Under the pieces are notes generated by a model. The model saw only the letters and a program-made list of their open reading frames with translations, ran no database searches and was not told the origin of the DNA. A DNA stretch of 64,000 bases from Raillietiella orientalis (Eukaryota). The stretch covers positions 5,704,001 to 5,768,000 of the forward strand of contig JAYWIR010000004.1 in assembly GCA_036172245.1 (NCBI GenBank). The letters run 5' to 3'. The first letter of the stretch is position 1. Each line of letters starts with the position of its first letter. Shown here piece by piece: positions 1-64,000 of the stretch. Made by a program: the position numbers and the translations under genes.

Positions 1-3000
1 ACTCCATCCGATGAAGATGGATATCGCCGGTATCAGCTTACGGGTTTTCCATCTGCTTTCTTCGGGCAGTGAAGGTGCCGCTGCGTCCGAAGGGAAAGGC
101 GACTCTCCCGTTGGGATCCCGCTATCTCAGGGACTCGACTGTGGTCGGGATTCCCTCAAGGAAAGGACATGCTCTTCACGGGACCGATGCCGTTGTCCCC
201 ACCCTTGTGTGGCCGCTGCTCCCGCCCTCGTGTTCGGAAACTTGCTCTGCGCCTCCCGGTCAAGTTTCCCTTGTGGAAACTGAGCGGCGAGATCATTCCT
301 GAGAAACCCAAGGATACCCTTCCTCTCTTTCCTCTTCAATTTCCGATCTCTTTTTCCGAGCAGAAGGAAGACGAGTTGTCCCAACGGAGACCGCAACCGC
401 CTCCTCCTAAGCCTCCCAATCCCCCTTCCCGACCCCCTCTCTATAAAGGAGGGGAAGAAAAGAAGCCTTTGTAGTAGGATGCTGTATGGTATTCCCGCTC
501 CCAAGTGCGCCAAATGGGTCACTTGCAGCAACTTCCCATTCTTTTCGCGGCCGGGAAGAGGTTGTGAGCCGCCGCCACCTGTCCAACCGCAGCCTCCCTT
601 CGCGTCTGCAGCGCCTCCGCTTCCACATCTTGCAGCTATGCCGTATGGTGATATACGCATTTTAGGATTCAGCTTCCTGCGTACAAACAGAAGGAGAGAA
701 GGAGGAGGAGGAGGAAAAGAGGAAGAAGGAAGGAGGAGGAAGGGCGGAGGAAGAGAGGAATTTAGTCATCACTCCCCGATAGGATCGAGGATCCCATTCT
801 CTAGAAGACGATGCAGAGCATCCAGCTCATCGCACCCGCAGTGTGACCCCATTCTCCTACTTTGTCCCCTCCCCTAACGCGAACAGCGTGGATCCTGGAG
901 ATCCGCCCAGCTTCTCGCGCGCCGAATTCCCATCTGCTCCACTGGCAGGAGTCCCAGCCTCCCTCATTCAGTGATGGTGAAAAGGAGAGGGGACTGGGTC
1001 TCCTCTGGGAGAGGTTTGGCGTCCGTTCCTGCAGCAGATGGGGGCGTGCCACTCCCCCAGAGCGACTCCGTTTTCGACTTCTTTCCTGACCTTGAGGGTC
1101 AAATCCACTAGAGTCAGAGGCGGAAGCGGACAAGGAGCTGCAGCCAGGGCTCCATGTAAAGCGGAAGTGGAGTGCGCCGCCACCCCTTGGAGCTTCCACC
1201 TCTCCCCTCTCCTTCCCCGCATCCGAAAGAGCAGCCAAGGGACACTGCGTTGAATCTCGCGTCGCTCCGGGCGTGTTGAGTGGGGTGCAGCGGGACGATC
1301 CGCTTTGATGGAAGGTCTCCTGAGGCCCCACGTCATCCCTCCTCGGCGGACCGGATTGCGGGCAAGAGACGTTCACCCGGAACACCGTGTGGAGCAGAAG
1401 CATGCACCATGGGGAGCAGGAATTCAGAACCTAGGATGCGGTGTCCTGCTGCCGCGCGCGAGGAGCGACCTCCTCCCTCTTCACAGTCCGCGGTCTCTGC
1501 TTTCTCTCTTCCACCCACCCTTGATCTCAGTAGGAGGAGGGCAGGAGCGAGTGGCCCTCCGCTGACCTGGAAGAGGGAGAGGAGGAGTGGAAAACGAGGA
1601 GGGGATGAGCGCTCGCGGGAACGTTCGGGAAGCCAGAGGAAACGAATTCCTCCCCCCTCCCTTCCGCCCCATCCGTCAGACGGGAAGGAAGCAATTAGAG
1701 AGGTTAATCAGGCATCCAGGATGGGAATCTCCCTGCATCCGGGCTCCGGACCTGGGGAGCACAGGAACTCGCATGCCCCCAGGCGGCGGCTACGACGCGA
1801 GGAGCAGGGGGTCTCCGCTGCGCGCTTCCAAATGCTCCCCAAGGAAGGGAAGATCTGTGCTAGCGGCGGGGTCTCTGGGTGGGGAGCGGGCACGTGCGCG
1901 CCGCTCCTTGGAAGGAGGGGGGTAGGAGGAGGAGGGAAACGAAAGGGCCATTTCCACCCTCCCTCCTTCGGGAGCTGCAAGCGGGTAAGAGCCGCCGCAG
2001 GCCGGATCTCCCTGCTCTCCTCCCCTCCCCCGTTCTCCGGTCCGTCCGTCTCGTCCCGCTCCCTCCCCCTCCCTCCTTTTCGATTTTCGTCGAGCGATGG
2101 GGCCGATCCTGGCATCGTCCCGCCACGCGCGGCGACGTCCGCCCCTTCCGCCCTACGTCCGCGCCTCTCTCCACACAGCTCCAGGGGGAACCACGAGGAG
2201 AAGGGAAGAGGGAGTATGAGGGTGGGTAGGGTGTGGGGAACTTCGCGAGCCAGTCCCTCTCTCTTCCCTTGGGGATTTCCTGAAGGTTTCCGGGAACGCT
2301 TCTTGGACGTGGAGAGAGAGCGCGGGGATCTCCACCGGGACGGATCAGGAGTCGGAAAGGAGGGATTCGAGGCTCGTCCTGATGCAGACCCCTTGGGGAA
2401 CGAGAGCGGGGTCTCGAGGACCGGGAAAGGGAGAGAGGAGAGGACGAGCTGGATGACTGGGATTCTCGCAGAACGGCAAGACCGAGGTCCTGAGGCAGGA
2501 AAAGGGGAACGCGCAGAGACGTAGAGTAGGGCAGAACAGGACGCCAGGGGGATGCCGACACAGTCACCCAGAGTCTCCTAGGAACGGAGCTCTCCCTCAA
2601 AGAAGGAGCGGGTCCACCCTCCTCCGCTCACCATTGGAGGCGGGACGGTGCCGGAGGAGAGAGCCTCTTCCACCTCTGTGGTTCCCGCGGATCCCTGCAT
2701 CCGGACTGCGGAGGGAGCAAGAAGGAGTGAGAAGGAGGAGAAGGAGGAGAAGGATCTTGTTTCTCCTCCTCAGTCCCCAGGAAGCTTCTTTCATCTCTCG
2801 GCTTACAACCGGTCGTTTCCCGAGCTTCCTATGCGCGGCAGTTCCTTCCTGAACCGAGCCCCTTTCCTTCCCTTCTCTCCGGTAGCCTGCGTGCAGAGGT
2901 CGCTTGCCCGCACTGCTCCAAAGGCAGGATCGGAGGCGGTTCCTCTCCGTGTCCTCTACCGCCTCTAGGAAGGGCTTTCCTTCCCCGATATTCCTCGGAG

Positions 3001-6000
3001 AGTGCCTCACTTCGGCCGCGCCCTTGTCCCGTCGTTGTCAAAGCGCTTCGAGGTAGAGCCTCCGTCGAACGCATGCCAGCACTCCCTGAGCCCCAGGCCG
3101 GATGCGCCCTGGCCTTTCGCTCTGTCCAAAGTCCTCACTGCCACCAGTCTGCAGCCGGGAAGCTCTCGTCAGGGGCACCAGAAGGGGAAAGGGGTTGACA
3201 GGAGAAAGGGCAGGGATGGGTGGGAGCGACGAAAAGTGGGGTGCCCGAGAACCACCGGATGGACAGCGCCGACGCTTCCTCGTCCCTGGCGGAGGAAACC
3301 TGAAGCCTCTCTTTCTCGCCCGTGGGGCGCAGAGGCAGCTCCTTCATCACCTCCCAGCTATGCAGATGACGCAGAACCCTGAACAAGGAAAGTCGAGAAG
3401 AATGCAAGGTTGCTGCTGCTGCTGCCTTTACTCCTCGTGGAAGAATCTCTTTCTCCGTCTGGAAGTTAAGGAATCCAGCGTTCAGGGAGCGCCGGCGCTT
3501 TGAGCATGCCTGGACAAGAGGCGTGGCCAAGGGGCGGAGTGCTCCCTGATTCTGCTCAGCGTGCTGAGGGAGGGGCCAAGGAGAGGGAAGAAGGTCACAT
3601 TCACTAGGAGTCCGGTGACCGGCTATAGGAGAAAAGGGGCGATACCAGGGAGGAGAGGCCTTTCTGGAGACACCAAGGACATGAAAGGGAACTATCACCG
3701 AGATCTTCCTTCAGCTACGATAAGTTCCTTCCGTCTAGAGGGAATGGTGGGGTTCGAACCCGTTGCAGGAGTAATGGAAAGTGCTGAAACCAAGAGGAGC
3801 TCAGGAGGGCAGTTTCCTACGAAAAAGCATGCTCGCCCTGGACCGCCTCGGTCCGTCGTTTCTTTTTGCTTTTCCGGATACGGAAAAGATAGACACGCGC
3901 CACGTCAAGGACCACGAGAGATGGATAGGACGCTCGTCACTGGAGTGAAGGGTGGGCAGATAATAGGCAGGTGTGCTCTTCCAGAACCGATCTTACGAGA
4001 TACTTCCATCTTCCTGAAGGTGGCATCCCTCTGACGTAGTGTGTCGCTGCCCCGAATGGCTCGAGGTTTCGTGCGCATCTGATCTTTCCGAGAGATAATC
4101 TCCAAGATGGATCTCTCAAGACGCTGAGGAAAAGAGATTCCGCTGTCCTGGCTCTTCTGCCTTGGCCTCATGAGGAGCACCAAAAACCATGTGGAAATTT
4201 CCGCATCACCAGCTTAATGTAGAATTTGAACTGTCTGCTGAGGTTGCCATGCAGAACACCGAGGCATCGCTCCTCCCGTCGCCCTCAATTTAGCCGTTTC
4301 CTTGCTGACAGTGGGATTCTGTCGACTCTCAGCACCAACGTCAACCGGACATGAGCGAAAAGTTCCGCTTCTCTGTCTTTTAGGTTTCTTTGGTCGAACC
4401 CGTCCTTTCACGAAATTTCTAACACTTCAAGACCAACCAAATTCCTCCTCCAATGAGGAATGATTATGCAGACAGTAATAGGTTCGAGAAAACCTCGTAT
4501 GAGATCATCTCCTGACCCGTTCTTACAAAACGGCACTCTCCAGACTTTTTCGTCTCTTAGGAAGCCAAATGACCCATTCCTTCTTCTAGAGGAGAAGTCC
4601 AAGGCTCTGGAGCTGCTTCAGGCACTCCAGGAATGTTTTTCCGTTCCTGTCTGGCTTTTTGTGTGGTTCATCTTCGAACTGATAGCTAGAATTCGGCGAG
4701 TAGGGTTAACAGATTCTTCTGCCGCCTTCTAGAGGCAGTTGCAGTGGGAGCTGTGACTTCTCATCATCGCAACCTTAAGCACAAACTGCATTAATCCGCA
4801 CTTCTTTGATATACACCAGTTCAATTTTGCTTCTTGGCATTTTCAGGAAGATGAAGAAGATAAAAAAGAAAATTCATGAGTTTCATCTCTACTGGCTCCT
4901 CACCACAGGGATTTCGATCCCTTTTTTCTTCACTCTTCACCCAGGTCTTGTCCTTCTCGACTGAGAAGACAGAAGAGTTCAGCAAGACGCTTCCTCAGAA
5001 CTCTATTCGTCTGTCTACAGCTTCCGGAACCGATCAACTCGAATGATCCCAGGTGACGACATTCCCGGACCTGTTCCGCCGCGATCAACACATCCCTCAG
5101 AGAGATCCATGGCGGAGCCTTTACTTGCAGAAAGCTCCTCTTTTCCTCCACGATCTTTTCCTCCAGGACGTTTTCCTTTCCGAGGATTCTTAAGGGACGA
5201 ATCCCTCAATTCATTAAGAAAACGTGCTGATCGTCCAATTAGGTTGCAGGCAGTGATGCTTGCGGATAGATGCGAGAAATCTCCCTACAGCACGATCTAT
5301 TTAATCCCCTCAGAAAATTGCCCTGGTGCCTTCGCCTTGCAGCAGCGCCAACGCCATGTTCTCTTCTTTGCCTGTTTCCTCTCCTTTGGCGCGAAACACG
5401 AAGGATAGGGGTCTCTTTTTCCCGGGGCAGCGCATTGTGGAGAGCGAGCACTGGAACCGTGGAAACACGACATATCAGATGCTTGATCCTGAGAGAAGAC
5501 GTCTGAGTTGTGCATTACAGCGGAGAGCGTCCTGGAGGCAGATTGTCCAGAAACTTGACGTAACGGCTCCATTCTCTCCATCATGAGGGTGAGAGCAGTG
5601 AAGTGCAAGTTCGGAAGCTCTTTGAGTAGGTCCGCGTGTGCCATCGTGACGGCTCACGCCACGGAAACTCACGACCTGCCATGTGTGCTCGTGCCAACTT
5701 GTGCTAGAACACATTTCCCGATTAGTAGTCCATGAAGTTTCAGATGAGCTGGGAGAATGTATAGAAAATCGGTTCCTAACCCCCTATTGGCTCTGAAGTC
5801 TTTCTCCTTGTGGCAAACCTATGCGTGACATCCAGAGCTCACCTTAGCACTCCCAGCACAGACATCTTCTGACACCGGACTCATACGGTGAGGATCTCAT
5901 TTCAGCGTTTCCGATGCAGCCCTTTGGGGACTCTCATTGAAGCATCGTAGCAACCGAAGCACAGCGAACTCTTCAAGCCTCCAAGTCCGCGAACGACGAG

Positions 6001-8678
6001 TGGAAAGGAGGGGGAACGAGGGAGCAGGAAGCTTTGTTACTCTCTTTTTGGGGAGAGTTTTCGACCAAGGTGCGAGCCGAAGATGGAATGGGACACGGAC
6101 CTTGCTGTATAATTGGAGGCGGTTTTGTAATTGTAGATGGAGGCGAACCTGCGGAAGTCAGAGCACATCGGAATAAGGACGAGAGGAGTCTCGCGGAAAC
6201 ATCGTGAAGGTCACCTTCCACACGGGATCGCTCGCCGGCTGCTTTCACAGTGAGTCGGCGTTCGAGTTTTTAGTCGCAAACGTAGCCAGTTTCTGTAAGT
6301 GTCTCGAACTTTCTTGATAGATTCTTTCCCTTTATAGTGAACATTCTTCTTCTCACAGACAGGACGGTAGTTGTCCGGCCAAATTCACTCTGCGAAATCT
6401 TCACATGCCTGTGCCTCGCGCTTACGAAGGGAGGAGCCAAAGAGCCTTTGGCGTGTCAGATATCCTGCGACCCACCTTTATGGTGAGCGTCTCCTCTCCC
6501 GGACAGACAAACTGCTACTCGTGAGTGATCCTTAGCAAGGATTCGAGTGGGAGTGGTTCCGTGAGCAAGAAGGTCTACATTGATGATCTGGGAAAGATTT
6601 CCGCTCCTTGTTCCCGATGAAACCCGTCTCATATCAGACGACTGGTCTCCTGTTGATCTTTGAGACCTCGGGCGGCACTCGTTTACCCCGTGCCTCACCG
6701 ATCAAACCGTCCTTCGTCTCGTCGGAGGACAGAAACCGTGAAGGTAGCGGAAACAGCAAAACGTTCGACTCCAAGAGGGGTCAGCTTCGAAGATTGAGAC
6801 CAGGACCGTAGCCACTCCGCAAGGTGCGCAGCGGAGTTTTTCTTTTTCACGTTCACTTTGCAGCCTTTTTTTCTTCTTCCTCCTGATCACGTTGTTTTTT
6901 TTCTTCTCTGCACCAGATGCACATCCAGATCGGCGTGTGTTTCTTACACGGGAAAAAAAAAAAAAAATGGTACGTTTCACGTGAGCGGGAACATTCCACG
7001 AAAAACAAGGAAAAAAAATCCCCCCTTCCTCCCCAAAACGAATGTGCAAGAGTACGAATCGAAAAACAGGATTCGGAATATCTCAAGAGCCAACAGAGGC
7101 AACAAAACACAGTACAAGATAATTTGAGATCCAAATCTTCGAATTAATCAAAAGCTATCTTGGAACCCATCCTTACTTAGCAGCAACTTCTGTTTTCCTC
7201 AGCCGTGCACTATAGAGAACGCATTTCCAAATCATTTAGCAAAAGCCTGGAGAGACTCGCGAACCCTTTAAATCGCGGGGACCTCATCCACAAGATGGAT
7301 CGATCTCATCCTTGTGTGCAATGGCGAAATAAATCCAGTAAACTGAGAACAATACAGCAGTTCTTTGTTGTAGATCTTCGCGAGTCGCATTGTGTGTTTT
7401 CTGCATGTGTTTTCGGGAATCGCAGTCGTTGCTAGGAACAGAATCCTTTAATGCCCTCCTCCTGCGGGGAGAGAGAGAAAGGGAGACAGAGACAGCGGAA
7501 TCCACTAAGCCATAAACCAGAAAGTTCGGTTCCAGTGAATCAGAGGGAAATGGAAACATTTTCTGCTGCTTGGGAAAAAATGCTCTCAAGCATCGTGATT
7601 GATAGCAACACAGATCGGAGGTGTCTGTGTAGTTAGTGTATACTCAGGAATAACACGGACCGAAGCAAACCAATCATGAGTTTGGAAACTCCTGTGGCAC
7701 CTACACGGAATGGGGAATGCAAATTGTCCATTCCTGGAAAACAGCGTCGATTTTAATTAAGACGGATAAAAGAAGATGAAGAAGATGGATCCAATAAAAA
7801 TGATGAGAGTTTAGTGAGGTTACGGGGAGAGTAGCTCCTCCAAATTTTAATAGATGCGCGAGGAGAGGCATTCATTAGTGAGGATCTCACTTTTGTTCGT
7901 CACTCCGGTTCTGCCTTCAGCGAACATCTGTTCTTAATCAGCTCCATTCTGGAGGCACAGACATCCCACGAGTTAACGACCGTCGCAGTATGAAGCAAAA
8001 TCACCCATTTTAAACCCTTTCCTTCTCCGTTAAAAATTAGGGGATCAAAAATGCTAATTCCTCTTCAGTGCAGGACGTTGTCTTCTGACCGACGAATTTC
8101 CGTGCATTGAACGCGACGCGTGTTTGATGTTTTCGAGGAGATGGCACATTTCCGTGCTAATTAAATGGATCCCAGTTTCCCAGTACCCAAAGCCTAACGC
8201 AGGATTAAATTCTTAATAAAGGCAACGCATTGAATTTTCGATTAGTGCAACGAGAGATTTTATTTGGTTCACAAACATCTGAAATGAAGAACAAAGCAAA
8301 GCGAATCCTCTCTCCCTCTTTTTGTTTCCTTTTTTTTTTTTTTTTTTCGTCATGCAAAGGAAAAACGGAATTGGATCGAACAACGCAGATTCAAGAGTGC
8401 ACCATAATATTCCGAAGCTTCTCTTGCAATGCCCCGCATGACACGCCAAACACCTCGCAAATGAATACATTATACAGTTTTTCCCTTTCCGCTATCTCTC
8501 CTTGCTGATGGCTCCAGTGTTTGCTTAATGCTTACTCCTCTGTTTGGAGAACGATGATGCACCTACCATATCATATTTCAAGCATTTCAATTAGTCTTAT
8601 CTGGGGAAACAATAAGCAAATAGACAAAAAGAGCACGCACGAGATTATCGAACAATTTCACGAGTTTTCTTGCAGGTA

Positions 8679-8718
8679 GAAATGTCCTGGATAATTAATT
8701 TAATTATCCTGGCATTTC
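8679..8718. repeat. near-perfect 40-bp palindrome
   Basis: Core GGATAATTAA-T-TTAATTATCC (8689-8709), flanked by GAAATG(T)CC and GGCATTTC. Confidence 0.85.
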
Positions 8719-9139
8719 CACTGCGATAGCATTTTAGCACGTGAGCTTCCTTTCATTCGATCCCACTGAAAAGGTCTGAATGAGAGTTTGTACTCTAGAA
8801 TTTTCGGGATTTCTCTCGAAACACCAGAGCTTGAGACCCGGTGGAAGCTCGGTGGAAGCCAGCTTGATGTGTTCAGAGCGTGGGAGCTGGACTCGATTTC
8901 CCGCTTCGCTGAGACCTCAGGCGACGACGTCTTGCGGTGTCCAACTGTTCCTCGTGCGTAGGAGATCCTTGAGGATTTTCCAGCAGCAACCTCGCAAGCT
9001 CTGCCCCTGAGAGTAAAGACCTCAAGAAGCGAGCACGGCTCTTAGGCCCAGGAGGTGCTTGATGGCCCGACCTACCGGATCAAGGAAGTGATTCAGGGAA
9101 ACGGCGGTGGTTTCTGGTCTCCCTCCAGCCAACAAGGCG

Positions 9140-9450
9140 GGCTGGCTCAAGACCCTGAGCAGACTTCACTTGGCGTCACGTGAGGAGTCCAGTCATCGTG
9201 CTCTCCTCTTCCTGCCCTTGTGAGAATTCGGTGGTAGTGTTGAAAGAAGCACGACAAGGGAAGGAGAACAAGTACCAGGAACTGTTTCTTCTTTTCTCTG
9301 CCAAAGGAGTTCCGGCTTAAGTGAGAACATGAGTGGCAGGATACCAAAAGGTCTGGAACCCAAGAGACTACAAAGTGTTCACAGAACCCTAACACGCGAG
9401 AGAAACCCAAAATGTCTACCAACAGCACAGCTGGGGCGTGTATTGGGTTT
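9140..9450 (+). mobile_element. decayed restriction-like endonuclease (RLE) end of an R2/NeSL/Utopia-type non-LTR retrotransposon
   Basis: The frame from 9213 reads CPCENSVVVLKEARQGKENKYQEL..FSAKGVPA*VRT*VAG...VWNPRD. This matches the RLE pattern (vDVT)xPFEN...AR..K..KY..L...G...V...vG..G.W.P.N, with internal stops. Confidence 0.55.
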
Positions 9451-11550
9451 ACCTCCTGGAACACAGGCCAATGTGAAGGGTGCGCACGGAGGAATTCATC
9501 CATGCTTACAAATGGTGTGCTGGGACGTGCCCAACGACCAGAATTCTACAGAGGATTCTTCGCCTTAATGCGGATAATCTCAAGAGTTTTCCTCATCTTG
9601 TCTCCAGTAGATCATCTGGCCATCTCTGAAGTGCCCCATGTTGCAGCACATCATGCCCCTGATTTGTTCCTTCCCTTCGTTTCAGGGCCTTAGCTTCTCT
9701 GACGACTTCGTCGTCCCCTGGATCCTGGTTTTGAGAATCCTGCCCCGAACTGGAATCCCCCCCCGGATGCCAGTGAGGGCTCTTGGCTGGATAGAAAGAG
9801 CTGATCCTCCGCATTTAATCTCCTCCTTTCTTCTTGCCTTCTCTAGTACTGTGCAGCAGAAGACTCCTAGGGTCAGGTGACGCCAGGTGACCGTGCTTTC
9901 CAGGTTCCCTGAGAATCGAATCCGATCGTACGCAGGAATCCGTTCAGGGAACGGGTTGATTGGAGGCCACCAGTCTCTCCCACTTTGATCTTAGCCGAAA
10001 GGCCGAGAAGCGATACTTTTTCTTGAGCAGCCTTCGTGGTCCATGATACTGGTTCGTTGCCTCTATCGATGGTTGCTCTCTCGTTTCAAATACGGTGGTC
10101 AAGGATATGGCTGAGCGATTCCTCCCAGACCACACACCTCCTGAACGTGCTCCTGGTGGCTATCTCATGGGCGCTGCCTGCACAAGCGGTGGTGGATCGA
10201 GTCTCGTTGCACGCAAAGAAAATTACAATCGAGGAGTCTTAAATTTTCAGGAAGAGAGCTGACTCACGACACTGCCTCAAAGGGAATGTGGCCTTCCCAG
10301 GGTCGAGTGCACTTTCGATGAGGGGGAAAGCCATGCTTTTCCCACTCTGGATGCTCTGGGTTGTGCGCAGGCTGGAGGTGATTTTCTTCTCCATGTGACA
10401 GTTTGGAGCTTCATTCCATGGAGCACAGGAGGTGAAGTTCTTGATCCTGGGTTCGTCTCCCTTTCAAGTTCTCCGCTCCCGTTGAACATACTCGTCTTCT
10501 TGCTACCCAAATGCTCCTGGCATCCCTGCAGGGCCTCATAAATTTCTCTCCGACTGATTTTTACACGAATGCTCCCAATCCTCATCCGTTTCAGCAGCTC
10601 TCTCAGTCAAATCTTTGGAATCCTCCGTAGTGTTTTTCCGGGGAGCTCCTGAAATGCCAGATCCACGAAGCTCGCAGTTCAAACCAACTGCCTGTGGGGA
10701 CGTCTTCGGTCTCGTTCGGAAAATCTTGAGCTCTCTGAGCGATCAGCACATGCGTAATTACCGGTTGCCCTTCCCAATGGATTCTTCATAAGTTGCCTCG
10801 CAACTGTTGTTCAGGAATGTCCGGTCACCTGTCTTCCTGAAAGTTTCCACCGTTAGTAGTGTGTCAGGAAAAAAGAAGTAGAGAATTCGATCTTTGCCTT
10901 AGGGGCAGTGTGTTATCCAGAGATCGATTCGATCTCACTCGATTAAGAGCTACGCCGATGAGAGGCGGCTTCCAGCAGCTTCCGTGGATATGCAGCCCAG
11001 GAAGCGTCCCTGCAGCACGCGGCGAACGGTGGTGCAATCACCGAAAGACATGATGAATTCATCGCCCAGTTCAGAAGGCCTTCCAAGAAAGACTGCAGCC
11101 TCCTACCTTAATGGTGCTCCGGAGCGAAGAGCGAGCAGTCGCGCCCGACTTCGAGCCTGTACGTTCGAAAGCGACCAAAAGGCGGGAGCCAGGAAAAGGA
11201 GGCAGGGAAAAGTACTGGAGATTGGCTGTGAACGTCACTTCCAGAGGGGCTCCAGCCTGGTGCGCGGGACCCAGGAAACCACGAGCCCAAGTCAAGAAGC
11301 CTCGAAATCCCACAGAGACAAAGCGATCGATCGAAACGGGAGATGGCGAGAAGCGACATCCAGCACTCCCGGCTAAAAGAGTGTCCCGGGGACAACGAAT
11401 AGACCGCTGGGACGACCATGAGAAAAGGAAAAATACGAGGAATGCCTTGTCCCAACATCTTTTTCGCACAATACACACCGGGCATTTCCTTTTATTTGCT
11501 TGTTCTTAGGCACACTCCTGCGATTGGCGGCCGCATGGTGCGCCGTTCGA

Positions 11551-11701
11551 GTTCAAATCCCACCCGGCCGAGAGATGGGTGCGTCGTGGGATTCGAGTTC
11601 CTCCTGCAAGATGACTCTGGTTGATTTCTATTCGGGTGAGGCACTGGTAGCTGAAAAGTCCCCGCTGACTGGCCGGAATTGGAAGTCGACCCCCCGGGGT
11701 C
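11551..11701 (+). repeat. dispersed repeat, copy A (related to 51569-51742 and, partially, 52489-52546)
   Basis: Ordered blocks shared with copy B: TTC(A/G)AATCCC, GCGTCGTGGG(A/T)TTCGAGT, CTGGT, TTCGGGTG..GCACTG, G.TGA.TGGC.GG, GAAGT.GACCC..GGGGTC. Confidence 0.65.
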
Positions 11702-14429
11702 TTTCCCTCAGGGAAAATGTGAAAATGGAGCCCTCCTCCTTCCCTCAGGGAGGGACCCATGGTTGAGGACTCACTCACTTGCGAACGCCGAATGATGGTC
11801 GGAAACGGTGGAAGACACGGAGGATTCCCCCGTAAGTCCACGTAGCCGAGCGATGCTCCAGCTCCCTAGTGATGAGAAAGATCCTTCATCTCGATGTATT
11901 CTCCTACGAGGCGATCTTTCTCGGAAAAAAAAAAAAAAAATTGCATCGCCGTTTCTGGGCGGATTCCGAAAAGCAGTTCCTGCTGCCCGTGCGGAAGGGT
12001 GCCTTCTCATTCATGCCGGACGCGATGTTTGCAGTCACCGATGACGTGTGCAAGGTGGAGTAAGAATAAAAACATGACCGATCCGAAATCATCTCTTCAC
12101 TTCCAGACTCGGATCAAACTTGTGGCTTTTGTTGCTAGGCACATAGATAATATCACTGCAGTAGTGAATTCTGGGGTTTGGGGTTTCCAAAGTGGGGGGT
12201 TCGAGCATTCCTCGCGAAGAACTTCCGGAAGGTGAAAAATCATCGATTACCGAAACAAGGAATCAAGCCTTTCTGTGATGGGGATATCCCCATCCTGAAA
12301 TGGAATAGAGGCCATTCTGACGTCTGGAAGCTTCGATGCAAACTTCCAGACGCCGTTTCATTTTCATTGGATTATGTCATCCTCCCCTTCTCATCAGGTT
12401 GCTTTTCGAAAATAATCTGGAAAGAGTTTCTCAATAAATGCCGATGCAATAAAAGTTGAAGTGAAGATTTTCGTCCTCCGCAACGCACTCATCAAAATTA
12501 ATTATCCCATCCAGCAATCCATAAAAACAATGGAATTAAAGCAGCTGAAGCAATCGCGGAGTTATGAGATTATTCATCAACATCGTAAAAAATGTTTTAT
12601 CGCGTAAAACCTTTCGTTCCGCTCGCTAGAAGAGCGGCGTGGTGTGACTTGTCCTGAATGTTTGAGCCATCCCCAAAACGAGTCTGTTGCAGAAGGTGGG
12701 ATGCTCTCGAAAAGACTGGCGGGAACGATTTTCGGGTTGTTTCGTCTCGTGAAGGCTCCCTCAGGTGAGACGCGTTGCTTTGCGTATCCTTTTTTTTTTT
12801 CTTCTGCATCACAATAGTAAAGTTACATCAGAACCATCGTTCGAGACGAAGGTGGCACGGGCAATAACATCTGAGTTTCCTTTACCCCTTAGTTCTCCTC
12901 TTGTTCCCCGAACCTCCTGCTTGCAGTAGTGATCGTTTCTCATTTGTTTGAGAAATCTTTCTGGGAGGAACGGGGGGAGAGGGGGGGAAGTGTTTGTTTT
13001 GAAATAATCATAATCATAATAAACTGCATGTAAGAGGATCATTGAGGATAGATTGAACCGATGGAATAAAGAACGTCAGTTTTGCTATAGTGCTGACCAG
13101 TAATATCGATTAAGAGGGTGGCAATACTGCTATTAGATTCTCTGCGTGCCAAGCTGGTATGTTTCCCTTTACACGGTCGTTTTGTTCTCGTCGGTTGATG
13201 TACTTACGCTGTGATTTATTCGCCTTTTCTCTTTTTACCGTTATTTTTTTAATAAATACACTCAAGAAAACATGAAACCGAAACGTGTTGCAGCTCCAGG
13301 CGCTAATGAGGCGAGGTCGATCGAGAAAATGGAAAATTTTTTCGAATGGCTCGAGAAGGGGGAACGTCTCCGGTTACGGTCATTCGTGCAAATGACGTTG
13401 CTCGAATCAAGATTCATAAACAAGTGAAAGCATCTGAGCAACAGCTTCATCCAGATCTCAGCACGTATGGGAGTGCAAATTGCAAGGTTGTTAGGCGATC
13501 ATGCAGGTGATCAAGTAAATAACAGCAGGCCTGCAGCGCTTAACACGATCGTGCGGGAGCGGGTATTAATCGCATCAGCAGCACATGGCCGTCGTCTATA
13601 CCAATGCCACCACCGATCAAAGTTTTTTCAGGCAGATTAGTGGAAGCAGGCGAATTTGGGGGGTCCGAATTGCAAGGAGTTATGGAAAGATCAAGACAAG
13701 AGGGATGTCTTCCCGATCGAGCCTTCAGCCTCGGCGAAACGAAGCCCGCATGAAAAAAGCAGTCTACGAAAAGCCTCGATCCGCTCACATGCGCTGCATG
13801 TCAGTACGTGAGTTCAAGAGTCTTAAAAGATAGATCCGGTCTCAAAGATAGTCTTAAAGATGCATTATCATGAAAGATTTACGTCGTCGATGATAACGCA
13901 TCTGGATATTTTAAGCCTTCGTTAGTTCCTTGTTCTTTGAAGGGAAAAGGTACAATGCATTCACTATCAGTTTTGTGATGCAGAGAGAAGATGCAGACCT
14001 CTGCAGGATCATTTCATACTTGATTTAGCAACCGTTTCATTCACGGGGTCTGAGGTTAGTTGGCACTGACAAGAAAGTGAGTGTCCTCCAAAATTTAGTT
14101 TTGTTAGATAGTACTTCCGCTCGCAATTCAAAAACCTCTAAACGTTTTCCCATCCGGTTTGAACATCATGTTCTTGCAGCTTTGTCACCCCACCCTTCAG
14201 TCTCGGGAGAAGATAATAGTAAAGGTTAGAAGAGACTTTCTGCAGTCAAGACTATATCGGCTCCTTGGAAGACCATGGCAACATCAGTTCAGGAATCTTC
14301 AAAACTTGGAATGGAGTCTTCGGTGGTTTATGGGCATCCTTTTTTGTTCAAAGTAGCACTTGAATCGGAAGGTTTTCGCAACTAGGAACCGACAAGATTA
14401 GCCAGAATCTTAAGAGAGGTAAAATTTGA

Positions 14430-15380
14430 CGTCATGGGAAAGAAGGAAGTGGAAAAACTGCTGCCCACGCGCTGCAATCTGTAACTTCAAGAAATGGCAG
14501 CATCAACCAGCGACAAGGATGACACATCGCACTCGCAAGACAGAAGAGTTCGAAGCTATGGCCTTGTTTGTACATCCAGACCTGAAATGGAACGCCTATA
14601 AAACAGAAAGTCCTAGTATTTGGAAGATGCAAGATGACAAATGAAGTCTGATCCGTCCTACTGATCAAGGCATCTCATTCCATTTTATTCATTTCTTTTT
14701 CCATTAAGATGCATTTTTCACTCTCGGCGCATCGCACTGCTGAACACCAAAGCCAATTGCTTCAAACATTCATTCCACTTGTCTTCTGAAACTTGGGCGA
14801 CCACTTTTTCGCCGGTGCGTGCTTGCAGAAGAACGATGGTTCCCTGTTAAGCATAGGACTGTTGAGCATGCTGTACAGTTTTTCCTGTTCCAGGGTTTTC
14901 CAGGTTGCTGATCCAGACTGAAAACCCCTTGGTAAGGGAATCAGCAACATCATGATGCCCTCTTGATGACAGTTCCTGTTCGTGAAGGCATCTGCCGCAG
15001 GCATGCTTTCCTGTAGCTCCAAGCTCCCGCATGAATTTCCAAGTAAGAATTTCTGATGCTAGAAATTTTCTAGCTATTGTTTGCCATCGGAAAAAGTTCC
15101 CAAGGTCACTTAGGAATTAGAAAGCTTCTAATGCCATCTTCCGATGGTTCTCTGAAAACAAACGCTTTTTTCTGGAAGCCAACACACTGGTTCTTCCCTA
15201 AGGTTTCACTTGAAGAGTCTTCAGGGTCTCTTCTGTGGAACGGTGGAACACTTCAAAAACAAAAGGCGAGACTTTTCACATGATGAGCGTTTGTCGCGGT
15301 GTCAGAATGATTGCCTATTCGATAGATTGCTCCATCGACTCCCGGAGTGCTGTGCATTTTGTTCCTGCGGTGGAGAATCA
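14430..15380 (-). mobile_element. decayed non-LTR retrotransposon reverse-transcriptase region
   Basis: Collinear degenerate motifs across frames: STPGVDGAIY (~15350, cf. APGPDGI.Y), WELFPMANNS*K (cf. WRPI.L.N..YK), KGFSVWISNLEN (cf. V.WLDL.NAF), GVQQCDA (cf. GV.QGDP), FCFIGVPF (cf. YKYLGV). Many stops, frameshifts and deletions. Confidence 0.45.
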
Positions 15381-15920
15381 CTAGCTCATCAGTATCCTTT
15401 GAAGCATCACCTCAGACTCCCCTGGCTGCAAATTTTCATCATGCTTGATTTTCCTTCACAGGATCCTTTGCAAATTACATCGTTGCACTCAAATGAACTC
15501 CCTTCACACGTTTCTATGAGCTCAGCTGTGGGAAAAGGATGAGCATCCTGTAGAAAAAACTCTCGCGATTCATCTCATGATTAAAATGCATACTTGCTTC
15601 GGTTTCATAGCACATCTTGCTTCGATGAACAGCATCTCTGTTATTTTAGTCGCGAAAATCCCTCCCCCCCCCAAAAAAAAAACAAAAAAAACTGTTTTAA
15701 AAATCTTGGTAGGTCTGTCCTGAGATGCTGTGATGAGATGGCAGATCGATCTCCTATAGCCGTAATGAGAAATCATCCTGTCACACAATCCGCATCCTTA
15801 CATTTCTGTTTGTACCTTCCGGAGCCGACATCCCTATCGGAGTAACTTTGACGCCTTTGATGTCAGAACTGCTTCGAGAAGTTCGGAGGTCCATCGCCCG
15901 AAGCCCTCAACGAGCCCACA

Positions 15921-16400
15921 TTAGTGGATGCCTCGCCCAAGAAGGCTGTGTGGCATCATAAAGGCCAGGAGGGTGGAACTCTTTGCCAATGGGAGCCGGT
16001 CAGACCGCAGCGGGGTGGACCGAAAGTCGGCACTAGATGCGAAGAGGTCTAGGTCGCTTCTGCTTCCCTTGAAAGCAAGAGACCGCAGCCCTTGGATACA
16101 GTTCTTCGAAGAACGGAAACTCTGCCTGCTTGGGAGCACCGCTGCCGTCCCTGCCCGGAACTGAACCCCTGTTCTTGAGCTTCCGACTGCTCTCCTCACC
16201 TCTGCCCTCATTCTTTGAAAAACATCGCAGAGGTCAAAAAAATGCCCCGAAGGGGGAATTCGGTTCTTCGGTTCCTCCACCTCTGTGTGACCAAGCATCA
16301 GCAATGGTCTCATCGGGGATGTGTGGTGCCTCCCTCCCCCTGTGCGTTTGATCCTGCTCCTCTACCTCCAAAGCATAGCCTGGGAGAGAGTCACGAGCGC
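15921..16400 (-). mobile_element. decayed non-LTR retrotransposon RT fragment
   Basis: ORF 15921..16313 contains, in RT order, LLMLGHTEVEEPKNR..GHFFDLCDVF (cf. L..II..AR.....WLDL.NAF), LRSLAFKGSRSDLDLFASS (cf. LAFADDL.L.A) and LPLAKSSTL (cf. L.FN..KC..L). The catalytic DD is lost. Confidence 0.4.
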
Positions 16401-18164
16401 GCGGTCTGAGGAGGAAACTGCGTTCAGAAGGGACCGGGAAGATGGGTCAGCCGGCGCACCCTCGTCCGACCGGAAACGAGGGGCGCCTTCCTTCCACTTT
16501 GCGTCACTCTTGGAAACCTCGCAGAGGTCACCTTCGGAAACACCGGAAACGCTCGTTCCTTCCCAGCCGGGGGCACTCGGAGTTCCTTTCCAGCGAGAGG
16601 AAATTCCGGGTTTGGGTCTACTCTTCTCGGAGGGGACTTGCCTGGAGGGTGGCGTCCCATCGGAGGTTTCCTTTCCGGAAGCGCTCTGTGGACCCGTGGA
16701 TCCTCCAGGTGCGCAGGCGCGGGTGGCCTTTCAGGAATGGAGGACGCGATGAAGGGGCGAGTTGTTGGTGGGCCACGGACGAGGAGGGGAAGGGGAAGAG
16801 GAGGATGGAAGGAAAGGGGTGAGCTCTTGCATCTCTTCCTCCTCCTCCTCCTCGGAAGTCCTTCCTCCCTCTCTCCTGAAGAGCGCCGGAAATCAAGGGG
16901 TGTCTAGACCGAGGGTCATGGATACTAGAGATGCACCTCAAGCTGGAAGGACCTCCTGAACTAGCTACTCCAAACCGCCCGCTTCCTGTCTTCGCGGTCT
17001 CCTTTCCGGGAGAGAGGGAGATGGAGCACAGGACGAGGGACGACGACGGCAGCGCCCCCTCCTGTCACCCAAGAGGGTCTTCCCGAAGGCATCTCCTTGC
17101 CCTCTGCTCTTCTACTTTCTGTTCCTGCCGGGATAGGATCCGAGTTCTCCTAAAGATTCTGCGAAAAGGGAGGAGGGAAAAAGGGGGGAATGTGGAATAA
17201 GATGAAATGGCGGAGAGGGGGGGGGGAGGCAGGACGCAAGAAGGAGGCTGCAGCCTCCGCACTGCTGTGGCCGAGTCACGCGATCCCTCCGGTTTACGAT
17301 GTGCCTTCCGTGAGCTCGCAGTCGGGACACCGGAAACGCTAAGTGGATTGGGGGTCCCGGACTCCAGGCGGGACTCCTCTTCCTCGTCCTGGGGAGCTCC
17401 GACTCCTGGACGGATCGTAAATTTGGGATTGCCTTCTGTAGGAAGTACCCGGATCGGAAGGAGAGAGGGAAGCTGGAAAATCTCCTCTCGCGTTCCCTCC
17501 TAATTAGGTCTCGAGCTCGTAAACCTTTTACGACCCACCCGGTTCCCGCTCCCCCTGCCGCGCCTCGTGACGTCATTCGGCGCTTTACGGCCTCCTCTCC
17601 TGGGCGACTATTCTCGGAAGAGGGACGAGGAGGAGGAAGCGTGGGTCCCTTCATGAGGAAGGGAGGTCCTTTTCGTTCCTCCCATTCTCCTCCCCATTTC
17701 CTCCACCAGTCCTCTCCCCGAGCTTCCGTGCTCGAGCAAGAGGGGGAGAGAAGCTGCCGATGAAGAGCCGGGAAGGTAGGGAAGAGGCATCCTTGTGGAC
17801 GGGATCTAGCCAGAAACTACCAGGAGCGAAAGGGAGACCGGTCTCGGAAGTGCACTCTCGACCGTGGCTCTCGGAAAACAATCAAAGGGGTAGAAACGCC
17901 TGGGGCAATCCTCCGACCCTCCGAAGCCGTGGCACTCAGAGGTTATGCGGCGGTGACAGCGGAGGATCACCAGTGGGACATGGATGGGTGCTCGTCCTGC
18001 CACTCCAACTCAAGGGCAGGGGAGCAGCTGGGACATGAGAACAGGGCATCCGAGAAGCACATGCGCAGAAGGCCGACGAGGCAACGTCCTTCCTGGGGCC
18101 GCGGTCGTTATCTTACCACCTCTTCCTGCTCCTCAGTGGTGTTGAGAGTAATTCGTTTACTTAT

Positions 18165-18352
18165 CCCCTCCTCTCCTCCTTTACTCCTTCCCTTCTTCCT
18201 CCTTCTCCTCGATGCCTTCCTCCGTCCATAGGATGTGTTTTTCTAGGCAATCTTCTTCCTCTCCTATTCCTTTCTGTCCAGGTGTGGGGGAAAAAGAAGG
18301 GAGGGAGGAAGGGGGAGAAAGAGGAGGAAAAGAAGAAAAAGGGAGGAGGAAG
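18165..18352. repeat. polypyrimidine then polypurine low-complexity tracts (representative of many in 1-3.5 kb and 16-20 kb)
   Basis: C/T-dominated runs at 18165-18275 followed by an almost pure A/G run at 18286-18352; similar GA runs at 686-760 and 2716-2755. Confidence 0.8.
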
Positions 18353-19899
18353 CACCTTTCTCCCGACACGCTCCTGCTGGAACGAGGCGAGAGATCATAC
18401 CGCCTGCTCTCGCACCGCGGATTGCGCGCACCGCTCGCGGCAGGCGAGCTCTCTGACATGCGGGGTCGAAACCCCCAGCGATGGGAGGGCGCATCGATCC
18501 TGGTGAGGAGACAGATCATCCGTCCTTCCGAGCTCGGAGGTGGTCTACTTGGACGGTATATCCCCCCTCACCCCTTCGGTCGGCTCAATCCCTTCGTCAC
18601 GCTTCCCATTTGCCCCTTCCCACCTTGTTGATGCCCCTTCTCCCTCCCTCCTTCCCTTTCTCATGCCGTGGAGACACTCGCGAGACACTTCGCCGCTGTT
18701 CCTTCGCTCTCCTTCCGTGCGGCGAAGCAAAGGGAACGACGGGAGAGAAGGAAGTGGAGTCACTCTTAGGAGAAAGCTGGAATTCTTTCATGAGATGCAG
18801 CGGACTCAAGGCCTTCTCCAGCGGAGAGACTGATACGTGTCACAAAAAAAAATCGGTGCAGAGGTGTTGCTGCTGGTCACGAAGACACCGGGAAGGTCGG
18901 CAGCTGGCTGAGATCTTCCCGTCTTTGTCGTCGACAGGACAGCCTTTTCTCATTCGTGGGAAGAAAAACAGGGCCTCTCTTCCCTTCTCATCTCCCAGGT
19001 TGAACTATCCTCATCTGTCCGGCGACGTCCCTCCCCCCTTCCACGACTCGATCGCCGACCTCGCGCTTGAGCTCCCTCTTGCGGTTCCGGCTCTCGGTGG
19101 CCTCGGAGATAGTCAGCTACCGTCATCATTGAGAAGGGAGCCTATCATACATTGCGGCAGCTGTGCATAGACCAACGCTTCCACCCATGCTAGCCGTCAT
19201 AAGCAGCAACTATCGACCGGAGACCGGCGGAGGGAGGATAGGAGAGAGCGCAGCACGCTTTCCTCTGATTGGAACTTGCGGGCTCTTCCAAGAGGATTTT
19301 CTCAGGGCATCGTCCTGGTCAGAGATCGCTTCTGTCTGGACGGTCCTGTAGCCTGCTCGAACGTCCAGGCGCTGAAGGAAGTCTCCGGGAGGAGGTGACC
19401 ACACCTGCCCTGGCTGCGCGCGCCACTGCGTCACCGGAAGAGAAGGGACGCTGCTGCGGTAGAGTCTCCAAGAGCGCAGCAAGCCGGCACGCCTCTCGAG
19501 GACGCGAAAAGGCAAGCAGTAGGGTCGAGAAAGCTACAAGAAAGGGTCAGTTTCCAGCTCCTCCAGAGGCCCGAGGCTCTCTGGCAGGAGGAGTCTGCAG
19601 GGAAAGGCGTACGGACGTTTCCGGCAGCGTGAAAGTCCCTCTCGACCGATGGTGACCTGCTGTATCCAGCCGCCGCGCGAGAATGGGGCCCGAGTGGTAG
19701 CCGAGGGAAAAAGAAAAACAAAGGCGGTGGTGCCCCTGGAACAAACACCTCGGTCGAAGCCCCTCCCCTCCTAGATTCCCTGACCCTCCTCCTTACTCCG
19801 TCACGCTGCCTCAGGGTCCCGGCCAGGTCCCAACAGCCACCTTCAAACGTGCGCGCCTACATGGTGGTACGAGGATGCTGTGCTCTTCTGAACTACAGC

Positions 19900-20420
19900 T
19901 CCTGTGATGTGTTGCCGCCGAGTAGATATCCTGAGCTCGCCACTGACTCCCCGCGTTCTCTTCGTACTTCTCCTGAGAGTTTCCCCGAGCCGTCCCCGGG
20001 AGCGAGAACTCTTGGCATTCCTTAAGAAACAGGGGGAAGGAACTCTCCCGAGGATTTTCGTCTCACATCTTGCTCTTTCCCGCCCGGCAAGCCATCTCCG
20101 GCAGCCGGCCTTGAGACGGCACGCACGACCCTGTGGCTTGAAGGCACGTTGTCTTCCGCGTTCGGCACCGTTTCTCGGGAGCACGGCTCGTGTAGGCAGC
20201 GCTGCGGGCTTGGTCCCGTGGTCCAGTCGCTTCCTTCCAGGCGAGGAGAGGAGAGCAGAAAGCTTCTAAAGCTTCTTCTGATACCCGAGCATCCGAAGGT
20301 CTGAGTTTGCTGGGTGCCTGCCGCAACGGCTCTGAGCAACTAGAAAGCACCCTTCCACGCGCGCTGCCAAGGTGCAGGTCAGAGTCTTCGTATCTGCAAA
20401 AGAGTCGGCTCGTTCCCTCC
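19900..20420 (-). mobile_element. possible decayed RLE-type non-LTR RT thumb region
   Basis: YEDSDLHLG (cf. Y.YLG), AFCSPLLAWKE (cf. I..S.L.PWQK) and SRGRLGETL (cf. GGLG..L) occur in order; weak. Confidence 0.3.
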
Positions 20421-21264
20421 TCCTCCCTCGTCTTTCCCCCAATGCAGAGACCAATAATCAGCGTACTGGTAGACATCCCCTTGTCGATTCGTATAGGGTG
20501 AGTCCATGCCTACTCAAGAGAGCCGAAAAGAAGCCATGGATCTCTTCACTCAGACTGCATGGAGAAGAATTGAGCTTCCCCTCAAACGGAAACACTTTTT
20601 GCTGAACTCCTTGTTCCTCAGAGTTTCGTGTTTGGAAAAGGAAAAACGCTCACGCACGTTCGTGTTCGAAACTGAGGGCAGTAGCATGCCTGACCAAACA
20701 CTCTTGAACTAAACACAAACACGGAATCTACGCAGGCAGCGTAGCCACATCTTTGGCATCGCAGTGCGGCTGTCGCCTGTGCCCTCCATGCAAGTGAACA
20801 GGTGAGACGTCCTGAGTTCGAGATCTGAAGGAGAATTTCCGTTTTCAGGGAAAGGAGATAAGAGGAGAGGAGATGGGAACGAGATCAGCCTTCCGAAGAA
20901 TACCTTCCGCTTCTTAGCAGGTGCAAGTACACGAATCAGGGCGAGATTACATAAGCAGTACATGTTTCAATGGTCGTAACGAGAATCTGCAGACTGTCTA
21001 ATGTAAATTTGGACCATGTGAAGTTCTACAGCCAAGTAGGAATCCATACCAAAGGATGCTGGTCTCATACAAGATAGAGAGGCTTGCTAACGAACAAATA
21101 AATTGTGCAACTGGATGCAGAGCCAGTCATGAAATTTCAGTGCTATAAGTTTTTTGGTCCATCACGTCAAGCGATTTGGCATTCCATTTATGAGAACTAT
21201 GTGACAGAAAGAAGCAAAAGGGAAGGAGTACTAAGATGAATGCTTCAGATAGCTATTTTTGAAA

Positions 21265-21507
21265 AGAGATGATTACCAAAAAGAAGTAATTAAAGGATTG
21301 AATAAAATTGAAGGCATTCCTGGAATAATGTTGTTTCGTGCTGATGCTGAGTTGGATGGAAGTAGTAATTGGGTTCCTGACCGTGGAAGGGTGCTAAATG
21401 TAGTAGTCGAAGGGAACACTGCAGAGGAAGCTAAAAGTGAAGTGTACTCGGCCGTAAATTTTTTAGGATGACCAGGAGGTTTCTTCAGGTACGATGTTGA
21501 CAGCTAA
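21265..21507 (+). pseudogene. purD: decayed C-terminal fragment of bacterial phosphoribosylamine-glycine ligase (PurD, GARS_C domain), Wolbachia/Rickettsiales-like; probable lateral transfer
   Basis: Translates DDYQKEVIKGLNKIEGIPGIMLFRADAELDGSSNWVPDRGRVLNVVVEGNTAEEAKSEVYSAVNFLG*PGGFFRYDVDS*. This follows the GARS_C pattern Y..G..I.GL / vFHAGT / GGRVL.V / A...Y / F.R.DI. It is intronless, lacks the N-terminal ~340 aa, has an in-frame TGA (21469-21471), and conserved residues are substituted (FHAGT->FRADA, GGRVL->RGRVL). The Wolbachia affinity is from recall, not from a search. Confidence 0.8.
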
Positions 21508-23499
21508 CGTTAGCTTCAGCAGTACTAAAGGGTTGAGAATCTTAGTTTTCCTTTCTTAAAGATATTTTAAAAATACTAGACATACAACTGATACGTGGTT
21601 AAAAAAATGGCCTTTTTTTGAATGAAAAAACCTGAACTAAATTGACCCGAATCACAGGACTTTTCTGAAAGATCAAAAGCGCATGTGCGCAACGGAGTAG
21701 CAAAGTAGCAGATAAAAGAGCGGATGCAGAAAGCGAAACTGTAATGTATATAATAAATAAAGTGCTAAATAGTAAGGTGGGTAAAGAGCCGCTTAAGAAT
21801 AGATATAGATACAGTGCGAAGTGAGGGGGTAATCAAAGCTCTGTTTATGAATACAATTGAACATGTACACTTCTTAGTTTCAGATTAAATTTTGAAGCTT
21901 GGTTTGGAATTCACAACTGTTGTCAGGATCAGATCAGGGTGAGTCTTCACTTCTGATATGGACCTATGGACTGCTAGCAAGCTCTTCTAAAATTGGACGT
22001 GCTCTTTTTTATGCCCCTTACATCTTTCATATTTTCTATTAAAAATACTTGAAATGAATCAGACAGAACTTTGGTATGACGGAACCTTCACATCATTAAG
22101 TGCAGATAAGTCTGCCTTGATGATCTGCTCAAACTGTATGCATGGGTTGTTGCACATGTTGTGGACCAATGGGTTTTACAGACCTTTAAATAAACTGAGA
22201 AATTCTATGAGTCCGAATAAACCAAATTATTGGTTGTCTTGAAAATTCATGTTTCGAATCTTGGAAATTAAAGATTTTTCAAGAACTGAATAATGAGCCA
22301 AATGATGGCAAAAGAACTGTCTTGAGGAACACTTAAATCACTAGATATGTTGAGAGGTCAAATAATCAGAGGTCAAATAATTTCTCTGCAGTGTTAAGTA
22401 GGCCAGCAAAAGTCAAAAACTAGTCAGTGGATTTTGGAATTCACCATCTTCAAATGAAAGGTGTATCTGTCTTAGAGAACTCGTTCCCAGATCGATGCGG
22501 GTGCTTCATCAGTTTATCACCCACATTGCTCAGAGCTTTAACTGCATGACGACAACTCAAATGTTCCTGTGAGTCACCAGTGCAGCGAACCATCTTATAT
22601 TGGGATGCCGAAAATTCTCCACAAAATTCCTTCGGTTTTCCCATGCACATAGCATCCACGGACGAAAGAAACGCTACGGTTTTTCCATGCAACAGGACAA
22701 AATTATCTGAGACAGCAGATTTTCGAGAGAGAAAACAAAGTCGAAGTCTTCTGCTCGTCCTTCCGACTAATGCGTCAGAGAAATAAATGAAATTTCTTAT
22801 TTCTTTCTCTCTCTCCATTGCTCTCACTCTCTCCTTTTTTGCAATCGAGGAACCGGCAAAATTTGGCGGTAAACGAATCAAAGCATGGCGTTTGCTGCTG
22901 AAGCGGTTTTTATTACCGGAGCAGAAATCAAATACGATTCCACTAGGGTCCTGGAATGTTTTCCTACCTCCACAAGGTGCAGTATTCAAAAATGAAGTGG
23001 AAGAAGGAAGAAGTACATATCGGGAATTCCGACGTACTGAAAGAGGAGCAAAGAGTTCATGTCAGTAACAGGTATCCTTCCTTTCCTCTCCCTCCCAACA
23101 ACTTCCACATGGTTCTTCGGTCTGAGTCTCGTAATAGCAATAAAGGAACTGCAAGTATTGCCAGCAATTTCTCGAAAACAAAACGAAACCAAAAAGGAGG
23201 CAGGAAAAAAAAATAGAAATCTGGAACAGCTTGAGGAGAAATAGTCTCCGTTTGTGGATGACAAGAGCAGAATTCCAGGAGTCTCGTGTACTTGCACCCG
23301 GTGTCTTGAACACGGTCCTCCCAGCCAACGGAATAAGGGTGAAGATCTGAGGGCCAAAAGGTCATTCTGTCTCAAGAAATTTGCTTCGGAAATCTCAAGG
23401 AGAAGAAAATATCTTTTCTTACCTTTATTTTGAGGATGCACATCGCTCATCACCCTTGACTCCGCAGATTAAGGAAAGGTACTGCGTGTGATTGATGCA

Positions 23500-23900
23500 A
23501 AAGAGCCGCCCATGATGCTTGAGAGAGGAATGCAACGAAACTGAACCGATGACGGTGCTCTCGGTGGAAATCAAAGGAAAACTGGATGGAGCCAAGAACA
23601 GTGCGTACAAGTACGTCTTCTTTCAGAGAGAGAGACACAACGATGCAAAGGATGCAGACTCAATGGCTACTCCTCGAGTGATTTCAACATCGATCAAGAT
23701 GGTGTTTCCTGGATGTTGATGCTCATGCAATGGAAAATTCTTCTCCTTAGAGCGATGAGCAAGGAAAGGAAACAGTTTTATCCCACTTCTGTTGCAGCGT
23801 TTGTTCGAAAGGAACCTGAAAAAGGATGCAGACCGAATGGACCGGAGATTGAGACGCAAAGTCGCCGTCAAACTATGCAATCAACCTACCCAGGAGAATT
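23500..23900 (+). mobile_element. possible decayed RLE-type non-LTR RT thumb region
   Basis: NSAYKYV (cf. YKYLG), MQWKILLLRAM..FYP (cf. PWQK...L..F..P) and DRRLRRKV (cf. D..IR..VK) occur in order; weak. Confidence 0.3.
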
Positions 23901-26900
23901 TAAAAAACAGCCACGGTGTTCTAGAAGGCTTCTTGGTGGATGGGAAGAGTTGCCTGTTCTGCCTTACTTATCACTTTCCTTCCGAATGGAATTCATTTTC
24001 TCGATGCGAGGGATTTCCCGATCCGTGGTAGGTCTAGTTGATGGCCGCTACCATTCTCACAGATAGGCTCTACATCTGTCCAGGTGAAGCACAACAGCAT
24101 TCCAGATAGAGTCCTTTTCTTTCGTTTGCAAAAAAGTCTCCACAACGCGTCTTGGAGCGACGAACACTATTCCGAGGGGAAGGAAACGACTTGGACCAGT
24201 CATCAGTCAGCCATACTTTTCGTTATCAATGGAGGCTGGGGAAAATGCCCTCAAGGTGCTCAACAGCTGAATATTTTGTTTCTTCCGATGTGAAATAGAG
24301 TAAGCCGCTCAACTGCTACGCGTGCCTTCGTGGAGACCTTTGACCTTTCCGCATCTGTCTTCGCCTCTCCTCCATCCACAGGCCACTCTAATTAAAAGAA
24401 TTGAATTCGAGCACCACTTTATGGGATCGAGGTTGTTCCTTCTCTCCCATGTGGCTTCCACGTTGCGTGCACTTTCCGGGAAAAAAGAAGCGTACCTGTG
24501 ATGTAATCTGCTGATGAAACACGCCTGATTCGATTCCGTTGCATCATTCGTATCGATCATGAACTCTCCTCCTCCTTCGCTCGAATGCTCCAAGCGGTTT
24601 TTGATGGTTCCGCTTATGATTTAAGATTTTCACTCCATGCAAATGAAGTCAGGCTCCTCCGTTTTGGCTCATCTCGCGGCCCCAGAGCCTCGGTCCCGCA
24701 CCGGAGCGAAGGTATTTCCCACGTACCCGTCCTCCGTAATCCTCGAGTGCACTTTGGAATTATGGGATGAAAAATCGTTCCGGGTTTATTAGGTACGTTG
24801 AATTGATGATATCCGCTTGATTCGAACTTGCTCTCATGAGCTCCCAAGACAGAGCTCCTCCCCTGTCTTGCGGAGTTTCCAAGCAACGGAACTTTCGCGC
24901 TTCCATTTCCTTTCCAAGTGGCTGGATGCAGTGAAACGAGACTTCTTTCTTCAGAAACGACCTCGGGTTCATGTATTGAGGAACAGCACGAGTCACTTCC
25001 ACTCCGCCGAGCGCAGTAGAAGGGCATCTGGATTGCCGAGCTCCCAGCTTCCTCCGCCGATTAGAAAACTCATTACTGCCGTGGTCCGCTGAACAGGAAG
25101 GCGTTGGATTTCCGAGGTGGTTGGGTTTCTTCTGGAATGCCCATGATCCAGCGACCGAAAGAGCTCAAGGCTGTCCCTGGAATTTTCGACACATTCGGTT
25201 CCCCTTTCTTACTTTTGATTATCCCGTTATTTCGAGTCTTCCCGCCCTGTTTCCTGTTGCGGAACCGGTTGGTAATCAACTTATCTTTGACAACTGGATG
25301 CGCTTGCGAAGGAAAAAGGTTGATGGCTGAACCAGTCCCACGAACGAGTGCCGGAACGTAAACTGGGAATTAGGAAGATTGCTCCCGAATCGGATTGCTT
25401 CCAGCTGAGGATGAGCCGCGTCGCAGGCTTTCTGGATCACTGGGTTTCTCCACGACGGTTTGGCGAGCGAGCGAGGAGGGTGGATGTTCTTCGCGAAGCT
25501 GCAGAGGCACCATGGATGCGTCACCAGGTAGACCTCCGCCGTTCGGAGGCTGCTGCTAAGCTGAACTCCTTCAGAGGTCTCTCCCGGGGCGTGAGAGGAA
25601 CGGACTCCCTTCTCCGGAGCCCTTCCTGAGGGAGGCGGCCCGGGCCGAGCTGGAGCGAGCTCGGTCAGAAAACGGAGGCTCCAAAACTCTGGAGCGTTCT
25701 CTGGCGCGGAGACAAAGCGAAGCTGGAGGATGGAGCTGCAAACCGACAGACGCTGAAGCAGGCGAAAGAACGGACACACCAGGTCTTTCTGAGATTGAGG
25801 GGGGAATGCCGCCCGTAAGCGCCACGAAGCAGATGAATGATCGTCTCGAGAAAGAAACGGGGGGAGAGCGAGGAACGAGCCCGGAGCGAGAGAAATGAAC
25901 CACTTCGAGGATTCCGCAAGGGATCGGGGCGCTCTCTGGTGAAACTTTTAGCAAAGTGTCACAGTCCGATCCCCATCTTGTTCTTCTCCCTCTTCCTTTC
26001 TCGCTGGGATCGATCCGACCGAAAACATTATATTCGCCGGGGATCCTCGCGAACTTTGATTGCAGTGCTCGTGACTGAGCGCCCGTGATCACTTCGCAAG
26101 GGATACGGGAGAGGATGAGGAAACTGCCCGACCATGAAAGCGGAGGAAAATTACCGATCTTTCCGCCAGATCCCATCAGCCGATGGAAGAGATGTTTGCT
26201 CTCGGGTGCTGAAAAGCACCATTCAATTTTCTTAATGATATAAACAATAAACTGTAGAGATAAAGATACGGGAATGGGGGGGGGGAAAGGGTGCTGCCAT
26301 GACTTATTGCAAATTGAGAGAAACCTAATATCCTGAGAGGAGAAGAATGGAGCAAGGAAGAAAGAACAGAAGAAGAAAAGAAAAGAGAAAAATAAATAAA
26401 TAAATGAAAGGTGGAGTTGCGCGCGCTTAGGCTTTTGCAACGGTTCCTGGGAGAAAAGTTTCCCAAATTCATTAACCAGAAGTCATTTTGGCCCAGGAAT
26501 TCCAATTTGCTGCGTCCCATGCTTCTCAGATTAGTAACGGTAAGGGGAAACCTCTGCGCGCACACAAGTGATTTTCTACAAGTAAAAAAAAGAATATATA
26601 TATATATATATAGAATGATGACCTGCGACCCAAAGTTATCATCTCCCATCTACTCCTGCTGTCGGTTCTTGCATTATTCACTCGTGAGAGTTCGTTCGTT
26701 TCCCGGAGTTCGAAAGTCTGGAGGAGCGAGGCTTCCCGGAGTCTGGAAAACACGCAGCAATCGCTCGCTCGCTCTTCCAGATTAAGCAAAAATCCCAACG
26801 CATCCATCCTAATAACTTGTGACGGCCTCATTTAGGCAGTTTCTCGGGAAGCCCCACGCTCGAGACGAGCACGGGATTCTTTTCACCCGTGCTCGAGCAC

Positions 26901-29900
26901 TCCCTGGCGTCTGCCTCAACCTGAGTGGATCCCTCGCCCCCTCCTCCTCCCCGTTTCCCGGTTTGCTTGTGGGCCCATCGCGGTCCGTTAGTCTGGCGTT
27001 TCCTTCGGCCTGCAGTTGCAGGCTAGAGAGCGATGCAGACGCCCGCTTCAGCGTTCCCCTGGGCTCGTTCACCAACCCGAAGGAAACTTCAGCGATCTCC
27101 TTTCTCTTCCGCCGAAAAGGGGCGATCCAGAAAGAAGGTGCGACACACACCCTCTGATCTTCCGTGCTGCCTGCAGAACTCTCCTATCTCATTCCCGTTT
27201 TTTTTTCCGACCCTGGTCTTCACCTCTCCTTTCGTCTGCTGCGCATCCCTCCCTTCAGTGGAATCACCACCTTTTCATCATTCCCTTCTCTTACTCCTGG
27301 ATTCGCTTGATCTTAGCGACGAGGCTGATTAACTCTTTGCAAATTTATAAAGGTATTAATGATCGCATTGTTAACGCATTCATTAATTACGGTTAAGAAA
27401 ATGCTTTTTCTTCCCTAGATAGGCGTTTCTTCAGCATCTTCCTCAGCATAATGATCTTCCCCTTATTTTCCCATACAATGGTACACGTTTTTGTATGTAC
27501 TTTTGTTAGTCCGGAGAGATTTGCATACCTGTAATGAAAAGAAAGGTTTCTCTGAAAAGAGAGCCGACCGTGCGCTCGAAGCACTCTGATGAGGGTGGAA
27601 AAAAGCGCTGGAGCCGCATTGTTTCATCTGAGCGAACGCTCCGTCCTGGCGACTCTGCGGTAAGGCTGTTGATGATTAAAGATAAGGAATATCCTAAAGG
27701 AGGGAAGCTGGTAAAGCTCCCCTGCTTTTGCAAGAGCTTCGATTGGTTTCGCAGAGCACGCCGGCTGAGCAGCTAGGGCGCGGCTCGACGGCAAGTTTTC
27801 GAGCCCCACTTGAATTTTGACCCCCCTCCCCCTTTCCCCTTTCCCCGCCCTCGAGGCCAGCTGGAGGGATCGCGGGCGAATTTTCTAGAGATTCGTCCAC
27901 GCTGCCTTTTCCGGATTTTGATTCCCTGCGGTGATCTCGTTGTGCGGCGACCCTCTCACTCTCGGTACTGCTGGAGCTTTCCTTCGGAATCCAAACTGAG
28001 TCCTCCTCGATCGTTTCCCGTCTCCCTGAAAACGTGGCTCCTGAAATACGGAGCATCCCCAGCTGTCTTTGGGTGAGTTTTCGTGACCATCGGCTGGAGC
28101 ATGGGACCATGGCCAATTACAAAGACTTGTTGTCAGAGGAATTTCAAGGCTTCGTCAATGGCCACGCCTCACACACAACTTTTCGATTCGATTTCGGTTC
28201 GGTGCTCCTACCCCGTCCTCCTTCCGACGGATTGACGACTTCTGCAGCTGATTCTGCGTGGGTTTTGTTTATTTTTCGCCATCCCTCCATTCCGGGACAC
28301 GGGTGTTCCTACTGAACAATGGGAACCTCTAGAAGATGGTCGTCATCGCTACGCTAAGAGCACAACGTGTTCCATTCAACAGTTTCGAAAATTTACAGAC
28401 TCCGAAACATCTTATGCCCAAGGAAAGTGCCTGGCGAAGCCGCTGCCTTTATCGGCGACGATGGCTTTGAATTTTCTGAAGTCTCTGTTATTTGTAAGGC
28501 ACGAAGTCTTCCCCCAGCTGCGATCTCAACACAAAGAGTTCACTGAATGCGAGTAAATCGTTATAAATCGTGGAGATTCCGCAGCTTCCATTCGGAAGAA
28601 ATAGATAATAAATAACACAAGGACGAATGTTAGAGCAATTCATAAAGTGTAAAAATGGATGGACTTGGTACGGGATAATGTGCTGCGGCAATCCATTAAA
28701 CTGTGCGGGCTGTTGTTGTTGCTGAGCGGAACGAGAAAGAGGAAGCCATTTCAAAAACGCTCAACCTAAGGACAGGGAGGACGGGAAGATGATGAAATCA
28801 CAGTGCGGTGCATGTGTGGAGTGTTCCAGTGCTTACTTTCGCAAAAAACGAGTGGGGAGGAAAGGAAGTGCAGAGTGCAGCATCCACGTCGCCTACTGGA
28901 AGAAGGCCTTTGTGGAAGCTGCCGAGGGAAAAGCTGAAACCGAAGGCTTCGCTGGGATGGAAGCCCTCATTCGGACGTGAGGCGCCGCGTTCGAAATCCC
29001 GAAAAAACTGAAATGCAGCGGCACACACAATGCACAGGAAATTTTCTTCGCAGATAACAGAAACAAACAAGCCATTCCCTTGTTCTGGTGATCGGAGCTG
29101 GAGATAAACGGTCAGATCGGCGCATTAGAGGAAAAGTTCGAAGAGAACAAAAGCCGGGAGTGTCATACTAAACGGGCGGGGAAAAAGAGGAAAAGAAAAA
29201 CACCAAATGAAACGCCATTCGATTCGGTGATAGTAAAAAGAATGACGCGTAGGAAAATCTTCGACGAGACGAAATATTCGGTGCCTTGCTGCTTCTTAAA
29301 AAGATGCTTCGACACTAAGATAAAACCGCCTAGTGAGAACGGAGCACTTCACCTACCACTCAAAGCAATCTGAGGTTTGGATAACTTCTCGCGATCGTGG
29401 CTATTTATATCCGTACTCTGAAGCATCGTTTTTCCTGCTTTTAAAACACGGAAAGATCATTTCCTTGCGTGTTCGAGTGCTCGGAGATAAAAGGATATTT
29501 TGCATTTGAGTCAGAGGCTTTCGTATTATTGCATCCTCACTCGGTGAAACCAGAAGAAATTCTCAAAGGGGGAGGGGCGAGGAACGTGTGATGAAAGAAA
29601 GTCGAGATTATACAGGCACAGTCATCCGGAAGCAAGCTGTCGGGTAGGATCGAAATGCCTGGAAATACTGAATGATGTCCCCAAATTAACCAGAATTCCC
29701 ACAGAGGGGAGCACGTGCTGCCCTCGTCATCAGAAGCGTGCCCAAATCACGGTGGGCAAACGAGCTCAGCACCGCGCGCTGAAGGATTGACCTTTTTTTC
29801 CTTTTCTTCCTCTTGCTTAAAAGAGAAAAAGTGCCTTCGACGCTTCAGGTGGCGTCTCGAAAAGCGTCTTGGCTCGCGCGACACGAAAACGCAACCACCG

Positions 29901-32900
29901 CCGCTGGCCAACTGAGAATACGGCAGAAATTGGGTAGCTTTTCTTGAAGGGGTACGAAAGAAATCCGTCTTCCATGAGCAGCTTATATTCTGCACTATTA
30001 AAAACAGCTTTTTTTTTTTTTTTTTGTTGTTGTTGTTGAAAAAAAGAAAAGGATGTAGGAACTGCTGAAATGGAAAGGATCCACTATAAAGCACCAAATT
30101 GGTTTAAGTAGGGAACGTCATTCCCCGTGCAAAAATGACTAGGTACACCTCTCAAGAGATACCAGAGTTTGGAAATTATTAAGGATATTACCTTCCACTT
30201 CTGGGGATCTTTCCGTGAGTACAAATACTAAATGAGGATAGACACGTGCGAGATACACATTATCGTTCCCTTAAAACGGCGATTCTGGTTGAATTCCGCA
30301 TCAGAAGAAAATGCAAGCAATCTGGATTGTCATCCATAACGCTCAGACGAGTTGAATGTATTAATCTAGTTACTGTGGAAATGCTTTCCGACGGAGCACT
30401 GGTGTTCCATCTTATTCGTACCTCACTATATCATTTCCAGTAAATCTCTACTTTTGAACCATTTGTATTTGTTAACATAGAACATGTCTAAAATTCAATT
30501 ATCTTCTGCTAGGAACTATTCCCAAGATCCCAGAATAAATATACAGTTATTCTGAATAATGGAAAGTCATAGCCCTTACATAATCAAATATTAAGTTTCA
30601 GGAATTACTGGAATCCACAAATTTATGATCTGGAAGAAGTCCTCAAAAATTTTAAATGAATCACGAGCGTGTTGTATACGGAAACCCGAGCGTATATGGA
30701 ACGAGAATCGAAAGCAATCTTCTAAAAAGGAGCGCTGGCTCGTAGTGACCCGTTTCATAAAACGCAAGAAGGCTCCAACATAACAGAAAAGGTACATGGA
30801 GGCTGGATTTCGTTCACCCCTCAGTAAGCATTGGCTCGTCTTCCGAAATACTCTTCAGGAACTCCAAAGTGAATGATTCATGCGGATTTATGTGCCTTGA
30901 AATAATCAGCTGGAACTTTCAAAAGAATTCTCTTCGAAGAACTGACTGGCGCCTTTTTTCAATCTTTGACGTCTCACAGAGCTGAGGTGGCACCTGAAGG
31001 AGAACTGGACTATCTCAGTATTGAACTGCCTGAATGGATGGAAGGTTTCAAAGCTGAGACAATGAGGCAAGGTACATTTTCGCATCAGGCAATGCCGTGA
31101 AAAATACGATTACTCTGCCTACAAGGCATTTTCCAAATTTTCAAAGACGCATCTGTCGGCAATTACCAGAATGGAAAGCCATCCGTGAAAGTTGACCCTT
31201 CATTCCGATGAAATCCTGGACACCATATGCATGGGCCTATACACGAACTTCAGCTGCTATTGCAAAGCAAGTCTTGTTACATAGCGGCTCATTTTATGTA
31301 CCAGCTTCGGAAAATTCTATTTCAAATCTCCAATCAAGACACTTTATTTCAGCCAAGCAGTATTTGCTTTACATGGATGTATGAGGGAGTAGATGATCAG
31401 ACAACCAAAGCGATGCTTTTACAAAAGTGCAATGCTAGCGATACTATTCTAAACCACAGTAACCAATTAATCTGAGCTGTGGACCTGGTGAGCGGAAGGT
31501 GGTCTTCGGTTATTCTAATTCTAGGAAACTTAAAGGAGGGTTGGCATGATTGATTTCTCTCCCGGACGAATGTAGCTGGGAAAAGGTCTGGCACATAAAA
31601 AGAATGAAAGATCCATCATGGCTTCATCATTAAGTGCACATAAGCTTATCTCATAATTATTGCCGTGATTTTGGCTGACTGAAATATTACTGAAGGTGAT
31701 GGTTGTTAATCAAATAACACCAAACGAAGGAATAAATGCTTTCCTCCCTGTTGGGGTTCTGCTTATAATGCAGAAATAAAAAAATGGGGGGTAACTGAAA
31801 ATTGCATTGTGCTCCGAGACTTGCCCCTTGAAATGATATTAAAAAAAACGATCCAGTGTTCCTTGAAAGTTCTGCGTTGCCGTTTACAAAATCCGAAAAG
31901 ACTCCGGAAGAATCTGATTTAACTCAACTTTTGGGGAGTCTAATTGTTTCCAGCAGCTACTTGACTTGTCACAGCTCTTCGTATGTGTTGAATTATCTCT
32001 CTCCCGTAGCATTCTCATTACATCACGAGTGATGCTTGGTACATTTTCAGGATTTCGAGATGGAGTAATTTCATCAGCTTCAGAACCGCTCCACACCGGG
32101 CTGAAGATGAGGAAGAAGAAAAAATGACAAAGGGTAACAATTAGGGAATCACTGAGGGAGGAATTCTCTGATCATGATTTCACAAGTCGAAATAGAACAT
32201 GGATGATTTATCTCACACGAGCATCATTCCAGACACTGAAAAATGGGGTTCATACAAACTGGCTAGAAATCCTCCAGAAATAGGAAAAATCAAACCTCTT
32301 CCAAATATAAAGCGTGTTTTGAAATCACCGTGTTTTTTCTTTTTCTTTCTTTCTTTCTTTTTTAAAAAAAAATCTTGAGGGTTTCCTCTTCATGCTAAGC
32401 TGGATATTCATTTTCGTCAGATTTGATGGCTTCTGTCGAAGCCTTCAGGGATGAGATCAGTCACATCTCAGCCTCCTGGAGAAGAAATGAAGTGTCGAAT
32501 AAAGTCAAGAACAGCTGCATAAGGTGGCTCAGCAGCCATTTAGTAAGAGGCGAAAGAAATAGTTGCTTAGAGCGGGAGCCCGAATGGATTTAGTGGATTC
32601 TGGATTCCCCGAACGAAATGTCGCTGTGTAAGCCTCGCCGAGCTGAAAACTTTAATAATAATAAAAGTAGTAATGCTTCTGACCGGCTTGATTAATTTGA
32701 CATGGTCGAATCACAAGGAATGAACTGAAACAAAAACATCATCCCAAGCACCATCCCATCCCATCATTGAAGTCATCAAAAACTGAGATAGCAATCAGAT
32801 AAATAAAGCAAAGAATTTCGGCAGAATCTTAGAATTCTAGGAGCAAGCGTTTATTCTTAACAGGGCTGCAACGGCAGGAAAAATTTCAGAGAATATCGCA

Positions 32901-33478
32901 CTGGAGAATAAGAAATAAAAAATCACCTTCTACTCGAATTCTGAAGATGCAGAGTTGCGCTGGAATGACTGACCGAAAATGTAATGCATGGGCCGATTGT
33001 AACTAAATAGCACATGTGTGATCTGCGTATCCTGTCAATCATATTGCGGCGATCGGACGGCCATTTTTTTTTTCCTTCCCTTATAAGGACGATCAAAGCA
33101 TTGTCTTTCTTTGCCGCATTTTCCCTTTTTTCGAACGCGGTCTGAACGAGACGTGTGCAAAGTCTTGCGCAGTCGTTCATTTATTTAAACTGTTGGGCAA
33201 TAGTTTTTGCAAAAACACTGGCCTCTTCGCCCGGTGAAAAAGACTTTTCTTGTAGCATCCGACCATGAAAAAGAAGTCGTAAAATTTCTTGGAATAACAA
33301 GTTTGCCAAACTTCGCGGCAGTATCGAACAGAAAAGCAGAACATCACTTATTGTGTTTCGGTCAAGAGCTATGGCTGGTACATCACAAGAAACATAAAAC
33401 AGAAATAAAATATTCTTAATACACGGAAGGTTCTTCTCAACACTTTTCCCTCAAATTATGAAGGTAGAAATGGATTCC

Positions 33479-33509
33479 CAAGAGCGTGGCATGAGATGCC
33501 ACGCTCTTG
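33479..33509. repeat. perfect 14-bp inverted repeat with 3-nt loop
   Basis: CAAGAGCGTGGCAT-GAG-ATGCCACGCTCTTG. Confidence 0.95.
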
Positions 33510-33608
33510 ATGCTACTACCCCCAGATACTATATCACCTTCTTTTAGCATGTTTTCCTAGTGAAGATAGATATAAGCTACTTTGATTATTTTTTCCCCAG
33601 TGAGGAGG

Positions 33609-33659
33609 AGATAGAATTTAATCCCAAGTAAGGAGAGTAGATAGATTTTAATCCCAAGT
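33609..33659 (+). repeat. 30-bp-period tandem duplication
   Basis: AGATAGAATTTAATCCCAAGT (33609-33629) and AGATAGATTTTAATCCCAAGT (33639-33659). Confidence 0.85.
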
Positions 33660-36600
33660 CAAGTGCATTAAGAAGATTGGTACAATTTCGTAATAAGCTT
33701 CATTTTGAGGACATCGGTGGAAGAGAGATGAAGGCTTAGAAATGATCAATCAAATGTTGATTTTGTTTTACTAGCATTGGATGTTCAGATTTGTTTATTC
33801 AGTCTTTTTATTCATCTCCAGTATTCCGAGTCTTGAGCGTGTGTCAAAAAATTGGTGTTTCGTCTAGAAGCTATCCATTGACTAAGATCATTTTGCTTTC
33901 CCTAGATTCAATTACATAATGTGAAGTCTCCAGACCTACATCATTTGCAATACCACACTCACCTTCCTTCTGATAATGAACCTAAAAACGAATGGCAGAT
34001 GCTCTAAAAAATTTCAGCTTTCAAAAGACTACGTGACGATGCTCAATCTTTTGTTTGTTCAGATGAAGGAGGAGGAGCGCTCAGTCACAGAGGTCATCAT
34101 ACAGAGTTTTTATGCCGGACCAACTGTTGCAAAGATGTCTCATTTTCAAGATGCGAACTACAGAAGAATTGTCAACTGAGGCCGCTTGAGGAAAGAATTT
34201 GGCAACGGAGAAACGTTTTAATAGACAGAGACACAGAGAGACAATATTAGCGTCTAAAGTTGGAGAAAGCGGAATTCTTCACTCTCCAGCAAGTGGATTC
34301 CTCGAAAAAAAAAAAAAACGTTTGAATTATCTGTTTATTTGTGTCAGCAAATCATCTTTGAATCAGCAAATCTAAAGCCAGCAAACGAAATCCAGATTGC
34401 CATCGCCAACTCTATGCCGAAGGTCGAAATATAGGAAGGTTCTCCTACTACACATACTTTGTGTAGATTTCTTCCAAAGAGCTCATAATAATAATGGAAT
34501 TGGGAGAAGTGTACTACGATCTTGACACCTCTAGTCAAGTTCCTAGTAACAGCAACTTATGTAGATGCAATTATTGTATAGATGTAACTATTCCAAATTT
34601 TATAGCACAATAAAAAACCTAAAAAATTTTTTCTCATGGACTGCACTTTATTTTTTTTTTACAGTAAATTCATCCTGTAAGTGAATCCATTTTTGGACGT
34701 GCACTTTATCTTTGTATGCAATAGCAGTCGTTCGCTAACAACAACAGCTCAATAGAGATTCTACCTCGAATCTGTATTCTATCACCTTAACATTTGAAAC
34801 ACCCAAGTTCTTGAAAGTAGTAGATAGGAAGCTGGAAAGCGAACTTTGCTGGCGGCGAAGTGATCTCCTTCAGTAGCCCAGAACGGCAAGCAGCAGGAAG
34901 AAGTGACCACATCCCGTTCTTGAGTTACAGGACAAGTTAAATGAAGGTCTGTCGCTCAACATCATTGAAATCTTACATGTCTAATGAGCAGCCCGTTTCT
35001 GAGTGAGACAGTCTCAAGATCGCAACGATCTCACGAGTTTACAGTTTTCTGACATTGCAACAAACATGCACTGCTGCTTCCAAAGAAATAAAAAGATGGC
35101 AAACGATTTCGGACCCGCGATTCTATATGAACAGGAAAAAAACCACTTTATTCTCCTTTTGTTTCGCTTTTCATTTTCTGATCTGAGGAGATATTGATCA
35201 ATGCCATTGCTTCATCCCGAATCTACAAAACAAAAATGTCTAGCAATTCGAGGATTTCCCTTTTGAATTTTGATTCTCAGAAAGTTTCCGCTCCAAGGGA
35301 CAGTTATTGATGCCATCACTGATAAACTATTCATTTTTCTTCACCTCTTGCTTTCATTATTTCTCATGACATATTTCCTGCCAATGCAAGGAATAACTAA
35401 ACGCGAAACAAATTAATGTGACTCATCACCAGGAAAGTGATTAAACGACTTCGACAAAAGATGAAACAAAAACTCGCAAAAGGTAGATGCAAGGAAGAAC
35501 CAGAAGCCTGCAGCACACATAGCGGACCAACGGGATTTTAGAGTAATTAAAGCCATAGCATCTGGAGGAAATATGAGAATTGACGGAATCGAACCCTCGA
35601 AGAGCTGTTCTGAACTCTCTCTGCATGCCCAGAGTCTGCTCTTGGGAAATTATCGCTGATTTTTCCTTTTCGTTTTTTCCCTTGGACTTCCGTTTTCCGT
35701 TGGAAGAGTCACCGGCTGTTTTCTTGTACTTTTTTCTTTATTCTCAGGAGGTTTTCTGTTTAAATCAGAGTTTACGTCATTTCTTCAAACTACACAAAGA
35801 GGTTGACAAATGATTTCAGAGGTACTTCCTGGAATGGCAGCAGTTTCAAAATCCTCACTTGCAAAGACGTGGAGAACAAGAGATTGAATGCAATCCGTCA
35901 CAAATCCATGGGACCACACATGCAAGTGATCAGAGGTTTTAAACATTAGGGAAATGAAAGATTTATCGTCAAGATCAATTTTATGGGCAGGTAAATGAAT
36001 CCCAGGAATGAAGAAAAGCGCTGATACTTCCTTCAATCACACTTAGTGAAAAGAATGGTTACGGTGGAGTAGTGAACAAATAAACCAACTCCAGCATCAT
36101 ATTCTCCATAAAAGATGATACCAAATGCGTGGAGTAAATCGTCCTACAGAGAATAAATTAAACCCGAGCTGCAGCGAAAGGGGCTGGTGCACGAATGCCT
36201 CTGGAAACTGATTCGATAAAACGCAGGCGGCTAGCGTGGACTGTTCTGCACACAAGTAAAGTGATTGCAAGAGTAAACGTCTTCTGGAACAGATTGTAGC
36301 AACTCTGTTCCAAAGATGAAAAAAAAAAAAAGACGAACCAAACGCAAAGTATTCATCTTGTGTGAAATTAACCAATGCAATGAAGGTGCTTCGACATAAG
36401 AAAGTTCAAGGAAAGCTGAATTTATCCAAAATTACCACTGCATAATCAGATTCACTGTCATTCATTGAATATAGAAAGGAAGGAAGCTCCGAATTCAGAA
36501 ACTGAGGTTGGTAAAAAAAAAAAAAAAAAAAAAAATGCCTTTAAAAAGCTGATTCCTGTTTATTATTTTCATATACTAAATTCTAAAACGATTCAGAGAA

Positions 36601-39287
36601 AATACTTAATGACGACCTTGAAGGCAGGTGAACAAGTATTGCGACTGCTCCAGCTGAAAATACAAGCGAAAAGAAATAAAAAACGGAAAAAGTACTAGAA
36701 CATGGGTGAGTGCAACCCTGAACGATGCTAGTAGATTGCTTTTTTGTTTTCCTTAGTAGGCAGGACACGAAGCATATTTCTGAGATTAGCTTAGATTCGT
36801 GCTTCTTCTAAGTAAATCTGAAATTCGAGGCTTATTTGATACTTATGTTCTAGCGATGCTGAAAAGAAGTTTCATAAGATCAATTATGGTGATAAGACCA
36901 GAAAGCACAGCAGCTCAAATTCCGCAGCGAAACCGTGGTAGCTATGCCTAATCATGAAGACATGGTATTTCCATCCAAAGATGCCTTGAATGCTTTCATA
37001 ACTTGCTTGCACGATATGAAGTTTAAACAAGTCTATTCAAGTTTTCTCATTCCCTATTCCACACTCTAATACCTTCTAAAGACTCGTTCCGAGATCAGCT
37101 CTTTCTGTTATGGAATGAGAATAACTTGTTGCTTTCTTGTCTTTCTAGCTCTCTACTCCTGAGAATTCTCTGGAGCAACATCTTTAACGGGTGCAATCAT
37201 TTCCTTAACCAACAGAAAAGTGAATTTGGTAATCAAGCACGAACGATTGCAGATACAATCTCCAGAAATGCAAAAGAACAAAAAGATAACTGAATCACGT
37301 GAACATTCGAAATTCTGGGTAAACCCACGTCTGTGTAGAAGCCAAGACATCACCTTTCGAGATCTGGGCGACAAATTTCATGACAGGACTTTGATATTTC
37401 CGTAAAGCAATTTCCAAGAGCCGTGACACCACAGCTTCGTTGGAGGGATTTTGCAGGTGCTTTCCAAAGTCAGCGAGGGATCTTTCAGAAAGAGGAAAAC
37501 CTCAGCCTGCAGCAGATATGCAGACTGAAAACGCAGAGAGCAATAGGCAGGTTGAATCAATATGAGGAGGTTTCATAAGAGCAAATGATGTGCTGGAGCC
37601 TGTTACATTGACAAAAAGGATACTTTGGTAAGGAGTGGATGAAGCAGGTTCCATCGGCCACCTAAGCGCTGCTCCCTCTACCTGCCCAAGACAGATTTGC
37701 TCACGTTCAAATAACAGCCGCCGTCTGATTGATTTTCATACAGTCATCCTCGAAAAATCTCAAGTAATAAAAAAGTTTGGAAAGATTTATGGGGGTGAAC
37801 GCAAAAACGGATTAGCACGAATCCATGAATACCGGTCATGAAACGAAATCATACGCATTTCACCGTTTGCTTTATCGGTTTTGGATCTGGAGATCATTCC
37901 ATCTCGTTCCAGTAAAATTTGATGGCTCCTTACGCTTTGTGATGGAAGCCAATGATTAGATCGAGAGTAATGCAAGTCCTTCGTGATAAAACGGTATAAA
38001 CCCTATTGATTTTGAAGGAATCACAGATAGTTGAATCCAACATCAGATGTGCATGTAAAACAAAATGAGCTAAGAGTAATCATGCAATGCCTTCATAGGG
38101 AAAGTAGGGATGCACTTAATTAACTGAGAAAGTTGACTTTAGGCCAACATTAAATAATCGAAACTGCTGCCAAATGAAGGGAGCATCAATTGGCTAAGGA
38201 TTACAAGGAATTCGTGTTAGAAACCAAACTGAAATGACTAAAAACGTCAAATTTTATTTTCTTTTTTTGGTGGAGGTAGAGGAAATTTAAACAAATGCAC
38301 GCGGCTCAGAGGAAGAATTTCAGAAATTTTGATCTTTTATTGGCATCACTCATTCAGATATTTTTTAAACTGCGCCTGGGTGTCCCAAACAATACATTCT
38401 ACTTAAAACCGAAAATTTCGGTTGTCTGGAATTCAGAAATTCAAAATGAGCTAGGGAATCGAAACGTGATACCAAATAACAATTTTAACACAAACAAAAC
38501 GTATCAAGATTATCCTTCTCCATTCGTACCAACCATATGTTTTCATGGTCTGTGCAAAACGCAAGCACCTGTTATTCAGAAATAAATGTAACATTTGGAA
38601 AAACTGTCCCCAGCTTCTTTCTTACTGGGTTGACAATCTGTTTTCCAATCACATTAGCTTCCTCAATTAGATAAACTGAAATAACGCGATGGTCTGCAGA
38701 CCAAATAATTACGTAATTCCTCTTTCGTTCGGCAGACAAATCGTAAAGATGATCACTTAAGTATAAACATCCGTTCTCATTTTTCTTGACTACATTTGGG
38801 AAACGAATAACTATTCTGATCTTTTAGGAGAAAGGTTAACGGTTTCATCATTTTAAAGCACAAAGTGCCACAACCAGTTCCGTGTTTCCTGAATTTATAC
38901 ATATTTTACACCACTGCTTGAACTCCTACCTCTATACATGTTCAAAAAACAATCATCTCGTAACTACAATTCATTTGACCGCAAGATTTTCACTAAAGGT
39001 TATGATTCTAACGTGAATTTCGGCAGATTTTATCACCGAAATGATGCTATCTATCACTGCTTCAAGCTACAGAATGCTTGGCTTTTGCTTTCCCTAATTG
39101 TACTTTTGTAATGCTTCCGGTATTTGGAGCCCCTTGGTGCGTTTCCTTGGTATGCAATAAGAAAAAATAAAACTTTTTTAGAAACTATATGTACTGAAAT
39201 GGTACTCAATTACACTCAATTGGAACAGCAATAATGATTAAATATCTCTATGCACTTTGTGGTTATTGTCTCAGAAATAATCTGTTG

Positions 39288-40658
39288 CTAGCACAGTGTA
39301 GCAACCGCTCTAATAAGTTTCAGAATACAAAGCTGTGCTCCGAATTGCAACATCAATGCTCCAAATCCTTTATATAATCCTGCTTTCCCTTCTTCCAGTA
39401 CAATGGCGTCATAACAATCTACTAATCCCATGTATTGTGTAATAATTGGCACTACTTCTCGACCATTATCTAGATTATCAATGATAGTCCTTGTGCCTTG
39501 AAGATGCAATCTGCAATACACCAAAGAAAAAGATGAGTAAGTCTCAGAACTGCATACCTATTGATAATTGTCCGAAGAGGGTAAACAAGCACACTCGCTA
39601 TCATGTTGCCCCAAGATCTTGCCTGAAATCTATTTAGTAAGGAAGACATTTCTTGATTGCTCTGAAAAATGCCTTTGCTGAAAATTGCGATGACTCAAAT
39701 ACATCACCTGTGATGGCTTTTGATGTGAGTAATGATGCTGAAGTAGCACAATTATGTTGAAAACAACTACTTCTACCATAGATCGCACAACATAATGTAA
39801 TAAATGACCAGTTACAGTAGGTATAATTAGGGACCAAAATGGCAAAAGACGACTACTTTGAGAATGCGACCAATTCATTAATCGCAAAAATCCTTCCTGG
39901 AACACATCAAACATTGCTGGAGGCTCACTTGCTACAGAAGACTGTACTGTCTCCACCAAGCTTGCAGAATAAAATGGTGTGAGTACTGCAAATACTGTGC
40001 TGCAAATACAGTTCAAAAGATAAGATTACATAAGATTTTACCATTTGAGGAGCAAATGCTGCATCAGTTTTCGTCTTGAAAGGATACCATGAAGTTCTCT
40101 GAACAACGTAAAAAAAATTGCTGGTTTCTGCCAACTTACTTTGAACATGGAGTCACACGGCTCAGCAAGTCTTCCAGCCATAAAGCCAAGCTGTGTATAA
40201 CTAGACTGCTACTTAGTCCTTTGTAAAAGATGAAAAATCCCTGCCTGCGTTGCAAGTTGAACATGACTGGAAGCAATGTGCAAGGGAACAAATGATAAGA
40301 AGAGGCCATGTGATTTAATTGACATTGTCGGCTTAGTACTACAAATGGATGGCAGAGAATGTGTTCAGTACATAATTCTACAACATCTGCAGCCAAGGAC
40401 TCCAGCATTAGCTGCTTTTCTAGAAATTCACTAATAATTCGTTTCCGTCCCTCACTTCTTTCTACCTGGAAGCAATGGTGGGTGCTCTCCAATGAATGTT
40501 TCCCCATAATCTGTATGTAAGGAGGACCCTAGAAAACACTGTTTTTCTGGAAATCCAGGAATAGGTTTTTCGTTGTTCTTCATTCCTTTTTTTATCACCT
40601 GGAACTGAGGATGAGTGCTCTCTCGTCTTCTCCCTGTTATGAAACCCCAACTTGCCAT
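39288..40658 (-). CDS. SLC25A46: mitochondrial outer-membrane carrier-family protein SLC25A46 (Ugo1-like), 6 exons, ~382 aa
   Basis: Exons 40658-40466, 40419-40140, 40098-40042, 39999-39708, 39661-39558, 39510-39288 (1149 nt, frame consistent); GT-AG introns of 46, 41, 42, 46, 47 nt. Diagnostic SLC25A46 segments: [74 protein letters not shown]. Exon 1 and the start codon are less certain because the N-terminus is not conserved. Confidence 0.93.
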
Positions 40659-40703
40659 TGGATTCCTATCACATTATGCAACTCAGTTCTAATTAATATT
40701 CTG

Positions 40704-40741
40704 AAGAGGGGTCGCTTTCCTGTAGACACAGTTCCCCTCTT
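40704..40741. other. stem-loop in the GTPBP3-SLC25A46 spacer
   Basis: AAGAGGGG (40704-40711) is the reverse complement of CCCCTCTT (40734-40741); inner CTGT (40720-40723) pairs with ACAG (40728-40731). Confidence 0.5.
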
Positions 40742-40771
40742 AACTTTGAACTTCACATTTTAACATAATTT

Positions 40772-40777
40772 TTTATT
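40772..40777 (-). promoter_or_regulatory. candidate polyadenylation signal AATAAA overlapping the GTPBP3 Lys-stop codons
   Basis: Minus strand reads GGG AAA TAA AA at the end of GTPBP3; usage not demonstrated. Confidence 0.45.
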
Positions 40778-42460
40778 TCCCAATACAGAAGTCGCGAAAA
40801 ATCACATCTAGAATTTCTTCTGTAGTGATTTTTCCAGTAAGGGATCCTAATTCTCTAGCTGCACGACGCAACCACTCTGCTTCAATTCCAACATCCTTCA
40901 CAGATCCCTTGTGCACATCTCCGAAAGCATTTAAATAATGAAGACATTTAATTAGATGTTCCCGATGTCGCATTTGAGTTATATAAACATCTTCTTGACC
41001 ACTACAGCAACTGAAAACGAAGCATGAAAACACTGTCTTAATAACAATACATACATCTCTTCTATTTTGGTTACCATAGCATTCAGCAAATTAGGTACAC
41101 CCTCCCCAGTTAAAGAAGATACTGAACAATGCTGAATGCCTTTCAGCTTATCATGAAAACGTGGTATTCTGTCTTCAGGTATGAAGTCAATTTTATTTAC
41201 AACAAGCAAATGCTGTTTTTCTTGTGGCTGCAGCCCCACTGCACTCCATATAGCATTAAGACTGTCAGTTTGCAGCTGCTCCACATCTGTGACCAACAGA
41301 ACCATATCTGCAGCTGAAGCACAAAGTCTTGCTCTGCGAATGCCTTCTTCTTCCAATAGATCTTGAGGAAGCTGCTGTCCAGCAGTATCACACAATAACA
41401 CAGGATAACCACTAAGAGACAGTGTTCGCTCAATAACGTCTCGTGTAGTGCCTGCCACTGTACTTACTATGGCAGCTGGATGTTGACCTAAGAAGAACAT
41501 ACAGAACACTGAGCACACTAGAAAAAGTCTTACAAATAACGTTAAACAAACTACTCTTTCCCACATTGGGCTTGCCAACAATAGCAATAGAAACACCAGC
41601 TCTCAGGCGTTCTGCTCTCTGTCCATCCTGGAGACAGTGCTGAATGTCAGCAATAAGATGCTGAATATCTAAAAGGATGGCACTTTGGAGTTGTGGGTCT
41701 AACTGTTCCTCTTCATCAAAATCAATAAATGCTTCAAAATGTGACAGACTCTGCAACATGTTGATTATCTAAGCTAACTGTACCTTGATGATACGCTCTC
41801 TCCACTGATCATAATGAGCAGATATTTCGCCAGTCATTTGACGTATTGCTTGCTGACGTTGTCGCTCTGTCTGTGCATGAATCAGATCAGCCAATCCTTC
41901 AACCTGCAAGCACAATTTTGGTTATCTTAAAACAGATATGGACCTTACTTCCAGAAGATCCATCTTTCCTGAAAGAAATGCACGTTTAGTAAAATCTCCA
42001 GGTTCTGCCATCTTCAAATCAGGAATACTGCCAAGAACTTTCAACAATAACTTCACTACTGCAGGACTTCCATGAACATGGAACTCACATACATCCTCTC
42101 CTGTTGAACTTTTAGGTCCTAATAATAGCGTGTTAATCAGAAGACTAGCAAAAAATATACCTGGAAACCAAATAACCATCCCTCGATCTATTAATTGACC
42201 TGTTTGAGGGTCATACAAATAACGCACTAAACACTTTCTAGCTTCTGGAAGAGCATTTAGTTTGCTAATTTGTTTGAGTGCTATGCTGCTTGATGGTCCT
42301 GAGACTCTAATAATGGAAACTCCACAAACGCCCATTCCTGAAGAAAGGGTTCAAACTGTTTGGAAAAAGCGATCAAACCTGATGCAAGTGCATAAACTGT
42401 ACTAGAAAGACGCCAACCTATTTCTCTGTTAATAGTTCTGTGCACCAAACTAAACAGCAT
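40773..42460 (-). CDS. GTPBP3: mitochondrial tRNA modification GTPase GTPBP3 (MnmE/TrmE/MSS1 family), 7 exons, ~478 aa
   Basis: Exons 42460-42379, 42337-42161, 42118-41949, 41903-41784, 41750-41534, 41487-41055, 41010-40773 (1437 nt, frame consistent); GT-AG introns of 41, 42, 45, 33, 46, 44 nt. MnmE motifs: [47 protein letters not shown]1 [11 protein letters not shown]2 GTTRD, G3 DTAG, G4 NKID, C-terminal FCIGK. The short Arg-containing N-terminus resembles a mitochondrial presequence. Confidence 0.96.
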
Positions 42461-42462
42461 AA

Positions 42463-44877
42463 TTAGCAGGACAAAGAATGAACAAGAGTGGTAAATTGGG
42501 ACACACGCAAATCATTCTCTTGCATTCTTCTATTGATTTCACTGCACAAAAATATCAAATACTAATTTGGAGAGATCACAAAGTTTGTATTTTTAAGATG
42601 ACTAACCTCATGGGACAAAAGCAAATGATTTTGGTCACTAGCTGGCACTTCCAAACATAGTGTACTGCGAACAGCCTAGAAGATAAGCATTAATAGGACT
42701 TGAAAATTAATAATTTAAATAAGCTTACAAGCATAACCCAGCCTTTTTTCCCACAAGTCAGGCCAGAATTGCGAAAACCAGCTTCTGTGGCGAACACCCT
42801 CTAGAAAATAAAATCATGGAGTGATTTACCCAGGGTTTAGCTATCTTTTCAAAAATCATGCAACATGGATGTATAAATGGTGTGCATAATGTTTCTAACT
42901 TTTCACATACTTTCTAACTTGGCTGCCATTTGTTCAGCGTGACAACTACATATGCTACATGAATTAGAAAGTACTTATGCACCTACAAAATATTTACTCT
43001 AATGTGGTGTAACTGTTCCTGGATTACATCTATATTAATCTACTGAAAGCAACAGCGCATTTTATGCGAATTTTATGAAATTCACATGTAAACCACGATC
43101 CACAAAATTTAATGTCATTGTACATGTTTAAAATATATCCTAATATCATGATTCTTAAATATGGCACACAATTCTTGTTACTCCCAAATTTTCAAGGTTT
43201 CTAAATTTTAAAATATTTATCATAAAACAATACATTGTAATCATACATAAACAAATAATCCAACATCTGGAATGCTTGCAAAATGCTAAGTACTGAATGA
43301 TGCAAAATGCAACAGATTTGTATGCAGATATTTTTTCATGCCTACTTGTAGTAAGTAGTCCAACACCTTTAAGCTGAGGACTCTTTTTCAAATACTACGG
43401 GAATATGATCCATCATTACCTTTTACATCATCATAATGTTAACTTTACAGTGCATTCAAAATTTCTCTTCATCTCTATACAATTTCTTCTAATGCTAGAA
43501 TAGATGCTTTAAAGTAATTGCAATATTTAAGAAATGCAGTCAAAAAGCTAAAAATTGTAAATGCAAATCAAATTATTTTGATGAGCCTCTCTACAATACC
43601 ACGTACTTTTCCAAACAAAACTAAGAATTAGATACAATCCTCAGATAAGGGCAACATTCTTGTGTGTTGAAAGAAATGTGAAAATCTACTTATAAAATAA
43701 ATATTTAATTATAAATGCCTATAAAGTTTTTTGGGAACCATGAATTCGGATGATACAATAAGTTTATTTCCTATCTCACGATCACATCATATGAAATATG
43801 CTTACAAACACGAGTGGATTATCAAACAGTATCATACAGAAATGAATTAAAAGATTTACAAATAACTGTCAGGGCAAAGCATAAATGCAAATGAATAAAT
43901 TTTTAAAATCATTTATCTCAATATAAAACACAAGATGCAAAGACACTGTAGAATATTCATTTATATAATCACGAGTCACTATTTTCTTTCAACAAAATTT
44001 TAGTTGTGGAATGTTAGCAGTTTCCCAAGTTAGAAACGGATAAAAAAAAAAACAGAATTATTAGGGATGGGTTAACTAATTATGGATCAAAATGTTGCAT
44101 ACCAATTTTTCACCATCTTTTAAAGAAGCACACTTTACATGAAGAACAAACGGTTCAAACTTAATGGTGACCTGATTTGTTTTCCCAAATGTTTCCAGAG
44201 AATCAATCTACAGGGAATGAAGTCGAATACTGTCTTTAAATATGGACTCACCAATTCTTCTTCCGTAATAAAGGTGTGCTTCACAAATAATATTTTGCAA
44301 GTGTTTTTTGTTTTGGATTTTGGAAGGGTGCTTTTCTCCTGAAAAACACGTATGGGAACCATTATCAACTTTTCCATTTAAGAAAGCTGCTATATGTTTC
44401 TTTCTGGCGAAACAAAATACTAACGTAATCATTAATACCTTGAATATTAATTCAGATTTTTAGCCATATGAACCTATTTTATGCTATATACAATATTACA
44501 TAAGTTAATACGAAGGCAAACCTTCCTTAATTTAATTTAAATGCTGCCTATAAAAAAAACAAATTGCTCAAAAATGTTTATTACTTTAAGGCCTGCACCT
44601 ACATATCATTTCACTAAATAGGTCAGAACATTTACATATTAAGGCATCTATGAATTTAATTCAATTTTATGACATTTATTTTGACACAAAAAATTACCCC
44701 AATTGATGAATGCGTGTATAAAACTATTCGACCAGAACAGGAGCTTGTTGTAACATATGAGTCCAAAGAATTAATATAAAGTATCAAATTTTCGATCTTT
44801 TCGTCAATAGAGCCTTTTTTGCTCAAATCTTTTCCACTTAGGATTTTTTTTTTCAGTGCTTCGAAATCGGTGCTCAT
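42463..44877 (-). CDS. TYW3: tRNA wybutosine-synthesizing protein 3 (tRNA-yW methyltransferase), 6 exons, ~203 aa
   Basis: Hand-spliced exons 44877-44698, 44338-44252, 44207-44103, 42800-42729, 42675-42607, 42561-42463; all GT-AG, all phase 0; introns 359, 44, 1302, 53, 45 nt. TYW3 family motifs occur in order: DLSKKGSIDE, YVTTSSCSGRI, IKFEPFVLHVKC, AGFRNSGLT, AVRSTLCLEVP, YLIFLCSEINRRMQEN. Ends at TAA 42465-42463. Confidence 0.93.
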
Positions 44878-45547
44878 GTCTCACTACACTCCGTCAAACT
44901 ACCAACTCATCGATAAAGTTTCTCCGATTTTGCATTAAGCTAATAAATAGCTTAGCTTGCTAAATAAGGATTCCATCGGGCAGTAAACATGAAAATTTAT
45001 TAATAACCATTTACATAATTTTAATGCTCACGAAATGACTTTTTGAGAAGAGTTCTCCCACCGCTAGGAGCAATCCCACGTCAAAGTTGCATGCAAGAAG
45101 CATTTGTACACCAGTAGGACTAATATATCAACTTGTGATTGGCACGAAAATAATGCTGAAAAATGTCATGCTTTTGGAGTTTAAAGCTGTTTCACACAAG
45201 CATTCTCCACCATCAAGTATTTACTTGAGTATTTTTTTTTTCTATGTACGATATTCCTTCATAGCATCCGCTTGTTACAGCAGTTCCATACGAGATAAAC
45301 ATTCCCATTTATCTCCTCTTGAAGGCAACGTGGACTGCATCAAAATCAGATTCATTTTCATTTAGTCAGTCAATAAACAAGACAAACTACAAGTAATTCT
45401 GTAATCAGTGAAGCACAAGTTCCTTTCTGGTTCATTCGTTAAGTGAAATTAATACCATGGAGACTGGAACGATCACAAGATAGAAATAAAGCCTCAACAA
45501 GAGAAACCAACGGGCACAAAAATGATAAAGTGAATCCCTGAGAACAC

Positions 45548-45602
45548 CAAAGGCACACAACACAAAGTGTTGTGCCTTTGATCAAAGGGACGGATCAAAG
45601 GG
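45548..45602. repeat. imperfect hairpin followed by a short direct repeat
   Basis: CAAAGGCACACAACAC-AAA-GTGTTGTGCCTTTG (one 2-nt bulge), then GATCAAAGGG twice. Confidence 0.8.
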
Positions 45603-45799
45603 TAGTTTTGTTTTCTTTAATGGAAATGGGGAATGGAATTCTTGTCTTTTCGAAGGAGACGGTTTTCATAATTTGCGATTAGAGAAGGAGTCCTAAGGAT
45701 CAGTGATGGTAAGATGTGTAAAAAGGATACGTATTAGAAGTTGCACAATAAGACAAAATGACCTTTGTACCTGAGCATTAATTAATGTTAATAAAATTC

Positions 45800-46600
45800 T
45801 TTATCGGTAAAGATTCAGAATATCAAGGGAACAGTCTTATTAAGAAGAGTGTTTTACATTGAATTCTTAAGGGAAGGGATTATGAGAGAAATCCTTAGAA
45901 GTAAGAATCAATTTTGAGGAATAAAAAATAAGATCCTGGGGATCAAATTTCTTTTCAATCAAATCATTTAGAACAGAAATGTCATGACAAAAGCTGGGAA
46001 GATCAAGAACTAAAATGATCTGGAAATTAAGAGTACCAATGCTAGTCATAGAGTTCTTGCTATTTTGCAAATGAAGAGGAGATTAAAGATTTGCTGCAAT
46101 AATTTCTCTGTTTATCTTTATTTTTCACCTCATTTTGGAACATCAAAGAGGAATCATCATTTGGAACATCATTAGTTTGGATAGGCTCATAGACTCAATT
46201 GAATGAAAACCTAGGGAACTTTAGATATTTAAGAAAACACTTTGTAACTGATAATATTTAGAAATTATTTCATAACTGCAGGTACTTTCAGGTATTAATA
46301 CCGAGTTGCATTCGGTCTGTAACGTTTGTTTCCATCATTCTTCCTTGTTCCGATTTTTATGGTTGTACACGCTATTGATCAGATTTAGATGTGCACATCC
46401 AAAGAATAACGTTGAGTAGACAATCTTGACATTGTGAAGCTATAATCTTTTTTTGTCTAATTATCAAAGGTATGTCAGAAAAAGACTCCGTAATGTAAAG
46501 AAACTTATGCTTGCAGACAGTCCAATGGGTTTCGCAAAATTTGCAAACAGAGAACCAGTTGTGAGGGAACTTCTGAGAGCTTCATAAAAATAGCTTTAAG
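45800..46600 (-). mobile_element. possible decayed CR1/L2-like LINE fragment
   Basis: RSSLTTG (cf. N.SL..G), GNKRYRP (cf. NYRPIS), KCFLKYL (cf. Q.RF.R.L) and a DISVLNDLIEKKFDP 3' region occur in order; heavily decayed. Confidence 0.3.
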
Positions 46601-49600
46601 TTGCTGAAGTTATCAAATAAGCAAAAATGCAAAACGAGTAAAGTGAAAGAGGATAAAAAATCCCAAGATAAGATGATCATGTTATCATAAAATAACATAT
46701 CAATTTATAATAAGGGACGTGCAATTTAGTAAATCTAACAACCGAACTGTAAGATATTGGTAGCCTTAAGACTAGATTGGGATACTTTAACAAGCATGAA
46801 AGAAATTCCGAAGGAGCAAGACGTGCATTTTGTGAATTTCCTCACAATTTCGTTCTTAAGGAAAAGTTCCAACTGAAGGAATGCAAAATATCAAAACACA
46901 GTATCAAAAATATAATTGTTCGTCTTCAGAACCCTGCGTGGGTATTTTTCAGATGAGTTCTGCTAAAAGCTAGTCAGCTTTAAGTCTTTGAACACAGATG
47001 CAGATGGATCTCATGCCAGTGAGAAGAAATACCTAGCAGCTAGGGAAGCCAAAGAAAGCGTTGCAGTGCAAAAGAACGAAATTCAACTTTTTAAAATTAT
47101 TAGGTCGCATTAGAAATAGGGAAAAAATATGGAATAGAAAACAGAATAGATAATAAAGGACTGATCAGTGAACATTTCGTATTTTGTGTGATTCTTTTGC
47201 ATAGAAACTTAAACGAATGGGAAGCTGTAAAATGTGCAAAGAGCTGCAAAAAACTTAACCAGAACTCGTCAGTCATCCAAGGTAATGAAAGTAAAGTATT
47301 CATTGTGAAATGAGTCGGCGTATTTGACATTCATCATCTTTATTATGTTTACTGTCTGTAGCGTTCTTCAATAATGAAAAACATTAAAATACATTTGCAG
47401 AGAAGCCTTCACAAAAAACTAGCATCTCCAAAAGGATGGAAATAAAAAAAGAGTTCCAAAAGATATTTCCTATGGGTCGTAGTTTTGTTGAAGCTTATGT
47501 TATTGACAGAGCACTTGGTCAGTCATGAAGTGCCATTTTTCCAGTAGTTACTTTTATAAACAGTTTCCATAACGAAGGCTCCACATTGTATGCCTTGAAA
47601 CTAAAAACGTAGAGGATAAAGTGTGTAGTCATATGACAGCTTTCTCCATGAGTGGAATTTGCTGCTTCGAAACCCGAATTCAGTTACTGCTTCTTTCATA
47701 GCATCCTTGATGGAGCTTTACGCATAAATCAATGCACACACAAAGCTGTCGTTTCTTCCTCAGACAACAAGTTCTTTTTCTATTTGAAGGCTAAAAGCTT
47801 GTTTCCTGAAGAAACAGTTCTCTTCTCTTAAATTTGATCAGATTTCTTCGAGGGGAGCTGAACTTGCTTCTCACTTGCTGTTTGTCCATAGAATTCGGGT
47901 ACTTAAGTAGATTCTGAAAACCTAAGACACAGAAAAAATATATATTAATCTAAAAGGCTCGAACAGGAAGGCAAATCAATGAGTATTCTCCCTTAATATT
48001 TTCAATAGTTCATTTAAGAGAAAGTCACATCAACGAAACATATACTCTGGTTACGAAAGCATGGAACTCCAGAAAAACACGAGAATGATAAACGTCGAAG
48101 GGTGTGGTGATCATAAAATTTTTGTCAGTAAAGTGAAATGCAATTCGGTGCAATAGATTGAAAATAAAGAATGGGCAATGCTTTCTTTCGTTCTTGATGA
48201 CGTAGTCTGAGAAGATATACTCCCGAAGCGATCATTCATGCTAATTCGGCCTTATCTGCCTCCTTTTTTACAAAGATTTTCGTTTAGCAAAAAAAGTAGC
48301 CATAAGTGTTACTAGATAAAATTCAAATTAGGTCTTATGGAATGCTGAACCTTCAGCATTTTGGTCATAATTGCTTTTCGCCTTGAACACTGCTGCAATT
48401 TGTTGGAAAGATTTTTCTCTCCATGTTTTTCCTACCATGCAGCATTTTCTTTCCTCATTAACTGGAACCCAAACGAACACAAGAAAAAGAGGTGCTGCAT
48501 TTCCAGTTCCCCCGAGTGCGCATTCTTCCTACTCTGGCGAAGAACGGGGTCCGTGTGTTTGGGAATTTCATTTCAGGAACTATATACCTTCGAAATAGTT
48601 ATCCCGTCCAATAATAAATTACACAAGAAAAGTCAAGGAAAAAAGGAGCATTTATAATGGATTTGCACTAATTTTCACGGTTCCAAGCTAAAGTTCGTGT
48701 CAAATCGCCAAAGCATACGTAAGCGACAACGTAGGTTTGAGCCGCAAAAAGTTATTCAGATGACGTCTGCGGAAAAACCGAAGTTATAAACAGAAAGTTG
48801 GGCCTGCACGAAGTTTCATGATGGAATTACATATCTAGACTCTGTTACAATCAGTTGTATGATATTTTCTGTATTTCCAGTTATGAAGAATTGCGAAAGA
48901 ACGAACATGATGTGGGAAAACTTCACTAGCAACATCTGAACCACTCTTGGTCTTAATAAAACCTATCGGCCAAACGCAAAGTTAGGTTAAATCTGGAACG
49001 AAATTTTCTTTAGATAGAAATGATCACGAAGGAGCAGCTTTCCACAATCTGTAGAGCAACAGTGCGTGTTTTCGGTGTTTGCTCGCAATAGGATTCGTGA
49101 GGTGAGTGAATACAGAGGTGAACTGAGGGAAGAAATGGACTTGCTCAACTAGCATCTGCTGCTAGCTAATTAATACAAGGTTTGCATGGGAAGATTGCCT
49201 AGTTTTACGCACAGTACATGTGGTGCCATTCCTCGGAAACCCTCTTTTTCGCATTTCCAGACCTACAGATTTTCCACGCAAATATGTAGACTCAATAGTG
49301 GCGTTTTCCCAGTGTATCGATTTTGATTGCAAACGCAATGATTCAAGAAGGTGCAAAAAATGTTTGAGACCGATATCAAGATTTAAGAGAACCGTGGAAC
49401 GACGCCTTTCAACTTGAAAAGGAGGTAAGTTGACTGTATGGAATGATAAAATGATGCACAAGAATAAAGCTACCGTGGGATGATGGAAATGCTTAGTAGT
49501 GTACCGACATAATGATGCAATTTCGATAGGGCGGTTTGATTTCTTTGAGTATTCCTTTGGTTTTAATTATTCTTTAGATTCCTTTGAGCATTATCAGTGA

Positions 49601-51568
49601 TTGCAGGCGATATCGCAATACCTGACTGTAGCAGCCTGGACATCTCGATGGATTTTCTTCTATGTGGCATCCTTTGTAGCACATAAAAATGTTTCCTTAC
49701 AAATCCTTGATTCAAGGTCTTTGAGAGATCTTGAACGATCTTGAACCAGGAACACATAACTATCTGTACTTCATTCCAAAGCAATGCTTATGAATTTTCC
49801 AATCAGATGGTTTCTTTTCCTTTAGTCTACGAAGTCCATGGTCTACTTCCTGCTTTGATGGCACTTGAAATGCCATACTTACTACTCTCACTCTACTTTT
49901 GCTACTTTTGCTACAGTGAACGGTTGAACTGATGACTATGACATATGATGACTATCATATGTTTGCTATATCCCCTTGGAAGCTTTGCCAAGTTTACAGA
50001 AAGTTCCATCATTCTGCAAACCTCGTATCTGTCAATCCTTTGGAAACGATCGTTTTTCATGGACAAGATTGTATTTACTGTATTTACAAACTGTATTTAC
50101 AGACCAGAAGATGGAGGGTTTGGAGATTCAACCTGGAAACGTAATGGGATAGAGCGATCAATTCTGTATCGTACATTTTTTTGTCACGTATTCGGGAGAG
50201 AGTTGACAAAGTTTCTAATGCAGTGCATCGTGCCCTTCCTTCACAATAAGCTAATGAAGAGAAGAATTGTTTTGTCGTTTATTTCTGTGTCTTCGACTTC
50301 ACGCTGAGTCGAAACAGCTTCATGCTGATTAGAAGCGGATGTTTTCCACTGATACCCGTGACCTTTTCATTCCCGTCTGCTCACGAATTCCCATTTTCTT
50401 TCTTCGTTCCCTCTTGAAAAAATGGAAACACTGTTGTTATCCTCATCTTCAATCTTTACATGGCTGCTCTCCGGCTGACCACGTAAACAAAGTGTCCGGT
50501 AAAGTAATCTCGAAGATCAACTTTCGGCTCCAAAGAACGGTGTGGTTCTCCCTCAGTGATTTCTTTGTGTTTGCACAAGACTTGAATCGGCTGAGGCGTG
50601 GTTGCCCGTCTGTGTGCGGTGCCCAACTCCCGTGGCCTTGGCAGCACGAGGCCAAAGCTGCGTTTCTTGACGATCGTCACGGCGTCTCTGGTTTTTGAGC
50701 TTTTGATGATGGTTTCCCGTTGGACCCGGAAATAAGCAACCCGAAGGAAAAGAAAGTGATCGTAATTAGGAGCAACTTCTCTGTCAGCAGAGGCACTGGT
50801 CCTGCCGGATCTGCAGAGATGCAAAAGACTGTTGCTGTGTTGCGGAGAAAAGGAGGAAAGTAGCACGTCGCAAGAGGTGGGGGCTATCCAGAGATGTCGA
50901 AAAGGAGGGTCACAAAGACGAGAGAGGAAGGTTTGAGAACCTCTTCGTAGGGGAACTCGAGTTTGCTCATCTGAATCACAACCACAAAAGTTTCAAAGTC
51001 TTGTGGTCTCGGAGATAAACGGAGAGATCTTGGTAGATACTCTAGCCTAAAGAAGTCAAAACCCTTCTCTCTTTGAGGAAAGGGGAGTCTTTCCTGAGAC
51101 CATTAAAGAGGATTGGAGGGAAGGAGCAATTAATTTCAAGGGTAACCCAGAAGGAAAAGGGAGGTGACATCAGGCAGAAGGGTTGACCATTCAAAGTAAG
51201 TCATTGCATGGCTATCTGCACCAGTCCGGAGCAGAGCAAGAATCTCCCTGAAATCTTCCAAATGTGAGTTCCGTTTGCTCAAATGAAAGCTGGTTGCCAG
51301 GACAGTCGGAGTTTTTCACATAAGCACTCCTCTTTCACGAATGCATTCTTGAACAGTGTGATGATAACGATGCTTTAATTGGACAGTCCCGCTCGCCTAG
51401 CCCGTACCACTTCCGAGTCGATGGTTGCGCACGTGCCGTCAGAAACGTCCCGGGAACGACGCACGGCCGCGCCTTGAGAAAAAGAACGCTAAAAAAAAAA
51501 AAAAAGAAAAAGAACGGTGTTGAAGGCCATGAGACCACGGTCCCCGTGCGTGGCACCAAGCGCTGCTA

Positions 51569-51742
51569 ATTCGAATCCCCACGTGGAGGACCGACTTGAG
51601 AAGTAGGCGCGTCGTGGGTTTCGAGTATCCCCCGCAAAAAGGGCACTGGTCAATTGCAGCTTCGGGTGCTGCACTGATGGAGGCCGGAAACCCTCGGATG
51701 CCCCTGTTGAGTGGCTGGGACTCGAAGTGGACCCTCGGGGTC
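51569..51742 (+). repeat. dispersed repeat, copy B
   Basis: Same ordered blocks as 11551-11701; lies shortly after an A-rich tract (51491-51512). Confidence 0.65.
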
Positions 51743-52789
51743 CAATTCCAATCCCTTCCACTCAATCTTCTAATCCCTCCGGGGTCCTTCCAGAAATCGA
51801 GGAATCGGTTCCGTTCGGGATTCCCTTCCTGTTGTCAAATGGAGCCGTCTCCCCTCCCCTCCTCGGGGGTGGGCCCTCCATGGCGTACCATGGACTGGCT
51901 GATATTCCCTTTCGGGGGCTTGCCTCTCCAGAGTGTAAAAAGGCACCGCTTTCTTCGGGGAGCACCCCTCAGAGAAATTGGGAAGCGACCCTTCGGAAGG
52001 AGGAGCAAACAGGGAGCGGTTCCCTTGCGGGTTCCCTCCAGAGAATGGACGAGGCCTGGCTCCCTCCGGGAACCCCTCCGGAGAAAATAAGGAAGAGGTC
52101 CCCTTCGGAGACAACTAGGGTGAGGGTTCCTCCTTTCGAGGTTCCCTACTAAGCATCAGAGGAACGGACTCCTCCTTCCAGAACCTTCCTGGATTCATAA
52201 GGTGGTCCCCTCCCTGGCTACCTCCTAGCTAGAAGAGTGATGCTCACCCTCAGGTGGCGTGGGCAAGCGTCAAAGAACTTCAAGGAGAACGGTTATTCAG
52301 TTTTTCGCGAACCAGAAAAAGAAGAAAACCCGAAAAAAAAAAAGATGGAAAGAAAGCGGCGAGAACAGATGAACCTAAAAGGATTCCCATCATCCTAGCC
52401 CAATAGTGACAATGTCTCGTCACACTACTGGTCTTCCATAAAAAATAAAAATAAATAAATAAATAAACGATGCACGCCTACAGGTTGTGGTCGACTGGAG
52501 AGAAGTCGTTCCGCGGGTGGAATCCCGCGCAAGGAAGGGCCGATCTCCCGTTCGCTCCCGGCCGCGGGAGAAGGAACCGCCTCTGCGTCCCTGCCGATCC
52601 CGACCGGCTACGAAGCGCTCCTTCATTTGTGTCGACTGGCTCCCTTTCTACCGCAGTTCCATGCAATACCATGAGGGCCCGGATTCCTCTAACAGCGTGC
52701 TCCCATTCAGGCTCATGTAAATGCACGTGCTGCCCATCGGATAACTGGTGGAAGTAGAAAGCAATTCATTCTTGGTCTACAGAGCGTGC

Positions 52790-53400
52790 TCCTGATGATG
52801 GATCTACGTTGGTCCCCATCCTGGAAGATGAAGATACTAAAGAGTTCAAGAATTGCACGCACAAGTGGTTGCAGACGCCGAGGCTCAAAGCCATTCGTTC
52901 TCCCGGAGTTACGCTTCCCCTTCGCTACGTTGTCCTCTCGTCCAGAGGTCGTTCGCTTCCGTAATCTTCATATTGTAACTACGGCTGACAAGGGAAGATG
53001 CTGATTTTATTGATGCTGATCCTGGTTGCGCAGAAGGCCACTAGAGGACCAGCTGTGGATGGAATCACCATCTGGGCGCGCAATTCGTTGCATCTCACTC
53101 GGATTTTCAAGAAGAAGGCTTCCAAACCCCGCAAGAAGCGCGGCGCTTTTCTGGAGTCTGGCCTCTCTGTCTCTCCCTCTCTCAGCAAGAGCCGTTTCCA
53201 GGAGGCGAGACAATGCCCTGCCCAGAAAGCAACGCTTCACCTGCGGTATCCGGGCTCGTTTGCTTTGCAGCGAACAATCCCATAAAGGAAAATGCTCTTT
53301 TGGCTCCAGAGTGAAGGGGACACATTTGTGAGGAAGCATCTTCGCAGGAGGCACCTTCGTCCTTGGGGAACCCACACACCGCGAAATAGATGGCAATCTC
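52790..53400 (+). mobile_element. decayed RLE-type non-LTR retrotransposon (thumb to zinc-knuckle linker)
   Basis: KILKSSRIA, KPFVLPELRF (cf. F..P.L.F), TIWARNSL (cf. SLWSRARNA) and RFTCGIRARLLC (cf. RF.HRARLN) occur in the expected order, with frameshifts. Confidence 0.4.
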
Positions 53401-55299
53401 GTCTTTTGCAAACGAACCTTCCTGTGGGTCAAAAGTAGAACTCTGTTGCAGCTACACCCTACCAAGGTTCATCTTCGATCAGGAGTGAACAGAGAAAGAA
53501 CGAGTTCTCTAAGAAGACCTACAAAACAGATCTCTGGCTTGATCCATAGGGTAAGAGGTGATGAAAGGAGTAGAATAAGGGCAACGACCTCTGTTCCATC
53601 ATACACTTGGGAACGTGGCGAAATTCTCTCTTTCGTGAGCATTCCCATCCTTATAAGATGAAATCATGAAGAGGAACAGTCAAGACAGAGATTCAAAGAA
53701 TCAGGGATCTCACTCTTCTAAGGAGTAACTTCATCTTGTTGCAAGGAGCAGGGTTGACATCTAATCAGGAAGAACATCCCACCACTCTTACTGTGGTATG
53801 TTGAAAACACTTTTGGATACTTTTAGCTCCATTTGAACCCACTTTAGATGAATTTTGCTGCTGCAAAATGCATTCTCCAGAGAACTTACATGCTGTTGTG
53901 GGGGGCTGGCTCCGAATATTTTATGCAGTCAGGTATTTTCTGCATAATATCAATTCAGACCGCAGGACAAGATGCAAGAATTCCTAGACGAAATCATTCC
54001 CATTTCTTTAATCCATGATTTTTTCGAATAGAATTCCACTAATGACCTTCTTCCCCTTTCGAGTACTTTTTATCATTTTCAGCATTCATGAAAACGACTT
54101 TATAGATTTCATTTCAGTTCATAAATAACTCCTAGTCTGGTTGTACAGTCATTTACCCTTGTTCTGCTCATTCATGTGGGAATTAGCGCTTTTATAGTTG
54201 CCTGGCTGCTTATCGGTTTCCCTTATTCTTTGTTTCTAATTCCAACGAGGACATTTTTATGGCATTTTTCTTCCTGCTAGTATGTTCCTGAATCAGGAGC
54301 CCGTACTCGTATTTCCTTAATTTTTTGCTGGACCTTTATGCTCTTTTCCTCTTGGCTCTTGTTTCTATTTCTCCACTTGCAAAGTTGAACAAGTACGAGA
54401 CCCGATGTATTTATCTATTTTTTGTTTAGAACAAAGGTATATTTTTTTTTATTCTAGGGCTCACCTTTCGTGAGCTCGAAAAAGATTTCACACATCATGT
54501 TTATCACTTTTTTGTTTTACGAAGGTCAGTCCTCGATGGTTTCTTTGGTCCTCATTGTCCACATAGATCGCGATAGACTTTCCTTTGACCATTACCACTC
54601 AGTGATGTCTTTCCTGCTGCTTTCCATGCTTTGCTTCAGTATTTGTGTTTCGGGGGTTTCGGGGAGCTTGCCTTCCATGGTATTTCGAAATCATTTTTAC
54701 AAGTATCAGAAGCGAAGGCAGCTGCTGCACCGAACCACCCACAGAAATCTCGGTGGGGGCTGGGGAAAACGCACCATGATCGAATCTGTGCGATTCGATC
54801 ATGGTGGTAACGGAATAACGGATACTGGTGACAAATCTTCTCAAACGGGAGTCAAGAAAGTGTGCCAAAAAGTGTTATTCTTTCCTGTTATCGAGAGCAT
54901 TCAAGTTCAGCACCTCGCAAATCAAGAATAAAACAAAAAGCAAAGCAGCGGTGTATCATTTCCTCATTCTGAATGGGAAATTGCAGAACTTTCAGAGCTT
55001 CGTTTTCTTCCTCTCCAGACGCCGTATTATCATTTGAAAACATTAGGGTATCTAGAGGACCGCATTAATCATATCAGCTTGTGGTATCTTCGTTACTAAC
55101 ATCACGGTGAATACATCTCTCATTTAGATAAATTAATTCATTGCCAACAAAGATGGCTTGCGTATTATTAAACAGATAGCCACTTGCTTGTTTTCTATCA
55201 GTCAGTGAAGATAATTTCACAGAATAAATTGAGCTTGTGTTTTCCTTTGTGAAGTAAAAGATGTACAATATACAATATACAAGACACGAAGCCAAGAAA

Positions 55300-56060
55300 T
55301 CAAATGAGATCGATATGCACAACATTCAAGTATACATTCGGATATGTTAGTTTTTTGCATTCTGTAACTGGACTGCTAATTCCTTTTATAAAGACTGGTT
55401 TAAGCCCCAAAATGATTGAAGCATCGCGTAAACATGGATACGCTTTTCAATGTTTTCACACACGTTTCACATATCGTATAGATTGCTGATCAAGAGAGCT
55501 CCCCATGCATGATAAACGAAGGGCCTAAATGGGTGAAAATGGTTTTTCCGAGTATTACTCTTTTTTCGCTGCGTTTCGCTTGCAGCTACTGAGTTTGCTG
55601 ATGCATTTCCGAGTTCGGTTCAGCCTTTTTTCTGTAACTTTCGAAAACCCTCAGCGCAAAATTCGCAGGATGGACACTGCAACTGAAACACGGAAGCAGC
55701 TGCTTCTACCCTTTCTCAGTGCTTCGATGGAATTTTTTCTCTTTTTCTTTCTACAAAAAATTAAAAAAAAGAAAGATGCAACCCGCAAATTTTTACATTT
55801 CAATCATTTTGGCCATTCGCATAACATATGAATATGAAACAGGTAGGCTAATGACTAGTTACAAGTACCATCCGTGGCGACAACATTTGAGTATCTCCTC
55901 GTCATAGGTTTCATCGCTTTGCATGCCGTGGGTCTCACAACAGCTTCTTTGCTGTGAATTGCATCGTCCATGCTTATGCTGCGAAGCTGAACCGGCAAGC
56001 TCTCAGCTGATTCAAGTCTTTCTCGACGGCGTTTTAATTGACATTCTTCATTCACACAAT
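55300..56060 (+). mobile_element. possible decayed APE-type LINE RT fragment
   Basis: FKYTFGYVSFLHSVTGLLIPFIKTG (cf. FN..L..G..P..WK.A.IIPI.K.G), followed downstream by IQVFLD...SH (cf. vFLD..KAFD.V.H). Confidence 0.3.
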
Positions 56061-56836
56061 ACAGTTTTTGGGCTACGTCTTTCCCTTGGAAAAAAACAAA
56101 AAAAAAAATATTTCATAGGGAGAAAAAGGAGTTTTTTTTTTTTTTTTCAAACTGTGCGAAAATATTCAGTTTCCCTGTTTTGGTTTTTGCTGACATGCGC
56201 CAAGACTATTATGGGGAAAGCTCTAAATTGTAGGCAGTTTAGAACAGAATAATCTATGAAACAGGAAATCCTATGCAGTGGAGATGTTCCCTATTGTGTC
56301 TGGGAGGATGTACACCTACCTGCATGGAGATGACATTCAATTATCCTAGAAAGCTAATGCTGTAGGTACTCTGTCAAGAATAAAGGAGATAATTCCTTCG
56401 GCAAACAAATGGATGTGCACAAAGAGTGGTTTTCTGGTTGTTGGTAGGTTGCAGCTTTCTTTTACATTGAAGAGGGCGTCTATTCAGTTTGGCAAATCTG
56501 GCGTATCCAGAAGCAGGACTGGGGAAGAGGGGGCTGCAACAAACCGCTCCCGACTTTATGCTGGAGGAAATGTCTCTAAGAAGAGTCGCTGTCAGCTGGA
56601 TTCATAAGGCATCTTAGCTTCTTTGCAAGAAACCCGGCTTCAAGACTTTTCGTGGGAAAAGTGGGAGCCCTTCTGTTCCGAGGAATCGGCAACCGGCGCT
56701 TTGGGTTGTTTTTGCACAAAATGTGCTCAGTCTCTGTCGAGCATAGCTGATGCTTGAGTTCAGGGATGTGCATTTCACAAGACTCTATCATGATGTCTCC
56801 GCCTGTTGAATAAGCGACCAAACTGCACAAGTGGAG

Positions 56837-57330
56837 CCGAGTGCCGGAAGCAACACTTGTCTTATGGCATGTCCTTCTGCACAGGACTCCGTAAAACGAT
56901 TCTTCAGTCTCCCGCTGCGTGCCGTGCTGGAGAGGGCCGATCACATGGGAAAAGACTAGATTTTGAAACATCGCCAACCATTTATCAGTTGGAAATTACA
57001 GAATCATCGCTTCCCATCTACATTCCGTGTTCCGAGAAGATATTCAGGAACACTCATTTCAAAGAGTGATTCTCTTAAAACCGTCATCTCAGTTTTTGTC
57101 GCTTCCTCCCGCACGAAGGAGACAAATTACGCTGCATAAGCATTCGCCAAGATTAATCCGTTGTCAAGTTTTCTTATAGTTTCATGGAGGGTGTATTCAC
57201 AGGGTCTCTTGATCTCCATTCGAATCGGACAGCACAGCATCAAAAAAATATGCTTGCGAGGATCATGCAGAAGTCCACAAACCGAGTGCCTGAAGCAACA
57301 CTTGGCTTACGGAATGTCCTCTTACAGGAC
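56837..57330 (+). repeat. two diverged ~50-bp direct repeats 445 bp apart (56837-56887, 57282-57330)
   Basis: CCGAGTGCCGGAAGCAACACTTGTCTTATGGCATGTCCTTCTGCACAGGAC vs CCGAGTGCCTGAAGCAACACTTGGCTTACGGAATGTCCTCTTACAGGAC. Confidence 0.85.
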
Positions 57331-60300
57331 GAAGAGGCAGCCATCCCATGAGAAGGACATCGAGTGCAGAAAAGTGGATCTGAGGTCTCCCTCGTAACCA
57401 ATGTTTCCTTTCTTTCCTAATTGGCTGCGGCACATTCTGAGGCCACAAGGACTCTTCCGCAGATCGTGTCACACTATGACGCGGACCGTCTCATCCATTT
57501 CAATTCTCAGTCCTCAAGCAACTGATGCTACTTTCCTCTTTCTACATGCCTATTCTCCTCAGTTTTCCATGGGCAGATGAATTGCAATGGAGTATGCGGA
57601 ACTGCTGCTTGATGCTTCTTTAAGACGCGGACATAACAAAACAGATAGAGCGCAAACGTGAAAGGTATAAAGACGTTACTCTTCAACTCTTTGAGGGCTG
57701 TTCCTATAAAGTACTCCTCCTGCCCCTTTTTGTTGTCCCTCGAACGGCGAAGAATCCACGAGCCAACGAGAGAGTTGCACATGATATGCAACGAGATAAC
57801 CTTCGAAAGCCAGGAGCACTCGAATCTATCAGTGAAGCTGAAGATGGAAAATGAAACGTGGCAACAGACAGAAGATGGCGAGCAGAAAGAGAATCCAGAG
57901 ATCAATGCGAGCGGTGAGCATAGGATTCAGGGAAATTTCGCAGGTTCTTTCCGAACTTTTTTTTTTTTTTTATTATACCCAGTGAGCTTCGCTGCCTTCC
58001 GTTTCTGTCTCTCACATCCCTTTCCGGCTGCGCAGAGTTTCCAAAGTCCAATCATCTGGATTCGATCCCGACATAAACTGCTTCCTCCCTGTTTACGACG
58101 TTGCTTGATTCTTCTCTTCCAATGAATTTCTTCGTAGGCACCGTGAAATCTCCGAAGTTCGGAGAAAGAAAATTGAAAGCTTCTCGAGGCTTCTTTTGCC
58201 CCCTCGAGAAATACTTTTTCCCTTTTTGAAAAGCTATCCTCGTTTGCAAGTTGAGGCAACTGAACACAAAATTCCAAATGTCAGAATCTAGACATCTTGT
58301 TTTCTTCTTCTTGTTTCATTCTTCAGGTATTCGGAACACCGCTTGGCGTGAAAGGCAAAGTGCATTTGATGGTTAAGTGAATCAACAGTACACTTGACTG
58401 GCTTGCCAGATTTCCTTCAAGGAAGTCTTAATCAGAAAATCCAGTTCTCTGTTAACCATCTTCTTCCAAGCCTTTCCAAGATTTTGCTCCAACTCTTGTC
58501 CCATTTCCAGGCAGGTCCTCTCTTGCTCGAACGTTCCATCTCAGCTGCCGCGTTCGAATTAGCGGGGTGCTTGAGCAAACTGAAAAAATAAAAGACTGCA
58601 TGCCAAAGACCGAGAGCATGCCTCAGGTGATCATGGAAGAACGACAGCATTGATGGGCAAAGGAAGGGTTCTAAGGAAGAAGAAATCGAGGGAAACAGGA
58701 AAAATTTCTATTCTCGCTGTTCGTTCCCCGTAAATGGACGCAATCCTCTCCTGCTCCCTCGACCTTCCTTTCCAAGGAAACAGTGCTGGCTCTGTCTGAA
58801 TTTCTCAAAATCGAATCGCTCCATGCAAAAGTTCATCCATAGCGTCCCGATGACATCAGACGCAATTATTAATAAGCTCGGAAACCCCACACAGTTTTCT
58901 GTTCATTTCCTTTTTTACTTGCTGATAATCTCGGCTCAAGCGAACTCAAGGATGTACTTGCGATTTCCTTCAATGATTTCGCCGGAAACCTTCAGATCTT
59001 TTGATCAAGACGCATCTTCTTGCATTTTGCGCTCAATTACCTTCCTCCTATCGCCACCCGCCAACTACTGCGCTCTTGGAATCGATCGGACGTTAGAAAG
59101 AACCAAATGCTACCAATAATCAGAAAAACACGTATTTCTCTTCCTCGGATCAATCCCGACAGTATCGAAAAGTTTTCTGCCTGCTCTCAATATGAATTCA
59201 TCACTCAAGCTGGATTTATTCACTTTCTTGAAACTATTTCAAGTTTAGATCCGTTTGAAAACCTTCAGACGAATCTGGAGAGGTAACTTCCACCCTACTC
59301 AACCTGGAGACTACGCCTAATGAAATTTTCATTTTCTACAGATTCATGACGCTATTGATGAGGATGCCCATTTCCATTCTGATGATGCCTTATTGTTATG
59401 TCTGATGAAGGTATTCCCTAGCCTTCATTTTGCTTCTCCTGCTACCTTCCAGAAACGATGCCTCTGCAAGTTATCGTTCGCTTTTTCATTATTATTGTGA
59501 TGCACTTTTCTCCCTTCTAACTACTTCTCGATTTCCTTTCCTTTTAACACTTTTTGTCGCTTTTTTCCATTTCAACTTTTGGGTGCATAAATAATATTCT
59601 TTCCATTTCGGAAGATGGCTTCCGGAACAGAGAAAGACAGCACAATGTACGTCTTTTCAGCGTAATGTCCCGTCAACTAGATGGGGTAGGGATGTTTTAG
59701 AAATGTGCTACGCATGTTGTGGAACGAAGGCTGAGTGAATAGGCGATGAATCCTTATCAAGCGCACGCAGAAAACTCTTTTCGATTTTGTGAAGATTTAA
59801 TTATGAAAATCCATCACTGGATCGAGAGGATGGTCTGCAGAGTTTTGTGAAACCAGACACTCCTACTTGCTGCAATTTCTTTGTCTTCTCACCCAGTTGC
59901 GCCGGGGCTGCTTTTTTCTAAGGGTTCTGAATCCGATGCATTAAAAAAGACATCCGTCAGCTAGGGAAGCGAGAGAGCTTTAGAAAGTATTCATTGGCCA
60001 CAAAAGAATGGTGGGATATGCTTTTTGACCGGACGTCACCACTGACGCAACTCCTTTTTAGAGGTGAAATGTTGCTCGTTCAAATAAATGGGTTTTGCTG
60101 TTGACAGAACAAGAATTATTAGAATGAGGTAATTTTAATATTATCGTCACCAAAAGAGACTTCATCTGAGCAGTTGCGAATCCAAGCAAATTCTCTAAAA
60201 GCATGGGTTCTTCACGTGCGAGCTCCGAGCTCGCTTTCGACAGTCCCTTCTCATGATGCACGAAATGGGCTGTAAATCCGGTAGCAACATGTAGGAGCGT

Positions 60301-63300
60301 GACCAACGACTTCTTTCTCATATTTTGTTGTTCGGGTTCATGGCACTGCGAAACCATTTCTTTAGTTCAGAATTCTCGGATCTCTGAAACAGTTGATCGG
60401 CGCGCTTTCAGGGGAACTTCCGGCCCGTTGTTCGTGCCATCTTGTCAAAGGTGTGCAGTGCATCTCTGCTGCAGCCAACTGCAAACAAGGCGAGTGGCAC
60501 TTAAGTCCTGCAGACTGGTGTACATTCTTCTGATGGTTTGGGGAGAGGTTCAATGAGAGAGGATGACCCCTTGCTTGACCCCAGCCTCAGAAGGAAGGTT
60601 AACGTGGAGTTCTCTACTGCGGAAGGCTGTTTGCTTGCTTGATTTTTCTATTTTCTATTCCAGTTTATTTTGAGGTGAGTTCTCTCAGCTGAGCATCAAG
60701 TATCTAATCTGAGAGTCTGCGCAAACTGCACTCTGCAATGATTACTGAGCAGTGCATTTCCAATATTGCAAGCGTATTGCTAATGGAAGCAGGCAGTTTT
60801 CAAGGAAATTAAAAGGGCAGCGTTAAATGGCATGGAATCATTCATAGAGACGAAATGAGACAATATTTTTAAAAGGTGGCAAAAACAAACTTGCAGCAGA
60901 GGTTTCGAAAAAAGGGGGAGAAACGGGAAGATGCAATTAAGCTTCAAATCAGGATCTCAGTTTCCGATCTGGTTGCTTTACCCCGATTAAGTTTTCAGGA
61001 GCATACCAAGGCAGAGTCGATCAAATGCATGAATCAGAGGGATGAGAGATGAAGAAGCTCCGAAAGATCGCGATGAAAAAGGCGTGCTTTTGAGAGAGGA
61101 GGAAATATCAGATAGAGATAGTGGACAAGAGGTTAACAGAGTTCCATAATCATTGGAAGTGTTCTAAATGAAAAGACAATCCTCATCGTCAGTTGCAATA
61201 AAACTAAGGACTTGAAGCTTCCTATTCCGATCCTAGTGAAGAAAATGAAACGCATCAATGCCGATGACAAAATGAATATCCGTCTGGAAATGATGTTCAG
61301 ATGAACACTTGAATTTCAAAAGACTGATTCCTAATGAATCGTACTCGAACTATGATGCTCCTTTTTGGATCCAAATAGACATTCACATTTTTGGAGGAAG
61401 TATCGAAAGTACACTGGATTCATGTGTTCCTTCTGTTCAAAATAAAAGGAGCTCAAACAATTCGATATCAATCAATCAGTCAATTCTGTATTCTAAAAGC
61501 AAACAAAGTCTTATTTTGGGAATTAGTAATGGATTCTGCTATTCAGGTGAAAGATTCATGAAGCCCACAGTTAAATCGATGCAAATTCCAGTATTGAAAA
61601 ATAAATTACGCAGAGTGCGCTGCACGTGGCTTCATCGAAAACATCTGATAAAAATCACGATAATATCAAAAAATTGCAAAAATATGTTTGTTCTCATTTT
61701 AGGATGCTTTCTTCAAATGGAAATGCAAGTGAGCCATGTGTTTCTATGAAAACGCAAAGAATTCTCAATGTCCTGCAAAAAGATTAGGCAAGAATCACAG
61801 AGGAAAGAGGGACGAATCCATGACAGACATGACTGCAATCATGGTGGAAGCGATGGAAACCAGCAGCTCTGTTTCGTCTCTTAACTCGAGATGTTAAAGA
61901 TATTTGGACCATTTTGGATTTGGATATCGGATGCTAAATATATTATTTGGATCAGTCTGCAAGGATGCAATCTGTTTTTTCATCACCATTCTAAGTTCGG
62001 TTAGCATGTGGTGCTTTGACATTCCTCTGCCTTCGAGCTTATTCTGCAACGCTGATTTTTAGATTTGTATAGAAAATGGGTCTCCAAAACCAAGTGAAGA
62101 TCCTGACAAATTGAACGACGGCGGTACAGGAGTCAGTTACGGTGAGTGATAGGAGGTAAAATACGCCTCATGAGAATACTGATTTCACTGATGATGCCTG
62201 AAGAATTATACGCTGAGAACGCCAAACGATAAGAGCTGAAGTGGAATTTACGAACTGCCATGATTGATTCGCCATTCTGTAATGAATTCATTGGGAATCA
62301 TGCAAAGCTCAGGGATCTGTATCATGCATGCCTCTCAACACAAAAAATCCCATTGAGTTAACAGCAGTCGTCTCAGCTGTCAGCACAAGCATGCGCAAAC
62401 AGATAAAGTTAGCGAAAGACTTTTTCGTCTGTGAGATTCCATCCTAAGTACTGTGCATGGGACCAAAGTACTGGAAGACAGAAACTTCTTCTTACCGATT
62501 AGATTCTCCAGCAATATCTTTATACAAATTTTGCTCTCTAGAAGCTGCATCAGGATCTCTCTGGACCAGCACAAGTACACACTGTTTTCCACTGCAGTGA
62601 TGGAAACCTGGAAAGTGATTTGACGTCAGTATTTTAGGCACCCCGTTGCCAGTGATACGTTTCCGAAAGCACATTCAGCAAGAATGGATTCTCCACTGGG
62701 GCCAATCTCTATAATTCCGAGATGTCTGTGTTCGCACCGCTTCTCATGGGATGAGTGATGATGCGTGTGCTCTTTGGAAGAGATGCGCAGGTTTGGTGTT
62801 TGAGCTTTTAAAGTTCGAAAGCGAGAGCTAAAAAGCAGCCGTCTTGCCAGCAGTAGAGGAGCTGAGAAAACCGAGTGACCTCACCAGGCACAAGGAAGGC
62901 ATTCGTCATTCATGAAATCCAAAAAAAAAAAGAACTTCCTTGCTACCAACCTTGAGAAAACTAAAGCCGAAGAAACAAACTGGTGGTCAACCGTGGGGGA
63001 GAGGAAAGTTTCAGGACCAACAGAGAGTCCCTCCGGAGGGGGTTTCCCATGCGGACAAGAACTGAAGAAAATTTCCATCTGGAGGGAAATTTCGAAGAAA
63101 TCTCCACCTCTTTCTGCAAGCCTCGCGAGTCGGTTGAGGAAGTGGGCGAACTTTGACACCTGGGAAAGTCCTCAGAGTCGATCATGGACCGTTGCTTCTG
63201 AAGCAGTTTTCCTTGAGAACCCCTTCGTCTGAGTGAGCAGCGGTATCGCTCAGACATCAATTTTCGTTCCCGATGCACTCCCCCATCGCCCGGGGAATCT

Positions 63301-64000
63301 TCGGCGCTCCTGAGTGACCTCGTCATTTTCTGGATCTCGCGATCCCAGTCAAGGATCCTACAGCAGGTTTGATCCTGACACGAGTGTTCTTTTGGGAGTC
63401 AACTGGGCAGCCAATTCCTCACGTCCACTCTCCTTATGGTGTGACTGCACTGAGTCCTTGAAATGACAGCTCAGGCAGACTTCTGTGACAACCAACTCCC
63501 TAATTCTTGACGGCGGCATTTACTGTCTCGAGGGTAATCAGGTATTCTGCTTTGTGTGGACGCTACTATCCCAGCAGGAGCAACAGCAAGAACAAAATAA
63601 ACTACCTTCCTGGTCTCGTCCACCTGATTTTGTGAATGGACCAGTGGGTTCTCTCTGAATCATTTCCCGCTTGATTCTCGCTCCGGATCATGGAGTGATG
63701 AGTCGCAGATTTGGATGCGGGTCGGGGAGTAATGGACCACTTCACCTATAATGCAGATTCACCACCTGCGTTCTTCGGGAAGGAATCGCAGTCTGATTCC
63801 AGGCTGTTGAGTTCTCCAGGGCTCAAGAGTCAGGGTCCCCTTCCTTTTCTAGTTGGCTTTCCTTTTCAGTGTCTTTCGGGAGGCAAGTTCTTTTTCAAGA
63901 CATGAATATTTCTTCTGTTCATCCTTTTTCTCTGCGGCTCCAATCAGGGAGAGCCCTCATCATGGTCCAAGGTGCAGGAAGAATTTTCTTCTTCTTCCGT

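Follow-up and report, generated by a model that had tools for sequence, protein, structure and literature searches.

How does a cell reach a second long open reading frame whose start codon lies 2 nt beyond the stop codon of the gene before it? The question arises on the minus strand of a 64-kb window (the whole stretch of DNA analyzed here) from Raillietiella orientalis, in which a TYW3-like gene is directly followed by a GTPBP3/MnmE-like gene. Both enzymes act on the tRNA anticodon loop in different compartments, TYW3 methylating a wybutosine intermediate at position 37 of cytosolic tRNA-Phe and GTPBP3/MnmE modifying wobble U34 of mitochondrial tRNAs.

The TYW3-like gene (42463..44877, minus strand) was modeled with Pfam PF02676 and homologues as six exons (44877-44698, 44338-44252, 44207-44103, 42800-42729, 42675-42607, and 42561-42463) that encode 203 codons and are separated by introns of 359, 44, 1302, 53, and 45 nt. 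In Pfam scans, which were run on single-exon translations and not on spliced proteins, PF02676 matched exon 1 at 1.1e-16 (61.2 bits, cutoff 27) and exon 3 at 27.4 bits (cutoff 27). The model retains all 20 columns that are invariant in a 17-homologue alignment, including the Ser/Cys-rich TTSSCSGR block, matches the archaeal Taw3 structure 2drv at 3.4e-8, and has a louse protein as its top full-length match (46% identity). The last exon begins at 42561, directly after an AG acceptor, and is reached by 12 of the 30 homologues (<400 aa) that align to the locus, the furthest extending to 42472. Compared with a 223-residue odonate protein, the spliced model of 203 residues aligns as far as its residue 201, opposite odonate residue 216; the C-terminal helix of the model is present, and its end coincides with that of the shortest homologues.

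The GTPBP3/MnmE-like gene (40773..42460, minus strand; 478 codons) was likewise modeled from Pfam and homologues, with seven exons (42460-42379, 42337-42161, 42118-41949, 41903-41784, 41750-41534, 41487-41055, and 41010-40773), introns of 41, 42, 45, 33, 46, and 44 nt, an exon 1 donor GT directly after 42379, and a TAA stop at 40775-40773. All 11 introns of the two models are GT-AG. Exon pieces matched TrmE_N (1.5e-28), MnmE_helical (three pieces), and MMR_HSR1 (2.4e-11), and the three-part MnmE architecture of TrmE_N, helical domain, and inserted G domain is present. The protein also matched MnmE structures including 9hip (1.4e-17) and showed 45-47% identity to homologues from end to end. It carries GKPNVGKS at residue 242, DTAG at 289, NKID at 353, and CIGK as its last four residues, which we take to be the G1, G3, and G4 motifs and the C-terminal CIGK of MnmE. 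The N-terminal MnmE motif is encoded in exon 1, 19 codons past the ATG, and the model aligns from residue 19-21 through the last residue of homologues; the 19-residue extension that precedes the MnmE core is basic, whereas animal homologues have at least 35 residues there. Judged from their sequences, both genes are intact, and the end of TYW3 and the start of GTPBP3 are genuine.

At the junction itself (42458..42465, minus strand), direct reading gives the TYW3 stop TAA at 42465-42463, a TT spacer at 42462-42461, and the GTPBP3 ATG, with an A at -3, at 42460-42458. Only 66 nt lie between the conserved TYW3 C-terminal helix and the MnmE motif. The GTPBP3 frame is -1 relative to that of TYW3 and is closed upstream by an in-frame TGA at 42514-42512, and the 51 nt from 42511 to 42461 contain neither an ATG nor an AG. 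The first-pass annotation had named the two genes, read their spacing as TAA-TT-ATG, and reported an upstream TGA with no ATG or AG between it and 42460. Pfam, homologues, and motifs bear out the gene identities, homologues confirm both ends of the spacing, and the TGA lies where it was claimed. An ATG-free stretch spans 52 nt of the last TYW3 exon (42461..42512). Just upstream of it, a direct reading of 42513..42544 places the AGs closest to the GTPBP3 start, with their G at 42542, 42530, 42527, 42519, and 42517, as well as two ATGs. The ATG at 42525 is in the TYW3 frame, and the one at 42515, which has an A at -3, opens a 21-codon ORF overlapping the GTPBP3 ATG. Use in cis of the acceptor-like site ending at 42542 would bring an immediate TGA into TYW3.

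A third gene lies downstream on the same strand. An SLC25A46-like gene (39288..40658, minus strand), identified through homologue names, tblastn, and a model whose exon boundaries were set manually, has six exons (40658-40599, 40528-40140, 40098-40042, 39999-39708, 39661-39558, and 39510-39288), 374 codons, and introns of 70, 41, 42, 46, and 47 nt. The gap from the GTPBP3 stop to the SLC25A46 ATG is 114 nt. Its matches include SLC25A46-like proteins of a horseshoe crab (53%) and a springtail (52%), and the model was 43-46% identical over about 300 residues to four of five homologues and 38% identical to the fifth. Two of its ORF pieces gave weak Mito_carr matches and, with seven pieces from TYW3 and GTPBP3, make up the 9 of 101 ORF pieces matched by Pfam. 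Best identities of the three models are only 46% for TYW3, 46-47% for GTPBP3, and 46% for SLC25A46, and arthropods are among the top homologues of each protein. The genes form a 5.6-kb same-strand island with spacings of 2 and 114 nt, in which 14 of 16 introns measure between 33 and 70 nt and two exceed 70 nt, including the 1302-nt TYW3 intron 3. Among the other ORFs in the scanned parts of the window, none matched Pfam (0 of 116 and 0 of 59). We therefore regard the 2-nt spacing as not due to chance packing, and shared transcription is the simplest account of three genes so tightly spaced when no other scanned ORF had a Pfam match. Searches of the whole window returned no Rfam family, tRNA, or internal repeat; four rows of low-complexity tandem repeats were seen, all outside the island.

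The 3'-end signals point to the same account of the locus. The first minus-strand AATAAA past the TYW3 stop is at 41197-41192, inside GTPBP3, as the first-pass annotation had it. The 1265 nt past the TYW3 stop contain neither AATAAA nor ATTAAA, but with about 1.3 expected this lack is not significant. The second AATAAA after the TYW3 stop, found by motif scan at 40772..40777 (minus strand), overlaps the GTPBP3 stop codon and is likely the 3'-end signal of GTPBP3-containing transcripts. The earlier inference that a TYW3 mRNA has to continue into GTPBP3 holds for any that has a normal 3' UTR. The companion claim, that there is no room between the genes, stands for the 2-nt gap but was overstated for the promoter, which can sit inside TYW3.

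CpG content provides a further indication of where transcription may begin. The observed/expected CpG ratio is 0.40 over 39288-44700, compared with 0.78-0.90 in the flanks; it is also 0.40 in the 1.3-kb TYW3 intron, 0.41 around the GTPBP3 ATG, and 0.27-0.41 across 42001-42900. A promoter-like zone at the TYW3 5' end (44701..45100, minus strand) retains CpG, with 13 CpG and a ratio of 1.06, and holds a TATCGAT element at 44915; such counts are small, at 4 to 13 CpG per 300-400 nt. This pattern is consistent with a single unmethylated promoter serving a single methylated unit of transcription. With the TYW3 5' end as the sole place where CpG is retained and with unbroken depletion through GTPBP3, it favors a single promoter and co-transcription of the island. 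A 300-nt interval inside the last GTPBP3 exon (40750-41049) reaches 0.92, and an internal promoter may for this reason exist in the island, at least for SLC25A46. More generally, CpG content makes promoter positions in this genome guessable from sequence, an approach that could be extended to other tight gene pairs of this assembly.

TYW3 and GTPBP3 are thus probably copied into one RNA. As for what follows from this, we tentatively favor a candidate dicistronic locus of the polycistronic kind catalogued in arthropods, with reinitiation at GTPBP3. One promoter at ~44.7-45.1 kb would drive a pre-mRNA through TYW3 into GTPBP3, and possibly into SLC25A46, and removal of the tiny introns would leave a mature TYW3 plus GTPBP3 mRNA ending at the AATAAA on the GTPBP3 stop. 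Ribosomes would read TYW3 and terminate at its UAA, and a small share of post-termination 40S subunits would stay bound and reinitiate at the AUG 2 nt on. GTPBP3, with a short putative mitochondrial presequence, would then be made in a low and constant proportion to TYW3. In this proposal, we infer the co-transcription, the mature dicistronic mRNA, and the reinitiation. Counting against it, six introns lie beyond the TYW3 stop and might make such an mRNA a target of nonsense-mediated decay.

Several other routes to a GTPBP3 product were rejected. Leaky scanning is excluded because TYW3 holds nine ATGs, with no depletion relative to the codon-shuffle mean of 10.3. Read-through of the TYW3 stop would meet a TAG after 14 extra codons and is not in the GTPBP3 frame. 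A -1 frameshift would enter the right frame, yet the last TYW3 exon has no X XXY YYZ heptamer. Skipping from TYW3 exon 5 to GTPBP3 exon 2 is out of frame, and no AG within GTPBP3 exon 1 ends a codon at which a leader could donate its own ATG. Natural fusions were not seen either, as MnmE domains occurred in 0 of 43 TYW3 matches and PF02676 in 0 of 120 among the MnmE matches listed. No strong orphan acceptor precedes the GTPBP3 or the SLC25A46 ATG. Moreover, any GTPBP3 5' end produced by cis- or trans-splicing would keep the upstream ATG at 42515, so that alternatives to reinitiation need an extra assumption.

Reinitiation has demands of its own. The 18S-complementary motif of viral TURBS elements is UGGGA, placed at a usual distance from the junction. 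Here no 18S-complementary pentamer lies near the junction, the sole UGGGA being ~193 nt upstream, and RNA folding at the junction does not exceed that of shuffled sequences (z -0.24 for the genomic and z -0.56 for the spliced sequence). Reinitiation after long ORFs is documented mainly in viruses and one retrotransposon, where it needs upstream elements (PMC10275272). The stop-start reinitiation proposed in the first-pass annotation has the 2-nt spacing as its positive support; RNA folding, the distant 18S motif, and the 203-codon length of the upstream ORF lend it none. We consider it unlikely that GTPBP3 is made solely by termination-reinitiation on a spliced TYW3-GTPBP3 mRNA. Were it so, the locus would be a cellular animal case in which ribosomes reinitiate efficiently behind a 203-codon ORF and need no viral-type tether, and the ratio of the cytosolic tRNA-Phe position-37 enzyme to the mitochondrial wobble-U34 enzyme would be fixed. 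Ribosomes continuing through GTPBP3 would in that case also shield the mRNA from nonsense-mediated decay.

The strongest competitor, which the first-pass annotation had offered as its alternative and which we hold possible though on the doubtful side, is that two independent transcripts overlap. A GTPBP3 core promoter in the last TYW3 exon or intron would start transcription within 42512-42461, where alone a leader free of ATGs is possible, so that GTPBP3 would be made from a very short leader by ordinary cap-dependent scanning, while TYW3 mRNAs would be polyadenylated within GTPBP3 at a site of non-canonical sequence. Unusual translation is then not required, and the 1302-nt TYW3 intron 3 could hold regulatory DNA. 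An initiator-like hexamer, TCATTC, does occur at 42481-42476, 19 nt before the GTPBP3 ATG and as a single copy in 42461..42512, but the chance of at least one in such a 52-nt stretch is ~0.12. Precedents exist: alternative monocistronic transcripts of fly downstream genes usually come from a downstream promoter (PMC4528330), and at the fly lemming locus one 5' end maps 107 nt before ORF2 (PMC3372440). However, the surroundings of the GTPBP3 start do not retain CpG (0.27-0.41), unlike the TYW3 5' end (1.06), and the tight packing of three genes in a window without any other detectable gene would be left unexplained.

A spliced-leader operon appears still less probable. Here a polycistronic precursor would be resolved into single-gene mRNAs by a leader trans-spliced onto an AG in the last TYW3 exon and onto the acceptor-like site ending at 40701 before SLC25A46, and the TYW3 and GTPBP3 mRNAs from one precursor would be mutually exclusive. 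The same-strand, tightly spaced housekeeping cluster with 14 of 16 introns at 33-70 nt suits such an operon, as does the GTPBP3-SLC25A46 junction, which has AATAAA at the stop, a pyrimidine-rich acceptor-like site ~70 nt on, and a 42-nt leader. Spacings of ~1 to 110 nt also occur in tunicates, nematodes, and chaetognaths (PMC7986045; PMC12460157). At the junction of interest, however, all AGs before the GTPBP3 ATG leave the ATG at 42515 (A at -3) in the leader, no TYW3 poly(A) signal precedes any candidate acceptor, and the candidate acceptors do not exceed background strength. No SL RNA or other Rfam family was found in the 64-kb window. Furthermore, the best protein matches include arthropods, a group in which spliced leaders are not known outside copepods and amphipods. 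CpG depletion of the gene-body type also argues against nematodes, chaetognaths, and ctenophores, which are without gene-body methylation (PMC12460157). Finally, an artefact of modeling or assembly (another GTPBP3 first exon, another TYW3 last exon, or a small indel) is very improbable even with several AGs inside GTPBP3 exon 1, given that none of them ends a GTPBP3-frame codon, that the conserved TYW3 helix and the MnmE motif are encoded in place 66 nt apart, that both ORFs are intact with all tested motifs, and that a small indel could not move the genes apart.

If TYW3 and GTPBP3 do share one mRNA, as we favor, the locus offers a compact natural test of the route by which eukaryotic ribosomes get to another long ORF 2 nt on, and of whether this serves to fix the ratio between two tRNA anticodon-loop modification enzymes that work in different compartments. 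The functional coupling of cytosolic and mitochondrial tRNA modification suggested in the first-pass annotation is speculation. Gene finders are likely to mis-call junctions of this type by fusing the genes, truncating one, or losing the downstream one, and for this reason the exon coordinates given above should be useful for annotation. In a metagenome scan with the TYW3 alignment, none of 80 loci had a GTPBP3/MnmE-like neighbor; these loci look archaeal (Taw3), with uninterrupted matches on contigs of up to hundreds of kb in some cases, and the result is not informative for animals.

The closest known systems are the dicistronic loci of flies. About 2.5% of fruit-fly genes are known to share one RNA with another gene. 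FlyBase counts 159 dicistronic pairs in D. melanogaster (PMC4528330). The first-pass annotation had not known of a description of the TYW3-GTPBP3 pairing, and we found no report of it among the papers searched, but these fly pairs make the kind of locus an already known one. As here, fly loci combine two full ORFs, unrelated or loosely related, that share a strand and have little sequence between them; stop-to-start distances are -34 to 319 nt at loci making only polycistronic mRNAs (PMC4528330), and the sloth1-sloth2 spacer is 5 nt (PMC9681215). They rely on one promoter upstream of both ORFs and lack a spliced leader, and the second ORF is reached by non-standard initiation or from a monocistronic transcript. 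At the lemmingA-lemmingB locus, translation of the downstream ORF from the dicistronic mRNA was below detection, and monocistronic transcripts are made as well (PMC3372440). The fly cases are enriched in small peptides, whereas both ORFs here belong to long, intron-rich enzyme genes of 203 and 478 codons; sloth1-sloth2 uses leaky scanning, which the nine TYW3 ATGs exclude here. Fly loci are also defined by spanning mRNAs, while TYW3-GTPBP3 is known from genomic sequence.

Spliced-leader operons of nematodes, tunicates, and chaetognaths share with this island a same-strand housekeeping cluster, tiny introns, and short gaps, and the GTPBP3-SLC25A46 junction resembles one of theirs. Their gaps, however, are measured between a poly(A) site and the next acceptor, so that the upstream gene keeps its 3' UTR, whereas the TYW3 and GTPBP3 coding sequences are 2 nt apart. 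Unlike in such operons, no acceptor here yields a clean leader, and an upstream 3'-end signal is present only at the GTPBP3-SLC25A46 junction. Viral TURBS systems (calicivirus and influenza B, with UAAUG or AUGA) require a structured upstream element with 18S rRNA complementarity near the junction, and none was found at this one. They are nonetheless alike in placing stop and start a few nucleotides apart after a long upstream ORF, the expected result being that the downstream protein is made at a low and constant level relative to the upstream one (PMC10275272; PMC3035654). Unlike viral TURBS RNAs, the proposed TYW3-GTPBP3 transcript would be a cellular, spliced mRNA.

The minus strand reads TAA (42465-42463), TT, ATG (42460-42458) where TYW3, encoding a cytosolic tRNA-modifying enzyme, meets GTPBP3 (MnmE), encoding a mitochondrial one, just as the first-pass annotation had described in placing the TYW3 stop 2 nt before the GTPBP3 start. 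The GTPBP3 frame is indeed shut upstream of this ATG by a TGA (42514-42512), and the intervening 51 nt contain neither ATG nor AG. Gene models were assembled from exon coordinates, yielding six minus-strand exons and 203 codons for TYW3 (44877-44698, 44338-44252, 44207-44103, 42800-42729, 42675-42607, and 42561-42463) and seven minus-strand exons and 478 codons for GTPBP3 (42460-42379, 42337-42161, 42118-41949, 41903-41784, 41750-41534, 41487-41055, and 41010-40773), with GT-AG borders at all 11 introns. Pfam searches of single-exon translations matched TYW3 (PF02676) on exons 1 and 3 of the former, and TrmE_N, MnmE_helical, and the G domain on exons of the latter; in the 36.1-47.5 kb region, 9 of 101 ORF pieces gave Pfam matches. 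Among solved structures, GTPBP3 matched MnmE (1.4e-17) and TYW3 matched archaeal Taw3 (3.4e-8). The best protein matches of TYW3 were arthropod sequences (louse, 46%; odonates and spiders, ~43%), and the best named matches of GTPBP3 came from a turtle, a bivalve, and a tardigrade (38-52% over one exon).

Both sides of the junction are backed by homologues. Alignments of TYW3 homologues shorter than 400 aa in the locus reached the last exon in 12 of 30 cases, the furthest extending to 42472, and an odonate protein aligned with the spliced model as far as residue 201 of 203 (residue 216 of its own 223). The shortest homologues terminate just past the same C-terminal helix, and the model keeps all 20 invariant alignment columns. 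GTPBP3 exon 1 carries the N-terminal MnmE motif 19 codons past the ATG, and the full model, which has the G1, G3, and G4 motifs and a terminal CIGK, shares 45-47% identity with homologues from residue 19-21 through their last residue. Since the conserved parts of the two proteins, the TYW3 helix and the MnmE motif, are encoded only 66 nt apart, a small assembly error could not separate the two genes. The close apposition first read from the DNA is therefore borne out by sequence and homologues alike. A pyrimidine-rich acceptor-like site ending at 42542 (42542-42561, minus) also lies 20 nt within the last TYW3 exon; its use in cis would place a TGA directly behind exon 5, with loss of the conserved helix at the C-terminus.

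An SLC25A46-like gene follows on the same strand, 114 nt past the GTPBP3 stop (39288-40658, minus). Its intact model of six exons and 374 codons is 43-46% identical to four of five homologues and 38% identical to the fifth; these homologues are named SLC25A46 by their sources, and the best matches are arthropod (horseshoe crab and springtail). Together the three genes, all on one strand, form a cluster for tRNA modification and mitochondrial housekeeping. All 16 introns of this 5.6-kb island (39288-44877, minus) have GT-AG borders, and 14 of them measure 33-70 nt, the two long ones (359 and 1302 nt) both being in TYW3. Outside the island, Pfam matched none of 116 ORFs (at least 62 aa, below 53% GC) in 28-36 kb and 48-64 kb, none of 59 larger ORFs (55 of them in 1-28 kb), and nothing at 36.1-39.2 kb or 45-47.5 kb, while searches of the window for Rfam families, tRNAs, and internal repeats found none. 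General compactness of the genome therefore does not account for the tight packing. Two blocks of 59-60% GC, at 1-4000 and 16000-20000, carry overlapping ORFs of 130-414 codons in several frames of both strands; they had no Pfam, Rfam, or within-window repeat matches and resemble GC-rich non-coding sequence.

Animals with mosaic methylation lose CpG from transcribed gene bodies through methylation in the germline, and the island has such a signature. The CpG observed/expected ratio is 0.40 over 39288-44700, accompanied by a TpG/CpA excess, against 0.78-0.90 in the flanks; the 1.3-kb intron is also at 0.40, so coding does not cause the depletion. The pattern points to gene-body methylation in the germline of the source organism. 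Only at the TYW3 5′ end (44701-45100) does the ratio come back up to about 1 (1.06); it is 0.41 around the GTPBP3 ATG and 0.47 around the SLC25A46 ATG. With counts as small as 4 to 13 CpG per 300-400 nt, the pattern fits a single promoter upstream of TYW3 and none separate for GTPBP3, with perhaps an own promoter for SLC25A46. A CpG cluster in the last GTPBP3 exon (40750-41049; 0.92, 8 CpG), which precedes the SLC25A46 ATG by 100-400 nt, could mark such an internal promoter. A TATCGAT element at 44915 (minus), 38 nt before the TYW3 start codon, agrees at seven of eight positions with the insect DRE housekeeping-promoter motif. As previously noted, the first AATAAA past the TYW3 stop (41197) falls within GTPBP3 coding sequence; it belongs to exon 6, and the next one (40777) overlaps the GTPBP3 stop codon. 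Taken alone, the absence of poly(A) signals over 1265 nt has no significance, as about 1.3 would be expected. Downstream of the SLC25A46 stop (38258-39288, minus), about 950 nt are free of AATAAA or ATTAAA before an AATAAA appears at 38341, implying either a long 3′ UTR or variant signals in the source organism.

The best explanation, which we hold tentatively, is that TYW3 and GTPBP3 would share one mRNA, with low-level reinitiation at the GTPBP3 ATG 2 nt past the TYW3 stop. Under this model the 2-nt spacing, the CpG pattern, and the gene island are all accounted for. The dicistron proposed in the first-pass annotation is supported in part: co-transcription fits the CpG data, but reinitiation needs an inefficient step for which no helper element is visible. 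RNA structure at the junction was not unusual (z -0.24 and -0.56), and the pentamer on which viral reinitiation signals rely occurs about 193 nt before the TYW3 stop. Leaky scanning was ruled out, TYW3 containing 9 ATGs, not below codon shuffles (mean 10.3), and neither read-through, -1 frameshifting, nor an exon-skipping fusion proved workable for GTPBP3.

Transcription starting within the last TYW3 exon, for which ordinary translation would suffice, is somewhat less probable; it leaves the packing unexplained and lacks a CpG signature. A clean leader is possible only for transcripts beginning within 42512-42461, where one initiator-like hexamer occurs (chance probability about 0.12). AGs usable for a cis- or trans-spliced GTPBP3 5′ end lie only at or upstream of 42517, so that any such end would still include 42515, an ATG with A at -3 that begins a 21-codon ORF overlapping the GTPBP3 start. 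A spliced-leader operon agrees with the gene cluster and the GTPBP3-SLC25A46 junction, but we consider it improbable, as two defining features fail at the TYW3-GTPBP3 junction and both gene-body-type CpG depletion (PMC12460157) and arthropod-like proteins match it poorly. Mixtures of these models take up the remaining probability, and a modelling or assembly artefact is very improbable given the homologue support.

The locus is a candidate new member of the fly-type dicistronic class, with just 2 nt between two long, intron-rich enzyme genes. The fly survey gives 159 dicistronic pairs, seven tricistronic sets, and two tetracistronic sets in FlyBase, totals that place 2.5% of fly protein-coding genes on a transcript common to a neighbour; stop-to-start distances run from -34 to 319 nt at loci with polycistronic mRNAs only, and monocistronic forms often arise in addition from downstream promoters (PMC4528330). 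No report of the TYW3-GTPBP3 pairing itself was found among the papers that a literature search listed. Accounts of other systems describe leaky scanning across the 5-nt spacer of sloth1-sloth2 (PMC9681215), no detectable translation of the downstream ORF from the dicistronic lemming mRNA (PMC3372440), and reinitiation past long ORFs established mainly in viruses with upstream tethering elements (PMC10275272).
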